Origin: a candidate division FCPU426 bacterium
Lineage (GTDB): Bacteria > Oederibacteriota > Muellerivitia > Muellerivitales > Muellerivitaceae
Assembly: GCA_963796105.1 (NCBI GenBank)
Contig: CAWCKJ010000004.1
Location: 128,001-192,000, forward strand
Reading direction: 5' to 3'
DNA: 64,000 nt
Part shown: piece after piece, positions 1 to 64,000 of the stretch
Numbering within the stretch: position 1 is the first letter of the stretch
Layout of the letters: every line of letters begins with the position of its first letter
Notes under the pieces: generated by a model
Told to the model about the DNA's origin: nothing
Seen by the model: only the letters and a program-made list of their open reading frames with translations
Database searches by the model: none
Made by a program: the position numbers and the translations under genes

Positions 1-108
1 CAGCCAGGCTCCCGCCAGTAAAGTGAAATTCCACCCCGCGTTCGGCGCCAAGGAATATTTCAACCCCTTTCGAATATTCCGCCTGTTTTTTTTCTTTGTC
101 GGGGGCAA
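1..108 (-). CDS. 5' part of a membrane protein, probably a paralog of the adjacent GT-C protein (runs off the window edge)
   Basis: Open frame from TTG at 108, MPPTKKKNRRNIRKGLKYSLAPNAGWNFTLLAGAWL. The basic N-terminus followed by a W-rich hydrophobic segment resembles the start of 239..2755. Confidence 0.5.
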   Translation of the reverse strand, partial: MPPTKKKNRRNIRKGLKYSLAPNAGWNFTLLAGAWL

Positions 109-161
109 TTTATTCTCGCTTTTATGGACGGCAGTATTCCCAAACGACTCATTTTAACGGC

Positions 162-188
162 ACTCCCCCAGAGGGGGAGTTCTTTTTT
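162..188 (+). terminator. Intrinsic terminator-like hairpin
   Basis: ACTCCCCC-AGA-GGGGGAGT followed by TCTTTTTT. The U-tract is on the + strand although the flanking genes are on the - strand. Confidence 0.4.
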
Positions 189-238
189 CAACTATTCCAT
201 GAATAAATACCCGGGGCTTGATCGGACAAGTTTTGATT

Positions 239-2755
239 TCAAGTTCCAGAAGGATTGGCTTCCTCCAAATTCGCCACCAGTTCATCCAATGGGACCTTTA
301 TGCCCGTCCCGGGCGCCGTAACCTCAATGGGTTGGAACTGGTTCTGGTAAGCCAATGTGGTCGCCAGCTCGACTTGGTGGACCCCCGGCGAAAGGTCCAC
401 CTCGGAGGTTTTGTCCACCAGGTCGCTTTGAGGAGGGATATAGAGAACCCTTTTCCCGTCCAAAAGGAGCCAATTGACGGAGGAGGTTCTCACTTCGAAT
501 CGGTATCGGCCCCCCTTGCGGATGTTCCAATTCCCAACCACCCTGACCGAATGCCAGGTATCCAAATAATCCTTGGTCGGCAGTTGGTCGTTCCAATGGG
601 CCGTCCGGTCCTCGTAGAGGATCATGCCCCGCGCCAGCCCGTAGTGGCCGTACCAGCGCCTCAACCAGGTCGCCTCCGGGACCCCGCGGACATGGAACAA
701 GCCCGATTCCCCCTCGGGTATATTCTTGAAGGGCACCTCGGCCCACCACAAGTAAGGAACCTCATCATCATGTTGCAGGCAAATTCTTTGCTTGTTCCAC
801 TGGATTCCGGGAAATTCCTTCTCGATCTTCTTTTGGCTCTCGACATCCTGGCCCCAGACGAAAACGGCCAGGTCCTTTCCCTTTTCCCCCGGCGTAAGGT
901 CAATCGAATTGCTCTCCCCGGCTTGGTAAATTTTCTCCCCATCAGACAATATATCCATGGCGCATGTGTAGAACTTGGGGTGTTGAAACAGGTAAACCCG
1001 GTGGTTGGGCAATTCTTTTTCCGCCTGGTCCCAGACGCTCGTGGTGTTGGTCCTCTGGCCCATCCACTCCCAAGTGAGGCGGTGGTTCTTGCCCGTTTCC
1101 CAGGCCAATGATCCCAGAAGAACCAGGGCGAACGCCCATCGGTACGCCCGTCCAGGTTTAAGCTGGAGAAACGCCAGCCATAAACGGTTCACTCCCCAGG
1201 CCCCGGTCAACAGGAGGGGAATGCTGCATATCACGTATCGGAATGAGTGCGGCCCGTTGGACAGTGAGGCCGTTAAAACAGAAAGGAAAAACAAGGAAGC
1301 GAGAAAACTGCTGAGCCATCTGGGCCTCGCGATGAAATATGCCCCTCCTAGGAGCCCGCAGGCCGCGGCCAGTAACTCGTAAAGGGAATCCCCGATGGCG
1401 GGAATTTGAGAGGGGTGGGCCACCTGGCCGAACAGCAGACCCCAGCTGAATTGAATGTTCTCAAGGACCTTCCGGAACCCCTCCCCGGGGCCGCTGAAAT
1501 CCTTGTTCCAGGCCATGACGTCCGCGACATGCTCTGAGTAATGGGGAAATAAATAGAGGGGAGTCATCAGCAAGGCGGTGACCAGGGCCCCCGTCGCCCA
1601 GCCGAACAACTTGCTGAATCCCTTCTTCCTTTCGCGCCAAAACACCTCCGCATAGCTGGCGGCTAAAAGGGCTCCGAAGGGGATCAGGACAACGGGTCTC
1701 GTCAGGAATCGGATGATCGCGTTATCCCCCGGCAGGAGATTGTTCTGGTAGAGGAACATGAAAGCCCATGCTCCCAGAAGAGCCGGTCCAAGGGTGATCT
1801 TGAAAAAATCCAGCCGCCTTTCCTTGGGATCGTTGAACACCCACAGCCAAACCGCGCCCAGCATGGCCGGCGTCCAGGGCCGGAATGGCACATAGGTATA
1901 ACCCCCGAACCCCAGGGCCAGGCCCCACCAGAGGAAATGGGGCCAAGTGGGTTTTTTCAGGACCCTGAGGAACGCCAAAACGGCCAGGGCTCCGGCCAGG
2001 ACGCATGTTTCGTTGTCGTAGGTGAACTTGGTCACCATGACCATGGTCTTGCAAATGGAACCCATGGCTAAAAGCAGGATGCCCATCCGCCTTCCCCCGA
2101 TTTCCTTGCCGGCCAGGTAAAAGATCCACAGTGCGGCCAGATCGATAAGGGTGTCTGAGAAGAGCATGATGAAATGGCCCGTAGCCCGGGGCAGGAGAAT
2201 CCATAAGAAAGCCGTCAGGTAGGAATGGAATGGCTCCCTCCATCCCATGGGAAACATGAAATGAAAAACGTGATTGTCCAGGATATTGCGGATGTCCGAG
2301 GTGAGGACGAAATGATCGTCCCAGTAAAAGCCCGCGGGTTGATGGGCGTTTTCCAGGCGGAGGAACGCCCCCAATGCCATGAAAAACCAGAACGCTATAC
2401 TGGCTGGGACTTTTTCCAGATCCTCGACCCCGTCCCCCGCCGGAGGAATCCTTCGGAAAAGGAAAATCATGGCGATGAAACCTCCCCAGATCAGCAGGGC
2501 ACCCGGCAGGTGGGTGAAAAGGTTGTCTGGCAGGACTGGGATTCCGCTGTGGATGAAGGGATTTCCGGGATAAAAGAGAAGATTGTAGTTGGGCAGGGAA
2601 AGAAGGCCCGCCATGACCAGGAGCCAGGAGGCCAGAAGCCAAGCGGAAATTTTCCATTGGTTGGCCGCCGGTCCCGTGAGGCTCCGTTTCCCCCGGCTCG
2701 CGGCAGGCCGGGTTGAATGCACGAACGGTTTTTTTATTTTTCTTTTACTGGCCAA
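239..2755 (-). CDS. GT-C (ArnT/PMT-like, GT39/GT83-type) polytopic membrane glycosyltransferase with C-terminal PA14-like domain
   Basis: 838 aa with many TM segments. FLRL...GFYWDD acidic loop after the first TM; C-terminal 'GRYRFEVRTSSVNWLLLDGKRVL...VDLSPGVHQVEL' is PA14-like. Confidence 0.7.
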   Translation of the reverse strand: MASKRKIKKPFVHSTRPAASRGKRSLTGPAANQWKISAWLLASWLLVMAGLLSLPNYNLLFYPGNPFIHSGIPVLPDNLFTHLPGALLIWGGFIAMIFLFRRIPPAGDGVEDLEKVPASIAFWFFMALGAFLRLENAHQPAGFYWDDHFVLTSDIRNILDNHVFHFMFPMGWREPFHSYLTAFLWILLPRATGHFIMLFSDTLIDLAALWIFYLAGKEIGGRRMGILLLAMGSICKTMVMVTKFTYDNETCVLAGALAVLAFLRVLKKPTWPHFLWWGLALGFGGYTYVPFRPWTPAMLGAVWLWVFNDPKERRLDFFKITLGPALLGAWAFMFLYQNNLLPGDNAIIRFLTRPVVLIPFGALLAASYAEVFWRERKKGFSKLFGWATGALVTALLMTPLYLFPHYSEHVADVMAWNKDFSGPGEGFRKVLENIQFSWGLLFGQVAHPSQIPAIGDSLYELLAAACGLLGGAYFIARPRWLSSFLASLFFLSVLTASLSNGPHSFRYVICSIPLLLTGAWGVNRLWLAFLQLKPGRAYRWAFALVLLGSLAWETGKNHRLTWEWMGQRTNTTSVWDQAEKELPNHRVYLFQHPKFYTCAMDILSDGEKIYQAGESNSIDLTPGEKGKDLAVFVWGQDVESQKKIEKEFPGIQWNKQRICLQHDDEVPYLWWAEVPFKNIPEGESGLFHVRGVPEATWLRRWYGHYGLARGMILYEDRTAHWNDQLPTKDYLDTWHSVRVVGNWNIRKGGRYRFEVRTSSVNWLLLDGKRVLYIPPQSDLVDKTSEVDLSPGVHQVELATTLAYQNQFQPIEVTAPGTGIKVPLDELVANLEEANPSGT

Positions 2756-2972
2756 TTTCGATTCCCTTCTGAAAAAGGACCGTAAGACTATACCGGGAGG
2801 TTATTTGATGGGATTTGCGGGTGAAATTCATTCCAGCGGTTGAATTATATCAAATAAGCGGAAAGGGTTACTTCAACAAGAAAACCCTTTTGAATTTAGG
2901 TCTTAAGGTTCGGCCATAGGGAAAATCTAAGCCGGTTTGTAATGAAACCTCAGGGCTTGTTTCGGATTAATT

Positions 2973-5900
2973 TCATCTCAAAACAAGCAATTTGGCGACG
3001 AGGCGGCCCTGGGGTGTCTGGACCACCACGTAGTAGATCCCGTTGGAAAGGGGCTTCCCTGCCTTGTCCGTCAGGGGGATTGGGACATCCGTCACCCCCA
3101 CTGGCACTTGGGTCCTGTCAATCTCGTTCACCTTCCTGAAGGACAATGTGAATATCTCGATTCGTACCAACGGCTCGCTTTGGGCCAGGATGATCTGGAT
3201 CGTCACTGGCTCCGTTCCATCCACAGGATTCGGATAGACAACAATCTTGTTCTTGCCAACCGGTGTCGGAGTTCCCGTCAAGGTGGCCGTCGGAGTGTAC
3301 GATGCGGTGTAAGTCGGTGTGGAAGACGGCGTCTTCGTGTAGGTGAACGTCGCCGTGAAGGTAGCCGTGGGGGTCCCGGTGGCTGTGGGTGTCGCGGTAT
3401 AGGTCCATGTCCTCGTCGAGGTAGGGGTGAAACTTGATGTTGCTGTGAAGGTGGCGGTGTTCGTTCGTGTTTGGGTCGGAGTTGGCGAAGCCGAAACGGT
3501 CATCGTGTTCGTGACCGTCGTGGTAGCGGTGAGGGATGCCGTAGGCGTCATCGAAGCCGTGGGTGTCGGCGTATTCGTCCAGGTATAGGTAGGGGTGGAC
3601 GTTGAAGTAAATGTCGCCGTAGGTGTGGAAGAAGGCGTATTGGTAAAGGTGGAAGTCGGAGTGTTGGTGGACGTGTCGGTGACCGTCGGGGTCGGCGTGT
3701 AGGTCAAAGTATTGGTCGCAGTAGGCGTCGGGGTGCGTGTCGGGGTGTTCGTATAGGTGGGTGTAACCGTCGGTGTGTTGGTGGGCGACTGGGTTCCGGT
3801 GTTGGTATTGGTCGCGGTAGGCGTCACCGTCGGCGTATTCGTGTTCGTCGGCGTCGAGGTATTAGTGGGTGTGTTCGTCTTGGTGCTGGTGGCGGTATTC
3901 GTGAATGTGTTGGTGGGCGTTGAAGTCATTGTATTTGTTGAAGTATGTGTCGGGGTCGCGGTGTTGGTGGAGGTGGAAGTGGGTGTCTTTGTTGCCGTGG
4001 CGGTTGGCGTGTTGGTGGACGTGTTGGTCAGTGTCGGAGTCTGCGTAGATGTCGAGGTGAGCGTCGGGGTGGGCGTCGAAGTGCGTGTCGGGGTGCTCGT
4101 ATAGGTGGGTGTGATAGTCGGAGTGTTGGTGGGGGACTGGGTTCCGGTGTTGGTATTGGTCGCGGTAGGCGTCACCGTCGGCGTATTCGTATTCGTTGGA
4201 GTCGTGGTATTAGTGGGTGTGTTCGTCTTGGTATAGGTGGCTGTGCTCGTAAAGGTACTTGTCGGGGTCGATGTCGGGGTGAATGTGGCCGTATTAGTCG
4301 ACGTAGGTGTGGATGTCCGAGTCGGGGTTGTTGTCGGCGTGTTGCTCAAAGTATTCGTCACTGTTGGGGTCGGAGTGGATGTCGAAGTATTCGTCGGGGT
4401 GGGTGTCGGGGTCCTGGTCGGGGTAATGGTAGGCGTATTCGTGGGGGAAGTGGTCCCCGTATTGGTATTGGTCGCGGTAGGCGTCACCGTCGGCGTATTC
4501 GTGTTCGTCGATGTGGCTGTATTGGTGGGTGTGCTGGTCCTGGTATTGGTAGCTGTGCTCGTAAAGGTGCTGGTCGGGGTCGAAGTCGCTGTGGAAGTTG
4601 AAGTATTCGTGGAGGTCGGCGTAGCGGTTCTGGTCGGTGTGGCAGTCGGCGTATTGGTAGATGTGTTCGTCACCGTTGGGGTCGAAGTGGATGTCGAAGT
4701 ATTCGTCGGGGTGGGTGTCGGAGTCCTGGTCGGGGTAATGGTAGGCGTATTCGTGGGGGAAGTGGTCCCGGTGTTGGTATTGGTCGCGGTAGGCGTCACC
4801 GTCGGCGTATTCGTGTTCGTCGAAGTCGCGGTATTGGTGGGGGTATTCGTCCTCGTGTTGGTGGATGTGTTCGTAAAGGTGTTGGTTGGGGTCGAAGTCG
4901 CTGTGGAAGTTGGAGTATTCGTGGAGGTCGGCGTAGCGGTTCTGGTCGGTGTGGCAGTCGGCGTATTGGTTGGAGTGTTTGTTACTGTTGGGGTCGGGGT
5001 GGAACTCGAGGTATTCGTTGGAGTGGGTGTCGGGGTCCTGGTCGGGGTAATGGTAGGCGTATTCGTGGGGGAAGTGGTCCCCGTATTGGTATTGGTCGCA
5101 GTAGGCGTCACCGTCGGCGTATTCGTGTTCGTCGATGTGGCTGTATTGGTGGGTGTGCTGGTCCTGGTATTGGTAGCTGTGCTCGTAAAGGTGCTGGTCG
5201 GGGTCGAAGTCGCTGTGGAAGTTGAAGTATTCGTGGAGGTCGGCGTAGCGGTCCTGGTCGGGGTTGCTGTCGGCGTATTGGTAGATGTGTTCGTCACCGT
5301 TGGGGTCGAAGTGGATGTCGAAGTATTCGTCGGGGTGGGTGTCGGGGTCCTGGTGGGGGTGATGGTAGGCGTATTCGTGGGGGAAGTGGTCCCGGTGTTG
5401 GTATTGGTCGTGGTAGGCGTCACCGTCGGCGTATTCGTGTTCGTCGAAGTCGCGGTATTGGTGGGGGTATTCGTCCTCGTGTTGGTGAATGTGTTCGTGG
5501 GGGTATTGCTGGGTGTTGAAGTCGAGGTGTTTGTGGAAGTATTTATCGGTGTATTGGTCCTCGTCGGAGTGGAAGTGGATGTTGCCGTATTTGTGGCGGT
5601 ATTGGTAGAAGTGGTCGTCAAGGTGGCGGTAAGAGTATTAGTTGACGTGTTGGTCCTGGTTGGAGTAGGAGTGGCTGTTGCCGTATTCGTGGCGGTATTA
5701 GTCGGGGTATTCGTGGGTGTGGATGTCACAGTATAAGTCGGTGTATTCGTCCGGGTCGCGGTCGGGGTAAGCGTCGGGGTGTTTGTGGCGGTATTGGTCG
5801 AGGTGTTCGTCCTCGTCGGAGTTGGCGTAGCAGAAGGCGTAGCGGTGAGGGTGACCGTGTCGGTCACAGTGGCCGTAGGCGTCATCGAAGCCGTTGCGGT

Positions 5901-8342
5901 ATTCGTCCTGGTCGGAGTGGGAGTGGATGTTGCCGTATTTGTAGCGGTATTAGTCGGGGTACTAGTGGGTGTAGCTGTCGTCGTATTCGTGGATGTGTTT
6001 GTCCTGGTCGAGGTGGAGGTAAGAGTCACCGTATTGGTCGCGGTGCTGGTGGAGGTATTCGTCAGGGTAGCCGTGGCAGTATTGGTAGGTGTATTCGTCC
6101 TGGTCGGGGTGGGAGTGGATGTTGCCGTATTTGTAACGGTATTAGTCGGCATATTCGTGGGTGTGGATGTCACCGTATTAGTTGGTGTATTTGTCCTAGT
6201 CGGGGTTGAGGAAAGGGTCGCCGTATTGGTGACTGTGTTGGTAGAGGTATTCGTTCGGGTCGCGGTAGCCGTGAGTGTCGGGGTGTTTGTGACGGTATTG
6301 GTCAGAGTATTCGTGGAGGTAGATGTCACCGTATTGGTTGCGGTATTCGTCCTAGTCGGGGTTGGAGTGGCCGTCGCTGTATTGGTGACTGTGTTGGTGG
6401 ATGTGTTCGTCCTTGTCGCGGTCAAGGTTGGGGTGTTGGTGAAAGTGTTCGTCAGGGTGCTAGTCGCCGTATTTGTGGGCGTATTGGTGCGGGTGTTGGT
6501 GGATGTGATCGTGGGCGTCGCGGTGGCGGTATTAGTGGCCGTGTTTGTCCTAGTCGGGGTTATAGTCGGCGTTTGGGTCGGGGTGTTCGTGGCCGTGTTC
6601 GTCCTAGTCACGGTGGGAGTGGAGGTCCTAGTGGGCGTGTTGGTGGCGGTGCTCGCGACGGTGCATACCACCGAGATGGCGATGCTGTTGCTGGTCACGG
6701 GTCCCCCCCCCGACCAACTGGCGATCCCGGCGTCGGTGACGACATTGCAATAATCGCTCGAATTGACGCTGTAAGACCCCACGATGAAGGTAATGGGTAC
6801 GCAGGCACCCCCCGGCAGGTTGCTCACCACCCAAGTCAAGTTGGGGTAGGCCGTGCTGGTGGGGTTGATGGTCACCGCGGCGCCTGACTCCGTCACTGTC
6901 CATTGGCTATAACCCGGCCCCTCAAAGGACCATCCCAGGGGGTTCGTAATGCTGTCCGTCACCGTGACCGAATTGGCCGTAACCGCCCCGGTCCCATTGC
7001 AAACATTCAGGAACATCGTGATGGGGCCGGTATCCGAATAATTAGAAGTAGGTCCTCCCGTGGTCTTGGTGAGGGTGATTTTAGGGGGGACCGTTGTTGG
7101 AGTAGGAGTAAATGTGGGTGTAAAGGTGCTGGTATGTCCGGGGGTGTTGGTGGGGACGGGAGATCCGCTGGAGCAATTGGGGGTCGGGGTCTGGTTCAAG
7201 TTATACAACCAGGTGGAAACCGGCGCGCCGTGGTAGGAAGTGGTGGGATAGCCGCTGAAACTCGTTATTAGTGTCGGGCTATCATCGGAGCTGAAGCACC
7301 AGGCCATGGCCGAATAAACGTAATTGTTACTGTTGCTTCCATCAATCCAAGCGAGAGTCTGAGTGTCCCAATTGGCAGGGTCGCTGGAGGCCGCGCCGAA
7401 TTCCTCAATCATTACGGCATAGTTGCCTGTGATCGTGGTCACTTCCGGATCCCAACCGCCGGCCGTCACACCCTTGTTGTTATAAACGTGGGAGGAATAA
7501 AGAACCCCATATCCCGAACCGGTGTCGGTTAGGGGCCTTGCTGGCACGCCCGACAAATCATAGGCATAACCGATCCCACCCGCCACGCAAATGTTATTCG
7601 CGCCCGTGCCGCGGATGGTGCTTAAGAGGGTCTGCAAACCGACATAGCCCCCGTTCCCGGTCACAGCCTCGTCCCAAGTAGTCGGATAGGGTTCGTTGAA
7701 CATGTCGTATAAGACCGCGGGATTATTGGCATAGGTTGAGGCAACGGAGGACCACAAGGTCACCGCGTTGGCATCCGGTAACGGCTGTTGGCCCGTAGCC
7801 GTGTTCCATCCTGTGCCGCAAGGGGCTGTGGCGGTGGTTTGTGTCCCGGACCAATGCAGGTCCAAATCCACATACACGTTTTGGGAGGAACAATAGTTGA
7901 CGATGGCCGCGATCATGTCCCGATAGGCCGATTGGGTAGGGGTATAGTTGTTTGCGCACCCGAACCAATAACCCTGGTTGAAAGGAACCCGGACGCAGTT
8001 GATATGCCAAGCCGTGACAGCTTCACTGATAATGGCAACATAATTAGTCATGCTAACGCCGTCGACTGTCGTCGTAGGATACCCGGTCCCGGTGTCCCCT
8101 TCGGGATAGTATTCCAAGCCGGAAACATCCACACCCTTTAAGCGGACTGCGCAATTGCCGCTTGCGGTTACGATCTGATTTCCTGAAATTTTAAGTTGAG
8201 GAGGGGCTGCTTGGGAAAGTTGGGGATTGAGGCCAAATCCTAAAAACACGAATAGAATACACCCATATAATTGGCTGGTAAAAAACGATTTCAGCCTTAG
8301 GCCGACTTTATTAGGTTTTATGTATCCGTTCAAGGAATTCAC
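2973..8342 (-). CDS. Secreted GH5 (cellulase family) glycoside hydrolase with ~1200-aa Thr-rich stalk and C-terminal YPNP sorting/Ig-like domain
   Basis: Signal peptide; GH5 motifs VRVPF, DLHW, YDMFNEP (acid/base), SSHVY and IEEFG (nucleophile); T/P/N/S low-complexity repeats; tail VYPNP...[10 protein letters not shown]...KLLVLR. Confidence 0.85.
3763..5450 (-). repeat. Intragenic ~312-bp (104-aa) tandem repeats in the Thr stalk
   Basis: The TPTVTPT(A/T)TNTNTGT(T/Q)SPTNTPT(I/V)TPT motif recurs at 4111, 4423, 4735, 5047 and 5359 (312-bp steps) and at 3763 (348-bp step). Confidence 0.8.
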
Positions 8343-8632
8343 CCTTTGTTGACTGCACGAACATAAATGAATACGAAACGTGTTTCAATCCGTTTCAAAA
8401 AAAACGCTAAACCGTTTTAGTAAATATACCACTTTTTCCATTATTTCAACTATTTGTCCCCTAAATTAGTGGTTTTTAGGTAACCGGTATAATCAAAAGA
8501 AAACACGTTCAACCTTACCTCATCATGAAAAAACTAAAAAAGTTATATTGCCGACAGTACATTCATCACTCCTTTTCGACTTATCATTTAGACTCATTCC
8601 CCTTAGAAGTTTTAAAAACTAGAGGAGATCCA

Positions 8633-9328
8633 ATGTCCCACGTGACTTGTTTCCAACATATCGACTGTGAGGGCCCTGGGTCGGTATTGGAAATCCTGAA
8701 AAATAAAAATATTGCCCTAAAGGTCGTGAAACCCTTCCGCGGTGAAAACATCCCGGAAAAAATCGGCGATGGACTCATCGTCCTTGGCGGCCCGATGGGA
8801 GTGTATGAGCAGAACGAATATTCCTGGATGAACCTGGAAATATCGGCGATCCAGGAGTGTTTGAAAAAACAAATCCCGGTCTTGGGAATCTGCCTGGGCG
8901 CGCAGATGCTGGCCCATGCCGCGGGCGGAACCGTCTATAAGGGCATCCAGCCGGAAGTAGGTTGGTATCCCATCCGATTATCAAACGAGGGCCGGTGGGA
9001 CCCGCTCTTGTTGGGATTGCCGGAAGAGGTCATGGCCTTCCATTGGCACGGGGACACCTTTTCCCTTCCCCTTGACGCGGTGAGGCTCGCCGGCAGTTCC
9101 AATTATCCGAATCAATTATTCAAATTGGGAAACAACGCTTACGGCTTCCAATGCCACTTGGAAACCACGGAGGAAATGATCAAGGAGTGGGTCTTGGTTT
9201 ACGAAAAAGAGCTGGAGCCGAAGGGTTCCCTTCCCCGCCAGCCCATCGAGAAAAACCTTCAGGCGAACGCCTCGAATTTGAGAAACACCGCCGAGACTGT
9301 CTTTTCCCGCTTCGCCGCGCTTCTTTAG
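8633..9328 (+). CDS. Class I glutamine amidotransferase-like protein
   Basis: GGPMGVY, LGICLGAQ (catalytic Cys), HWHGDTF and FQCHLE (His-Glu). AGGAG RBS precedes ATG 8633. Confidence 0.9.
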   Translation: MSHVTCFQHIDCEGPGSVLEILKNKNIALKVVKPFRGENIPEKIGDGLIVLGGPMGVYEQNEYSWMNLEISAIQECLKKQIPVLGICLGAQMLAHAAGGTVYKGIQPEVGWYPIRLSNEGRWDPLLLGLPEEVMAFHWHGDTFSLPLDAVRLAGSSNYPNQLFKLGNNAYGFQCHLETTEEMIKEWVLVYEKELEPKGSLPRQPIEKNLQANASNLRNTAETVFSRFAALL

Positions 9329-9345
9329 GATCGTGAGCCGGCAGG

Positions 9346-10809
9346 TTATTTCAAGTCTTGGGACCGGTCGGAAGGGATTTTGAAGGTTTGCCTGATTTCA
9401 TCCGTGGCCAGTTTTTCCTTTTCCGCGTCGATGATGATCCGCGAGCCGGACCAGTTGAAATCGTCGATCTCGATCACGTGGTAGCCGCCGGCTGGATTTT
9501 TCAAGGCCTCCAACAAATCCTTCATTTCTGAAATAGGGCATCCGTTAACTTTTTTTACGATGACATTCGTCAGCTTATCATACCCCTTGTTGATTTCATG
9601 CGGCAGGACGTGGCTCATAAGCACGACTTGCTTTTGTTCCGCCGAGGGAAGCCCGTGAACGGCCAGGTCCTGCAATTCCGGCTTGAAAGCGTCCCAATTG
9701 GCCGCCGAGAAATAGTTCATGGTTAGGGGTACGAAAACCAAGCCTCCCATCATGAGATAGGTGGGGTGACGCTCATCCTGCCGGTCGGGAAGGAGCTTCA
9801 CCGCGGGCTTCAAGGGCATCTTCACGTTCAGGGGCTTCCCGTCCCGGATGATGTCCAGGCTGATCTTCTCCCCGATGGAGTAAAAGGTAGCGAGGTAGAT
9901 CTCGGGGATCCTGCCCGTTTTTTTCAGGGTGATGTAGCCCTCATCATCAACCGGATTCCCGTCGATGGCCGTCAAAACGTCCCCTTCCCTCAAGACCCCG
10001 TCAGCCGACCCCCCGTAGAAAATCTTGGTGATGATTTCCCCTGTTTGTTTCGGTGAAATTTTGAAAAAGTCGCGTAGGGTCTGGTTTTTCAAATCCTGGG
10101 TGTAGAAACCCAGGTCTGGGAAGCCTTCATAAGGGCGCCCGCCCTGGATGCCCTTGAAAAACCTCTGGATCACGTTCACGGGAATAAGCGACCCGGTTTT
10201 ATCAGGTTTTCCCGTGGAATCGAAGGGGATCCCCACGAGCTTGCCCCCGTTGAAAACCGGACAGCCGTTGTTGGAGGCGTCGATGGCGGCGTTAGTCAGG
10301 ATGCCCGGCATGGAACGGCCCCCCTCGGAACTCCAGACCATTTCCAAGCCGGATACGGAGTCTTCCTTGATCGAAAGTTCATCTCCGCCTTGGATCACGA
10401 GCTTGTCGCCCCGTCCCGGCAGTTCGGCGTACTCCACGGGTTTGGTGTCCGTAAAGAAATCCCCGTCCTGCACGCTCAAGAGGGCCAGGTCCAGGTCGAA
10501 CCCCACCTGCTCCACCTGGGCCACATACCGCTTGGTTTCCCCAAATTTCTCCACCTCGATGTAATTTCCCTTGTTGACCATGTGGGCAGTGGTGAGGATT
10601 CGCTTCCCCGGCAGGATGGTCCCGCATCCCCTCAACTGGACCTCCGAGCCCGGCTTCCAGGGCTCGTAATAGTCGACGCTTTGGGCCGCCGTGTACACCT
10701 TGACCACGGACTTTCTCGTGGTCTCATCGCCTCCCCAAACCCTGGCGCAGAAGAACAAGCCGAGTCCTAATACCAGCGTGATCCTCAAACAAGGGAAAGC
10801 GGTCCTCAT
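9346..10809 (-). CDS. Deg2/Deg9-like trypsin-PDZ protease paralog lacking the catalytic serine (pseudoprotease)
   Basis: Colinear with 10806..12335. TAH and DL motifs are kept, but AAINPGNSGGP is replaced by AAIDASNNGCP. Confidence 0.8.
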   Translation of the reverse strand: MRTAFPCLRITLVLGLGLFFCARVWGGDETTRKSVVKVYTAAQSVDYYEPWKPGSEVQLRGCGTILPGKRILTTAHMVNKGNYIEVEKFGETKRYVAQVEQVGFDLDLALLSVQDGDFFTDTKPVEYAELPGRGDKLVIQGGDELSIKEDSVSGLEMVWSSEGGRSMPGILTNAAIDASNNGCPVFNGGKLVGIPFDSTGKPDKTGSLIPVNVIQRFFKGIQGGRPYEGFPDLGFYTQDLKNQTLRDFFKISPKQTGEIITKIFYGGSADGVLREGDVLTAIDGNPVDDEGYITLKKTGRIPEIYLATFYSIGEKISLDIIRDGKPLNVKMPLKPAVKLLPDRQDERHPTYLMMGGLVFVPLTMNYFSAANWDAFKPELQDLAVHGLPSAEQKQVVLMSHVLPHEINKGYDKLTNVIVKKVNGCPISEMKDLLEALKNPAGGYHVIEIDDFNWSGSRIIIDAEKEKLATDEIRQTFKIPSDRSQDLK

Positions 10810-12335
10810 TGGCTTCCTCCCTTCAGGTCGGCCGAGCGGTCGCTGGGGATGCCGTACTTGTCCAGGATATCCTCCGTGGCCTGCTTGGACTTGGCCGCGT
10901 CGAGGATGATCTGGGTCCCGACTTCCCTGGGCTTGTCGATCTCGATGATATGCCGGCCGTCCTGGGGGTCCTCGAAGGCCGCGATCAAGTCCTTCATCTC
11001 GGAGATGTTGTGCCCGTTCACCTGGGTGACGATGAGGTTGCTGAATTTGGAGTCGTAACCCTTGTTGATGGAGCCCGAGAGGATGTGGTTGATCAGGATG
11101 ACCTGCTTGCGGTTTTCCGAGGGAAGGCCGTGGAAATAAAGGGCCTTCAGGTCCGTGGAGGTATCCTTGCCGATACCGGGATAGTTCGAGTTGAACGGCG
11201 TGAAAATAAAACCGTCGAAGATGAAATAGGTCGGCTGTTTGTCGTATTGGACGAGGGGGATCAGGCGGGACTCTTCCTTCAAGGTCACGGTTAAATCCAG
11301 GGGTTTCTTGTCCCTCAGGACTTTTAATTTCATCTTGTCCCCGATATGGCGCAAACAGAGGGGATAACTGAAATGGATTCTCTCCCCTTTCCGGAAGGAA
11401 ATGGTCCCGTCGTTGGCGATGGGGTAACCGTCGATGGACATCAGGATGTCGTTTTCTTGGACCTTCTCCCAGGCCGAGGAGTGATAGATGACCTTGGAGA
11501 CCAAAAGTCCCGTCTGGTCCGGCTTCATGCCGTAATAGGACCTCAGGGTGTCGTTCTCCATGTCCTCTCCGTAGATCCCCAGTGTCGGGATTCCCCGGTA
11601 AGCGCCGTTCTTGATCTCATCCAGGAATCTCTTGATAACCGGAACCGGGACGAAAAAGCCGGTGTTCTGGGCCACCACCGCGTTGTAGCCCTGGAACGCC
11701 ACGCCCACCATCTTCTTGTCCTTGAATACCGGGCCCCCGCTGTTGCCGGGATTGATGGCCGCGTCCGTTTGGACGTCCAGGAGGTACCGCCCGGAGTGGG
11801 CATAGGTGGATATCTCGATCCTGGAAACGACTCCCTCGGTGATGGAAAGCTCCTCCCCTCCCAAGGGAAACCCGTAAACCGCGACCTTGTCCCTCTTGAA
11901 AGCCAGTCCCCCGAAGGTGACAGGCAGGGTGCCGGTAAAGAAATCCTCGTCGATCACCTTGAGGATGGCCAGGTCGCAGTCATGGGCCACGAATTCCCTC
12001 TTGGCGATGTATTTTCGGCTGTCCCCTTCCTTAAGCACCTCGATGAAAATCGCGTTGGAGACCACGTGAGCGTTGGTAAGTATCCGGTTCCCCTTGAGGA
12101 CGCATCCGCTCCCGCTCATGAATTGAGAGGAACCAATCCGCCAAGGCTCGTAGTAGTTGGGCTCCTGCGCGGTCGTGAAAATCTTGACCAGGGACTTCTG
12201 GAGAAGGTCGCCTGCCGCCCAGGAATGGCTGGGGGCGAGGGCAAACAAGGATAGGGAGAGAAGGCCGATGATTCGAGCGGCCGTGGACAACCGGCCGGAT
12301 TGAAAGCCATTCATTTTTCGAGAGTTCTTATTCAC
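10806..12335 (-). CDS. Deg2/Deg9-like (HtrA family) serine protease with PDZ domains
   Basis: Catalytic triad in LTNAHVV, DCDLAIL and AAINPGNSGGP; signal peptide; C-terminal IPSDRSADL typical of the plant Deg2-like group. Confidence 0.9.
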   Translation of the reverse strand: MNKNSRKMNGFQSGRLSTAARIIGLLSLSLFALAPSHSWAAGDLLQKSLVKIFTTAQEPNYYEPWRIGSSQFMSGSGCVLKGNRILTNAHVVSNAIFIEVLKEGDSRKYIAKREFVAHDCDLAILKVIDEDFFTGTLPVTFGGLAFKRDKVAVYGFPLGGEELSITEGVVSRIEISTYAHSGRYLLDVQTDAAINPGNSGGPVFKDKKMVGVAFQGYNAVVAQNTGFFVPVPVIKRFLDEIKNGAYRGIPTLGIYGEDMENDTLRSYYGMKPDQTGLLVSKVIYHSSAWEKVQENDILMSIDGYPIANDGTISFRKGERIHFSYPLCLRHIGDKMKLKVLRDKKPLDLTVTLKEESRLIPLVQYDKQPTYFIFDGFIFTPFNSNYPGIGKDTSTDLKALYFHGLPSENRKQVILINHILSGSINKGYDSKFSNLIVTQVNGHNISEMKDLIAAFEDPQDGRHIIEIDKPREVGTQIILDAAKSKQATEDILDKYGIPSDRSADLKGGSQ

Positions 12336-12555
12336 GTATTAAACACCTTTGCTTAAGGTCATCGGTCTCTTTGGACCGCGGATATGATAATGGATATCCC
12401 GATTTTTTGCCGTATTTTCGCTATTTATTCTTGGGCTTCACCGGTACTTATCCTCCACCCTTCCCATTTGCCCCGCTGTGTTCTTTGTTTTTACTTTTTC
12501 AAACATCCATCCATTCCCCTTTGGCCCCATAGCCTCCTTAAGTTATGCTAACTCC

Positions 12556-14901
12556 ATGAAATTTCCAGGCTCCGAGACCCTCAAAAAAGTCCTTCTTTCT
12601 CCCGCCTCCAACCGCAAGGCCTTAGGCGCCCTGGTCCTGGCCCTGGCGGTCCTGGCCCTTTTCGGCAGGGCCCTTTTCTCCCTAGATACCTTGGTTTCCA
12701 ACAAGGATTTTTCCCTCGCCAACCAGTTCTACGCCTGGCGGGAATTTGGTTTCTCCGAATTGGCGAAGGGGCATCTGGCTCTTTGGGACCCCTACCTCTT
12801 TTGCGGGGCGCCCTTTTTCGCGGGTTTCCAGTCCGCCCTCCTCTATCCTCCCAATTGGCTCTTTCTCATTCTTCCCCTGGTTTTCGCCTTGAACTTTTCC
12901 ATCGCCCTCCACGTTTTCTTGGCCGGTTTTTTTACCTACCTATGGCTGGGCGCGAACCGCTTGAGCTGCCTGGCTTCCCTTTTCGGCGCTTTCGTCTTCA
13001 TGTTCGGCGGCGCCTTTTTCCTCCATGTCTATGCCGGCCACATGCCCAACCTTTGCACCATGGCCTGGATACCCCTGATCTTCCTCTGGGTGGAAATTCT
13101 CCTGGATTCCCCCACCCTTAAAAATGTCCTGGTGGGCATCGCTATCCTCTCCCTCCAGATCCTATCCGGACACGCCCAATATCTTGATTACACCTTTTTC
13201 CTGGCGGGGCTCTATGCCCTGTTTCTCATTTACAAGAACCAGGAGAACCGTTTGAGAAAAATTTTCTGCGGGCTCTCCATGCTCCTGGGAAGTTTCGCCC
13301 TCACCGCCATCCAATGGCTCACGACCCTGGGGGCCCTCGGCGAGAACCTCCGGAACATCGAGGGCTCCCTGGAATACCAGCGGATCTATTCCCTCCCCTT
13401 CGTGAACGCCTTGACGGTCATGGCCTCGGGACTTGCCGGAAAGAATGTCCGTTTCGCCTGCATGCCGTCCCGTTATTGGAATGAGGCCTGCCTATTCATC
13501 GGCATCGTGGCTTTCCTGGCGGCCCTTTACTCCCTGGCCAGGGGAGAAAACCATAAGGAAAAAAAATGGGTCATTCTGGGTCTGGGACTGTTCGCGCTAT
13601 TGCTAGCCTTTGGTTTTCATACCCCCCTTTATCCCCTCCTGAACCAATGGATTCCCTCTTTCAACTCCTTCCGGGGCAGTTATAAGTTCGCTATTTTTTT
13701 CCAATTGGCTTTCTCATTCCTCGCGGCGCTGGGAATTCAAGCCTGGTTGACCGACGCGAAGAAAGTGATTTGGCCCGCCCACCTGGCCCTCGGACTAGGA
13801 GTGGTCTTCCTGGCAGCCGCCCTTTTGGAATTCCGGGGATCCGGTTTGGAGGGAATTCCGGACACTCTCACCCTTAATGATTTGTTCCCCCTTTCATCGC
13901 AAGATCCCCGGTACCTGGAGCAATTGTCCGCGGCGAAGATCGTCAACCTGGCCGGCGCTTCCATCCTGTTGCTTGTATTTGGCCTTGTCTGGATGGCAAG
14001 ACCCCTTGGGGAGGGGAGAAAATACGCCCTGGCCTTGCTGGGCATGGTGAACCTCTGGGCCTTCGGCTGGTCCAACCTATCGGGGTTCAACGCCAAGGAG
14101 ATGTTGACCTGGCAGTCCGGGATCAGGGATAACCTGGCCCAAAACCTGGGGGACAACCGGGTTGATTGGGTGCTCAACGGCAACCGCGCCCTTTCCACGA
14201 GATTGCCGGATATCTGGGGCGACGACCCCCTGGTCCCCAAAAGGTACAATTACTTCATCACCTATTCGGGCAACCCATCAGCGGATGAGTCCGAGGACCC
14301 CTCCGCCAAAAAAGTTAACCTGACCGCCCCAAAAATCCGGTTGATCCGACTGATGAAGTTATTGGTCTATAAAAACGGCGGGATGAACCTGAACGAGATG
14401 ACCTATCCCCTCCTGCCCCGGGCCTTCTTGGCGGGGCGGTGGAAATGGGAGGGCACCCCCCAGGATCTGATGAATGATATTTCCCGGCCTGGTTTCGACC
14501 CAGGGGACGAGGTCCTGCTGGAAAAGGCTCCGACCCCATTGCCCGAGGAAAACCCGGGCCAGGGGAAGGTCTGGCTCCAGGACAAGACCACGGATGAGGT
14601 GGAATTCCGCGTCCAAACCGAAAAACCCCAGATCCTCATGGTGACCGACAACTATTGCCAAGGGTGGAAAGCCCTGGCCTACCCCGACAGCTCCCAGCAA
14701 ACCTACGAAGTGATGCCGGGTGATTATTTCGGCCGGGCCATCCCGCTGAGCGCCGGGAGCCACCACTTTCTCATGAAATACGAACCGGGCGCTTTCATCG
14801 TCGGGAAGTGGATATCCATAGCTTCACTCCTTACTTACTTCCTGGCCTGGGGATGGTGGTGGAGAAAAAATTGGAATGGCAAATTCATCTCAAACCATTG
14901 A
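12556..14901 (+). CDS. YfhO-family (GT-C fold) membrane protein
   Basis: LALWDPYLFCGAPFFAGFQSALLYPPN, LSGHAQ and the C-terminal 'VTDNY..GWKA...RAIPL.AGSH...YEP' YfhO signature. Start ATG 12556 preferred over GTG 12478. Confidence 0.8.
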   Translation: MKFPGSETLKKVLLSPASNRKALGALVLALAVLALFGRALFSLDTLVSNKDFSLANQFYAWREFGFSELAKGHLALWDPYLFCGAPFFAGFQSALLYPPNWLFLILPLVFALNFSIALHVFLAGFFTYLWLGANRLSCLASLFGAFVFMFGGAFFLHVYAGHMPNLCTMAWIPLIFLWVEILLDSPTLKNVLVGIAILSLQILSGHAQYLDYTFFLAGLYALFLIYKNQENRLRKIFCGLSMLLGSFALTAIQWLTTLGALGENLRNIEGSLEYQRIYSLPFVNALTVMASGLAGKNVRFACMPSRYWNEACLFIGIVAFLAALYSLARGENHKEKKWVILGLGLFALLLAFGFHTPLYPLLNQWIPSFNSFRGSYKFAIFFQLAFSFLAALGIQAWLTDAKKVIWPAHLALGLGVVFLAAALLEFRGSGLEGIPDTLTLNDLFPLSSQDPRYLEQLSAAKIVNLAGASILLLVFGLVWMARPLGEGRKYALALLGMVNLWAFGWSNLSGFNAKEMLTWQSGIRDNLAQNLGDNRVDWVLNGNRALSTRLPDIWGDDPLVPKRYNYFITYSGNPSADESEDPSAKKVNLTAPKIRLIRLMKLLVYKNGGMNLNEMTYPLLPRAFLAGRWKWEGTPQDLMNDISRPGFDPGDEVLLEKAPTPLPEENPGQGKVWLQDKTTDEVEFRVQTEKPQILMVTDNYCQGWKALAYPDSSQQTYEVMPGDYFGRAIPLSAGSHHFLMKYEPGAFIVGKWISIASLLTYFLAWGWWWRKNWNGKFISNH

Positions 14902-14991
14902 CCATTCCGCCTTATTGAAAGATACCTGGAACCGTGGGATATAATGAGACTAAATTCATAACATCATCACGTTTATTTCAAGGCAGTTAAA

Positions 14992-15272
14992 ATAGCCCTT
15001 GTTTTCGGATGGGATGTGGACCAGTCAGCTATTAATCTTAAAAAACATGGTGTATCCTTTGAGGAAGCCGCCACTGTGTTGAGCGACCCATTATCCTTTA
15101 CCTTCGATGATCCGGGCCATTCATTGACTGAACATCGCTTTATAACGATAGGCCTATCAACGGATGGGAGGACCCTGGTATTTTCACATACTGACAGGGG
15201 ACATTTAATAAGGCTCATTAGCGCCCGAAAGCGACAAGGCGAGAGAGGAAGTTCTATGAGAAAGAAAAATAA
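14992..15272 (+). pseudogene. BrnT (DUF497) toxin, degraded or frameshifted
   Basis: FGWD..SAINLKKHGVSFEEA...RFITIG...IRLISARK. The expected start position reads ATA (14992). The canonical end ATRRERKFYEKEK* lies in another frame after AAA at 15228-15230. Confidence 0.65.
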
Positions 15273-15474
15273 AAACGAATTGCGGTCGGAATACGACTTT
15301 CAGCGGTTAAAAGGCGGTGTGAGGGGAAAATACGCGGATCAATACCATTCAGGGACCAATCTCGTCCATTTGGATCCCGACGTTGCCAAAGTTTTCGAAA
15401 ACGCCGAGTCGGTCAACCAGACCCTGCACTCATTAATTAAATTCGCCAAAACCCAAATGGCGCATAGCCGCTGA
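15256..15474 (+). CDS. BrnA-like antitoxin
   Basis: MRKKNKNELRSEYDF...GGVRGKY...VHLDPDVAKVF...ESVNQTL, typical of DUF497 partners. Its ATG overlaps the toxin 3' end. Confidence 0.75.
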   Translation: MRKKNKNELRSEYDFQRLKGGVRGKYADQYHSGTNLVHLDPDVAKVFENAESVNQTLHSLIKFAKTQMAHSR

Positions 15475-15562
15475 TTATCCTGCGTTTTATTCCCCCTCAC
15501 CCAAACATCGCGGGATTCTCCATTTATTGAGCCATAATTGATCCATCTTTAGGAGGCGGAAA

Positions 15563-15934
15563 ATGAGCGACAAATCCCAGATTCAATGGCTTCCGGAACC
15601 CGAGGATAAGGACTATCCGGCGGCCCAATCCTACCTGAGCCTTTTCCATACCGAAACCGAGACCATCGGTTTTGTGAAGAAGCTCAAGGACGCCAAGATC
15701 ACCCAGTTCAAGGCCAAGGACATTTTCCGGGCCTCGGGACTGTCGCTGTTGGGCGTCAGCAACTACCACGTCGGCAAGGACCAGCAGAAAATCAAGGATG
15801 GTAAAGCCCTCTCACCACTCCTGTTGGTCCGGGACCCCCAGAACGGAAAGGTCGTCATCGCCGACGGCTACCACCGCCTCTGCGCGGTCTATTCCTTCAA
15901 CGAGGATGAGCTGATCCCCTGCAAAATCGTTTAG
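15563..15934 (+). CDS. Conserved hypothetical protein with ParB/Srx-like motif
   Basis: AGGAGG RBS; SPLLLV...VVIADGYHRL motif; GC3-rich codons. Confidence 0.65.
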   Translation: MSDKSQIQWLPEPEDKDYPAAQSYLSLFHTETETIGFVKKLKDAKITQFKAKDIFRASGLSLLGVSNYHVGKDQQKIKDGKALSPLLLVRDPQNGKVVIADGYHRLCAVYSFNEDELIPCKIV

Positions 15935-16211
15935 CCGTTTCTTACCCAAAAACTATGTCTAAATTTTTTAAATTAAAATCGTTGAGTCAATGTCAAACCG
16001 GGCGAGTGGGTGTGGGGTAATAAAATCATTGATAAATTTTGATCCGGCACGACCTCGTGGTTGTAACGCAACACGGCGTCTGTCCTGCACTTATCCGCGT
16101 CACTCTTCAACATAAATCCGATGGCGACAGCAACAACTCCCGAGCCTGTGAGTAACCAAAATGGCGTTTGATCAGCGCCTTTAGAGCCTATTTACCCTTT
16201 ACCGGGTGATA

Positions 16212-16272
16212 AGGCCCCGGGCTTGCCCGGGGCCTAGCCGTGTACTTGGCCGGGGTCATGCCCCGGCCAAGT
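16212..16272. repeat. Two adjacent GC-rich palindromes (REP-like)
   Basis: AGGCCCCGGGC-TT-GCCCGGGGCCT and ACTTGGCCGGGG-TCATG-CCCCGGCCAAGT. Confidence 0.6.
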
Positions 16273-16419
16273 GGCAGCTCGGTCCAAGTACTCAAAGGTC
16301 ATCCAGTCGTATCCTGGATTTGATCCGATAGTATTTAAAGTAGAAAAGGGAGAGCTGTCCCTTGACGGTGTCAACGCCATTTCAAACCCCATCCGCGCAT
16401 TCCGCTTTGGGAGGGATCA

Positions 16420-16452
16420 TAAAAAAACACCGCCCCGGGGTGCGGGGCGGTG
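16420..16452 (-). terminator. Intrinsic terminator downstream of the 1181-aa lipoprotein gene
   Basis: Minus strand CACCGCCCCG-CACCC-CGGGGCGGTG followed by TTTTTTT. Confidence 0.75.
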
Positions 16453-16548
16453 CCGGTGCTTCACGATCGTTATTGGACCTTGTGTGATCTTCACCATCAG
16501 AAGGGGGCTTGGCCCTCCCCGGCGAAGCGTACCTAAGAATGTCCCGTT

Positions 16549-19500
16549 TTATTGGAACGCCATGACCGTGGCGTTACCGCCGCTGTTGCCATCCGAAAAA
16601 GCCACGTAAGTCGTGCCGTTGGGGGAAAATGCCAAGGACGTATAACTGGCCGATCCGGCGGAGAAACCCGCGCTCCCCACGTTCGCCCAACCACTCCCGG
16701 TGAAGCCCATGACTGTGGCTTGGTTACCGTTTGCGTAATCCTGAAAAGCCACGTAGGGTTTGCCGGAATAAAAAGCCAGAGACGTATAATTGGCCGTCCC
16801 GGCGGAAAATCCCGCGTTCCCCACGTTTTGCCAACTGCCCGAGGTGTATTCCATGACCGTGGCTTTATAATCATTGCCGCAATCCTGAAAAGCCACGTAG
16901 GGATTGCCGTAGGCATCAATAGCCAGCGACGTATAATTGGCCGGCCCGGCGGAAAAGCCCTCGCTCCCCACGTTTTGCCAACCGCCCGAGGTGTACTCCA
17001 TGACCGTGGCTTTATAATCATTGCCGTATGCGTAATCCTCAAAAGCCACGTAGGGCTTGTTGTTGTACATGGCCAGCGATATATAATTAGCTTCCCCCGA
17101 GGAGAAATCCGGACTCCCTACATTCACCCAATTTCCTCCGATGTACGCCATCACCGAGGCTTTATTGCCGTTCGCTTGATCCTGGAAAGCCACGTATTGC
17201 GTGCCATAGCCGTCAAAAGCCAGCGACGTATAATTAACCCCTCCGGGGGCAAAACCAGCGGTCCCCAGGGTCGCCCAACCGGACCCGCTGTCATACATGA
17301 CCGTGGCGTTACCACCAACATTCCCATCCGAATAAGCCAAGTAGGGCGCGGTGCCGCTGATGTTAAAAACCAGGGACGTATATTGGACCCAGGCGGCGGA
17401 AAAACCCGCGCTTCCATAATTTGCCCAACTGCCATTGCTGTATTCCATCACCGTGGCTTTAGTGCCGTTGGCGTCATCCCGAAAAGCCACGTAGGGATTC
17501 CCGTCGGTGTCAAAAGCCAGCGACGTATATTCGGCCTGTCCGGCGGAGAAGCCCGCGCTCCCCACGTTATTCCAGTTCCCGTGGGGGTTGTGCACGTTCA
17601 AGGTGGCGGTCGCCGTAGGGGTTGATGTGTTGGTCGGGGTTGATGTGATGGTGGGCGTTGCCGTGAAAGTCGGGGTATTTCCGCCGCAGTAATTCATATA
17701 AATACTAAACGAAACTTCATTTTCAACGGACCCTCCACTGGGGTAAGTTCCGGGAAAGGCCCCGAAACTGTAGCTCACGAATACGGTCTTATCCCCAAAA
17801 CCCGTAACCACCTGGGTGGAATTTTGAACCTGGCAAACTAGCCAATAAGTCCCCGCATTGAGGTAAGCCGCCGGAACCGGGATCGTGTTCCAGCCGTTGA
17901 CGGCCGATTGGGCCGCCCCCTGCGTAATAAGGCTGATGGGGCCCGTCGCCTCGCTACCGGAATAAAGGGCCGCGTTCACTTGGCCCGAGGCGCCGCTCAA
18001 ATAAACCGAAATACTCTCGATGCCCTCCCCGACTACCGGAATGTTCACCTCGTTTGCCCACAGGTCTCCTGCCCCGGGTATTAAATTCAGGTATGGGCTC
18101 GTGATTCCAGCTTGGGACGGCGACGAGCAATTAATCGTGGTACTGGTGGGTGTGAGTGTGGGTGTAGGGGTCACGGGAATAGTGATCGTGACGGCGTCGA
18201 TATAGACATTTCCCGTCGCCCCGGCGGCGATACCCGGAATATCAACGCCGAACTGGGAAATATGGTGGGTATCCACGGCACCCGTTGAGCCGGTTCCGCC
18301 GGACCCGGAAGTCAGGGGGATCAATTGCACCCACTTGCCGCCGGTCACATTGGTCCATTGGCCTTCAAAGAGATAAGTCGCGGAGGCCCCGCCCACGGCG
18401 GTCGCGCTTTCATCGAAAACTATGGCGCCGGTGTTGCCCAAACTGGCGTCGCAGTAAACATACGCCCCTATCGAGGCCCCGTTGAAATCCTGGGCGGTAC
18501 TATAGCTGACTTCAAGCTGCAAGGCCCCGGTTACCGCGGCTGAATTGGTGACGCTCACCGCCAATGCCCCCGAACTGCCGGTAGACAATTGGGCCGTGGA
18601 TATGCCGATGGTGTTGATATTCACGGTCGTGCCGCCGTAGGGATCCGAATGCCAGCAATCCATGCTGCTCGCGAAGGTATAGGTCGTCTGGAGCGTGGGC
18701 GCGTAGCAAATGGTGGGTGTGATGGTGGGCGTTGCCGTGAAAGTCGGGGTATTTCCGCCGCAGTAATTCATATAAATACTAAACGAAACTTCATTTTCAA
18801 CGGACCCTCCACTGGGGTAAGTTCCGGGAAAGGCCCCGAAACTGTAGCTCACGAATACGGTCTTATCCCCAAAACCCGTAACCACCTGGGTGGAATTTTG
18901 AACCTGGCAAACTAGCCAATAAGTCCCCGCATTGAGGTAAGCCGCCGGAACCGGGATCGTGTTCCAGCCGTTGACGGCCGATTGGGCCGCCCCCTGCGTA
19001 ATAAGGCTGATGGGGCCCGTCGCCTCGCTACCGGAATAAAGGGCCGCGTTCACTTGGCCCGAGGCGCCGCTCAAATAAACCGAAATACTCTCGATGCCCT
19101 CCCCGACTACCGGAATGTTCACCTCGTTTGCCCACAGGTCTCCTGCCCCGGGTATTAAATTCAGGTATGGGCTCGTGATTCCAGCTTGGGACGGCGACGA
19201 GCAATTAATCGTGGTGCTGGTGGGTGTTTTGGTGGGGGTATAGGTGGGAGTATTGATCGGGGTATTGGTGATCGTATTGGTGGGGGTATTGGTCGGCGAA
19301 TTGGTCGGCGAGGTCGACCCCGTGCTGGTAATAGTGGAAGTCGGAGTGTAGGAGGGCGGCGCGGGCGAATTCACGAATTGGATCTCGTCCACCTGGAAAT
19401 TGAACGGCTGTCCCCCGGGGACCTGGAATTGCATGTTGATGATCTTGGCCCAGTCCAAGGCCACGGGAGCGCCCCAACCCTGCTGGGACAACTGCGTGGT

Positions 19501-20094
19501 GTAGAAAGTGTAGGGGGCCCATGCGCTGGTCAGCGTCACCGAGGCCCCGTAGCTGTCCCCGCAGCTCACGGCGCAGGAGCCGCCGTTGGCCAGCGTCATC
19601 GTCTCATCGGTGCCGATGGTGAAATGGACGACCTGGCCCGCGGGGGTGGAGAGGGCGTAAAACTTGACCCCCGTGTACCCGTAGGACTGCGCGTTATAGT
19701 CCAAGGGCGCGGATGCGAGGAAATTAAAGCCCAGACCCGCCCCATAGCCCGTGAAGCCCGAACCGTTGATGCCCATGGAGTAAAGCGTCCCGTTGGCGCC
19801 GCCGCTGGTGACGGCCAGGGGGTTGGGTAAAAGGGTTCCGCCCGTCCCGTCGTTGTAGGTGTACCAGTAGCCGTTCCTGCCCTGCTGGACGATGATTTGG
19901 GTGTTCTGGTCCTCCAGGTTGTCGATCATCATCGAGGCAGGCGAGGGAGACGTAGTGCTGGTCGGGGTGGACTTGCCGCCTCCCGGGGAAGAGGGGCTGT
20001 TTTTGCCCGGACAACCCAGGAACAGGAAGCAGATGGAGAAGCAGAGGAACAACAAAACCATCTTGCCGGATTGGGGAATGGAGAATCGGTGCAT
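16549..20094 (-). CDS. Modular surface lipoprotein: CBM11/CIA30-like domain, duplicated ~165-aa domain, Thr/Pro linkers, C-terminal 7-bladed beta-propeller
   Basis: Lipobox LFLGC; MIDNLED...GYWYTYND (CBM-like); seven ~48-aa repeats W.NVG.AGFS.G.A.YTSLAF...PYVAF.D...KATVM. Confidence 0.75.
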   Translation of the reverse strand: MHRFSIPQSGKMVLLFLCFSICFLFLGCPGKNSPSSPGGGKSTPTSTTSPSPASMMIDNLEDQNTQIIVQQGRNGYWYTYNDGTGGTLLPNPLAVTSGGANGTLYSMGINGSGFTGYGAGLGFNFLASAPLDYNAQSYGYTGVKFYALSTPAGQVVHFTIGTDETMTLANGGSCAVSCGDSYGASVTLTSAWAPYTFYTTQLSQQGWGAPVALDWAKIINMQFQVPGGQPFNFQVDEIQFVNSPAPPSYTPTSTITSTGSTSPTNSPTNTPTNTITNTPINTPTYTPTKTPTSTTINCSSPSQAGITSPYLNLIPGAGDLWANEVNIPVVGEGIESISVYLSGASGQVNAALYSGSEATGPISLITQGAAQSAVNGWNTIPVPAAYLNAGTYWLVCQVQNSTQVVTGFGDKTVFVSYSFGAFPGTYPSGGSVENEVSFSIYMNYCGGNTPTFTATPTITPTICYAPTLQTTYTFASSMDCWHSDPYGGTTVNINTIGISTAQLSTGSSGALAVSVTNSAAVTGALQLEVSYSTAQDFNGASIGAYVYCDASLGNTGAIVFDESATAVGGASATYLFEGQWTNVTGGKWVQLIPLTSGSGGTGSTGAVDTHHISQFGVDIPGIAAGATGNVYIDAVTITIPVTPTPTLTPTSTTINCSSPSQAGITSPYLNLIPGAGDLWANEVNIPVVGEGIESISVYLSGASGQVNAALYSGSEATGPISLITQGAAQSAVNGWNTIPVPAAYLNAGTYWLVCQVQNSTQVVTGFGDKTVFVSYSFGAFPGTYPSGGSVENEVSFSIYMNYCGGNTPTFTATPTITSTPTNTSTPTATATLNVHNPHGNWNNVGSAGFSAGQAEYTSLAFDTDGNPYVAFRDDANGTKATVMEYSNGSWANYGSAGFSAAWVQYTSLVFNISGTAPYLAYSDGNVGGNATVMYDSGSGWATLGTAGFAPGGVNYTSLAFDGYGTQYVAFQDQANGNKASVMAYIGGNWVNVGSPDFSSGEANYISLAMYNNKPYVAFEDYAYGNDYKATVMEYTSGGWQNVGSEGFSAGPANYTSLAIDAYGNPYVAFQDCGNDYKATVMEYTSGSWQNVGNAGFSAGTANYTSLAFYSGKPYVAFQDYANGNQATVMGFTGSGWANVGSAGFSAGSASYTSLAFSPNGTTYVAFSDGNSGGNATVMAFQ
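17644..19215. repeat. 498-bp direct repeat (17644-18141 and 18718-19215)
   Basis: The copies read identical by eye at a 1074-bp offset, and the same peptide TINCSSPSQ...YCGGNTPTFTATPTIT occurs twice in the translation. Confidence 0.9.
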
Positions 20095-20257
20095 AAGAGG
20101 CTTCCTATAAATAAAGTGTTAAAAAGTTGAAGATATCCCCTTCAATCACCCTTCTTCCCGCAGAAGGGGTATCGAAAAAACATCCCGATGAATGGGATTT
20201 AAAATTTCTCTTGGCAAAATTATTTTACGTGGGCGTGGAAAATCTAAAGAAGTTTAA

Positions 20258-21962
20258 CCGGGATTTCCCAGATGACTTCTTCCTGCAACATCGCCGGTTA
20301 ATTTGTTCCTCATTATATTGCCCCCCCCCCGCTTCTTCCATCGGAATTCAGAATTTTCAGGTCCCAGGCCAGTTGAATGAGCCCCAGGAAAAGGTTTATG
20401 TGCCCAAAAAACCTGAAAAATGACTTTCGGAAAGGCTATTCTCGTTGTGAGCGCACACTTATCCAACGATAGTTGATCGGGTTGCAGCCATGAAGCGTTC
20501 CTGCGGTTATCGCAGTACTGGTGCTCGCGGCCTTACCATCGCCAATAGCCGTTTCCGATTAAGGATTTCAGCAAACAGGCGTCGGGAAACCATCACCTCC
20601 GCCATCTGAAAAACCACGTACCGCGAATGGCGGATGACATTGGCCCCGATCTTGATGAGTTTTTCCCGCAAGGTCGTCAACGACCAATGTTTCACCATTT
20701 CTGGCAAGACCAGACGGCGCAGGAAGTTGCCCAGATTGTAAGCCAGTGCAAATAGTTGCAACCTTACTTGATTGTCCGCGAAGTCGTGGCAACTTAGTCT
20801 TGTCCACTTCATCGCGTACTTCCCCTCCTTGATCCACTGCTCAGCCGTGCCTCGCCCGTTGTAGAACCTCACCACCTGAGGAGCCGGTCGACGCATGTTC
20901 GTCACAATGAAACCAACCCTCGGGAAAAGCTCGCCATGGTGGTGTTCTATTTTCGCCACCACGCGGCGGGGTGTATTCCAACTGGCGGCTTGGTATTGGA
21001 AGCTGTGATACCGGAGGACAGGCTTGTAGGAAGGGCGGCCCACGGGACGGATTAAAAATGGCTCAATTTCCCGTTGCAGCACGTCATTAGCGGGTTGGCG
21101 GATCGCGTAAAGGTATCTTTCGTCTTCCAGGTACTCGTATAGTTCCTGACGGGCGAAGGCCGCGTCACCCCGGAAAAACCGGCTGATGGAAAGACCCCGG
21201 TAGCGGGCAACTACCGGTTCAAGAACCGAGCGCCATTCGTGGGCGCTGGCCACATTGCCGTTGCGCAACATCCCCCGTTCCAAATCACCGAACTGGTTGA
21301 AGCAGAAGAGAGGATGGTAGCAGGTACAGCCAAAATAACCGTTGTACAAGGAGCCTTCCTGATCCCCGTAGGTCTCGCTCACGGAGCTGTCCATGTCGAG
21401 GACGATCTGTTGGATGGGCTTTTTTTTATGGACCGCATCAATCCATTGGCCGGACAGATTAATCAGGCCGATCAGGTTTTTCGACTGGGTGAGAACCTCC
21501 GTTTCGAAACGTCCCATCTGGCTTGTGGAGGCGGCCTGTTTGTCCCTCGCCCGTCCTCCGATTACATGCCGCATTGCGGGATCGACACTCAAGCGCTCCG
21601 CGTCGTTGGTATCTTCGTATCCGGCCAAGCGGCTGAATACCGACTGGCGAAGAAGCGCCGTCATCGTGTGTTGCGTGTTCTTGCCGGTCCGCCGATCCCA
21701 AAGGATGTTTTCGGATGAGGCCGTCAAGCCGAAGGCTTCATCCAACTCGCGATAGGGAATCAACCCGCCGTCGGAAGTGACCTTCGCACCATGAAATTCC
21801 AGTTTGAGACCAGGATCAAAAACCACCCGAAGAGCGTCTTTTCTGCCTTCACCCATTGAATTTCCCCTTCTCGTAATCCCCGAAGTGAAGAAAAACCTTT
21901 GTTTATATAGCCAAACGATGTCTTATTATACTCGAAGAGAAATTTCATCTGGGAAATCCGGG
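20258..21962 (-). mobile_element. IS1380-family insertion sequence (1705 bp)
   Basis: Terminal IRs CCGGGATTTCCCAGATGA (20258-20275) and TCATCTGGGAAATCCGGG (21945-21962), 17/18 match; flanks TTTAA and TTTAG. Confidence 0.9.
20507..21856 (-). CDS. IS1380-family DDE transposase
   Basis: VTSDGG, GYEDTNDA, LDMDSS, FRGDAAF and YNGRGTAEQWIKEGK motifs; intact 449 aa. Confidence 0.95.
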   Translation of the reverse strand: MGEGRKDALRVVFDPGLKLEFHGAKVTSDGGLIPYRELDEAFGLTASSENILWDRRTGKNTQHTMTALLRQSVFSRLAGYEDTNDAERLSVDPAMRHVIGGRARDKQAASTSQMGRFETEVLTQSKNLIGLINLSGQWIDAVHKKKPIQQIVLDMDSSVSETYGDQEGSLYNGYFGCTCYHPLFCFNQFGDLERGMLRNGNVASAHEWRSVLEPVVARYRGLSISRFFRGDAAFARQELYEYLEDERYLYAIRQPANDVLQREIEPFLIRPVGRPSYKPVLRYHSFQYQAASWNTPRRVVAKIEHHHGELFPRVGFIVTNMRRPAPQVVRFYNGRGTAEQWIKEGKYAMKWTRLSCHDFADNQVRLQLFALAYNLGNFLRRLVLPEMVKHWSLTTLREKLIKIGANVIRHSRYVVFQMAEVMVSRRLFAEILNRKRLLAMVRPRAPVLR

Positions 21963-22379
21963 TTTAGTAACTGTCCAATCATTCTCGAGTGAGCTTTTTG
22001 CCGTAATCTCATAAATAAACCCCGCCGCGCATAAAAGACCCCCTTCCACAAGGAAAGCCATGCCTGTGTTGTCATTGTCCGCGGAGGACCTGAGGAGTCG
22101 GTCCGCTTCCGGATCGTTAAGGGGGTCAAGGACCGCCTTCAATTGCTGGAAGGACTCTAATTTTAAGCCTTTATAATAATAGTTCTGGGTCGGCCTTTTA
22201 TCAGCTCCACCATGCTGGATCTCAATGGGATAGAATTTTTGTTCAGAACCAGATTTTTTAATCTTGGTTTTCTTGTATTCTGCTTTAAGAGTGTTTTGGC
22301 CTATTTGGGTGTCCAGCGATTGGCCAAACCCCCCGGACGCAATCAGGAATACTAAGAAAAAAACTGCTAATTTCCGCAT
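21945..22379 (-). CDS. Exported/membrane hypothetical protein, 3'-truncated by IS1380
   Basis: GGAG RBS and signal peptide MRKLAVFFLVFLIASGGFG. The last codons (PGFPR*) come from the IS end. Confidence 0.6.
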   Translation of the reverse strand: MRKLAVFFLVFLIASGGFGQSLDTQIGQNTLKAEYKKTKIKKSGSEQKFYPIEIQHGGADKRPTQNYYYKGLKLESFQQLKAVLDPLNDPEADRLLRSSADNDNTGMAFLVEGGLLCAAGFIYEITAKSSLENDWTVTKPGFPR

Positions 22380-22526
22380 ATTTTCTCTCCGTTGTTCATA
22401 ATCCACCTTTAATACGGTCCTATATTACTTCCGTTCAGGACCACTCAGATACATATTGTGAGAAGTGGTATCTAATCTCTGGTAAGCGAGGGCATCCGAA
22501 AGTCAGATCCCCCATTCCGACAGGGC

Positions 22527-22759
22527 TTCCAACAGCCAGATTGCGCATTCCGACAGGGAGCCCGGCTTTCCGACAGGGCTTCCGACAGTCAGACCGCCCA
22601 TTCCGACAGGGGGCCGTCCTTTCCGACAGGCCTTCCAACAGTCAGACCGTTCATTCCGACAGGGGCTCGGGCTTTCCGACAGGGCTTCCGACAATCAGAC
22701 CGCGCATTCCGACAGGGGCTCGGCATTTCCGACAGGGCTTCCGACATCTGTGGGCAGGG
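22527..22759. repeat. Tandem array 1: four 53-bp units, each with three TTCC(G/A)ACA cores
   Basis: Units start at 22527, 22580, 22633 and 22686; the array ends in TTCCGACATCTGTGGGCAGGG. Confidence 0.9.
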
Positions 22760-22975
22760 AATCTTGAAGTCAATGTTAAATTTTGAGTTTTGAATTCTTA
22801 ATTTTGGTAGATTTCCGGGGTTTGGAAATCCTCGATAATTCAACATCCCGCCCCGAGTATTATCGAGGGGTTAACATTCAGAATTCATAATTGCCGTTAA
22901 AAAGTGAGTAGGATTTCCTTTGCCGACCGGCAGGTTAGCGACCCCGACCGCCGAAAAACCCGAATCGACCAGCGG

Positions 22976-23172
22976 GCTCCCGGAACCTGCGGGCAGGACT
23001 CCCGAAAATTACGGGCAGGGCTCCCGACACCTGCGGGCAGGACCCCGAAACCTGCGGGCAGGGCTCCCGACACCTGCGGGCAGGGCTCCCGACACCTGCG
23101 GGCAGGCTCCCGACATCTGCGGGCAGGACTGCCAAAACCTGCGGGCAGGGCTCCCGGCATCTGCGGGCAAGG
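22976..23172. repeat. Tandem array 2: nine ~21-22-bp units, consensus GCTCCCGACACCTGCGGGCAGG
   Basis: Direct inspection; core CCTGC-GG-GCAGG is a short palindrome. Confidence 0.9.
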
Positions 23173-23215
23173 TTCCCAGCTAGTTCCCGAGTTCCCTGGT
23201 TCCCGGCTAATTCCT

Positions 23216-23864
23216 GAGTTCCAAGGTTCCAGGCCAGTTCCAGGAGTTCCAGAGTTCCAGGATTCCCGGGTTCCAAGGTTCCAGGCCAGTTCCAGGAGTT
23301 CCAGAGTTCCAGGATTCCCGAGTTCCAAGGTTCCAGGCCAGTTCCAGAAGTTCCAGAGTTCCAGGAATCCCGAGTTCCAAGGTTCCAGGCCAGTTCCAGA
23401 AGTTCCAGAGTTCCAAGATTCCCGAGTTCCAAGGTTCCAGGCCAGTTCCAGGAGTTCCAGAGTTCCAGGATTCCCGGGTTCCAAGGTTCCAGGCCAGTTC
23501 CAGGAGTTCCAGAGTTCCAGGATTCCCGAGTTCCAAGGTTCCAGGCCAGTTCCAGGAGTTCCAGAGTTCCAGGATTCCCGAGTTCCAAGGTTCCAGGCCA
23601 GTTCCAGAAGTTCCAGAGTTCCAGGATTCCCGAGTTCCAAGGTTCCAGGCCGGTTCCAGGAGTTCCAGAGTTCCAGGATTCCCGAGTTCCAAGGTTCCAG
23701 GCCGGTTCCAGGAGTTCCAGAGTTCCAGGATTCCCGAGTTCCAAGGTTCCAGGCCAGTTCCAGGAGTTCCAGAGTTCCAGGATTCCCGGGTTCCAAGGTT
23801 CCAGGCCAGTTCCAGGAGTTCCAGAGTTCCAGGATTCCCGGGTTCCAAGGTTCCAGGCCGGTTC
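23216..23864. repeat. Tandem array 3: ~12.5 near-identical 52-bp units built of GTTCCA cores
   Basis: GAGTTCCAAGGTTCCAGGCCAGTTCCAGGAGTTCCAGAGTTCCAGGATTCCC, period 52 from 23216 to 23840. Confidence 0.95.
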
Positions 23865-24133
23865 TCGAGTTCTCGGTCAGTTATCGGGTTCCCGGCTAGT
23901 TCTCGGATTCCTGTGGTTCCCGGCCGGCGAAAAACCCACTAATTTCAAGTTTAAAACGCCAAATTTTGGCTAGATTTCCATACTTTGGAAATCCTCGATA
24001 ATTCAACATTTAAAATTAAAAATTCAAAATTGTTATTCCATGCCAATGGAATAACCCCTCTTGGGAACTTTTCCTTTTGAGCTGTGTCCAATGGGGTATA
24101 GGCAGTTCAAAACATTCACACAGGAGAAAGGTC

Positions 24134-25018
24134 ATGCGATTAAACAAGATGCTTCTAGCCGGGCTTCTGGTCCTGGGGGTCGCGAACACCCAGGCCGCCA
24201 CCAAGGAACATACCGTCAAATACCGCCTCGCGATCCAGGAGGACGACCGGCTGGTCCACGAGACCCGCCACCAGCCCTACCAGTTCCGGGTGGAAATCGT
24301 GAGCGATGACGAAGGGGTGAAACCAGAGACCTACCGTAACGGGCGGCCCTTTATCACAGCCTCCAGGGGGGAGAATTACTCGGTACGGCTCTACAATCCC
24401 CTGCCAGTGAGGGTGGCCGTGAACCTGACGGTGGACGGGCTTAATTCCATCACCGGCAAGCCCAGCGGCATCTCGGACGGCCAAAAATGGGTCATCGACC
24501 CCTATAGCTCCGTCACAATCCCGGGATGGCAGGTGAGCGGTGAGGAAGCCAGGCGCTTCTTCTTTACCAACAAACCCAAGTCCTACGCCCAATGGCGGGG
24601 GAATGAGATGGGAAAGGACCTGGCGGCCAACTGCGGTGTGATCGGCGCGGCCTACTTCTGGAACCAGGATGAGTTGAACCAGTATTACGATTCCCACCCG
24701 ATCTACCGTTACAGCCAACAGCCTTACCCGTATAACTCCTATCGCGCCAAGGCTTACGACAGTTTATGCGCTCCGCCCGCGCCCGCTTGCACCAGCGGAA
24801 TGATGGAAAGAAAAGCGAAAAAAGAAGCGCCTGAGGAGCAGGCGGGAACCGGCATGGGAGAGCGTGAATCCAACCCCACCTACCAGGTGTCTTTCGACTA
24901 CAACGCCGGGATGTATTCCCTCGACCAGGCCGTGGTCATCTATTACGACTTTGCCAAGACCCCGAGGCCCAACCCCTTCCCGGACCTCAGCTTCGCCCCG
25001 GAAATGCCCCTGCACTGA
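24134..25018 (+). CDS. Secreted conserved hypothetical protein
   Basis: AGGAG RBS; signal peptide; GENYSVRLYN...VAVNLTVDGLNSITG...GVIGAAYF; strong GC3 bias. Confidence 0.8.
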   Translation: MRLNKMLLAGLLVLGVANTQAATKEHTVKYRLAIQEDDRLVHETRHQPYQFRVEIVSDDEGVKPETYRNGRPFITASRGENYSVRLYNPLPVRVAVNLTVDGLNSITGKPSGISDGQKWVIDPYSSVTIPGWQVSGEEARRFFFTNKPKSYAQWRGNEMGKDLAANCGVIGAAYFWNQDELNQYYDSHPIYRYSQQPYPYNSYRAKAYDSLCAPPAPACTSGMMERKAKKEAPEEQAGTGMGERESNPTYQVSFDYNAGMYSLDQAVVIYYDFAKTPRPNPFPDLSFAPEMPLH

Positions 25019-25103
25019 AGCCACAAGCTGAAGCGCGGGACTTGGGTGTGCTAATGCCTAACTTCGCATTAGTACCGTAAGGCATCGGTGAGATAAAACA
25101 AAT

Positions 25104-25138
25104 GAACCCGGCTTGTTTCTAAGTCGGGTTCTTTTGTT
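25104..25138 (+). terminator. Intrinsic terminator
   Basis: AACCCGGCTT-GTTTCT-AAGTCGGGTT followed by CTTTTGTTT. Confidence 0.65.
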
Positions 25139-25300
25139 TAGAGTAAAGTAGATATGCTCTCCGCCATACTTGTCATGAAATCAGGAAAAGATTAAAGGCA
25201 TTCAAGACTGCCTCCCAGGGATCTGAAACAATTCCCGTGACTCCCGACTATGATAAAGTGGTTATATCCAGCTTGATCTACTTCTCTTTGGAGGTTTTAT

Positions 25301-25876
25301 ATGAAAAAAATCGCGCTTGCGCCTAACACCATCCTTCATCCCCATCCCGTGATGCTTATCGGAACCTATGGAGCCGATGGGAAACCGAATCTCATGAACG
25401 CGGCCTGGGGCGGTATCAGCTCCAGCAATCCGCCCTGCGTGTCGGTGTCGTTGCGCGAAGCGACTCTCACCTACCACAACATCCTGCACAGTAAGGCGTT
25501 CACCGTCGGGATTCCATCCCGTAAATACGTCAAGGCCGCCGATTACGTCGGCCTCGTCTCGGGACGGGAACATGACAAATTCAAGGAAACCGGGCTCACT
25601 CCGCTCAAGAGCGAAAAGATCAACGCCCCGCTGGCCGCCGAATTGCCGTACTCCCTGGAATGCAGGCTTTTCCAGCAACACAAGCTTGGGTTACACACGA
25701 TCTTCATCGGGGAGATCATGGGAATTCTCGCCGACGAGGATGTCCTTGGTCCGAAGGGATTCCCGGATATTGAGAAGACCCAGGCGATTCTCTACGGAGG
25801 TTTCGAGGGCAACCACTATTACGCAATCGGTGAAAACCTCGGGGCGGCCTTTTCAATAGGGAAGAACCTCAAGTAA
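25301..25876 (+). CDS. Flavin reductase-like (flavoredoxin family) protein
   Basis: PHPVMLIGTY...PNLMNAAW, ADYVGLVSGR..DKF, LECRL and GLHTIFIGEI; GGAGG RBS. Confidence 0.9.
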   Translation: MKKIALAPNTILHPHPVMLIGTYGADGKPNLMNAAWGGISSSNPPCVSVSLREATLTYHNILHSKAFTVGIPSRKYVKAADYVGLVSGREHDKFKETGLTPLKSEKINAPLAAELPYSLECRLFQQHKLGLHTIFIGEIMGILADEDVLGPKGFPDIEKTQAILYGGFEGNHYYAIGENLGAAFSIGKNLK

Positions 25877-25895
25877 CCAAAGAAAAAGAGGTTTT

Positions 25896-26089
25896 GCCAC
25901 GGATGCAGGGGATGCACGCGGATAGCCAAGACACTCAAAGAAAGAATGAATTTTAAATTTTCAGTTTTAAGATTTGAATTTCAGGCAAATCCCATGAATC
26001 CCATGTATGCCAGCCTTCCATAAAACTTCAAAGAGGCTGGTATAATGCCGATCCCATTTTGTTTTATGAATGATCGGTATATCCGTGGC
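25896..26089. repeat. Small non-coding element bounded by GCCACGGAT/ATCCGTGGC inverted repeats
   Basis: GCCACGGATGCAGGGGATGCACGCGGAT at the left, ATCCCATGAATCCCATG internally and ATCGGTATATCCGTGGC at the right; resembles repeats that flank GxxExxY genes. Confidence 0.55.
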
Positions 26090-26171
26090 TAAGTATTATT
26101 TATGACTGATCTTTCTTCTAAGATTCTCTCAACTAAGAAATTCCTCTGAAATGATCGGGACATAGAAGATA

Positions 26172-28178
26172 ATGAAGCTCCTATACCCTAAGAAAGACGA
26201 ACATTTTTCCAAACAATCCATGGAATTAACTCCCCAAAACGCCCAGCCAAAACCCTATCCGCGCCTTTGGGTTTTTCCAATCATAGCTTGTTTCATTCTT
26301 CTTCTCGTTTTCTCAGCCCGCAAAATCACCGATTACGATTTGGGTTTCCATTTGAAAAGCGGGGAATGGATTGTCCAACACCACTTGGCGCCGAGCATTG
26401 ATACCTATACTTACGGCGCGGCGGGCCATGAATACGTGGATGCCCATTGTTTTTACCAGGTCCTCCTCTACGGCTTTTACAAATGGTTCGGTTATTCTTC
26501 CCTGACCCTGCTGAACATGGCTGTGATAGCCCTCGTTTTCGTCCTATTACTTCTCCGGATTCGGCTGACACAATCGCCTCCCTGGCTGATCTTCGTCCTC
26601 CTGTTCGTTTCGATTCTCATGATGGAAACGAGATTTATCGTCCGCCCGGAGGTGGTCTCCTGGCTGTTCCTGGGATTGACGTTCTATGTTCTGGAATTGA
26701 ACTTCCAAGGGCATAAGAAATGGCTTTGGCTTTTGCCGGTTCTCCAGTTTTTCTGGGCGAACATGGAGGGGCTCTTTATCCTCGGCTGGGCCCTCTGCGG
26801 GGCGTACTTTATCAGCGGATGGTTTCACGGAAGAAAAATAGACAAGAAATTAGCCGGATGGACCGCGTTATCAATCGGCGTGGATTTCCTGAACCTGAAT
26901 TTCGTGAAGGGAATCCTCTTTCCATTCAGTTTTATCGGCAAACTCCAGAATGGAAACATCTTCAAGTCGTGGATTTTCGAACTGCACCCATCCTGGCCGA
27001 TTATCCTCGGCCATAACGCGATCCTATATCTTAAGATTTACGCCCTCTTCAGCCTTTTGTTATTTCCATGCTTCATTTTGACGATCAAAAAAAGGAAAAT
27101 CCATGAGGCTCTGGTGCTGGCCGCGTTTTTTTACTTATCCTGCGCGGCCTTCCGGAATATCTCAATATTCATGGTGGCCGTCGCACCGATTGCGGCTGCT
27201 TGTTTTAAGGACTTGCTTGAAAAGCATGGATCGGTTTTAAGGAAGATCCAAAACCCATTCCTAAAGGAAAAACTCGCCCCAGTCTTTCTTTGCATTTCGG
27301 TCCTTTTGTTAAGCCTATGGGTATTCAACGACAATTACTACATTTCACAGGAAAGGGATAATCGATTCGGCTTCGGCCTTGACGAGGCTAATGGGCCCTA
27401 CAAAGCAACGGATTTCCTGGTTCAAAACCACCTGACTGGGAGGATTTACAACCACCTTAACTTGGGTGGGTGGTTGGATTGGAAAGCCCCCCAACAGCCT
27501 TTTATCGACGGGAGGCTGGAAGCGATGGGAGAGGGGCTGTTCCGGGAATTCCTGAACAGCTTTGAGCCGGGACAGCTTTCCAAGCAAATCGAGAAATACC
27601 ATCCCCAAATGATCATGTTCGAGTATTACCGGGTGCCCCTTTGGGACAAGGAATTAACGGTCCAACTACATTGGCGGCCGATCTACGTGGACGGGTATTG
27701 TGTCATTTATGCCGCGCCCGATTACGCCCCCCAGTTGCCGGATGTCACGAAAACCGATTATTTGAAAACTTATAATTTGCCGGCTCTCTCCATGGCCCAG
27801 GCCACCCAACTCCTGTTAAAACCCAAACCCTCATTCGAGAATAGGTGGTTCGATGGTTTTCTCCACAGAAGCCTTTATCCGGTTAATTTTGTAAATTTAT
27901 TCGTTTTTTCCCGCGCCCATGAGAAATATGAGGAGGCCCAATCTTTTCTAGGGGAAGCTCTGAGACAGTCCGAAGGGCGGATTTTTGACTCTTTTTATAA
28001 ATTTGGATTGCTCTATCTTCAATGCAGGAAATTCTCCCTGTCAACGCTTTGCATGGAAAGAGCCTTGGAATTAAGGCCGGGTAACGAACCTGCGCTGAAA
28101 ATGCTGGGGGAAATCTTCGAGCAATCGGAGAAATACGAGCAAACCGTCGAGCAAACGCTAAAAACAAAAAGAAGATAA
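26172..28178 (+). CDS. Polytopic membrane protein (GT-C-like) with C-terminal TPR
   Basis: TDYDLGFHLKSGEWI, RPE, WANMEG and FIDGRLE motifs; C-terminal YKFGLLY...ERALELRPGN TPR. Confidence 0.7.
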   Translation: MKLLYPKKDEHFSKQSMELTPQNAQPKPYPRLWVFPIIACFILLLVFSARKITDYDLGFHLKSGEWIVQHHLAPSIDTYTYGAAGHEYVDAHCFYQVLLYGFYKWFGYSSLTLLNMAVIALVFVLLLLRIRLTQSPPWLIFVLLFVSILMMETRFIVRPEVVSWLFLGLTFYVLELNFQGHKKWLWLLPVLQFFWANMEGLFILGWALCGAYFISGWFHGRKIDKKLAGWTALSIGVDFLNLNFVKGILFPFSFIGKLQNGNIFKSWIFELHPSWPIILGHNAILYLKIYALFSLLLFPCFILTIKKRKIHEALVLAAFFYLSCAAFRNISIFMVAVAPIAAACFKDLLEKHGSVLRKIQNPFLKEKLAPVFLCISVLLLSLWVFNDNYYISQERDNRFGFGLDEANGPYKATDFLVQNHLTGRIYNHLNLGGWLDWKAPQQPFIDGRLEAMGEGLFREFLNSFEPGQLSKQIEKYHPQMIMFEYYRVPLWDKELTVQLHWRPIYVDGYCVIYAAPDYAPQLPDVTKTDYLKTYNLPALSMAQATQLLLKPKPSFENRWFDGFLHRSLYPVNFVNLFVFSRAHEKYEEAQSFLGEALRQSEGRIFDSFYKFGLLYLQCRKFSLSTLCMERALELRPGNEPALKMLGEIFEQSEKYEQTVEQTLKTKRR

Positions 28179-28308
28179 ACAACCTGTAGGATTTCCGCTT
28201 CGCCCTTGAACAATCTTAATTTTTTCAGTCAAAACAAAAGTAACCGGTCTGTTCACAAGAGGGGTTCTTTATATTTCCGGTTAAATAGCGAATGATTTCA
28301 TAGAAACA

Positions 28309-29220
28309 TTAAAGCGATTCAAAATAATCTTCGTTTATCACTTTTAACGAATAATTTTGTTTAAGTTCTACACCCACATCATAATGGTACATTAATTCAG
28401 CCAATTCCCTTCCATCGATTAACTTGATTACAGAATCAAAATTGCCAATACATTCTTTTGCTTCTTTTGAAAATGAAGAACTGGTAATAAATATTCCTTT
28501 TTTGGATTTTCGTTCATTCAGGCTACCCACAAATTGCTGAATAGCCGGTCTCCCAACTTGGTTACCCTCACCATATCTTTTTGCTTGTAAATAAATTTTG
28601 TCTAGGCCCAATTTGTCCTGATTTATCACCCCATCGACCCCTCCATCACCACTTTTTCCCAAATGCAAAACACTTTCATCCCCAACCCCATAACCCATTT
28701 TTTTCAACAAATTGATAATCAACCTTTCAAAATCAATGGGGTCAATCGAACGAACTTTGCTGATTAAATCGGAAATTATCGCAGCCTTATATGTTTCGAA
28801 ATTTTGTTCAAGAGCCTCTTCGGGATTCTCATTTGTATCCCGTGATTTATTTTGCGCCTCCTCTTTATCTTTTTTTGGAAGAGCGCGAAATTGCTTGAAT
28901 GATTCATATTTATTAAGTACATCGATATTTATTTTTTTCACCCCACTTTTTAATAGAGCCTTACCTTCATCGGCAATAAGATACAAGCCTCGTTTAGGCC
29001 TTTTTAACAACCCAGCCTTGTACAAATAAAACAAAGCCCATTGTGTCCTATTATCTATTACTCTCTGTTTTCCACTTGGTAGTAACGCGTTTATTTCTTC
29101 TTCACTGAGTTTGAAAAATTTAATTACAGGGGGAAATATTTCATTGCTTTTAGCAGAGCCTTTCTCCGCAACAAACTTAAGGGCTGGCAACATTATGGTT
29201 TGATAATCCGGTATTGGCAT
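28309..29220 (-). CDS. mrr: Mrr-family type IV restriction endonuclease
   Basis: MPIPDYQTIMLP N-terminus; FERL...MGYG; SGDGGVDG...IYLQAKRY; GIFITSS; AGGAG RBS; AT-rich. Confidence 0.9.
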   Translation of the reverse strand: MPIPDYQTIMLPALKFVAEKGSAKSNEIFPPVIKFFKLSEEEINALLPSGKQRVIDNRTQWALFYLYKAGLLKRPKRGLYLIADEGKALLKSGVKKINIDVLNKYESFKQFRALPKKDKEEAQNKSRDTNENPEEALEQNFETYKAAIISDLISKVRSIDPIDFERLIINLLKKMGYGVGDESVLHLGKSGDGGVDGVINQDKLGLDKIYLQAKRYGEGNQVGRPAIQQFVGSLNERKSKKGIFITSSSFSKEAKECIGNFDSVIKLIDGRELAELMYHYDVGVELKQNYSLKVINEDYFESL

Positions 29221-29272
29221 ATTGCTCCTAAAACAAAAATAATCTAAATTCATTATAAATAACCCATAGAAT

Positions 29273-29365
29273 CCCGAGGGCGGGAAAATAAAAAAGCCCT
29301 CGCTCCCTTTCAGGCGCCAGGGCTTCGCGGCCTAAATTAAGCTTCTCTTTGATCAGGACGGGGCG
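29273..29365. repeat. Copy A of the CCCGAGGGCGG / terminator / CTTCGCGGCCTAAATTAAGC module
   Basis: Homologous to 32245-32335, with a 20-bp exact match 29323-29342 = 32293-32312. Contains a minus-strand hairpin and U-tract. Confidence 0.8.
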
Positions 29366-29385
29366 TTACCTCTTTTTTTAGTCTT

Positions 29386-29604
29386 TTAGGCCGTCGCCAA
29401 CGCTACATTTTCAAACACCACCTTCTTCAAGACCTCATCCAAGTGTCCGATGTGATCCTTGGCGTCCAACAGCTCAATCCCGGCAACGGTTCCATCCTGC
29501 GCGTAATCCACCGCCAACCCATCTCCCAATTCCTTGGTGGTGACGGTCGTTTCCTGGAAGCTGATATACAGCACATCCGCTTCCTTGTCATAAGTGATTT
29601 TCAT
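29386..29604 (-). CDS. DUF2283 (YuzE-like) putative antitoxin
   Basis: MKITYDKEADVLYISF...VDY...GTVAGIELLDA signature. Confidence 0.9.
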   Translation of the reverse strand: MKITYDKEADVLYISFQETTVTTKELGDGLAVDYAQDGTVAGIELLDAKDHIGHLDEVLKKVVFENVALATA

Positions 29605-29773
29605 TTCGCCCCCCCTCAGAAATAGAAAACGTAAACAGTATTCACGAATATCTCGTTTTCGCGCTCTTCAAAAACAGCCTTTACTTGTTTTGTATTATAC
29701 GTCTTTCCGTTCCATAGTTTCGGGACTTATATAGTTAACTCCGGAAAGGAATTGCCATGTATAATATAGGACT

Positions 29774-30412
29774 ATGGGTATTTTCTCAAAAACTGATCCA
29801 ATTAGAAATATTTTCAATTTTGGGTGGTTATTATTTTTGGGATTTTTGTTATCAATTGGAATTATCGGTTCCATTGACACAATCAAAACACACACGATGT
29901 ATGGAAATAGCATCATGAATTTTTATGATATTTTCCCAGGGTATGTCTGGGTGATTTGTGCATTTTTTGGTGCATGTGTAAAAATGTATCTAAAAATATT
30001 GGAACTTCAAAAAATACTCTTCGATTCTTTGATGACTCGGTTTGCGATTTATTTAGAAGATAATTTCAAAATTTTACAGAAATACGAAAAAAAACTTAGA
30101 AAAAAAGGTAAAAAAATAGCGAACTATCACGATCTTACTATTTATTATTGGCAATTAAGGCAAAAAGTCTCAATCGTTTTAAATAAGGCTGTTTCTCAAA
30201 ATCAAATTGGTCCTTTTTCTGACCCGAACGATTCCGTTGTTAGTTTAAATGTAGATGAACTGATTCCACTGGTAAATAAAGATAAAATGCATTTATTGAC
30301 ATTGAGTTTTAAAGCTAGAGACGCAACGTTAGTGTTAGGGGATGGTTTTACAAAAGAATTTTTGTCGTTGTATGAAGAGAAAACTTACAGATTTTTTAAG
30401 CTAGGTACTTGA
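29774..30412 (+). CDS. IS passenger: AT-rich hypothetical protein with two N-terminal TM segments
   Basis: 212-aa ORF inside the TIRs, AGGA RBS, two hydrophobic helices. Confidence 0.7.
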   Translation: MGIFSKTDPIRNIFNFGWLLFLGFLLSIGIIGSIDTIKTHTMYGNSIMNFYDIFPGYVWVICAFFGACVKMYLKILELQKILFDSLMTRFAIYLEDNFKILQKYEKKLRKKGKKIANYHDLTIYYWQLRQKVSIVLNKAVSQNQIGPFSDPNDSVVSLNVDELIPLVNKDKMHLLTLSFKARDATLVLGDGFTKEFLSLYEEKTYRFFKLGT

Positions 30413-30437
30413 CTCATGATCCGGAGTAAAGTATAAT
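30409..30437 (+). promoter_or_regulatory. Sigma70 promoter for the IS1595 transposase, overlapped by a palindrome
   Basis: TTGACT-17 bp-TATAAT inside TACTTGACTC...GAGTAAAGTA. Confidence 0.7.
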
Positions 30438-30473
30438 GCCTTTAGTAGATGAATTAAGGCATGGAGGCGGGAT

Positions 30474-31403
30474 GTGAAAAATACAGCGATTAGCACTTTT
30501 CAACTCTTTAAATTATTCCCTGATAAGGAATCTGCGAGGGTCTATATTGAAAAACTCCGATGGCCGGATGGTCCGGTTTGCCCTGCTTGCGGAGAAACCA
30601 AGCGGATAGGTTCCCGCAGGCCAGAGTATTATTGCTGTAATGCCTGCCTTTTAGACTTTACGGTGCGAACCAATTCCATTTTTGAGCGTTCCCACATTCC
30701 GCTTCATAAATGGCTTTATGCCATGTATTTGCTGGTAACGGCACGTAAAGGGATTTCCAGTATGCAACTTTCCAAGGAAATCGGGGTTACTCAAAAATCG
30801 GCTTGGTTCATGCTTGGCCGTATCCGTGAAGCTTGCGGAAACGATTATTCAACTTTGAGTGGAACCGTTGAAATTGATGAAACCTATGTTGGGGGAAAAG
30901 AAGAAAATAAACATGCAAATAAAAAGCTTCATGCTGGGGGTGGTCCAGTTGGAAAAACTCCTGTTCTTGGAATGCGTGAACGTGGTGAAGGTGGGCACAC
31001 AAGGGCTTTGCCACTCAAGGCTGTAAACAGTGTCACTCTTTCCGAAACGGTTGCCTGGAATGTAAAAGAAGGAAGCACAATCAACACGGACGACAACCAA
31101 GGTTATGGGCCTTTAGACGATGTTTACAAACATGAATCGGTAAATCACAGCGCGAAAGAATACGTTAGGGGAAACGTAACCACTAATAGCATTGAAAGCG
31201 TTTGGGCGGTTTTGAAAAGAGGATTAAACGGGGTTTACCATCATGTGGAAAAGAAGCACTTGGGCCGTTATGTAAACGGATTCACCTTTCGCTTGAATGA
31301 TGGGAATGTGGAGCGCACTACCGATCAAAGAATCTCAAGCCTCTTAGCCGCTTCCGTTGGAAAACGGCTTACTTTTGACGAACTAACGAAGGTGGTTAAA
31401 TGA
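30474..31403 (+). CDS. IS1595-family DDE transposase
   Basis: Zn ribbon CPACG...CNAC; RKGISSMQL; VEIDETYVGG; TDD; TNSIESVWAVLKRG; GGAGG RBS. Confidence 0.95.
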   Translation: MKNTAISTFQLFKLFPDKESARVYIEKLRWPDGPVCPACGETKRIGSRRPEYYCCNACLLDFTVRTNSIFERSHIPLHKWLYAMYLLVTARKGISSMQLSKEIGVTQKSAWFMLGRIREACGNDYSTLSGTVEIDETYVGGKEENKHANKKLHAGGGPVGKTPVLGMRERGEGGHTRALPLKAVNSVTLSETVAWNVKEGSTINTDDNQGYGPLDDVYKHESVNHSAKEYVRGNVTTNSIESVWAVLKRGLNGVYHHVEKKHLGRYVNGFTFRLNDGNVERTTDQRISSLLAASVGKRLTFDELTKVVK

Positions 31404-31507
31404 CCAAGGCCAAAGAAAAAATAAATAAGATGCTTGAAAAGATTTTTAAATATGGGCGACATAAACCAAGAAAAAAGAAAAAACAAAACAGAGAAAATGA
31501 AGGATAA
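31400..31507 (+). CDS. Small basic ORF coupled to the transposase stop
   Basis: ATGA overlap; MTKAKEKINKMLEKIFKYGRHKPRKKKKQNRENEG*. Confidence 0.45.
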   Translation: MTKAKEKINKMLEKIFKYGRHKPRKKKKQNRENEG

Positions 31508-31717
31508 ATGATGTGGCATCGAATAATTTTTGTGATTATTGGGATTTTATTACTTGTCTCTTTGCTTTTTGATTTTTACCTTTCTATGTTATGGGATGAT
31601 AAAAATAATTTTTTTTCATCGTTTAACCCCAGTTTGGTTCGATTGTTCAGGATCAATTGGCTGGTGTCTTTAGGACTATTATTAGTTTTGATTATTTGTC
31701 TATTTTTGTTTAATTAG
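31508..31717 (+). CDS. IS passenger: small 2-TM protein
   Basis: 69 aa with two hydrophobic segments; starts right after the preceding stop and ends just before the TIR. Confidence 0.55.
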   Translation: MMWHRIIFVIIGILLLVSLLFDFYLSMLWDDKNNFFSSFNPSLVRLFRINWLVSLGLLLVLIICLFLFN

Positions 31718-32031
31718 AGAATACTGAGTTAACTATATAAGTCCCATAGTTTTCCATAGGGAAAACTTTTTCTGCATTGAAGCCGATTTTCCTTAGCGCC
31801 CTCCCACTTAGCTTCCCGAATAGCCGCCATCACTTCATCCTCGGCGCCTCCCCTCGAAACCAACCTTGAGACGGCATGACCCGACAATCGAATGGGTTTC
31901 ATAGGCTGATTATATCCTTCCGCGAATGGCCAAATGGGGCAAAACCAGGATAATGCGCCAAGAAGCCGTTTTCCAGCCAAGCTTATCATTAACGAACAAT
32001 TACGAGGCATATTAAACCTGGCCCCTGGAAC

Positions 32032-32335
32032 CCCGAGGGCGGGAAAATAAAAAGGCACCGCCCCGCTGACGCTCATATGGGAAATTTCCCCTATGTACCC
32101 CTTCTCAAGACCAAAGGGGGCTCAGCCCCCTTTGAAATCCCGAGGGCGGAAATTAAAAAGGCACCGCCCTGCTGACGCTCATATGGGAAATTCCCCCTAT
32201 GTACCCCTTCTCAAGACCAAAGGGGGCTCAGCCCCCTTTGAAATCCCGAGGGCGGAAATTAAAAAGGCCCGCCCTCAATTAAGAGAGCGAGCCTTCGCGG
32301 CCTAAATTAAGCCTCTCCCCGGTCAGGGGGAGCGG
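32032..32335. repeat. Copies B, C, D of the CCCGAGGGCGG motif; B and C open tandem ~106-bp hairpin units, D includes the nrdJ terminator
   Basis: Motif at 32032, 32139 and 32245. Units carry CAAAGGGGGCT-C-AGCCCCCTTTG. The minus strand of D reads AGGCTCGCTCTC-TTAATT-GAGGGCGGGCCT-TTTT. Confidence 0.85.
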
Positions 32336-32344
32336 TGAAAACTC

Positions 32345-35121
32345 TTACGAACATCCGCTCGTGGACCCGCAGTTCAGGCACTTAAAGCAGGCCCCGTTGC
32401 GAACCATGATGGACCCGCATTCCGAACAGGACGGCGCGTCGGACTGCGTGGCGAAAATGTTCTTCTCCCTTTTCTCCGACTCGGAGATGCCCGCGGGGGA
32501 AGACTTGTGGGCGATCTTCGCGGGGGAGGCGCTGTTCAGGGTGGCGTCCTTCTCTGCCACCTCCGTCAATTCCGCCGCGCCCCTCTCGCCCGCCGCCAGG
32601 AACTTGATGGCCAGCCAGCGGAAGATATAGTCGGTGATGGACTTGGCGATGCGAACTTCCGGGTTGTTGGTGATGCCCGACGGCTCATAGCGGCTGTGGG
32701 AGAACTTGTTCACCAAGACCTTCAAGGGCACTCCGTATTGCAGGGCGAGCGAGATGGCGGTGGCGAAGGAATCCATCAGACCCGAGACCGTCGAGCCCTC
32801 CTTCGACATGGTGATGAAGAGCTCCCCGGCTGTCCCGTCCTCGAACTTGCCCGACCGTGATATAGCCCTCGTGACCGGCGATGGAGAACTTGTGCGTGAT
32901 GGCTTCCCTTTCATCCGGGAGCCTCCGGCGCACCGGCTTGTGGACCTTGGCCTTCCCCCCCTCGGAGGAGGTGGAAAGGGGCTGGGACCTCTTGCAGCCG
33001 TCGCGGTAGATGGCGACCGCCTTGAGACCCAGTTTCCAGGACTCGATGTAGGCCTGCATGATTTCCTCGGGGGTGGCCTCGTGGGGCAGGTTGACGGTCT
33101 TGGAAATGGCGCCCGACAGGAAGGGCTGGACCGCGCCCATCATGCGGATATGGCCCATGTAGTGGATGGACCTGGTGCCGTTCAATGGCTTGAAGGCGCA
33201 GTCGAACACCGGCAGGTGCTCGGCTTTCAGGTGCGGGGCGCCCTCGATGGTGTCGTGGGCCTCGATATAGGCCAGGATGTCCTTCACCTGGCTCTCGGTG
33301 TACTTCAGGTTCTTCAGGGCCTCGGGAACGGTCTGGTTGACGATCTTGATGACCCCGCCGCCCGACCAGTTTCTTGTACTTGACCAGCGCGATATCGGGC
33401 TCCACGCCGGTGGTGTCGCAATCCATCATGAAGCCGATGGTGCCGGTGGGGGCCAGAACGGTCACCTGGCCGTTGCGGAAACCCCACTCCTTGCCGCGTT
33501 TCCTGCACTTCCTTCCAGACCGTCTGGGCGGCCAGATACAGGTCCTCGGTCACGCCGTCGTGCTTGATCTTGGCGGCCTCGGCCTGGTGCATGCGCATGA
33601 CGTTGAGCATGGGCTGTTCGTTGCGGGAGTAGCCCCGGAAGGGCCCCACTTCCTTGGAAATCCTGGAGCGACATCAGGTTGGCCTCCCCCTGCATGAGGG
33701 ACGTGACCGCCGCCGCGTAATTGCGGCCCTCATCGCCGTCGTAAGGCAGGCCCCTGCGACATCAGGAGCGCGCCCAGGTTGGCGTAGCCCAGCCCCAGGG
33801 GCCGGTAGTCGTGGCTGTTGCGCTCGATGGGCTTGGTGGGATAGCTGGCGTTGTCCACAGTGATTTCCTGCGCCAGGATGGTGATATCCACCGCGTGCCG
33901 GAAGGCCTCGATGTCGAACTCGCCCTCGGGCGTCCGGAACTTCATGAGGTTCAGGGAGGCCAGGTTGCAGGCCGAATCGTCCAGGAACATGTACTCGGAA
34001 CAGGGGTTGCTCGAGTTGATGCGGGCGGTGTTGGAGGAGGTGTGCCAGCGGTTGATGGTGGTGTCGAACTGCATGCCCGGGTCGCCGCAAATCCAGGTGG
34101 ATTCCGCGATCATGCGGAGCATTTCCTTGGCCCGGTAGGTATCCATGGGGTGCCCGTCCTTGCGGGCCTTGGTGGTCCAGGTGCCGTCGTTCTGGGCGGC
34201 GCTGCATGAACTCGTCCGTGACGCGCACCGAATGGTTGGCGTTCTGGAACTGCACCGAGTCGTAGGCCCCGCCGGGAACGTTGAAACCGCCCTCGTAGCC
34301 CGCGTCAATCAGGGCCCAGGCCTTCTTCTCCTCCTCGGACTTGCTCTTGATGAAATCCACGATATCCGGATGGTCTGTGTCCAGGATGACCATCTTGGCC
34401 GCTCGTCTGGTGCGCCCGCCGGACTTGATGACGCCCGCGAAGCTGTCGTAACCCTTCATGAAGGAGACGGGGCCGGAGGCCGTGCCGCCGCCGGATAGCT
34501 TCTCCCGGCTGGAGCGAAGGGCGGAGAAGTTGGTGCCCGGTTCCCGAGCCGAACTTGAAGAGCATGCCCTCGGTCTTGGCCAAGTCCAGGATGGCTTCCA
34601 TGCTGTCGGAGACGCTGTTGATGAAGCAGGCCGAGCACTGGGGCCGGGCCTCGATGCCCACGTTGAACCAGACTGGCGAGTTGAAGGCCATTTTCTGGTG
34701 CACCAGCAGGTGGGTGAGCTCCATGTGGAAAATTTCGGCGTCCTCGTCGGATGTCAAAATAGCCCATGTCCTTTCCCCACTCGGAGATGGTATCGGCCAC
34801 GCGGCGGATCAACTGCTTGACGGATCGTTCGCGCTATGCTCGGTTCCCTGGACGCCGTGGAAGTACTTGGAGACCACGATGTTGGTGGCGGTCTGGGACC
34901 AGGGTTTGGGAACCTCGACATCCTTCTGTTCGAAAATGACCTTGCCCTTCTCGTCGGTAATGGACGCGGAGCGCAGTTCCCACTCGACCTCGTCGAAGGG
35001 ATGGATGCCCTTCGCGGGTGAAATAGCGTTTGAATTTGAGGCCACCCTCTCGGGTGAAGGTATTGGGTCGTACGAACTCTACTTTACTGGATGTGTTCGG
35101 CTGGGTCGGCTGTGCGGACAT
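32345..35121 (-). pseudogene. nrdJ: Class II (adenosylcobalamin-dependent) ribonucleotide reductase with TSCPD/Zn-ribbon C-terminus; ~10 frameshifts as given (true pseudogene or sequence error)
   Basis: Fragments carry [62 protein letters not shown] and CSECG..CLNCG..SGCS. GGAGG RBS before ATG 35121. Confidence 0.85.
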
Positions 35122-35495
35122 GCGTCCTCCTTCTTAAAAATGGCCCAAAATTAACTGCCTGATGTTTACGGGCCTTAACATCAGTAGGTGATGCGGTAGT
35201 GTTGTTGTTTATTTATGGAAATGGTCGAAAGATATCGCCGGCAGTTGCGGGACAAAACTCTCAAAGCTTCCATCCAATCTACTTACTCTTTGTTAGGGAA
35301 TACCGGGATGACTTTAACCAACTTGAACCGTCAAACCCCGGCTTTATTCCTGCTTTCTTAACCTGGTCGGGGCTGGAAGGCTGAAAACTCCGCCAAAACC
35401 AAATAAAAAAACATCATTCCTATGCTAAAAAACCCGGCTAAATTGGGCTTTTATTCACTTCAGCTCCCCCAATATCGGCCAAAAATCGTTATTTA

Positions 35496-35548
35496 ACACC
35501 ATATTTAGACAACAAAAGTTTATATACCACCAGACTTAGTATTGTCAA
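35496..35548 (-). promoter_or_regulatory. Tandem NrdR boxes overlapping the putative nrdJ promoter
   Basis: ACACCATATTTAGACA (35496) and CCACCAGACTTAGTAT (35527) are 31 bp apart and fit acaCwAtATaTwGtg. Minus-strand TTGACA at 35548-35543. Confidence 0.6.
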
Positions 35549-35671
35549 AAGAAATTTTTATATATTTTTTCAGGGTACCATTTGATTTTCAGGGAGATTT
35601 TTCCACGGTTTTTTCAGGGACTTTCCCAAGGAAGGTTTTATTCCACCCGCTCTTGCCGGATGATTTTCTGC

Positions 35672-36664
35672 TCAATTTTCGTCCTTATTTGTTTTCCCCT
35701 TGCCGGTCAACCCATCCAAATACTGCTGTTGGGCGTCATGGTTCTTGTCACTGAGCCACTCGTCGCAAAAAGAGCAGGCCACAGGCTCATCCCTCATGGC
35801 AGACAATTGTTGGCGGTACTGGCCCACCTTTTCCGTTAGGCCCAGCCTGCGGCTCAGGTCAAAACAATCGGCGATGGCGCAAAAATCCTTCGGGTGGGCG
35901 GTCAAATAACTTTCGATATATTCCAGGAGCTTCAAGGATTCGCCGTTGGTCGAGTGGACGGGGTCGTAGGATTGGACATGGTCCAAAAACTCATCCTTCG
36001 CCCCAACGAATCCCCGGCCGTTCCAGCGGAAGGGACGGCCGTAATAAATCTGGAACTCTTGCTCGTTATTGATCATGGCCTTCTGGTAATCCACCATGAG
36101 GGGTTTGCCCGATTCCTTCGCGACCCTCGGCCCCATTCCAAGCCCCTGGATGGAAGCGGATTTCCTGAAGGTTCCGTCCTTATAGATGAACACATTCGCG
36201 ATCTGGGTGATGCCCGAGGAGGAGTAAACCACCAGCTGGTCCCTTCCCTGGGCGGTCAAGTCTGCGCCCTCGAAGCCCTCGTACTTTTTGCCATCCACGA
36301 GTTCCACCTGGACGAGTTTCCAATCGTCCTTGCCCTTGTGGAAGTAGGCAAAACCAGAACCTGCGTCCTCGACCATCTGGCGTCCGAGGTTATAAACCAC
36401 CCCGTTGTCCTTATAGCCCGCGATGCCGATGATCACGTCCGACTTCGGGGAATCCGAGAAATCATGGTAGGCGATCCCGGAAACGTTCCAAAAAATCTCT
36501 TTTTTACCCTGGTATTTCTTGTTAAGTCGTTCGTTGATTTCCCCCAGGCGGATCTGACCGAAGGCGACGAGATTGGAGGCGGTATCGTCCACCGCGAATA
36601 AAGGCAGGACCGATAACTGGAATAGACCCATGATGAAAATGCTAAAAACGAACTCGGTTTTCAT
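35672..36664 (-). CDS. Secreted hypothetical protein
   Basis: Signal peptide MKTEFVFSIFIMGLFQLSVLPLFA; FG-GAP-like motif GADLTAQGRDQLVVY. Confidence 0.7.
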   Translation of the reverse strand: MKTEFVFSIFIMGLFQLSVLPLFAVDDTASNLVAFGQIRLGEINERLNKKYQGKKEIFWNVSGIAYHDFSDSPKSDVIIGIAGYKDNGVVYNLGRQMVEDAGSGFAYFHKGKDDWKLVQVELVDGKKYEGFEGADLTAQGRDQLVVYSSSGITQIANVFIYKDGTFRKSASIQGLGMGPRVAKESGKPLMVDYQKAMINNEQEFQIYYGRPFRWNGRGFVGAKDEFLDHVQSYDPVHSTNGESLKLLEYIESYLTAHPKDFCAIADCFDLSRRLGLTEKVGQYRQQLSAMRDEPVACSFCDEWLSDKNHDAQQQYLDGLTGKGKTNKDEN

Positions 36665-36751
36665 GCCCCTGCCCCTTTCAAGCCGAAGGAAAAAGATTAT
36701 TAAAATAGGCAATGTTTCAAAAAACAAAGATTTATCAGTAAATGTTTAAGA

Positions 36752-36900
36752 TGTCATTGCGAGGAACGAATTATGTAACGAAGCAACCCAAGTTAATGGG
36801 TGGTTTTAAGTTTTCATTCACTATCAGCAAAAACATATTTAAACTTAGGTTGCTTCGTCATAAACGTCCGCCTATTCGGCGGTCAATCCTTGCAATGACA
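36752..36900. repeat. Empty TGTCATTGCGAG...CTTGCAATGACA palindromic element (149 bp)
   Basis: Outer IR TGTCATTGC/GCAATGACA and inner IR CGAAGCAACC/GGTTGCTTCG; same ends as 38409-38820. Confidence 0.85.
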
Positions 36901-36979
36901 AATAAGGCTTTTTCAGGACGTAATTGTTTCATTTAGTAATTGAGTTTTCATATGTTCAAGTGCGTTTAGCTATTGTGCT

Positions 36980-38290
36980 TTAGACGCCCTTGGCTTTCAA
37001 CTGGGCCGCCAAATCCTCGTAACCCTTTTTCCCCAGGAGGGCGAACATGTTTTTCTTGTAGGCTTCCACTCCCGGCTGGTCGAAGGGGTTGATGCCCAAG
37101 AGGGTCCCGGAAATTCCGCAGGCCATCTCGAAGAAATAATAAAGGTACCCCAGCGAATACTCCGAGACCCTGTCCAGGGTCAAGCGGATGACGGGCAACC
37201 CGCCGTCCCGGTGGGCCACCGCTGTTCCCTTCATGGCCTGTTCGTTGACCCAGGAAAGCCTCTTTCCCGCGAGGAAATTCAAGCCTTCCCGGTCCTCCGG
37301 GTCCCTTGGAATCAACACTTCCTTATCCTCTTTTTGCACCCAAAGGATGGTCTCCAGCAGGGTCCTTCGCCCTTCCTGTAGGTACTGGCCCATGCTGTGC
37401 AGATCGGTGGTCAAATCCACGCTGGCGGGGAAGATGCCCTTACCTTCCTTGCCTTCCGATTCCCCATAAAGCTGTTTCCACCACTCGCCTACATAATGCA
37501 ATTCAGGCCGGAAATTAGCGAGCACCTCGATGGTCTTTCCCTTCTGATAAAGAAGGAACCTGGCCGCGGCGTAGCGGGCCGCGAGATTGACGGACAAGTC
37601 CGCCGACCTCATGTCCTTGGCCGCGTCCTGCGCCCCTTTCAGGAGCCTTCCAATGTCGAACCCCGCGATGGCGATCGGCAGGAGCCCCACGGGGGTCAGA
37701 ACGGAATAACGCCCCCCCACATCGTCCGGAATGACGAAGGTTTTGTAGCCATCCGCGTCCGCCAGATCCTTCAAGGCTCCTTTGGCCTGATCCGTCACGG
37801 CCACGATTCTCTTGCGGGCTTTTTTCTTTCCCGCTCCCTTTTCCAGCCAGGACTTCAAGATCCGGAAAGCCACGGCAGGCTCGGTGGTAGTTCCTGATTT
37901 CGAGATGACGCAAATCCCGGTTTTTTTGGGTTTCAATTCCGATAGGAGCTTCTGGAAGTCGGTGGGCGACAAGTGATGTCCGGCGAAATGGATCTTAGGC
38001 GCACCCCCGAGGGCCTCTAGGGTGGCTTTCGTCCCCAGGTAGGACCCGCCGATTCCCACGCAAACGACGTCCCTGCATTTATCAAACACCCCCGCGGCCT
38101 TCCGCAAGGCCTGAAGCTGTTTGGCCGCCGAGGAGGGAAGATCGATCCAGCCCAGGAAGTCCGCTCCCCGGCCGGTCTTTTTCAAAAGGCTCTCGAGCGC
38201 CGCTTGAACTTGCGGCTGTATGCCCTCAATGTCCTTTTCCGTCACGGTTTCCGAGATGTAGCTCAAGTCCAGGGTCAAGGGTTTTGGCAT
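36980..38290 (-). CDS. pgi: Glucose-6-phosphate isomerase
   Basis: GIGGSYLG, SKSGTTTE, DVGGRYSVL, QLYGESEGK, DLHSMGQ and PFDQPGVEAYK. Confidence 0.97.
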   Translation of the reverse strand: MPKPLTLDLSYISETVTEKDIEGIQPQVQAALESLLKKTGRGADFLGWIDLPSSAAKQLQALRKAAGVFDKCRDVVCVGIGGSYLGTKATLEALGGAPKIHFAGHHLSPTDFQKLLSELKPKKTGICVISKSGTTTEPAVAFRILKSWLEKGAGKKKARKRIVAVTDQAKGALKDLADADGYKTFVIPDDVGGRYSVLTPVGLLPIAIAGFDIGRLLKGAQDAAKDMRSADLSVNLAARYAAARFLLYQKGKTIEVLANFRPELHYVGEWWKQLYGESEGKEGKGIFPASVDLTTDLHSMGQYLQEGRRTLLETILWVQKEDKEVLIPRDPEDREGLNFLAGKRLSWVNEQAMKGTAVAHRDGGLPVIRLTLDRVSEYSLGYLYYFFEMACGISGTLLGINPFDQPGVEAYKKNMFALLGKKGYEDLAAQLKAKGV

Positions 38291-38388
38291 GATTAGCTCC
38301 TTTTAAATAAAAAATAAGCACTAAAAAATCCGTTCATTCATCGGGAATGATATTTCGGTTCAACCTTGTTTTTTGATGAAAATCTTTT

Positions 38389-38760
38389 TTATGGAACATT
38401 TAATAGGCTGTCATTGCGAGCTTTGAATTTCAAAGCGAAGCAACCCAAGTTCATGGGTGGTTTACGCATTTGTAATTCGGATGTTAAATCCTTCCATTTC
38501 GGGTTTATACCCCGTATCAAATCAATTTTCTTTTGCCTCGAACCGCCTTTAATTTGTTTTTCTCGGGTGATTGCGGCTTTTATATCTTCGAATCCTTCAT
38601 AATAAACGAGTTTATCAGCCCTATATTTTTTAGTAAAACCTTCCTTCAACTTTAGTTTATGTTCCGCAATTCTTTTTTTGAGATCACCAGTGACACCTGT
38701 ATAGAGAGCGGTATTGTTTCTGGTAGTTGTGATGTAAACGCAATAAAGCATTTCATTCAC
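38389..38760 (-). CDS. GIY-YIG nuclease (YhbQ-like), reading into its flanking repeat
   Basis: YCVYI...LYTGVTGDLKKRIAEH...GFTKKY...LVYYE...AITREKQIKG...NPKWKDL. Confidence 0.9.
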   Translation of the reverse strand: MNEMLYCVYITTTRNNTALYTGVTGDLKKRIAEHKLKLKEGFTKKYRADKLVYYEGFEDIKAAITREKQIKGGSRQKKIDLIRGINPKWKDLTSELQMRKPPMNLGCFALKFKARNDSLLNVP

Positions 38761-38820
38761 CCAAAAACTGGGGTTGCTTCGTCGCTAAAAGATTGAGGAA
38801 AAGCGCTCCTCGCAATGACA
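38409..38820 (-). mobile_element. Nuclease-carrying copy of the TGTCATTGCGAG palindromic element (412 bp)
   Basis: TGTCATTGCGAG...CGAAGCAACCCA at the left and TGGGGTTGCTTCG...CTCGCAATGACA at the right enclose the GIY-YIG core. Confidence 0.7.
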
Positions 38821-38868
38821 TCTTAATAATTAATAAAAAAAACCAGTGATAAGCGCCGCTTCCAAGGC

Positions 38869-40551
38869 TCAGCGAATCTTAAACTTTTCCACCATCATTT
38901 TCAATTCTTCCGCCATGGCCGAGATTTCCTTGAAGGTCGCGTTGATCTGCTCCATGTTGGCGGTTTGCTCCTGGGTGGAGGCCGAGACCTCCTCGGTGGA
39001 GGCGGCCGACTCCTCGGAAACGGCGTTGATATCCTGGATGCTGTTGACGATCTTATCGTAACGCTGGTTTTGGAGCGCCACGAGGTCGGATATGCTCTTG
39101 CTGTAATGGGCAACGTTCTCGATGACCTCGTTGATCTCGTCCAGGGACCTTTCCATTTTTCGGATCCCCTCCTGGCTGACCTGGGCCTCCCTCGCGCTTT
39201 TCTCCATGGACTCCACGGCCGACAGGGTCTCATCCTGGATCAGCTGGACGACTCCCCCGATCTCATTGGTGGCTTTCGCCACACGGTCGGACAGGATGCG
39301 GATTTCCTCGGCCACCACCGCGAAACCCTTGCCGTGCTCCCCCGCCCTGGCCGCCTCGATGGCAGCGTTCAGCGACAACAGGTTGGTCTGTTCCGAGATT
39401 CCCTGGATGATTTCAACCACGCGCCCGATTTCCCGGCTCTTCTGGCCCAAATGGTGGATGAGCTCGGAATTCTTCAGGATGGTCTCATTCAAGGCCGCCA
39501 TGCGCTCGATCGTGCCCCGGGCGAGCTTGCCCCCCGCTTGGGCGGTGGAGGTGGCCTGGTCCACAGCGGAAGAGGTCTCCGCTACCCTCTTTTCGACGTC
39601 CTTCATCGTTTCCTGCATGTCCTGCATTAAATGGTGGACCTCCGAGATCTTGGACGCCTGCTCCTCCGCGCCCCTGGCGATTTGCGAGATGGTCGTGGAG
39701 ACATCCTCGCTCATGGCGGACACCTCGCCGGTGGAGTGGATCAAATCCCTCACCTGCTCCGAAAGGTGCTGGGAATGCTCCAGGACCCTTGAAACCATGG
39801 TTCGTATCTTCTCCAGGAAGGTGTTGAACCACTCGGCCATGTCCCCGATCTCGTCATGGGACCTCACCTTGATTCGGAAGGTCAAGTCCGCCTCACCCTT
39901 GGAGAAATCCATCAGTTCGGTCGTGATGGAATGGATGGGGTTCACGACGAAAACCCTCAAGAGCGGCATCAAAACCAGCATGATCGCCAGTGAAATCAAG
40001 GTCGCCAATCCGGCTGTCTGCAGGGCGGAAAACTCGACCTGGGACTCCAGCTGGGAAAGGGGGATCTCCACGTTGATCCCGCCCACCACCTTTCCTTCCG
40101 AATCCTGGACAGGAGAAAGGTACCTTAACATTTCCCCCTTCGGGGTTTTCCAGGTTTCCTCCCAGCATTTTTTCCGGGTTTGGGACCATACCAGCCTTTG
40201 CTTCAGGTCCTCCAGACGGCTTTCGTAGCCTTCCTGGTATTGGCTTCGGACCAGGATTTTTCCTTTCTTGTCGAAGAGGGAAAGGGTGCTGACCTGGAAT
40301 TGGCGGGATAGGGACGAGACCGTCTCGGAGAGGTTCTCGAAATTTTCCTTTTGGATTTGCCTGGCAAACTCCTCTTGGAGGGATTGGACGACCAGGTCCA
40401 GGTACTCGAGCTTTTGCTCCTTGAGATTCTGTTTTTGCCGCACACCATTATAAAAGCCGATGATTCCTTCCAAGGCGAAAATGGAAAGAGCCACGGTCAA
40501 GGCGATACGAAAACCCAAGTTTCTCAGGAACACTGTCGAAAACCTTTCCAA
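38869..40551 (-). CDS. Methyl-accepting chemotaxis protein
   Basis: Two TMs, HAMP (DLTFRI...[11 protein letters not shown]) and [31 protein letters not shown]. Confidence 0.95.
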
Positions 40552-40652
40552 GCGGAGGGAATGTCCGGACGATTATTTTAAAACAGTTAACAGGCAAAAG
40601 CACACTTGAAAGATGGCCCCAACCGGGCCTTTCCGGCTCATCAGAAGCCCCG

Positions 40653-41843
40653 CTAAGACCTGTCGGGCCTCAACTCTGGCTCATTCCCCTCCAAAAAGGA
40701 GGTCATCATCTGGAGTTTTTGAATGACAGAGGGCATGACAGCCAACAGTTCCCGGATCTGTTCACCCGTGTTGAACCGCCCGAAGGAAAAACGAAGGCCT
40801 TCCTTGGCTTCTTTTTGGCTCCTGCCCATGGCCATTAGGACATGGGAGGCTTCCGCCGCTCCGGCGGCGCAAGCCGATCCTGAGGAAACGGCGAAACCTT
40901 GGTTGTCCAGGCTGTGAACGAGCGTTTCCCCCTCCACCCCCGGCAGGGTGATATTGAGGATTCCCGGGAGCCTTTTCTCCGGGTCGAGCGGCCCGTTGAC
41001 CCTCAACTCGGGACAGGTTTTTTTCATCTCATCCAGGAACATCTGCGCCAACGCCCTCAAGCGCCCTTGCTCGGAGGTTTCCGAGCAGATCCTCCTGGCC
41101 GCCTCTCCCAGGCCCACGATTCCCGCCACGTTCTCTGTTCCCCCGCGGCGGCCTCTTTCCTGCCCTCCCCCGTGCTGGAGGGGGACCAGGTCCATCCCCT
41201 TTCTCTGGTAAAAGAACCCGGCGCCTTTGGGCCCGTAGATCTTGTGTCCCGAGGCCGAAAGGAAGGATAGATGGTAGCGTTCCACGTCCAGGTGAACCTT
41301 GCCGTAGGCCTGCACCGCGTCGGTGTGGAAGGGTATCCCATGGCTTTTGGCCAAGGCGCCGATTTCCTTGAAGGACTGGATCGTCCCCACCTCGTTATTG
41401 GCCGCCATGATGGAGATCAAGGTGGTTTCCCCAGGCCGGATGGCTTTTTCCACATCCCGGGGATCCACCCATCCCCCGGAATCCACCCCCACGACGGAGA
41501 TGGAGCATCCCAGACGGGTCAGCCACTCAGTGCAATCCAATACGCAATGGTGCTCCACCGCCGAAATGATGAAGTGCCGTGGTTTTCCCTGGTTCGCGAA
41601 GGCCATTCCCTTGAGAACGGCGTTCACGGATTCCGTGCCCCCGCTGGTAAAGACGATTTCCTTTGGGTCGGAATTCAGGGTCAAGGCGATCTTCTCGCGC
41701 GCGTGCTCCACCGCCGCCCTCGCGTCCCGTCCATAGGCGTGCAGGCTGGAGGGATTGCCGTATTCCTCTTTTATATAGGGCGTCATGGCTTCCAGGACTT
41801 TCTCATCCAAGGGCGTCGTGGCGGCGTGGTCAAAATAAATCAT
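40653..41843 (-). CDS. iscS: Cysteine desulfurase (NifS/IscS type)
   Basis: YFDHAATTP, FTSGGTES, HTDAVQ, SGHKIYGPKG (PLP Lys) and SSGSAC. Confidence 0.9.
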   Translation of the reverse strand: MIYFDHAATTPLDEKVLEAMTPYIKEEYGNPSSLHAYGRDARAAVEHAREKIALTLNSDPKEIVFTSGGTESVNAVLKGMAFANQGKPRHFIISAVEHHCVLDCTEWLTRLGCSISVVGVDSGGWVDPRDVEKAIRPGETTLISIMAANNEVGTIQSFKEIGALAKSHGIPFHTDAVQAYGKVHLDVERYHLSFLSASGHKIYGPKGAGFFYQRKGMDLVPLQHGGGQERGRRGGTENVAGIVGLGEAARRICSETSEQGRLRALAQMFLDEMKKTCPELRVNGPLDPEKRLPGILNITLPGVEGETLVHSLDNQGFAVSSGSACAAGAAEASHVLMAMGRSQKEAKEGLRFSFGRFNTGEQIRELLAVMPSVIQKLQMMTSFLEGNEPELRPDRS

Positions 41844-41921
41844 TCAAATCCTTCCTGAATTTTTAGGGAAGTTAGTTTATCATCCGCCCCGCGGGAACAC
41901 CAAACGAATGGAGGCAAGGAG

Positions 41922-42389
41922 TCACTTATTTCCGGCACAGTTTTCCTCAGACCATTTCAAGGCCTTCTCCAACGCATCCTCAGGCAATCCCCATTCCCGG
42001 TAGCCTTGTTTCACCTGCAGGAGATACCCTAAATTAGGCGACCCGTGATTCTTAGTTTCTTCCGGAAGCCGGTAGCTGACGGCTGATAGTTTTTCCCGGT
42101 CATCCTTCTCCACAATCACATTCACGGGGATGTAGGTTCCCTTCTCCACGCCTTCCGCCTTGTCCAGGAATTGGATTAGGATGTCATCCAGCTCGTATAA
42201 AGCCCCGGGAACGAATGAGGAAGGATCAGGCAAAAAGTTCACGATGGCTCCCTTGCGCTCGGGGGAATTACCCATGAAGGCCAAGCGGAAACCAGGAAGC
42301 GCCGCCCGGGCGAAAGACCGGTTGCCCATCAGGCGCCTTTCCATCTGCGCCCGCATGAGGCTGGTTCCATACGCGAAATAGAAAGGCAT
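41922..42389 (-). CDS. Gamma-glutamylcyclotransferase family protein
   Basis: YFAYGTSL...M..R, VPGALYEL and LDKAEG. Confidence 0.8.
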   Translation of the reverse strand: MPFYFAYGTSLMRAQMERRLMGNRSFARAALPGFRLAFMGNSPERKGAIVNFLPDPSSFVPGALYELDDILIQFLDKAEGVEKGTYIPVNVIVEKDDREKLSAVSYRLPEETKNHGSPNLGYLLQVKQGYREWGLPEDALEKALKWSEENCAGNK

Positions 42390-42427
42390 GGTGGATACCG
42401 CCTTTATGGTTTATCCGGGGTAAAAAA

Positions 42428-42622
42428 CTACTTGGAATCGGGCAGGGGGATCACCATCATACCGTCGTCCAGAAAAAATTGGTCCTTCCCCTTTTGGACG
42501 CAATCCTTAGTCTGGCATCGAAAGGCGGCCTTAAATACTTTTCGGGGATTTCTCCCTTTTTCCCTCAGGGCTTTGCGGGAAAACTCCGTCATTTCCCCGC
42601 CGCATTCCAGACAGTTCGGCAT
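42428..42622 (-). CDS. Small Zn-ribbon-like protein
   Basis: CLECGG...CQTKDC; 9 bp downstream of the upstream gene, with AGGA RBS. Confidence 0.6.
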   Translation of the reverse strand: MPNCLECGGEMTEFSRKALREKGRNPRKVFKAAFRCQTKDCVQKGKDQFFLDDGMMVIPLPDSK

Positions 42623-42631
42623 ATTGGGTCC

Positions 42632-43516
42632 TTATAACAGCGAATAGGCGAAGCCGATTCCCAGTGTTTCCTTGATCTGCCAGCCGTTGTAAACCACGGG
42701 GTCGTACCTGTAGTCATTTTCCACATTCACGCTGATGATCTTGTTCAGGCTAACCGCCAGGAGATTGTCCCATTCCACGACTGTCCGGTCCAGGGCCCTT
42801 CCGTTCCAGAACATGTCCAGTTTGGAGCCGAAATTGGAGTTGGATGAGATTTTATAATTCAGCTCGGAAACGGAGCTGATACCCTCCTCCGTCAATTCCT
42901 TCTGGATAACCCCTGTATCCGGGTTTTTGGTATAGATGTACGCGTACTTGTCCGCGACGGTTTCCTTGACCGCGAAACCCAAGCGGGTAGTGAAAACGGG
43001 GCCAGGGGTGTACTTGAGTCCCCCGCTCTCAGTGAAATACCCGGGGTCCAGGAAGGCGGAGGTCTGGACCGCCGGATTCTTGGAATAGTCATAGCCTGCG
43101 TCGAATTGGCTCTTGGCCGCGAGGGATATAAAAGGACTTACCTGGGGCCATGTTTTCCAGGAGTAAACACTTTCCAGGTCGATGTCATCGGCCGACTTCT
43201 TGGTTCCTTGGCCGTCCACATAGGTCAAACCATATTCCAATTTCAGGGAGTTCGCCCAGTTCACAGCCGTCGTGTCCTGCTCAAGCTTCGCGCTCAGGTC
43301 GCCCTGCCAAGAGATGTAATTGGTTCCACCTTGCTTCCAATCATTGAAGGAAGCCTGGCTCAGGTTCAAGCTGGCGATGACCTGCCTCTTCCATTCGCTC
43401 GTCGGAGTGGGCGCGGGAGTCGCGGTGGATGCCGCCTTGGCGGCGTCATCATCGGCCCAAGTAAAAGAATTCATCCCGATCATTAAACAAAATAACAAGA
43501 AGCTCCTGAAACGCAT
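42632..43516 (-). CDS. DUF3078-like outer-membrane beta-barrel protein
   Basis: Signal peptide; LNLSQASFNDWKQGG, KSQF..GYDY and SAFLDPGY; C-terminal LGIGFAY. Confidence 0.8.
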   Translation of the reverse strand: MRFRSFLLFCLMIGMNSFTWADDDAAKAASTATPAPTPTSEWKRQVIASLNLSQASFNDWKQGGTNYISWQGDLSAKLEQDTTAVNWANSLKLEYGLTYVDGQGTKKSADDIDLESVYSWKTWPQVSPFISLAAKSQFDAGYDYSKNPAVQTSAFLDPGYFTESGGLKYTPGPVFTTRLGFAVKETVADKYAYIYTKNPDTGVIQKELTEEGISSVSELNYKISSNSNFGSKLDMFWNGRALDRTVVEWDNLLAVSLNKIISVNVENDYRYDPVVYNGWQIKETLGIGFAYSLL

Positions 43517-43714
43517 AAATCCTCCTAAAAAAATATTTCCGAAATTGCCCGGCCATTTTACGACTTGTGGATCAGTCTATTTTCGGCCACATATTACCGC
43601 TAATGGGGCCGTCCGTGTCCCTATTTCCAATAGGCCGCGGCAAAATCAGGGTAAAATAAATCAATAAGAAGTCCAGCCTCGTTGATTCAAGAGGATCCCA
43701 AAAAGAAGGCTACG

Positions 43715-44212
43715 ATGCTCCAGCCCGAATCCAAAACCGTCCCCCTCTCGGCGCTATTCACGAAATTGGCAGTTCTTTTATTCATTTTGTTCGCTTCTTG
43801 GGAAGCTTTCCAATTTTTCAACAAAAACAGTTCCTCCCCGAAAGAACCAGGCCAGTGGCTGTCAATCCAAGAGGGGCAAGAGGAGTTTCAAAAAGGCCAA
43901 AAGCCCATTCTTTACGACTTCACGGCTGAGTGGTGCGGCTTTTGCAAGAAAATGAAGGCTGAGGTTTTTAACGACAAGGCCCAGGCTGATTGGATCAGCC
44001 AATCCTTCATCCTGGTGACGGTGATGGACCGGGTCAGGGAAACGAAGAAAAACCCGCCGGAGGTCGCGGAACTCCAAGAGCGGTACAAGGTCCGGGGTTT
44101 TCCCACCCTCGTGGTGCGCTACCCGAACAACGACTTCAAGGTCCACGTGGGCTACACTGGCAAGGAAACCCTGATCCAATTCCTCAAGGACGCCGCAAAC
44201 TCCACCAAATAA
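43715..44212 (+). CDS. Membrane-anchored thioredoxin-like protein (DsbD-gamma/SoxW-like)
   Basis: N-terminal TM; YDFTAEWCGFCKKM; YKVRGFPT. Confidence 0.85.
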   Translation: MLQPESKTVPLSALFTKLAVLLFILFASWEAFQFFNKNSSSPKEPGQWLSIQEGQEEFQKGQKPILYDFTAEWCGFCKKMKAEVFNDKAQADWISQSFILVTVMDRVRETKKNPPEVAELQERYKVRGFPTLVVRYPNNDFKVHVGYTGKETLIQFLKDAANSTK

Positions 44213-44224
44213 AAAATTTAGGAC

Positions 44225-44767
44225 TCAGGGTTCCGGATTTTCGGTGGTGGGCATCTTGGGCCCCAGGAGCGCGGACGTGGCTGAAACCCGGCTCTCCAAA
44301 ATGATTCGCAGCGGCGCGCCGCTTTGGTTCATCCTGAGGAGAGCGGTGCGGTCCGATCCGGGGTTCCCCACCCCCAATACCCCCTGGACTCCACCCTGAT
44401 CCAGCTCGAAGGTCTTGTGGAAGCTGGAGTCCGGAAGGGCCGCCCAAGGAGGATCCACGTCCGCGATGGCGGTTTCCAATGAGCCGTGCCGGAGGTCGCT
44501 ATGGTTGTCGACCGTCAGGAACAGCTTCCAATACCAATTGTGGGGCACTTTCATCTGGAAATACCGGCAATCCTCGGCGGACATGACGAAGTTATATTTC
44601 TTGAAGGGGTCCAGGTAAGCGGGGTTGTCCAGGGTCCCAACGGGTCCGGACCGCATCTCAAGGTCCGTCCGGTGCGATAACCCCAATTGCTCGGAAAGCT
44701 CCGCGCAGGAACTTAACGATATCCCCATCACCACGATCAGGCTCAATCTTATCAACATATTGGACAC
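44225..44767 (-). CDS. Hypothetical lipoprotein
   Basis: Lipobox LSSC after a hydrophobic stretch; start uncertain (44767 or 44758). Confidence 0.65.
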   Translation of the reverse strand: MSNMLIRLSLIVVMGISLSSCAELSEQLGLSHRTDLEMRSGPVGTLDNPAYLDPFKKYNFVMSAEDCRYFQMKVPHNWYWKLFLTVDNHSDLRHGSLETAIADVDPPWAALPDSSFHKTFELDQGGVQGVLGVGNPGSDRTALLRMNQSGAPLRIILESRVSATSALLGPKMPTTENPEP

Positions 44768-44858
44768 TTTATCCTATTGAAGTCTTAATTCGCAACCCAG
44801 GAAGAAGGAGTGAAGCGGGGATTTTACCATCCTAGACCCGCAACCCATGCTTCTCTTG

Positions 44859-47120
44859 TTAATTTTTCGATAATTTTCTCAGGTCCGCTTTCGGGAAATA
44901 ATGAATCAGGATATCCGAGCAGTTTTTCCCCTCTTTCGCCAATGCGTAACATCCCACCTGGCACATCCCCACCCCGTGCCCCCAGCCCCCCCCGTAAATA
45001 ATGAATTCTTCCGGCCATCCCTTGAGGTTGTACTGGGGCTCGATCCAGATGAGGTTGCTTCGGATCCCCCCCAGGAAACTCCGGATGGAATCCCCCTTGA
45101 ACTCCCTCTCCCCCGACTCGCCCTCCACCCTGAGGCTGTCGGCCCAGCCCGCCGTGGAGCGGTGGGTTACCACCATCCTGCGGATCCGGCCGATGGTCCC
45201 GATTTTCTTCCGGATATCCATTTCCGGCAGGATCCAAGCCCAGCGGTAATTCTGGTAGCCCCTCAATCCCTCGACCCGGCAGTAGGCGGGGCGGTCCTGG
45301 CGGATCCACTGCTCCATCCGCCTTGGGGATAGCGGGAATTCCAGGTCCCTGTTTTTGCCAGGGTCAAAATCCTCGACCCCGACCACCGGCAGTTTACTCC
45401 CCCAAGCCTCCTCGTAATCCTGGGTATGGCCCCCGCATTGGGCGGAATAAAAAACCGGCATCATCCTGGGGCCGTACTTTAGGACCATTCCCGCGGTCTC
45501 ATTCACGGCCTGGTTGGTCCTCGCCGTCTCGGCCCTCAATCCCCGGTAAACCTGGCAATGCACGTCCCCGCAGACGTCAAATCCGTCGGCCTCATGCCGG
45601 CCCATCTTGGAAAGGACGTAGGTTCTCGCCACGATGGCCTGGGCCTTCAGGGCCTCCATCGGCCAGGAGGACGGCATCTCCGAGGGAAGCACGCCCGCGG
45701 TATAGGCCTCCAGGGTGACCCGGTTGACGACATTGAAACCCTCCCCGGGCCGCGGATCCAGCTCCAAGATCCCGCGGAATGCCCGGTCCTCCTCCTTCGC
45801 GAAAAAATATCCCATGTTGGAGGGAACCGCGTGGGCCGCCAGGGCCTTGGAAGGGTCCCGCGAGACAATCCAAATGGGCGCGTCGAACTTGACAACTACC
45901 TTCCCTTTCGGGTTTTTAACGACCCAGAATTCCTTATGGGTCGGGGATTTCTTCGCGGGGACATAATCCACCTCGTAGTTCTTTTTGGCCGTAAGGACCG
46001 TGATAGGCTCCTGCCCGGAAATGACCCCGGGAAGCCCCGAGAGGGCCAGGGGCTCCAGCCGGGGATAGGGTTCCGGGGTCGGGGTACCAGTTACAGCGAG
46101 GGGTTTTACCAGGCCTAACCCCGGCGCCGGCGGGGATTTTTCCGGCCTTGAGGGGGTCGCGCCCGGATATCCCGGCGTATTCGCCACTTCCAATTCGGAT
46201 TCCCCCCGGAAAAGGAATTGGCTCAGCCCCGTGAATAATCCGACCCGGATGGTCACGGAAGAAGGGGCCACGGCCGTTTCGGGAGGAGGCACCCATTTTT
46301 CCCATAGACGAACCTTGTCCGCCTTGAGTTTTTCCTCCTCCTTCGGGGCTTTTTTCCCGATCCTCGCGACTTCCCTTTTCAACTCGGTGTTTTGCGGATC
46401 AATGTCCATGGCCTTCTCGTACTCGGCCAGGGATTTCTGGAACTCCCGTCTTTGGCCTAGAAGCATGGCGATATAGCGGTAGGCCTTCTTGAAACTCGGG
46501 TCGATTTTGACGGCCTTCTCATAGGCCTCCAAGGCCTGTTTAGTGTCGCCCAACTTCCTGGAAACCTCGGCCAGCTGCCAGAAACCCAGCGCGTATTCCG
46601 GCTTCAATGCCGTCAAGGCCGCCAGGTACTTTTGGGCCTCCCGAAGGGCTTGATCGGCGGTCTTATGGGTTTGGAGTTCCTTCCACTTGGATTGGTATAG
46701 GCAAAGCCGGGCTAGGCCCCAAAGAATATCAGGCTCCCTTGGATGCTTTTGGAACAGGTCTTTCAAGTATCCCTCAGCGTCGGTAAACTGCCCCATTTGC
46801 TCCACGGCCAGGGCCAAGGACACTTTTACTTTCCAATCCTCTTTGGCGGAAAGATATTCCTGGTAAGCCGCCACGGTTCCAGGATAGTCCCCCTGGCTTT
46901 TCCGGAATTCCGCCAGCTCCAGCCACAAGTCATGATTCGCCGGCTCCTCCGTAATCCTTTCGGCCAGGGCTTCCTCGATTTCGGAGGTTTTGCCCTGGGC
47001 AAACCACTTCCCGATTTTAACCTCGAAGACGCCCGCGGAAAGGTGGGACGCAGCGGCAAGGGCGGATAAAACAAGGGACATGATCAAAGGCGACTTTTTC
47101 AAAACGGTCTCGCTTTCCAA
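44859..47120 (-). CDS. TPR-containing SpoIID/LytB peptidoglycan hydrolase
   Basis: N-terminal TPRs; VLPSEMPSSWPMEALKAQAIVARTY, DVHCQVY, YSAQCGGHT and GGGWGHGVGMCQ. Start uncertain. Confidence 0.9.
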   Translation of the reverse strand: MESETVLKKSPLIMSLVLSALAAASHLSAGVFEVKIGKWFAQGKTSEIEEALAERITEEPANHDLWLELAEFRKSQGDYPGTVAAYQEYLSAKEDWKVKVSLALAVEQMGQFTDAEGYLKDLFQKHPREPDILWGLARLCLYQSKWKELQTHKTADQALREAQKYLAALTALKPEYALGFWQLAEVSRKLGDTKQALEAYEKAVKIDPSFKKAYRYIAMLLGQRREFQKSLAEYEKAMDIDPQNTELKREVARIGKKAPKEEEKLKADKVRLWEKWVPPPETAVAPSSVTIRVGLFTGLSQFLFRGESELEVANTPGYPGATPSRPEKSPPAPGLGLVKPLAVTGTPTPEPYPRLEPLALSGLPGVISGQEPITVLTAKKNYEVDYVPAKKSPTHKEFWVVKNPKGKVVVKFDAPIWIVSRDPSKALAAHAVPSNMGYFFAKEEDRAFRGILELDPRPGEGFNVVNRVTLEAYTAGVLPSEMPSSWPMEALKAQAIVARTYVLSKMGRHEADGFDVCGDVHCQVYRGLRAETARTNQAVNETAGMVLKYGPRMMPVFYSAQCGGHTQDYEEAWGSKLPVVGVEDFDPGKNRDLEFPLSPRRMEQWIRQDRPAYCRVEGLRGYQNYRWAWILPEMDIRKKIGTIGRIRRMVVTHRSTAGWADSLRVEGESGEREFKGDSIRSFLGGIRSNLIWIEPQYNLKGWPEEFIIYGGGWGHGVGMCQVGCYALAKEGKNCSDILIHYFPKADLRKLSKN

Positions 47121-47200
47121 AAAAACGGAGCATGGGCTGGTGGAGCTTGAAACAAAAAAGCCCTTTTGGACGGGCCAAAAGGGCTGCCGGACTGCCGTCC

Positions 47201-47701
47201 TTACTTTTTCGCCAGTTCCATCCGTTTCGGGGATAACACCGATTCATCCCGGGAATGCCAAAACCCGGTGTTGTCAATGACCTCCAAATTCGGCACATAG
47301 CGTTTTTTGACATAGTCGAGGAGTTTGACGAGGGTGATGTGGGAGGAAGCATCGTTTTGGCGCAGACTGGTGCTGGTATGAACCTGGTGCAGGAACTGCC
47401 GCGCGGCCGCCGGAGCCCCCTGGCGGCGCGTGGATGGCGGGGCTTTCTCGTAATAAATGTGGGAGAGGTATCCATCCTTGTCGAATGTCAACTGCAGGGG
47501 GCTTGTGTTTGGGTTCAAGGTCAACCGGATGCCCCTCAGGGAGAGCCGAATCGGGGTTGTGCCGGTCTCCTGGTCAAAAACATGGTCAACGGTTTCATGG
47601 ACCCAGCCGCTCACCTGGGCAATCTCCCGGAAATCCTCCTGGATTTCCGAGACCGCGTCACGGCTGTTGATCTTTCCAAAATAATGAATCGTCGTTGGCA
47701 C
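47201..47701 (-). CDS. Hypothetical protein
   Basis: GGAGG RBS before GTG 47701; TIHYFG...H..LVKLLDYVKKRY..NLEVID.TGFW. Confidence 0.65.
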   Translation of the reverse strand: MPTTIHYFGKINSRDAVSEIQEDFREIAQVSGWVHETVDHVFDQETGTTPIRLSLRGIRLTLNPNTSPLQLTFDKDGYLSHIYYEKAPPSTRRQGAPAAARQFLHQVHTSTSLRQNDASSHITLVKLLDYVKKRYVPNLEVIDNTGFWHSRDESVLSPKRMELAKK

Positions 47702-47848
47702 CCCACCCTCCCTCTTAATCCCATCTATCAACCGAGAAGAACTTTAACCCGCTCTCTCAAATCACCGTAAACCGTCTTCTTGAAGCACGCGGGCTTCCAC
47801 CCAAATATAGGCATCGAATGCCGGAATTACAGGGGCTCATTCCCGGGC

Positions 47849-48208
47849 TTAACGGTTTACCACATCCATGAAAATGGGCATTTCCAACTGGCCATTCGCG
47901 GCCACAGCCGGTTCCGGCTCCTCCGGTAATTCCCTGAAAAGATTGCGGATATTTTTCCCAGCCCGAAAGGAAACTTTTCTGTAGGACGGTAGGGCCATGG
48001 AAAGGTTTTTAGCCATATCCCGCCCTTTTTTCCCGGAAACCGTCTTGATTTGAAAAACCCCAAAATCCCTTATTTCGATCCTTTTTCCGCCTATAAGACC
48101 TTCTTCAAATGCAGAAAGAATTTTTTGAGAGACGACTTTCGCGTCAGGAAGGGCAAGATGAGTCGCTTTGGCGACATCTCTCACAACATCTTGTAGGGTA
48201 ATTTTCAT
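47849..48208 (-). CDS. HU/IHF-family DNA-binding protein
   Basis: RIEIRDFGVF...GRD...VSFRAGK. Confidence 0.9.
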   Translation of the reverse strand: MKITLQDVVRDVAKATHLALPDAKVVSQKILSAFEEGLIGGKRIEIRDFGVFQIKTVSGKKGRDMAKNLSMALPSYRKVSFRAGKNIRNLFRELPEEPEPAVAANGQLEMPIFMDVVNR

Positions 48209-48215
48209 TATGTAG

Positions 48216-48245
48216 ATTATACGGTGTAATTAAAATTCATGTCAA
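48216..48245 (-). promoter_or_regulatory. Consensus sigma70 promoter for the HU gene (probably leaderless)
   Basis: TTGACA-18 bp-TATAAT with ATG 7 nt after the -10 box; no SD sequence. Confidence 0.7.
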
Positions 48246-48347
48246 CGGTCGTTCGTGCGCAGGAAAGATTCCCCATATTATCAAGCCAACGTAAAAACCC
48301 CCTCTAAAACGGCTGGTTACTTTCAACTTCTATTACAAAAAACTCGT

Positions 48348-48401
48348 GAAGGGACGGCCCTCCGCGCCGCAGCGGAGGGCCGGGCTTTGGGTCGCCCCTG
48401 C
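48348..48401. repeat. Degenerate REP-like nested palindrome downstream of comEC
   Basis: Inner GGCCCTCCGC/GCGGAGGGCC stem and alternative outer GAAGGGACGGCC/GGTCGCCCCTGC pairing. Confidence 0.45.
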
Positions 48402-48425
48402 CAATCTTGGGGTCATACAGCCTGT

Positions 48426-50767
48426 TCAAAAACTTTTCCACTTTTCACCCCAAAAGGTCCGATACCGGCCCTTTCCGTCCGGCCAAAATTCCGCCTCAAT
48501 GGCTCCCTCCGAGGCAGTGGATAAAACAACCGCGTCCGGCTCCGCCGAGCGGTACAAGGAATGGTCATCCGGGTAATCCCTCCAATCGCTTAAAACCGTG
48601 AAATGGGGTTTCATTCCCGCCGCGCAAAGATCCTGGGCCCCGCTCCAACGCCCATGGTGGGGCGCCAGGAGACAATCCACCTTCGGAAAGGGCCGGTGAG
48701 TCCTCAACAACTCGGTCAATCCTTCCCGTTCCAGGTCCCCGGGAAGGATCAGGACGAAGTTCCCCCCCCGTAGGGGAAGGTAACTTCTGAAACCATGGAG
48801 CGGTTATTATCCCCATGACGATGAGGATGGAAGAAAAGGGAGGGATGAAGCGTCAGCACCCGGGTCTGATCCGATTCAACCTGGATATCGCCCATCTTGA
48901 GTTCCTCGCGGCTTATTCTTTTTTCTTTTATCATCCCCTCAAACCTTGCATAAATGGCCGAGGAGGACCTTGCTCCATTTCCCTCGAAAACCTTTCCGAT
49001 AGGCAAAGCCCCCGCGAGCTGGGACAATCCGCCCACATGATCCTCATCGGGATGGGTGTTGAAAACCGCGTCCACTTTCCTGATGCCCAGGTGGCGGAGA
49101 TAGGCCACCAACGGGTGATACCGGTCGGGGCCGCGGGATTCCCGGCCTCCGTCGAAAACAAGGACTTCCCCATGGGGGGTCCTTAGGACGAAGGCGTTGC
49201 CGTGGCCCACCGAAAGGAAAGTCATGCGCCACGGTTGCGCCTGGAGTCTCGAACCCAGCCACCAAAGTGACGAGCCAACCAGGAAAAGAACACAAACCGC
49301 GCGGACTATGTTTTGGAGCTTTTGGACAAGAACCCGGCTTTTCCGCCAGTCCATGGCTGGGTTTTCAGGTTTGGGCGCCGGCCAATAAACTGCGAAAAAG
49401 GCCAGAAGCAATAAATGGAAGCAAAAAGTCCAGGCTTTGGGCGGGGAGACCACGATGTCATGGGCGCCGGGGAGCTTGGAGATCCCGTCCGCCAGGGAAA
49501 TTAAAAGCCGGAGGGGTATCTCGCAGGCTGACCCGAATATCACCCCCAAGGCGGGATGGATCCACCCTCCCGCGAGCGCGGCCATGCCGCCTGCCACCGA
49601 GAAAAGCGCCAAAGGCACGATGAGAAGGTTGGCCAGCAATGAATAGGGGGAGGATTGGTTGAAGGAGTAGAGGATGAGGCACCAAACGCTCAATTGGGCC
49701 GCCGCGGTCGTTGATAAAAGCAGGGCCGCGGGTTTCCAAAGGAAGGACAGCCGAATCATGAAACGGGAAGCCAGGACCATCAGCCCGGCGGTGGCAAGGA
49801 ATGATATTTGGAACGAAAGGTCCTCCAGCACGAAGGGATTGACCGCCGCGAGCAGGAATAGTGTCGCCAGGAGCAAGGTCCCGCCTCTGATCCTCCGTTC
49901 CAGGATCACCCCCATGAGCGCCAGGGAGGAAAATAGTCCCGCACGGCAGACCGGCGGGTGGGCTCCGGTCATGAAGATGAAAAAGAGAAGGACCGCCAGG
50001 GATAACGCCGCCGACCATTTCCTCCCGAATTGGACCGCCCGGAAAACCAGGAAAAATAGGCCGGCCAGGAACGCTGTGATCATGCCGGAAACGGCCAAAA
50101 TATGAACGGTTCCGGTGACCATGAAGGTCTCGGTCATCTCCGAGGGAAGAGGCCCCCTTTCCCCCAGGAGAATACCCGTTAAGAGCGCGTTCTCGGGAAA
50201 CGGAAGGTAACGGTAGAGGGATTCCTCCGCCCAACGCTTCAACCGGTAAGACGCCGCCAGGAAGGAATTTCCGGTTGGGACGGCGTCCCGATGGAGGCCC
50301 CAGCGCCCAGGCGCCCCGTAGATGACATAAGCCACCCCTTTGGTCCTCAAATAATGGGAATAGTCGAATTGTCCGGGATTCCGGGGCGGGGAGGGATATT
50401 GTATTTTTCCGGTAATTTCAACCAGATCGCCATAGGACAGGACTGGGCGGGATTCGTTGGAGGATAAAAGGAAAGCGCATCTGGCTTTTACGGCAGGGAT
50501 TACGGTTCGATCGCAGGAAAGGACCTCGCAAACTGCCCGGACCTCCCGCGCGAAAGGCTGATAGAACCCCCCCAGCCTGCCCGTGTCATGGCTTCCGGCG
50601 GAGTGGTCGAAAATCACCTCCGGCTCCTCCGCCACCCGGACCAGGAAAACGCCCTTATGGGGTTCCGGGAAAATATCCCTTTGGGACTCAAAAGTGTTTC
50701 GCGCCTGGTCATAACGCGCCGGGATCAAAACCAATCCCAATACAAGGAAAGAGATCCAACGCCTCAT
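48426..50767 (-). CDS. comEC: ComEC/Rec2 DNA-uptake channel with metallo-beta-lactamase domain; frameshift at G8 run 48762-48769
   Basis: PRNPGQFDY, GTVHILAVSG, SFQISF, VGHGNA, THPDEDHVGG and NNRS. The downstream frame continues with PGDLE...APHHG. Confidence 0.88.
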
Positions 50768-50855
50768 AACGGGCTTCCCCCAAAAGATGAGGATTCTTCT
50801 CAAACTTCCGGCTAACCCGGGGAATTCCCCGGGTTCCATCCCTAGTTCATCGGAA

Positions 50856-51374
50856 TCAAATCTTCGCCTGGATTTGGCGGTTAAACTCCTCCGATTGTTC
50901 CTTCAGGTACTTTCGGACGGCTTCCATCCCGGTATATCCCACATTGGTCGTGAAACTTCCGTTCGGCAAGCGAACCACCAGCGCGGGAATCCCGCTGATT
51001 TGGTATTTTTGCTGGAGTTCCTGGACCTCCGGCCGGTCTTTCCCATCCTCCCTCGATCGGTTCACCACTTTCACGGGGATAAAATGGCGGTTGATCCAAT
51101 CCGCGGTATCCGGGTCCGCGAAAACCTCCCGTTTCATCGCCTGGCAGTATCCGCACCAGTCGGCTGAAAACTCGTATAAAACCGGCTTCTCTTTTTTCAG
51201 GTATTCCTTTTCGCTTTCGGCGATGGAGATCCATTGGACCTTATCAATGTCATTGGGATATCTCGATTTGATCATGCTTGAAAGAACCCAAGCAGACGAT
51301 AAAACCCCCGCCGCCGAAAGCATCCAAAACCATTTTCTGCCCCTCAAAAAAAACCGTGCTTTGGCCTTTCTCAT
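50856..51374 (-). CDS. Membrane-anchored thioredoxin-like protein, paralog of 43715..44212
   Basis: YEFSADWCGYCQAM; YQISGIP; GGAG RBS. Confidence 0.85.
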   Translation of the reverse strand: MRKAKARFFLRGRKWFWMLSAAGVLSSAWVLSSMIKSRYPNDIDKVQWISIAESEKEYLKKEKPVLYEFSADWCGYCQAMKREVFADPDTADWINRHFIPVKVVNRSREDGKDRPEVQELQQKYQISGIPALVVRLPNGSFTTNVGYTGMEAVRKYLKEQSEEFNRQIQAKI

Positions 51375-51413
51375 GTCTCCCCCCATTTGCCCCGATGCCG
51401 GAGCCTCAACTTC

Positions 51414-51899
51414 TCATTGTAAGAAAGGCGAGTGTTTATTCCGGAGATCAAAAATGCCGAAACCGGTGACGCCCAAGCGGGCCCCGTTGAGGGCCGGGGC
51501 AACCTCCACCTTGAGGTAATAACCCTTTGAAAGCTTGGTGGTTTTAAGCGCGTAAGTGATGGTCTTCTTGGGCCTTTTGCGGGCACCGTCAGTGCGGGCG
51601 CCGTTGGCGTAAACCTTGGGCTCAAAACTCGTCGGCCTTCCGTATTGGGAGTACAATTTTTGCATGGCTTTTTCCAAATCCTTCTCATTGCTCACCACCG
51701 TGTTAAAGCCCTCGTCCAAATGAAGGTAAAGATCCTTGGCGTTATCCGCCACGAGATCAGCCGCCACCGCTCCAGCGACCGATTTAGCCTCCTCGAGATT
51801 GATCGTGCTTCCGTCCACGACCACCGGCTCCTGGGAACATCCTGCGATGGACGAAAATCCGAGAAGGATTATTCCGAGAAGAATAAACCTATATTTCAT
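51414..51899 (-). CDS. Hypothetical lipoprotein
   Basis: GGAGG RBS; MKYRFILLGIILLGFSSIAGC lipobox. Confidence 0.75.
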   Translation of the reverse strand: MKYRFILLGIILLGFSSIAGCSQEPVVVDGSTINLEEAKSVAGAVAADLVADNAKDLYLHLDEGFNTVVSNEKDLEKAMQKLYSQYGRPTSFEPKVYANGARTDGARKRPKKTITYALKTTKLSKGYYLKVEVAPALNGARLGVTGFGIFDLRNKHSPFLQ

Positions 51900-51916
51900 A
51901 AATCCTCCAGACAAAA

Positions 51917-53260
51917 TCACTGATAAGAAACCGGCAAGTTTATTTCCTTGGCGATACGGTCGCGGGAAGAATAGGTCGCCATTAATCTCAAAAAGAGAGT
52001 GTAATCCCCCTTCGGAACGGTGGGTTCCGGGATCCAATCCAAAACCTGGATTCCCTCCTCCAAGTCCTTTCCTTGGTCCAAGGTTTTTATGGTTTTTCCC
52101 TGGGAATCGCGGATTTCAGACGTGACGATGGCCCTCTCAGTCAAATGGTAGTGGAATTTGAATCCTTGGCCAGAGGGTTCCGTCGTCAAATCGACCGCGT
52201 CGGTCCCGTTCCAGAAATAATGAACGCACTCCTTGTCCGCCACCAGCACCTGCCCGAACTGGTGATTGAAGGCGATTCCACGGGGTTCCAGGAACTTGAA
52301 GTCGCCCTCCCCCGCGCTTCCAAAGGAAACCACGTAGTGCAGGTCCTTGTCGAATTTCCGGAGGCAGGATTGGGAAAAGTCGGTCGCGATCACGTTGCCG
52401 TAATAATCGAAAGCGCAGCCCCAAAGTTTGACCGGGGACGCGGCCGCCGGATCCGACGCGGTCTGGGTCAAGGGGGCGCCTTCCAGGCTCAGGGTTTGAA
52501 GTCGGGTCCCGTGGCGGTCGATGACCGCGATCCGGTCGGCGTAAGGCCCCTGTTGGTAGAAGGTCCAGTCCTCCTTGGAGTCGATCACCGCCAGGGCCGA
52601 AGGGCCCTCCAGGGGAGGAGTGGACAGGACTCGGATTCTACCCTTGGCATCCATGACCTGGATGCGGTTGTTTCCCGTGTCGGCGATGTAAAGTCTTCCC
52701 TGGGAATCATAGGCGACACCCATGGGGGATATGAACTCGCCTGACAGGCTTCCCCTCTTTCCCGCGGATTTGACCCAGGAGATCCTCATCCCGTCGTGGC
52801 GCAAAAGCGCGATGCGGTTGTTTCCCGTATCGGCGACAGCCACGTTCCCGTTGGAATGGATGGCCACGCCGTTGGGAGCGAAAAACTCCTTCTCGCCGTG
52901 TCCCGGGGACCCGAAACGGCGCAGATCCTTCAATCCCACGTTGTAGACAATTTCCGCGGCCCCCGAATTGACCCCGACGCAGGTGACCACCACGTCATTT
53001 TGGGGAGCCCCCGGATCATGGTCTTTCTTTAAAAGAGCGCAAGCCACGCCCCGGGGATCGTTGAAGGAGCAGCCAGGGAGCATCAAGGAAAGCATCGTCT
53101 GGGTGCCCCTGTGGATATTGAAGGGAAGGAACCCCCCGCAGGGGTAAAGGTAGGTGGAGGGGACGTCCTTGACGACTTCCACCGTCCCCTCGGCCGCCAA
53201 GAGCAACCCGGCCCCCAGGAGGAATAAGCCCGCCAATTTAAAACAGGTCTTTCGATTCAT
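51917..53260 (-). CDS. Secreted NHL-repeat beta-propeller protein with C-terminal FlgD-like Ig domain
   Basis: P.GVA.....VADTGNNRI repeats; C-terminal EIRDSQGKTIKTL...LDW...GDY. Confidence 0.85.
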   Translation of the reverse strand: MNRKTCFKLAGLFLLGAGLLLAAEGTVEVVKDVPSTYLYPCGGFLPFNIHRGTQTMLSLMLPGCSFNDPRGVACALLKKDHDPGAPQNDVVVTCVGVNSGAAEIVYNVGLKDLRRFGSPGHGEKEFFAPNGVAIHSNGNVAVADTGNNRIALLRHDGMRISWVKSAGKRGSLSGEFISPMGVAYDSQGRLYIADTGNNRIQVMDAKGRIRVLSTPPLEGPSALAVIDSKEDWTFYQQGPYADRIAVIDRHGTRLQTLSLEGAPLTQTASDPAAASPVKLWGCAFDYYGNVIATDFSQSCLRKFDKDLHYVVSFGSAGEGDFKFLEPRGIAFNHQFGQVLVADKECVHYFWNGTDAVDLTTEPSGQGFKFHYHLTERAIVTSEIRDSQGKTIKTLDQGKDLEEGIQVLDWIPEPTVPKGDYTLFLRLMATYSSRDRIAKEINLPVSYQ

Positions 53261-53328
53261 TCCATCCGCCTTTTCAGGATCATTCCATTATCGAGTGCAA
53301 ATCCTTTTATTGCCCATGCCAGAATGAC

Positions 53329-55470
53329 TTAGTGAATTTTCTCCACGACCTCGAATTCTCTCTCATTATGCGCGATCAAATTTCCGGTTCTGTTCCGCAC
53401 CTTGAACTCCGCCCGGTAGACCCCCAGCGGGCCCTTCAGGGGAAGGTGAAACCCTTCCTGATGGTTGAAGCGATCCGGGGTATCAAACGGCTTGGCCACG
53501 CAGTCGGCTTTCACTCCGCAAATTCTCTTCTCCCTGAAGATCACCCTGCTCCGGGAATCCATTACCCGGGCCTCCACCCTCAAACCCTTGATGGGTTTTC
53601 CAAAATCGTTGATCAGCACGAGTTCCCTCAAGAGGGACTTTCCCCAGAATAGCACATCCCCCGGGTTAAACCGGTTGACGTGGGGTCTCCAGAGGGGAAG
53701 AAGGGGCTGGGAAGCCGTTTGAAGGGCCCTATAGGCTTCCTTGGGATTCCGGAAATAATCCACGACGCTCCAGGTGATGGCCGGCCAGCAATCCACGAAC
53801 ATGAAATGGAAATAACCGTTCATGGGCTGGTATTTCTTGAGCCGGATGCTCTGGATGTAATCCTTCACCAGGCGGGCCTGGTATCGCTGGCTGTTATTCA
53901 CGAATTCACCGATGGATTTTCCCATTTCAATCCGCGCAACATTGAAGGTCTGGAAATACTGGAAATCATGGAAGGCCCATTTTTTGAAATCCGGCGGCCA
54001 GAGTTCCACCGGCTTGAACATTTTTCTCAGGGTTTTGACTGAGGGAAGGGCCTGGGCCCCGAACTCAGAATAAAAAGGCGCGTCAGCCCCCACGGCTCCG
54101 GGCTTGACGTCCCGCAGGATGGAATCCTCCCAGTACCATCCCGGATAGGGGTGGTATTGGAAATCGCTGGCTGTGTCCACATGCCGGCTCGAGTCCTCCT
54201 CCCGAACCGCCCGGGCCAGGATAGGGTCCAACTCGTCGCGGTTCACGGAGGGCTCATTGTGACAGCACCAGACCAGGATGGAGGGATGGTTGTATAACTG
54301 CCTCACCATATCCTTGATCTGGCGGCAAGCGTTTCGGGTGAAAGACTCTGTCCGCTCGTAGCTCCATTGCAAAGCGAAGTCCTGCCAGACGAATAGCCCC
54401 GCCTCGTCACAGGCCTTGTAGAATTCCTCCCGGTTGACGTGGGCGTGGACCCGGACGGCGTTCAGTCCAGCCTCTTTCATCATTTTGACGTCCCGGTCGG
54501 CACGTTCCTGGTTGTACTCGGAAAGCCATTGGGCGGGGATAATATTCGTGCCCCGGGGAAAAAATTTCCGGCCGTTGAGGAAAAATTCCCATCGGGAGGA
54601 AACCTTGACCTCGCGTATGCCGAACCTGACTTCTCCCCTCTCCACAACTTTGCCATCCTTCGATCCGCGCAGGGCGATGGAAGCCTTGTATAGATTTGGT
54701 TCCCCCTGATCCCAAGTCCACCAAAGCCGGGGTTTGGGTATGACCTGCTCCAAGCGGACCTGGGATCTTCCCCTGGGCAAATGGACCTTTTTACGGATGA
54801 GCCACCGGCCCGGAAATTTTTCCCCGTGGATTGCGACTTCCACATCGTATGCGCCCGCTTGGCCGACATTGACTAGAATGAGTTTAAGGCTTACTAAAGC
54901 CCGGTGGTTCGGAAGGAGTTTCGGGGTGACTTGGATGCGCTCCAGGAAAAGACGGTCGGCGGTCAGGAGTTCCACGCCGTTCCAAAGTCCCCCGGTGTTG
55001 TAGTCTTGGCCGTGTTCCGTGTCCCAGCTTCCTGGCCTGGCATCATGATGGTTGAAAATGCCCTTGATCAGGTATTTCTCGTGAGGCCAGACCTTGGAAT
55101 TTTCCTTGGGCGATTCCACCCATACCTTTAATCGGTTCTTCTCCCGGAGGGCCTTTGTCGCCGTAAACTCGAAGGACTGGAAATAACCCTCATGTTTTCC
55201 TAATGGACTGCCGTTCAACTCTGCTTTCAGGAAATAATCCGCGCCCTTGAATCTCAGGAAAGCCGCTTGGCCTTGCATCAGAAGAGGCGCTTGGAATTCC
55301 CTCTCATAAAGGGCCTCCCCGGCGAAGTTTTCGCCTTGCAAGTACCAATTGGCTGGAACTTGTATATTCCGGCTTTCAGGTTTCTTCACCGCCACCGAAT
55401 GTTTTTCGAGGGTGGATTCTGTCAATTGGGTGAATTTCCATTTTCCATTCAGGGATATGATTTCAGGCAA
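53329..55470 (-). CDS. GH2 glycoside hydrolase (beta-mannosidase-like)
   Basis: SLNGKW, FKGADY, RFGIR, RGTN, NAVRVHAH, NHPSILVWCCHNEP and SEFGAQA. Confidence 0.9.
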   Translation of the reverse strand: MPEIISLNGKWKFTQLTESTLEKHSVAVKKPESRNIQVPANWYLQGENFAGEALYEREFQAPLLMQGQAAFLRFKGADYFLKAELNGSPLGKHEGYFQSFEFTATKALREKNRLKVWVESPKENSKVWPHEKYLIKGIFNHHDARPGSWDTEHGQDYNTGGLWNGVELLTADRLFLERIQVTPKLLPNHRALVSLKLILVNVGQAGAYDVEVAIHGEKFPGRWLIRKKVHLPRGRSQVRLEQVIPKPRLWWTWDQGEPNLYKASIALRGSKDGKVVERGEVRFGIREVKVSSRWEFFLNGRKFFPRGTNIIPAQWLSEYNQERADRDVKMMKEAGLNAVRVHAHVNREEFYKACDEAGLFVWQDFALQWSYERTESFTRNACRQIKDMVRQLYNHPSILVWCCHNEPSVNRDELDPILARAVREEDSSRHVDTASDFQYHPYPGWYWEDSILRDVKPGAVGADAPFYSEFGAQALPSVKTLRKMFKPVELWPPDFKKWAFHDFQYFQTFNVARIEMGKSIGEFVNNSQRYQARLVKDYIQSIRLKKYQPMNGYFHFMFVDCWPAITWSVVDYFRNPKEAYRALQTASQPLLPLWRPHVNRFNPGDVLFWGKSLLRELVLINDFGKPIKGLRVEARVMDSRSRVIFREKRICGVKADCVAKPFDTPDRFNHQEGFHLPLKGPLGVYRAEFKVRNRTGNLIAHNEREFEVVEKIH

Positions 55471-55487
55471 GTTCGAATACTCCGTTG

Positions 55488-55640
55488 TTATTTCTTAATT
55501 CTGTTCAAGGCGTTTCCATTAGGTTGGGATGGGTCCGCCCCAGTCCAGTGCCGATAAAGCAAAACAGCCAACCCCAAAAGAGTCAGTAAAAGCAGAAATC
55601 CCAGGACTTTCTTTTCTTGCGAGGTCAATGCAATCCCCAC
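55488..55640 (-). CDS. 50-aa single-TM protein resembling a ComEA N-terminal anchor
   Basis: GGAGG RBS before GTG 55640; MGIALTSQEKKVLGFLLLLTLLGLAVLLYRH. Confidence 0.5.
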   Translation of the reverse strand: MGIALTSQEKKVLGFLLLLTLLGLAVLLYRHWTGADPSQPNGNALNRIKK

Positions 55641-55806
55641 GGAACCAGCCTCCGAGTCGGGATGAGGAAATAAAGGCATATTATAATAAAAGATAAGTTG
55701 AAAACTGTCATTTCGTGGCTTTTTCCGGGAAAGCGTTGATAGAATTAAAGCCGACACATCAAACGTTCCACTTACGTCTAAAGAAAAGCGATGCCGACCA
55801 AATTCC

Positions 55807-56403
55807 ATGAACGACAAAGAAATCATAAAGCAAATCAAGGCCGGCCACACCGAGGCCTACGGGGACTTCATCCGCGAGTATCATAAGAAAGTCCTTGGCT
55901 ATTGCCTATCCATGCTTTCCAACCGCACCGACGCGGAGGAAGCGGTGCAGGATATTTTCGTAAAGGCCTATAATTCCCTGGACCGGTTCAAGGGCAATTC
56001 AGCCTTTTCCACCTGGCTTTACCGCATCACCGCCAACCATTGCCTGGATATCCTGAGGAAGAAAAACCGGCGAAAAACCGTTTCCCTGGATGCCTTGATA
56101 GAGGATGAGGGTTCCCGGATCGAGGGCCTTTTCGCTTCGAATCGGGCCGAAAGTTCTGCGCTGGAGAATCGGGATCTTGCTGATAAAATATTGGCCACTC
56201 TTCCGGCGGACTACCGGACCATCCTGACCCTTCGGGAAGCCAATGGATTGGAATACCAGGAAATCTCGGCCATATTGGGCTGCTCCCTGGACGCCGTGAA
56301 GGGCCGTTTGGCGAGGGCCCGCAAGCTTTTACAGGGCAATCTCCGACACTTCCTGGAGCCGGGAAGCGTCTATAAGGAAGAAGGTGAAAACCATGAACCA
56401 TGA
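55807..56403 (+). CDS. ECF sigma-70 factor
   Basis: DAEEAVQDIF, FSTWLYRITANHCLD and YQEISAILG....VKGRLARAR. Confidence 0.95.
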   Translation: MNDKEIIKQIKAGHTEAYGDFIREYHKKVLGYCLSMLSNRTDAEEAVQDIFVKAYNSLDRFKGNSAFSTWLYRITANHCLDILRKKNRRKTVSLDALIEDEGSRIEGLFASNRAESSALENRDLADKILATLPADYRTILTLREANGLEYQEISAILGCSLDAVKGRLARARKLLQGNLRHFLEPGSVYKEEGENHEP

Positions 56404-56866
56404 CGAGATCCAGGAAAAACTATTCGCCCTTTACGACGGCCCCCTGACCGAGAAGGAAAGGGAGTTGACGGAGGGGCACTTGGCCAAATGTCCCGAATGC
56501 CAAAAGGCGATCGCCGAGTGGAAAGCTTTGTCGGCGTCGCTTTTCGCCGCTCCGGCTTTTTCCGAGGCGGATGAGGACCGGATGGTTTCACGAGTGATGG
56601 CCAGGATCTCTTCCCCAACCGTCGAAAACCGGATTTCTTTTTTGGACTTGGCCCTGCGGTGGTTCTTCCCCCTCTTGGGATCCACCGCCGCAGCGGCTTG
56701 GGTATTTTTCTCGCTCCTCCCCGGCACACCGGGCCTGACCGCGGGGTCAACGGCCGAGAATTATCTTTACTCACAGCCGGTTGAGAATAATTCCACCCAA
56801 TGGTCGGTACTTCCGGCAGCTTATACCCCGGACAACGATGATATGGTGGTCAGTTTCTTAAAATAA
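56393..56866 (+). CDS. Zinc-finger (zf-HC2) membrane anti-sigma factor
   Basis: HLAKCPEC motif and one TM; overlaps the sigma gene. Confidence 0.9.
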   Translation: MNHDEIQEKLFALYDGPLTEKERELTEGHLAKCPECQKAIAEWKALSASLFAAPAFSEADEDRMVSRVMARISSPTVENRISFLDLALRWFFPLLGSTAAAAWVFFSLLPGTPGLTAGSTAENYLYSQPVENNSTQWSVLPAAYTPDNDDMVVSFLK

Positions 56867-56875
56867 GGAAACGTT

Positions 56876-57298
56876 ATGAAACCTTGGATTAAATTTTCTT
56901 TCACTTTTCTCATTGGATTGCTGCTGGGTATCGCTGGAACCGGCATCTATATCCACCGGCATTTCTCGCGGGCCTTCGCTCCCGGGGACTATCATCATAT
57001 GGTGGATCACCTTGGCTCGAAGTTGGGTTTGTCTAGCGACCAAAAAGACAAAGTCCTGGAAATTTTCAAGGAAGAATCGCCCAAAATGGACGCCATCCGG
57101 GATGAGACCAACGGCAAGCTGAAGTCTTTCCGAAACGGGTTTCATGTCCGCATTCTTTCAGTCCTGAATGATGACCAGAAGAAAAAGTTCGAGGAAATGA
57201 CGGCGCGATGGGATGCGAGGCATAACAACCCTAAAGAATGGCAGATTCCAGGCCTTTCCGCCGGCCCAGTATCCGGATCTCCACCTGGCCAGAAATAA
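56876..57298 (+). CDS. Periplasmic Spy/CpxP/metal-sensor-like protein
   Basis: N-terminal TM; LGLSSDQ and VLNDDQ (LTXXQ-like) motifs. Confidence 0.7.
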   Translation: MKPWIKFSFTFLIGLLLGIAGTGIYIHRHFSRAFAPGDYHHMVDHLGSKLGLSSDQKDKVLEIFKEESPKMDAIRDETNGKLKSFRNGFHVRILSVLNDDQKKKFEEMTARWDARHNNPKEWQIPGLSAGPVSGSPPGQK

Positions 57299-57316
57299 AC
57301 ACTTGAGTGTAAACGC

Positions 57317-57350
57317 GGGCCTTAGGCAATTCGCCTAGGGCCTTTTGTTT
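57317..57350 (+). terminator. Hairpin/terminator between the ECF module and tolC
   Basis: GGCCTTAGGC-AATTC-GCCTAGGGCC followed by TTTTGTTT. Confidence 0.55.
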
Positions 57351-57445
57351 ACATGATTTTTTCATTTCATTAGGATTGAAATGCTTAGATTTATGCTGAT
57401 AATGTTTTGCTCCCGAACGTGAAATATTTTTTAGGAGAATTAAAC

Positions 57446-58783
57446 TTGAACCGAAATCTTTTTTTAAACGCTATTGTCGCTGTAGGTCTTTCAATATTTT
57501 CATTCGGTTGCGCCGGGGCTCCGGTGAAGGTCGGTGAGGGTCCGGTGGAAAAACCTCTCCAAGAAGTCAGTGGCATTACCACCGAAGACGTGCAAAAAGC
57601 CCTTAAAAAAGAGACTTTAAATCTGATGGATGTTTATTCCCTCGCCGTGAAACGCACCGAAACACTTGCTACAGCATCAGAAAGCGTTCTTCAGGCCAAA
57701 TCCCAAAACGCCCAAGCGGTCGGGGCTTGGCTTCCCCAGGTTTACCTGGGCGATATGAAAAAATGGCAATATTCAGCCGTCCCGAATAATTCACTTTCCT
57801 TATCCGTCTCCGAAACTATCCTGGGTGGCTTGAACCAAGTCGCCGCCATCCAGGGCGCCGGAGCCAATATCGATTACCAAAACAACGTCTTTAAAAACCA
57901 ATCCCGTCTTCTTTTATTGAACGTGGCCACTGCTTTCTACAACGTGCTTTCGTTAGAGGAATCCCTAGAGGCCTTGCAAACCTCTAAAGAATTAAATGAG
58001 AAAACCTTGGGTGTAGAAAAGCAATGGCAGAAAATGGGCCGTTCCCGCACAGCCGACGTCTCCAATACTCAGGCCCAGTTGGCCCAGATCCTAGCGGACC
58101 TCCAGAACACCAAATACCAGTTGGTGCAGGCAAGGGAAGTTCTAGCCACCCTAGCAGACATTAAAAACGACCAACATTTGGTATCCGAGGAAACTTATTC
58201 CACCCCATCCTTCACTTTGGACGAAGCCCAAGGAAAGGTAGAAAGCCGCCCCGACGTACAGTCCGCCGCCGCTAGCGTGGTGGTTGCGGACGCTTACCTT
58301 TTGCAGGCCCACGGAGGACATTTGCCTACTATATCAGTCGAAGGTCAGTATTATTTATCGCAAGATGGGATAAATTCATCAAATGATTGGAACGCCACTT
58401 TCCTGGCTTCACTCCCTATTTTCGAAGGGGGACAAGTCATCGCACAGGAAGATGAAGCTTCTTCCAAAAAACGCCAGGCGGAAATGCAATTATCCCTTAC
58501 GCGCCGAACGGCCGTCGACGATATCCGCGAAGCTTACAAGAGCCTGGTGGAGTCCATCGGTGAAACGGAAGCCTACCAGAAAGCAGAGCAGTCCTATGAA
58601 CAGGCCTATCAGGACGTTTTACACGACTATAAGCTGAACCTGACCACCAACTTGGAACTTCTGCAAACCATGACGGCCTTGGAAAACACCAAGATCAGCT
58701 ATATCAAGGCCAAGTACCAGGCCTTGTACGACCAGATCTGGCTGGGAGTCGCCACAAGTGAACTTCCAAAAATAAAAGAGTAA
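57446..58783 (+). CDS. TolC-family outer-membrane efflux lipoprotein
   Basis: AGGAG RBS with TTG start; lipobox SFGC; OEP repeats (WLPQV, RPDV, HLPTI, SLPIFEGG). Confidence 0.85.
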   Translation: MNRNLFLNAIVAVGLSIFSFGCAGAPVKVGEGPVEKPLQEVSGITTEDVQKALKKETLNLMDVYSLAVKRTETLATASESVLQAKSQNAQAVGAWLPQVYLGDMKKWQYSAVPNNSLSLSVSETILGGLNQVAAIQGAGANIDYQNNVFKNQSRLLLLNVATAFYNVLSLEESLEALQTSKELNEKTLGVEKQWQKMGRSRTADVSNTQAQLAQILADLQNTKYQLVQAREVLATLADIKNDQHLVSEETYSTPSFTLDEAQGKVESRPDVQSAAASVVVADAYLLQAHGGHLPTISVEGQYYLSQDGINSSNDWNATFLASLPIFEGGQVIAQEDEASSKKRQAEMQLSLTRRTAVDDIREAYKSLVESIGETEAYQKAEQSYEQAYQDVLHDYKLNLTTNLELLQTMTALENTKISYIKAKYQALYDQIWLGVATSELPKIKE

Positions 58784-58826
58784 TTTTGCATCTCAGTTTC
58801 AAATTTTAAATAACAGGGGTTATTCA

Positions 58827-61800
58827 ATGACGCTATCAGACCTTTCCATCCGCAATCCGGTCTTCGCCTGGATGCTCATGGCGGCTTTCATCATCTTCGG
58901 TTTCATCTGCTGGGTGCGCATGGGAGTCTCGAACCTCCCGGACGTCAACTTCCCGGTCGTAAATATCTCCATCACCCTTCCCAACGCCTCTCCCGAGGTG
59001 GTGGAGTCGGACGTGGCCGATCCAGTGGAGCAGGCGGTTTTGGGGGCCCAAGGGGTTCAGGATGTGCAAACTACCTGCACCCAGGGCAACGCCAATATCA
59101 CGGTTTACCTGGATTTGAGCCGCGACGTCGATTCCGCAGTCCAGGACGTGCAAACCCTGGTCTTCCAGGCCCAAAAACAACTTCCGACAAATATTTTTCC
59201 GCCCGTGATTCGAAAGCAGAATCCAAATGCCTCGCCCATACTTTGGCTCGCGGTCACCGCAGACCCCCCCCTGACCGTCCGGGACCTGATGCTTTATTCC
59301 CGGGACCATATCCAGGATAAGTTCACGAGCCTCAACGGGGTTGCCAACGTATTCCTGGGTGGTTTTTTAAACCGTGAAATTAACCTTTGGGTGGACAATA
59401 ACAAGTTGAACGCCCGGCAATTGACGGCCCTCGATATCATCAGCACCATCCAGCACCAGCACCAGGAAACCCCGGCCGGCTCCCTGGAAACCCCGAACAC
59501 CCAGTACAACATCCGGGTCATGGGAGAAGCCTATACGGTTCCCGATTTCGCCAACCTGCCTATCCTCACCCGCGGCGGGTCGCCCAACTATACGCTGACC
59601 CGATTGAAAGACATTGCCACTATCGAGGACGGGGTCGTGACCCCAATCGTCCGCCTTTCCAGGTTCGACACGGTCACAGCGGTTGGTTTGGGAATCGTCA
59701 TGCAAGATGGTTTCAATGCGGTAGAGGTTGGCGACTCAGCGAAGGCCCGCATGGAGGAAGTTCGAGAAATCATTGCCCAAGGGTTTCCATATTAACCTTA
59801 ATTTCGATACCACCAAGTTCATCAAGGACAACGTCCATGAGCTGGAATTAACCATCCTTATCGCGACCTTCCTCACCGCGGGCGTATGCTTCCTTTTCCT
59901 GGGGAGTTTCTCCTCCACCGTGAACATCTTCCTGGCGATCCCGACCTCCCTCTTTGGGACCTTCATGGTCATGAGCCTCTTCGGCTTCAACCTGAACACC
60001 TTTACCTTGATGGCCCTTTCCCTATCCATCGGGGTCGTGGTAGATGACGCCATCATGGTTTTGGAAAATATCGTGCGCCACCAGGAAAAGGGCGAGGACC
60101 AGGTGGAAGCGGCCCTCATCGGCGCCAAGGAAATCACCTTCGCCGCCATGGCCACTTCGATTGCCATCGTGGCCATCTTCCTCCCCATCGCCTTCATGCA
60201 AGGCATCATAGGCAAGTTTTTCTTCCAGTTCGGGGTCACCCTCTCCGGCGCGGTTCTCATCTCGTTGTTGGAAGCCATCACCCTGACCCCAATGCGTTGT
60301 TCCGAATTCGTGCACGCGGCGGATGAGCACAGCAAGTTCAACCAGTTCGTGAACAAGCAGTTTCTCCTGATCACGGAGTCCTACAAAAAAACCCTGAGAT
60401 GGAGTTTGGATCACCGCTGGGCCGTGGTCCTGGCGGCGGGTTTCATTTTCTTCGGTTCTTTCGTCATGTTGAAATTCATCAAAGTAAATTTCAATCCTGC
60501 CACTGACCAGAGCGCCTTCGTCGTAAACATGAAACTTCCCGTGACTTATTCCCTGGACCACACCGACCAGATCGTACACCAGTGCGAGTCCATCCTGAGA
60601 CAACGCGGCGAGGTAAAACATCTTTACGCGGCCATCGGCGGTTTCGACGGGACAACACCCAACCAGGGTATTATATTTTTGACCATGAAGGATGCTTCGG
60701 ACCGTCCCGTGGCTTCCCTCTCGGAGAAATTTCCGGCCACTGGACCATTGTCTTTCATCACCAACCTATGGCGCCGCGTATCACCCCAGCGCCTGACTGA
60801 ATTCGAGTTCATGGGGGTGGTCCGTAATGCCCTTTCCAAGGTTTCGCCCGACCTGCAGGTTTTCTGCCTGGACTTGTCCCAGCGGGGCATGTCCACCGGA
60901 AAAGGCTACGCCGTGGAATTGATGATCACCGGACCGGATTGGGACACTCTGGGTGACTGTGTACAGAAAATCCGTAAAGCCTTCCGGGCCAGCCCGAAAT
61001 TGGCCGATTCGGACGACAACTTCTTGGACGGAATGCCTGAAATCAGGGTCATTCCCAACCGGGTAAAAGCCGCCCTTATGGGAGTTAATATGGACGACCT
61101 GGGGAACGTCATCGGGTCCACCATCGGGGGATACCAGTTCCAAGGTACTTATTTCCACGAGGGGGGCCACGACAATCCCATCGCCATCCGGGTCCCCGTG
61201 GACCAGCGCAAGGGACCTGACTCCATGAAGGATATTTATGTCCGTAATAACCGCGGTGAGGTGCTTCCCATTTCCGCGATCGCCACCCTGCAACAAGTCC
61301 CCTCGTACCAACAGATTTTCCGTGATAACCGCCAGAGGGCGGTTTACCTCACCTCTGGGGCCAGTAAGACCGCTTCCCAGCAGGAAGCCGTCCAGGAAGC
61401 CCTGTCCATTTGCAAGGGGATCCTGCCGCAGGGATACAACGTGCAATTGACCGGCTCGGCCCAAGCCAACGCCGACTCTATGAAACAACTATTGTTCGTC
61501 ATGCTCCTAGGGATCCTGGTGGCCTATATGGTCTTGGCCAGCCAGTTCAACAGTTTCCTTCACCCCATCATCATCTTGCTGGCCTTGCCTTTCTCTGTCA
61601 CCGGGGCATTTTTTAGCATGTGGCTCTTCAACCAAAGTCTGGGCATCTACAGCATCATCGGCATCATTCTGCTGATGGGACTGGTAAAGAAAAATTCCAT
61701 CATGTTGGTGGATTTTACCAACCAGCGCCGGCATAAGGGCATGAATGTTCACGACGCCTTGATGGACGCCTGTCCGGTGCGCTTGAGACCGATCCTGATG

Positions 61801-62055
61801 ACCTCTTCCGCCACCGTGGCGGGAGCCCTTCCCGCCGCCCTGGCCTGGGGACCCGGCGCCGAGCTGCGCCAACCCATGGCGATCGCCATCATTGGGGGCA
61901 TCATCTTCTCGACCCTCTTGACCCTGATCGTGGTGCCCTGCGCTTACAGCCTGATGAGCAGGTTGGAACGCCGGAAAGCCCACCATAGCACCGGATTCAA
62001 GGACCACCCAGACCAGGTTCCGAGCAACGAAAATACGGGTAACCCCGCGACTTAA
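58827..62055 (+). CDS. AcrB/AcrD/AcrF RND permease; single frameshift near 59765
   Basis: LSIRNPVF, LPDVNFP, GVVVDDAIMVLENI, KKNSIMLVDF and RLRPILMT. ORFs 58827..59795 and 59728..62055 join near EEV|KSLPKG. Confidence 0.9.
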
Positions 62056-62211
62056 TCACGATCAGAACCATCCAACCCTTCGTCGATAAGCCACAAGGGT
62101 TGAATTACTTGTCTTATTCTTCTTGTTTCCGCATCGCTCTGAAATCCTACCATTTTGGATTCGAGTGAAGTAGCATAGGCAAAATATGATTTTGCCATCG
62201 GGAGCCAACCC

Positions 62212-63750
62212 CTGAATCCCCAGACCCTTCAACAAATCCGTAACCATTATCCCTTATTGCTTTTTATCTTTGCTTATCTCCTTTGGGCTTTCTTGACCTA
62301 CACAGACTATGGAATGACTTTCGATGAGTCCGGCGTTTACGCCAGGGGTATGGGTCTAGGCCATTATCTGGTCCATGACGATTACGCTGGGTTTTTGCAT
62401 AAAAGCGTTCCGGATGACGGCCTTGTCATTTACGACCATCTCTATGCCATGCTGCTTGGCATCATCAATCCCAGGGGAGACCTGGATATTTACCATTTCC
62501 TTAATATGGTTTTTTGCCTGATCCTGTTCGCCACGGCTTTCGAGGCGCTTCTAAAGCAATACGGCAAACCCTGGCTGGCCGTGCTGGGCCCCCTTTTTAT
62601 TGCCTTAACTCCCCGTTTCCTGGGCGATATCCCCGGGAACCCCAAGGATATGCCTTTCGCGGTCTTCTATTTCCTGGCCCTTACCGGCATTTATTATTTC
62701 AACCACAAACCAGGAAATCCCCTTTTGAAAAACCTGATCCTGGGTATTTTATTCGGTTTTGCCCAGAGTTCCAGGATCCTGGGCTTCACCCTATACCCCG
62801 TTTACCTGATGTTCGACTTCCATGTCTTTTATCACCGGGATAAACCAGGTTTGAAGGAGTGGCGGTCCCACATCGCGGAGACTTTCGGAGTCATTCTGAC
62901 TATCCTGATAGTCTCGAGTTTCATCATGGTGGCTTCCTGGCCCTATCTGGGCGCCAATTTTTTCCGCCATATGATTGAAGCCTTCTCGATTTCCAAGAAT
63001 TTTTTCTGGAATAACAAGGTCCTATTCATGGGCCGGGAAATCCTCAGTTCTCAACTGCCCTGGTATTACGTCCCAGTCTGGCTTCTGGTCACGACGCCCC
63101 TTTTTATTCTATTCTTTCTCGGAGGGGCGCTTTTTTTCATCCGAAACAAGGCGGAAAACCCATGGGTGGTCCTGCTGGGATGCGCTTTGACTTTCAATGG
63201 GCTCCTTTTCATGCTTGCGAAACCCATTCTTTACGACGGTGTCAGGCACTTTCTATTCCTTCTTCCAATCCTGGGGGTATTGGCGGCCGCCTCAGCCTTG
63301 GAATTTTTCCAAAAATACTATTCCTCCCGCTTCGGCAAAATCGTGCTCGCTTTCGGCCTTTTGAACTTATTGGCCCTCTCTTCCCAGTTGGCCCGACTGC
63401 ACCCCTATGAATATGTGTATTTCAACGAGCTCACCGGCGGGGTGAAAGGTTCGGCGGGCCTCTTTGACAACGATTACTGGGGCGCCAGCTTCAAGGAAGG
63501 CGTGGAATGGCTCAAGCAAAACGCGATCCAGGATAGCAAAAAAACCTATAAAATCACCGGAACCGGCAGCCCCTACCAGATTTTTTACTACTTCTCGGAA
63601 AACATGAAATGGGTGGACGATTTAAAAAACGCCGATTATTCCCTTTCCTACACCAGGGACCATAAGCAGGAATCCGTGGACCCCTCCAAGGTCGTCCATG
63701 TGGTGGAACGGGAAGGGGTTCCCCTTTGCTATGTCTTTAAGCTGAAATGA
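62212..63750 (+). CDS. GT-C (ArnT/PMT-like) membrane glycosyltransferase
   Basis: DYGMTFDE, PRFLG..GNPKDMPF, LYDGVRHFLF, LHPYEYVYFN and DYWG. Start may be CTG 62212 (GGAG 7 nt upstream) or TTG 62257. Confidence 0.75.
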   Translation: MNPQTLQQIRNHYPLLLFIFAYLLWAFLTYTDYGMTFDESGVYARGMGLGHYLVHDDYAGFLHKSVPDDGLVIYDHLYAMLLGIINPRGDLDIYHFLNMVFCLILFATAFEALLKQYGKPWLAVLGPLFIALTPRFLGDIPGNPKDMPFAVFYFLALTGIYYFNHKPGNPLLKNLILGILFGFAQSSRILGFTLYPVYLMFDFHVFYHRDKPGLKEWRSHIAETFGVILTILIVSSFIMVASWPYLGANFFRHMIEAFSISKNFFWNNKVLFMGREILSSQLPWYYVPVWLLVTTPLFILFFLGGALFFIRNKAENPWVVLLGCALTFNGLLFMLAKPILYDGVRHFLFLLPILGVLAAASALEFFQKYYSSRFGKIVLAFGLLNLLALSSQLARLHPYEYVYFNELTGGVKGSAGLFDNDYWGASFKEGVEWLKQNAIQDSKKTYKITGTGSPYQIFYYFSENMKWVDDLKNADYSLSYTRDHKQESVDPSKVVHVVEREGVPLCYVFKLK

Positions 63751-63761
63751 CCCCGTCAGCC

Positions 63762-64000
63762 ATGAATGACAAGGACCTGAAGGAACTTCAAAAGAACTGG
63801 GACCAAATGGGCCGTCAGGACCCTTTCTACGGCGTCTTGAGCCATCCGGAAAAATTCAACCGGGGCTGGGAGGCGGGGGAATTCTTCGAGACGGGGCGCA
63901 AGGAAATTGACGCCTTGATGACGCGGGCGCGGACCCTGGGATGGAACCCCACCGGGAAGGCCCTAGATTTCGGATGCGCGGTGGGTCGTCTGACCCAGGC
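63762..64000 (+). CDS. Class I SAM-dependent methyltransferase (partial, runs off the window)
   Basis: MNDKDLKELQKNWDQMG..DP...EFFETG...KALDFGCAVGRLTQ (motif I). Confidence 0.85.
   Translation, partial: MNDKDLKELQKNWDQMGRQDPFYGVLSHPEKFNRGWEAGEFFETGRKEIDALMTRARTLGWNPTGKALDFGCAVGRLTQ

Follow-up and report, generated by a model that had tools for sequence, protein, structure and literature searches.

Stacked intergenic repeat arrays of an uncultured bacterium as candidate docking sites for ParB-derived proteins encoded elsewhere

Plasmid iterons and iteron-like centromeres consist of 21-22 bp direct repeats with a conserved head and lie beside the gene of the protein that binds them. REP/BIME elements are intergenic mosaics of a few words, with hairpin units, which are targeted by IS elements and linked to the HUH protein TnpA-REP. 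For bacterial satellites, classes of 22/44 and 52 have reportedly emerged from one study. Non-coding bacterial satellites of 20-21 and 52 nt were described by Subirana and Messeguer (PMC8161180); in the accessible part of that paper the 52-nt repeats are confined to Firmicutes and an unknown protein is proposed, no binding protein being named. Satellites of fixed length (~21, 52 bp) and free sequence are an open puzzle, for which we present a first candidate binding protein. The candidate is related to ParB, in which R173 is a proven specificity residue and Q162 a DNA contact (PMC7383237, accessible part). Also relevant is ParT of plasmid SCP2, which, according to the accessible part of its description, binds an 18-bp parS and works with ParA (bioRxiv 10.1101/2024.05.08.592561).

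The DNA analysed here (the window) is a stretch of 64,000 nucleotides. A preliminary description, made from the letters alone, had reported three different tandem arrays within 1.5 kb. Tandem Repeats Finder recovers all three, with periods of 53, 21-22 and 52, and array 1 does close in a unit resembling those of array 2, as had been stated. The locus and its flanking genes are made up as follows.

21945..22379, minus strand: left flanking gene, ~145 aa, signal-peptide-like start, without Pfam family
22495..22746, plus strand: array 1, 53-bp unit with three heads (TTCCGACAGG) at a spacing of 12+21+20
22765..22905, plus strand: AT-rich palindromic element, copy 1, including the 26-bp motif (22821-22846) and a 24-bp insert
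22974..23177, plus strand: array 2, nine near-palindromic heads (TGCGGGCAGG), one per 21-22 bp, with variable tails
23210..23864, plus strand: array 3, 52 bp x12.6 (Tandem Repeats Finder)
23849..23930, plus strand: degenerate 19-bp tail of array 3
23935..24035, plus strand: AT-rich palindromic element, copy 2, with the 26-bp motif (23984-24009) and a short hairpin (z -2.9)
24134..25018, plus strand: right flanking gene, 294 aa, without Pfam family

Tandem Repeats Finder places array 1 at 22515-22746 (period 53 x4.4) and gives array 2 a period of 22 (x9.4). Array 3 contains 12 full 52-mers, each at most 2 mismatches from the consensus, with internal steps of 8, 8, 8, 8, 11 and 9. The units of the arrays differ by scattered point changes. 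The preliminary description had also held the arrays to be non-coding and free of unique spacers, and both points are confirmed: just low-scoring repeat frames overlap the arrays, which led us to reject a coding role, and the tails are related variants, not the unique spacers between identical repeats that define a CRISPR array. With at least 4 repeats, no coding content and periods within 20-23 or 51-53, the window arrays have the properties of satellites, and the window DNA is a new instance, in an uncultured lineage, of this described and unexplained class.

That the arrays belong to a family spread through the genome, as had been supposed, was also borne out. Sixteen core words define 54 repeat clusters, compared to 0, 0 and 0 in three shuffles; these merge into 42 loci, 33 of which are mosaics of at least two unit families each, and a motif-free detector yielded five further arrays. 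The window locus is one of these ~42 mosaic intergenic loci. Periods of 21-22, 42-44 or 51-53 are found in 79 of the 141 non-coding tandem arrays of the genome, which holds several lineage-specific satellite families with short words in common. Units carry a conserved head of ~10 bp, and their spacing is mostly of whole helical turns: the head TGCNNNYAGG, common to many unit families, forms 117 pairs at 21-22 bp and none at 16-17 or 26-27 bp. In the arrays bearing this word (11 of the 27 of short period), the mismatch rate of heads is four times lower than that of tails (63/1091 versus 293/1275). A triple TGCNNNYAGG head occurs in 4/99 genomes of the phylum, and the 52-bp family is spread in this genus, weakly so in the sister species (G001). 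An exact 36-bp scan of GTDB returned 0 matches; the triple array-2 head had 10 matches there, in unrelated taxa, which we read as chance or convergence.

In the sister species, arrays lie upstream of the orthologue of the right flanking gene (85% amino-acid identity), which anchors the conserved array position: array-1 heads come first, then array-2 heads, then other heads, and a tract resembling the tail of array 3 occupies the same position as in the window. Copy number and content of the arrays differ freely between the two species. The family as a whole resembles plasmid iterons in its direct repeats of 21-22 bp, its conserved heads and, at some loci, the adjacent gene of a candidate binding protein; unlike iterons, the arrays are chromosomal, occupy dozens of loci, have no Rep or ParA noted adjacent and are mostly gene-less. 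A Pfam scan of the genes flanking the window locus found no Rep family. The likeness to the satellites of Subirana and Messeguer, as far as the accessible part of their paper goes, lies in constant periods, the presence of several families in one genome, short words that are conserved, sequence specific to the lineage and turnover between relatives; however, the families here are stacked in mosaics, polarised with respect to replication and accompanied by a candidate cognate protein family.

The preliminary description had looked for the missing partner among enzymes; it is more likely a family of DNA-binding proteins encoded at other loci. In another genome (G023), paralogous 650-aa genes without Pfam family follow directly downstream of two arrays, and the N-terminal 138-aa domain of these genes has six intact copies in the genome studied here. 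All six paralogs start 51-251 bp downstream of an array of the same polarity. The 52-bp family is found 51 bp upstream of two of them (C2:369087 and C12:331839) and also upstream of a gene fragment (C6:86497). For array 1, none of the paralogs in this assembly fits, and a 746-aa family member of a related genus (G019, L176) is preceded by the array-1 head; the array-2 head was not seen in the array before any family member. A profile search detected the domain in 18/99 genomes and, at E 1e-10, in 78 clusters of a set of 1.84 billion representatives. Phased upstream arrays, each built on its own head, precede 37 of 38 aligned members from 9 genomes (the alignment omits two fragments and one duplicate locus), or 29/30 when the 8 members found through arrays are left aside. 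None of 13 weak ParB-like loci (34-52 bits) has an upstream array. In the window, the left flanking gene occupies the position expected of a cognate gene but is not a family member, and neither a gene of the ParB-type family nor a remnant of one lies between positions 15 and 30 kb of the window.

Searches of Pfam, PDB sequences and the Atlas were uninformative for the domain itself, and no viral relatives were found. The domain was modelled at pLDDT 90.9, and the top VIA-align match of the model is 6s6h (Z 8.0, a middling value for a helical domain; rmsd 3.3; 100 aligned), followed by Spo0J (7.0) and KorB (6.8). The top five Foldseek rows are Noc, ParB or Spo0J, at E values of only 0.25-0.33 and with no E below 0.001. 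In addition, the family profile aligns at 98% (hhalign) to a ParB_N-bearing relative, which itself matches Spo0J, Noc and ParB structures by sequence. As modelled, the family fold is that of the ParB DNA-binding domain. The CTPase domain ParB_N (PF02195) stands in front of it in 13/14 weak representatives versus 0/12 strong ones; in the family proteins the HTH domain begins at residue 1, and a hydropathy scan finds a hydrophobic helix after it in 52/61 strong representatives, from which the proteins are predicted to be membrane-anchored. The family thus shares its DNA-binding fold and its best head-predicting position (R173) with ParB/Spo0J-parS, Noc-NBS and KorB (PDB 6s6h, 1vz0, 8qa8; PMC7383237 in its accessible part). 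Unlike ParB and Noc, it lacks the ParB_N CTPase, is predicted to have a transmembrane helix and in many cases carries an outer domain, and instead of 16-bp palindromes its putative sites are 10-bp direct-repeat heads in phased rows, with many paralogs and private heads. ParT is likewise a ParB-like protein without CTPase domain; neither a membrane anchor, predicted here, nor paralog-specific arrays are described for it in the accessible part of that report. A literature search, with most subscription papers outside its coverage, found no paper on a module of a ParB-offshoot gene with an array. Three longer ParB-like relatives are encoded in the genome (G000:C3:513318-516080, L197; C3:264435-265805; C4:1322950-1323702): a 921-aa one combines ParB_N and the same outer domain with predicted membrane helices, no array being seen upstream of it, and a 251-aa one has a mosaic array upstream. 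Two CRISPR-like arrays are also present (G000:C2:363.8k-367.0k and C16:43.5k-45.7k), the first with its end ~1.4 kb away from a 52-bp array that has its cognate gene beside it.

We then compared heads with recognition helices. Head similarity correlates weakly with that of the HTH (Mantel rho 0.13, p 0.002), the partial value on the rest of the domain being 0.12 (p 0.004), and the correlation peaks at columns 39-48. Mutual information with the head is highest for column 41, then for columns 21 (outside the HTH), 30 and 45; columns 41 and 30 map to ParB R173 and Q162, respectively. Among 36 proteins (one near-duplicate and one array-less member dropped), heads end in ACA in 7/7 proteins with Arg41 versus 3/29 others, and in GCA in 9/9 with Arg30+Thr45 versus 2/27, counts to be read in the light that the rules are post hoc and that kin are not independent. 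Both residue types are scattered over the tree of the rest of the domain, the deep nodes of which are weakly supported. At the level of sequence comparison, these data show that heads co-vary with residue positions contacting DNA in ParB. The array-2 head fits the GCA rule, which the paralog C4:1196536 also obeys, and array 2 is predicted to suit this paralog. The set provides ~37 natural protein-site pairs and would widen the specificity code of ParB and Noc, which covers two sites, to many sites.

We therefore favour, as a reasonably probable account in its full form, that the window arrays are stray docking arrays for lineage-specific, ParB-derived, CTPase-less HTH proteins that are predicted to sit in the membrane. 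Each paralog would bind its own head, with monomers lined up along one helix face, would repress its own promoter, and the bound DNA would be held at the membrane. Replication slippage is the likely way in which arrays would grow, and recombination between short stretches of common sequence would likely shuffle them between loci and so yield mosaics. In the window, binding would occur in trans, by the C2/C12 paralog at array 3 and possibly by the C4:1196536 paralog at array 2. Because the 52-bp unit packs heads 8 bp apart, only a subset of its heads can be in phase. As for shuffling, 5' fragments of the 52-bp cognate gene (G000:C6:86497 and C12:331392) are joined to a different array family through a 6-bp microhomology, and arrays therefore get joined to new sequence by short-homology recombination; IS21 ends are found just upstream of both fragments. 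New here are the orphan status of the window arrays, the candidate protein for a 52-bp satellite, the rules linking residues to heads and the polarity to replication described below. A broader proposal is that at least a dozen membrane proteins derived from ParB, each given a new specificity by changes at a few helix positions, recognise private sites set in rows, that composite gene-less arrays such as that of the window are replication-oriented multi-protein anchors by which many chromosomal loci are fixed to the membrane and that the same cause underlies the 21 and 52 bp satellite periods elsewhere; this we regard as tentative and, on balance, doubtful.

Several observations on arrays without genes speak against the docking account. 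Only 8 of the 42 loci are linked to a family gene, a fragment or a ParB-like relative; the other 34, including the window, have no family gene, and the window locus is an orphan that is retained at the same place in the sister species. Gene-less arrays are also found in G022, G016, G043, G023 and G011, the domain being absent at 14/14 loci, and in G011 (99% complete), which has arrays, the profile finds nothing at E 1e-8. No gene of the ParB-type family adjoins any of ten metagenome arrays that carry the array-1 head. Orphan arrays were rejected as operators of the next gene: ~28/38 would fit, no better than the 73% leading-strand gene bias. With the origin placed at dnaA (C4:859k), the head falls on the lagging-strand sequence in 29 of the 32 orphan loci (p 3e-6 vs 0.5; p 0.014 vs the 73% gene bias). 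A both-strand count gives only 20 vs 13, because the near-palindromic array-2 head counts twice. The 52-bp family is not polarised (8 vs 12). Polarity is weaker in the sister species (12/15 by homologue orientation, 10/15 by local skew), where the array-polarity switch predicted dnaA on C27 and the prediction failed, the gene being on C23. Insertion sequences are frequent inside arrays, with 7/13 and 5/5 for IS21 and 5/9 for IS3, compared to 1/91 for five other IS families and 2.4% of intergenic points. Several arrays (C12:11.7k, C12:176.5k, C4:428.7k, C12:233k and C4:1538k in G000) were inspected by eye for gene neighbours; those of several such arrays are presumably ORF6N-like, toxin-antitoxin or type I restriction genes.

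These observations could also mean that the orphans, including those of the window, are functionless satellite relics of the operators of ParB-derived genes, expanded by slippage and serving as harmless landing space. Most loci being gene-less, the free differences in copy number and content between sister species, the occurrence in this genome of some heads with cognates only in G001 and the accumulation of IS elements in arrays all agree with such decay, and the polarity of 29/32 fits orientation-dependent repeat stability, which is described for other repeats in E. coli in the accessible part of PMC2175318. However, heads are conserved over tails inside loci with the spacing kept in phase, locus and unit order survive in two species, and orphans recur in at least three further genera, so that we judge this account unlikely, if still a serious competitor. 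If the orphans are bound, they would represent an undescribed way of tying the chromosome to the membrane; if they are not, they illustrate the conversion of operators into satellite DNA and landing sites for IS elements.

REP/BIME-like elements, spread on lagging-strand single-stranded DNA by an HUH (Y1) transposase with 14 copies in this genome, would share with our arrays the intergenic mosaics, the targeting by IS elements and the proximity of HUH elements. The polarity of the arrays to replication would fit, and HUH terminal repeats lie within 1.2 kb of 7/42 loci versus 37/1079 gaps. However, no HUH end is present at 35 of the 42 loci, the window locus among them; arrays occur in G023 without a match to this HUH, whereas G042 has 23 matches and no head-pattern hit; the units are direct-repeat heads at fixed phase, without strong hairpins; and the co-variation of heads with the HTH is left unexplained. 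We hold this account to be quite improbable, and HUH as the cause of the arrays was rejected for a distribution that mismatches theirs. The Y1 genes of ~318 aa in G000 are co-oriented with the leading strand in 13 of 14 cases, and at six loci the distance between an HUH terminal repeat and the adjoining array is only 1-48 bp.

The preliminary description had gone further in viewing the two blocks of the locus as elements with conserved ends, opening with GGT(A/T)AGCGA and closing with the same 26-bp motif. The shared motif is real, with exact copies at 22821 and 23984 and nowhere else in the genome, but it is part of a dispersed AT-rich element, the core of which has 14 matches, 7 of them within 1 kb of an array, at 5/42 loci. 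The element, and with it the motif, is missing from the orthologous locus of the sister species and precedes a 52-bp array at C3:743.8k; its arms occur alone in other genera. The 9-bp opener has 36 copies in the genome, only the two in the window being near arrays, and its presence at both blocks is chance. Opener and closer as termini are thus ruled out by the genome distribution and the orthologous locus, and the AT-rich palindromic element is an optional module, not a terminus. A 75-77 bp twin-hairpin element is nested in its central loop beside an array at G000:C4:1537050-1537330. Synthesis of an interior between fixed ends, whether by templated addition of repeats or by a rolling circle, is very improbable and largely refuted, as is an RNA array. 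The 26-bp motif does bracket the window blocks, and two direct copies of the AT-rich element bracket one array in G001; however, such ends are not general, and units carry scattered point changes. Of the expansion that had been proposed, repeated copying stands, whereas synthesis templated by a reverse transcriptase does not: RVT_1 (PF00078), the one family searched, has 0 matches in this 96.8% complete genome. Of the two roles suggested, protein binding is predicted to be the probable one; for RNA there is no structure signal, the arrays folding no better than shuffles (z -0.4 to -1.7) with no Rfam match of note. The public runs listed as carrying the sequence comprise DNA runs and no RNA run.

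Lastly, an assembly artefact of repetitive DNA, a concern raised at the outset, can practically be dismissed: the copy number of array 3 comes from the assembly alone and no public contig among those listed spans that array, but public contigs, from runs that possibly include the source sample, match 22450-22715 (266 bp, unique flank into array 1) and 22980-23079 (100 bp, array 2) with zero mismatches, arrays stand at the orthologous locus of the sister species and units are non-identical.

Long 21-bp arrays whose head is that of array 1 are present on two metagenome contigs from apparently unrelated organisms (L190 and L192), and in L192 the array immediately precedes a gene outside the ParB-type family; these may represent a parallel system. 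Elsewhere in the window lie an IS1380-type (20507-21856) and an IS1595-type transposase (30474-31403), an Mrr restriction endonuclease (28309-29253), a BrnT-type toxin (15016-15474) and a near-perfect 106-bp x2.3 tandem repeat (32032-32275) unrelated to the arrays. Large Thr/Pro-rich repeat surface proteins are encoded at 2973-8342 and 16549-20094, one of 1789 aa with a GH5 domain and one of 1181 aa with 147-bp repeats.
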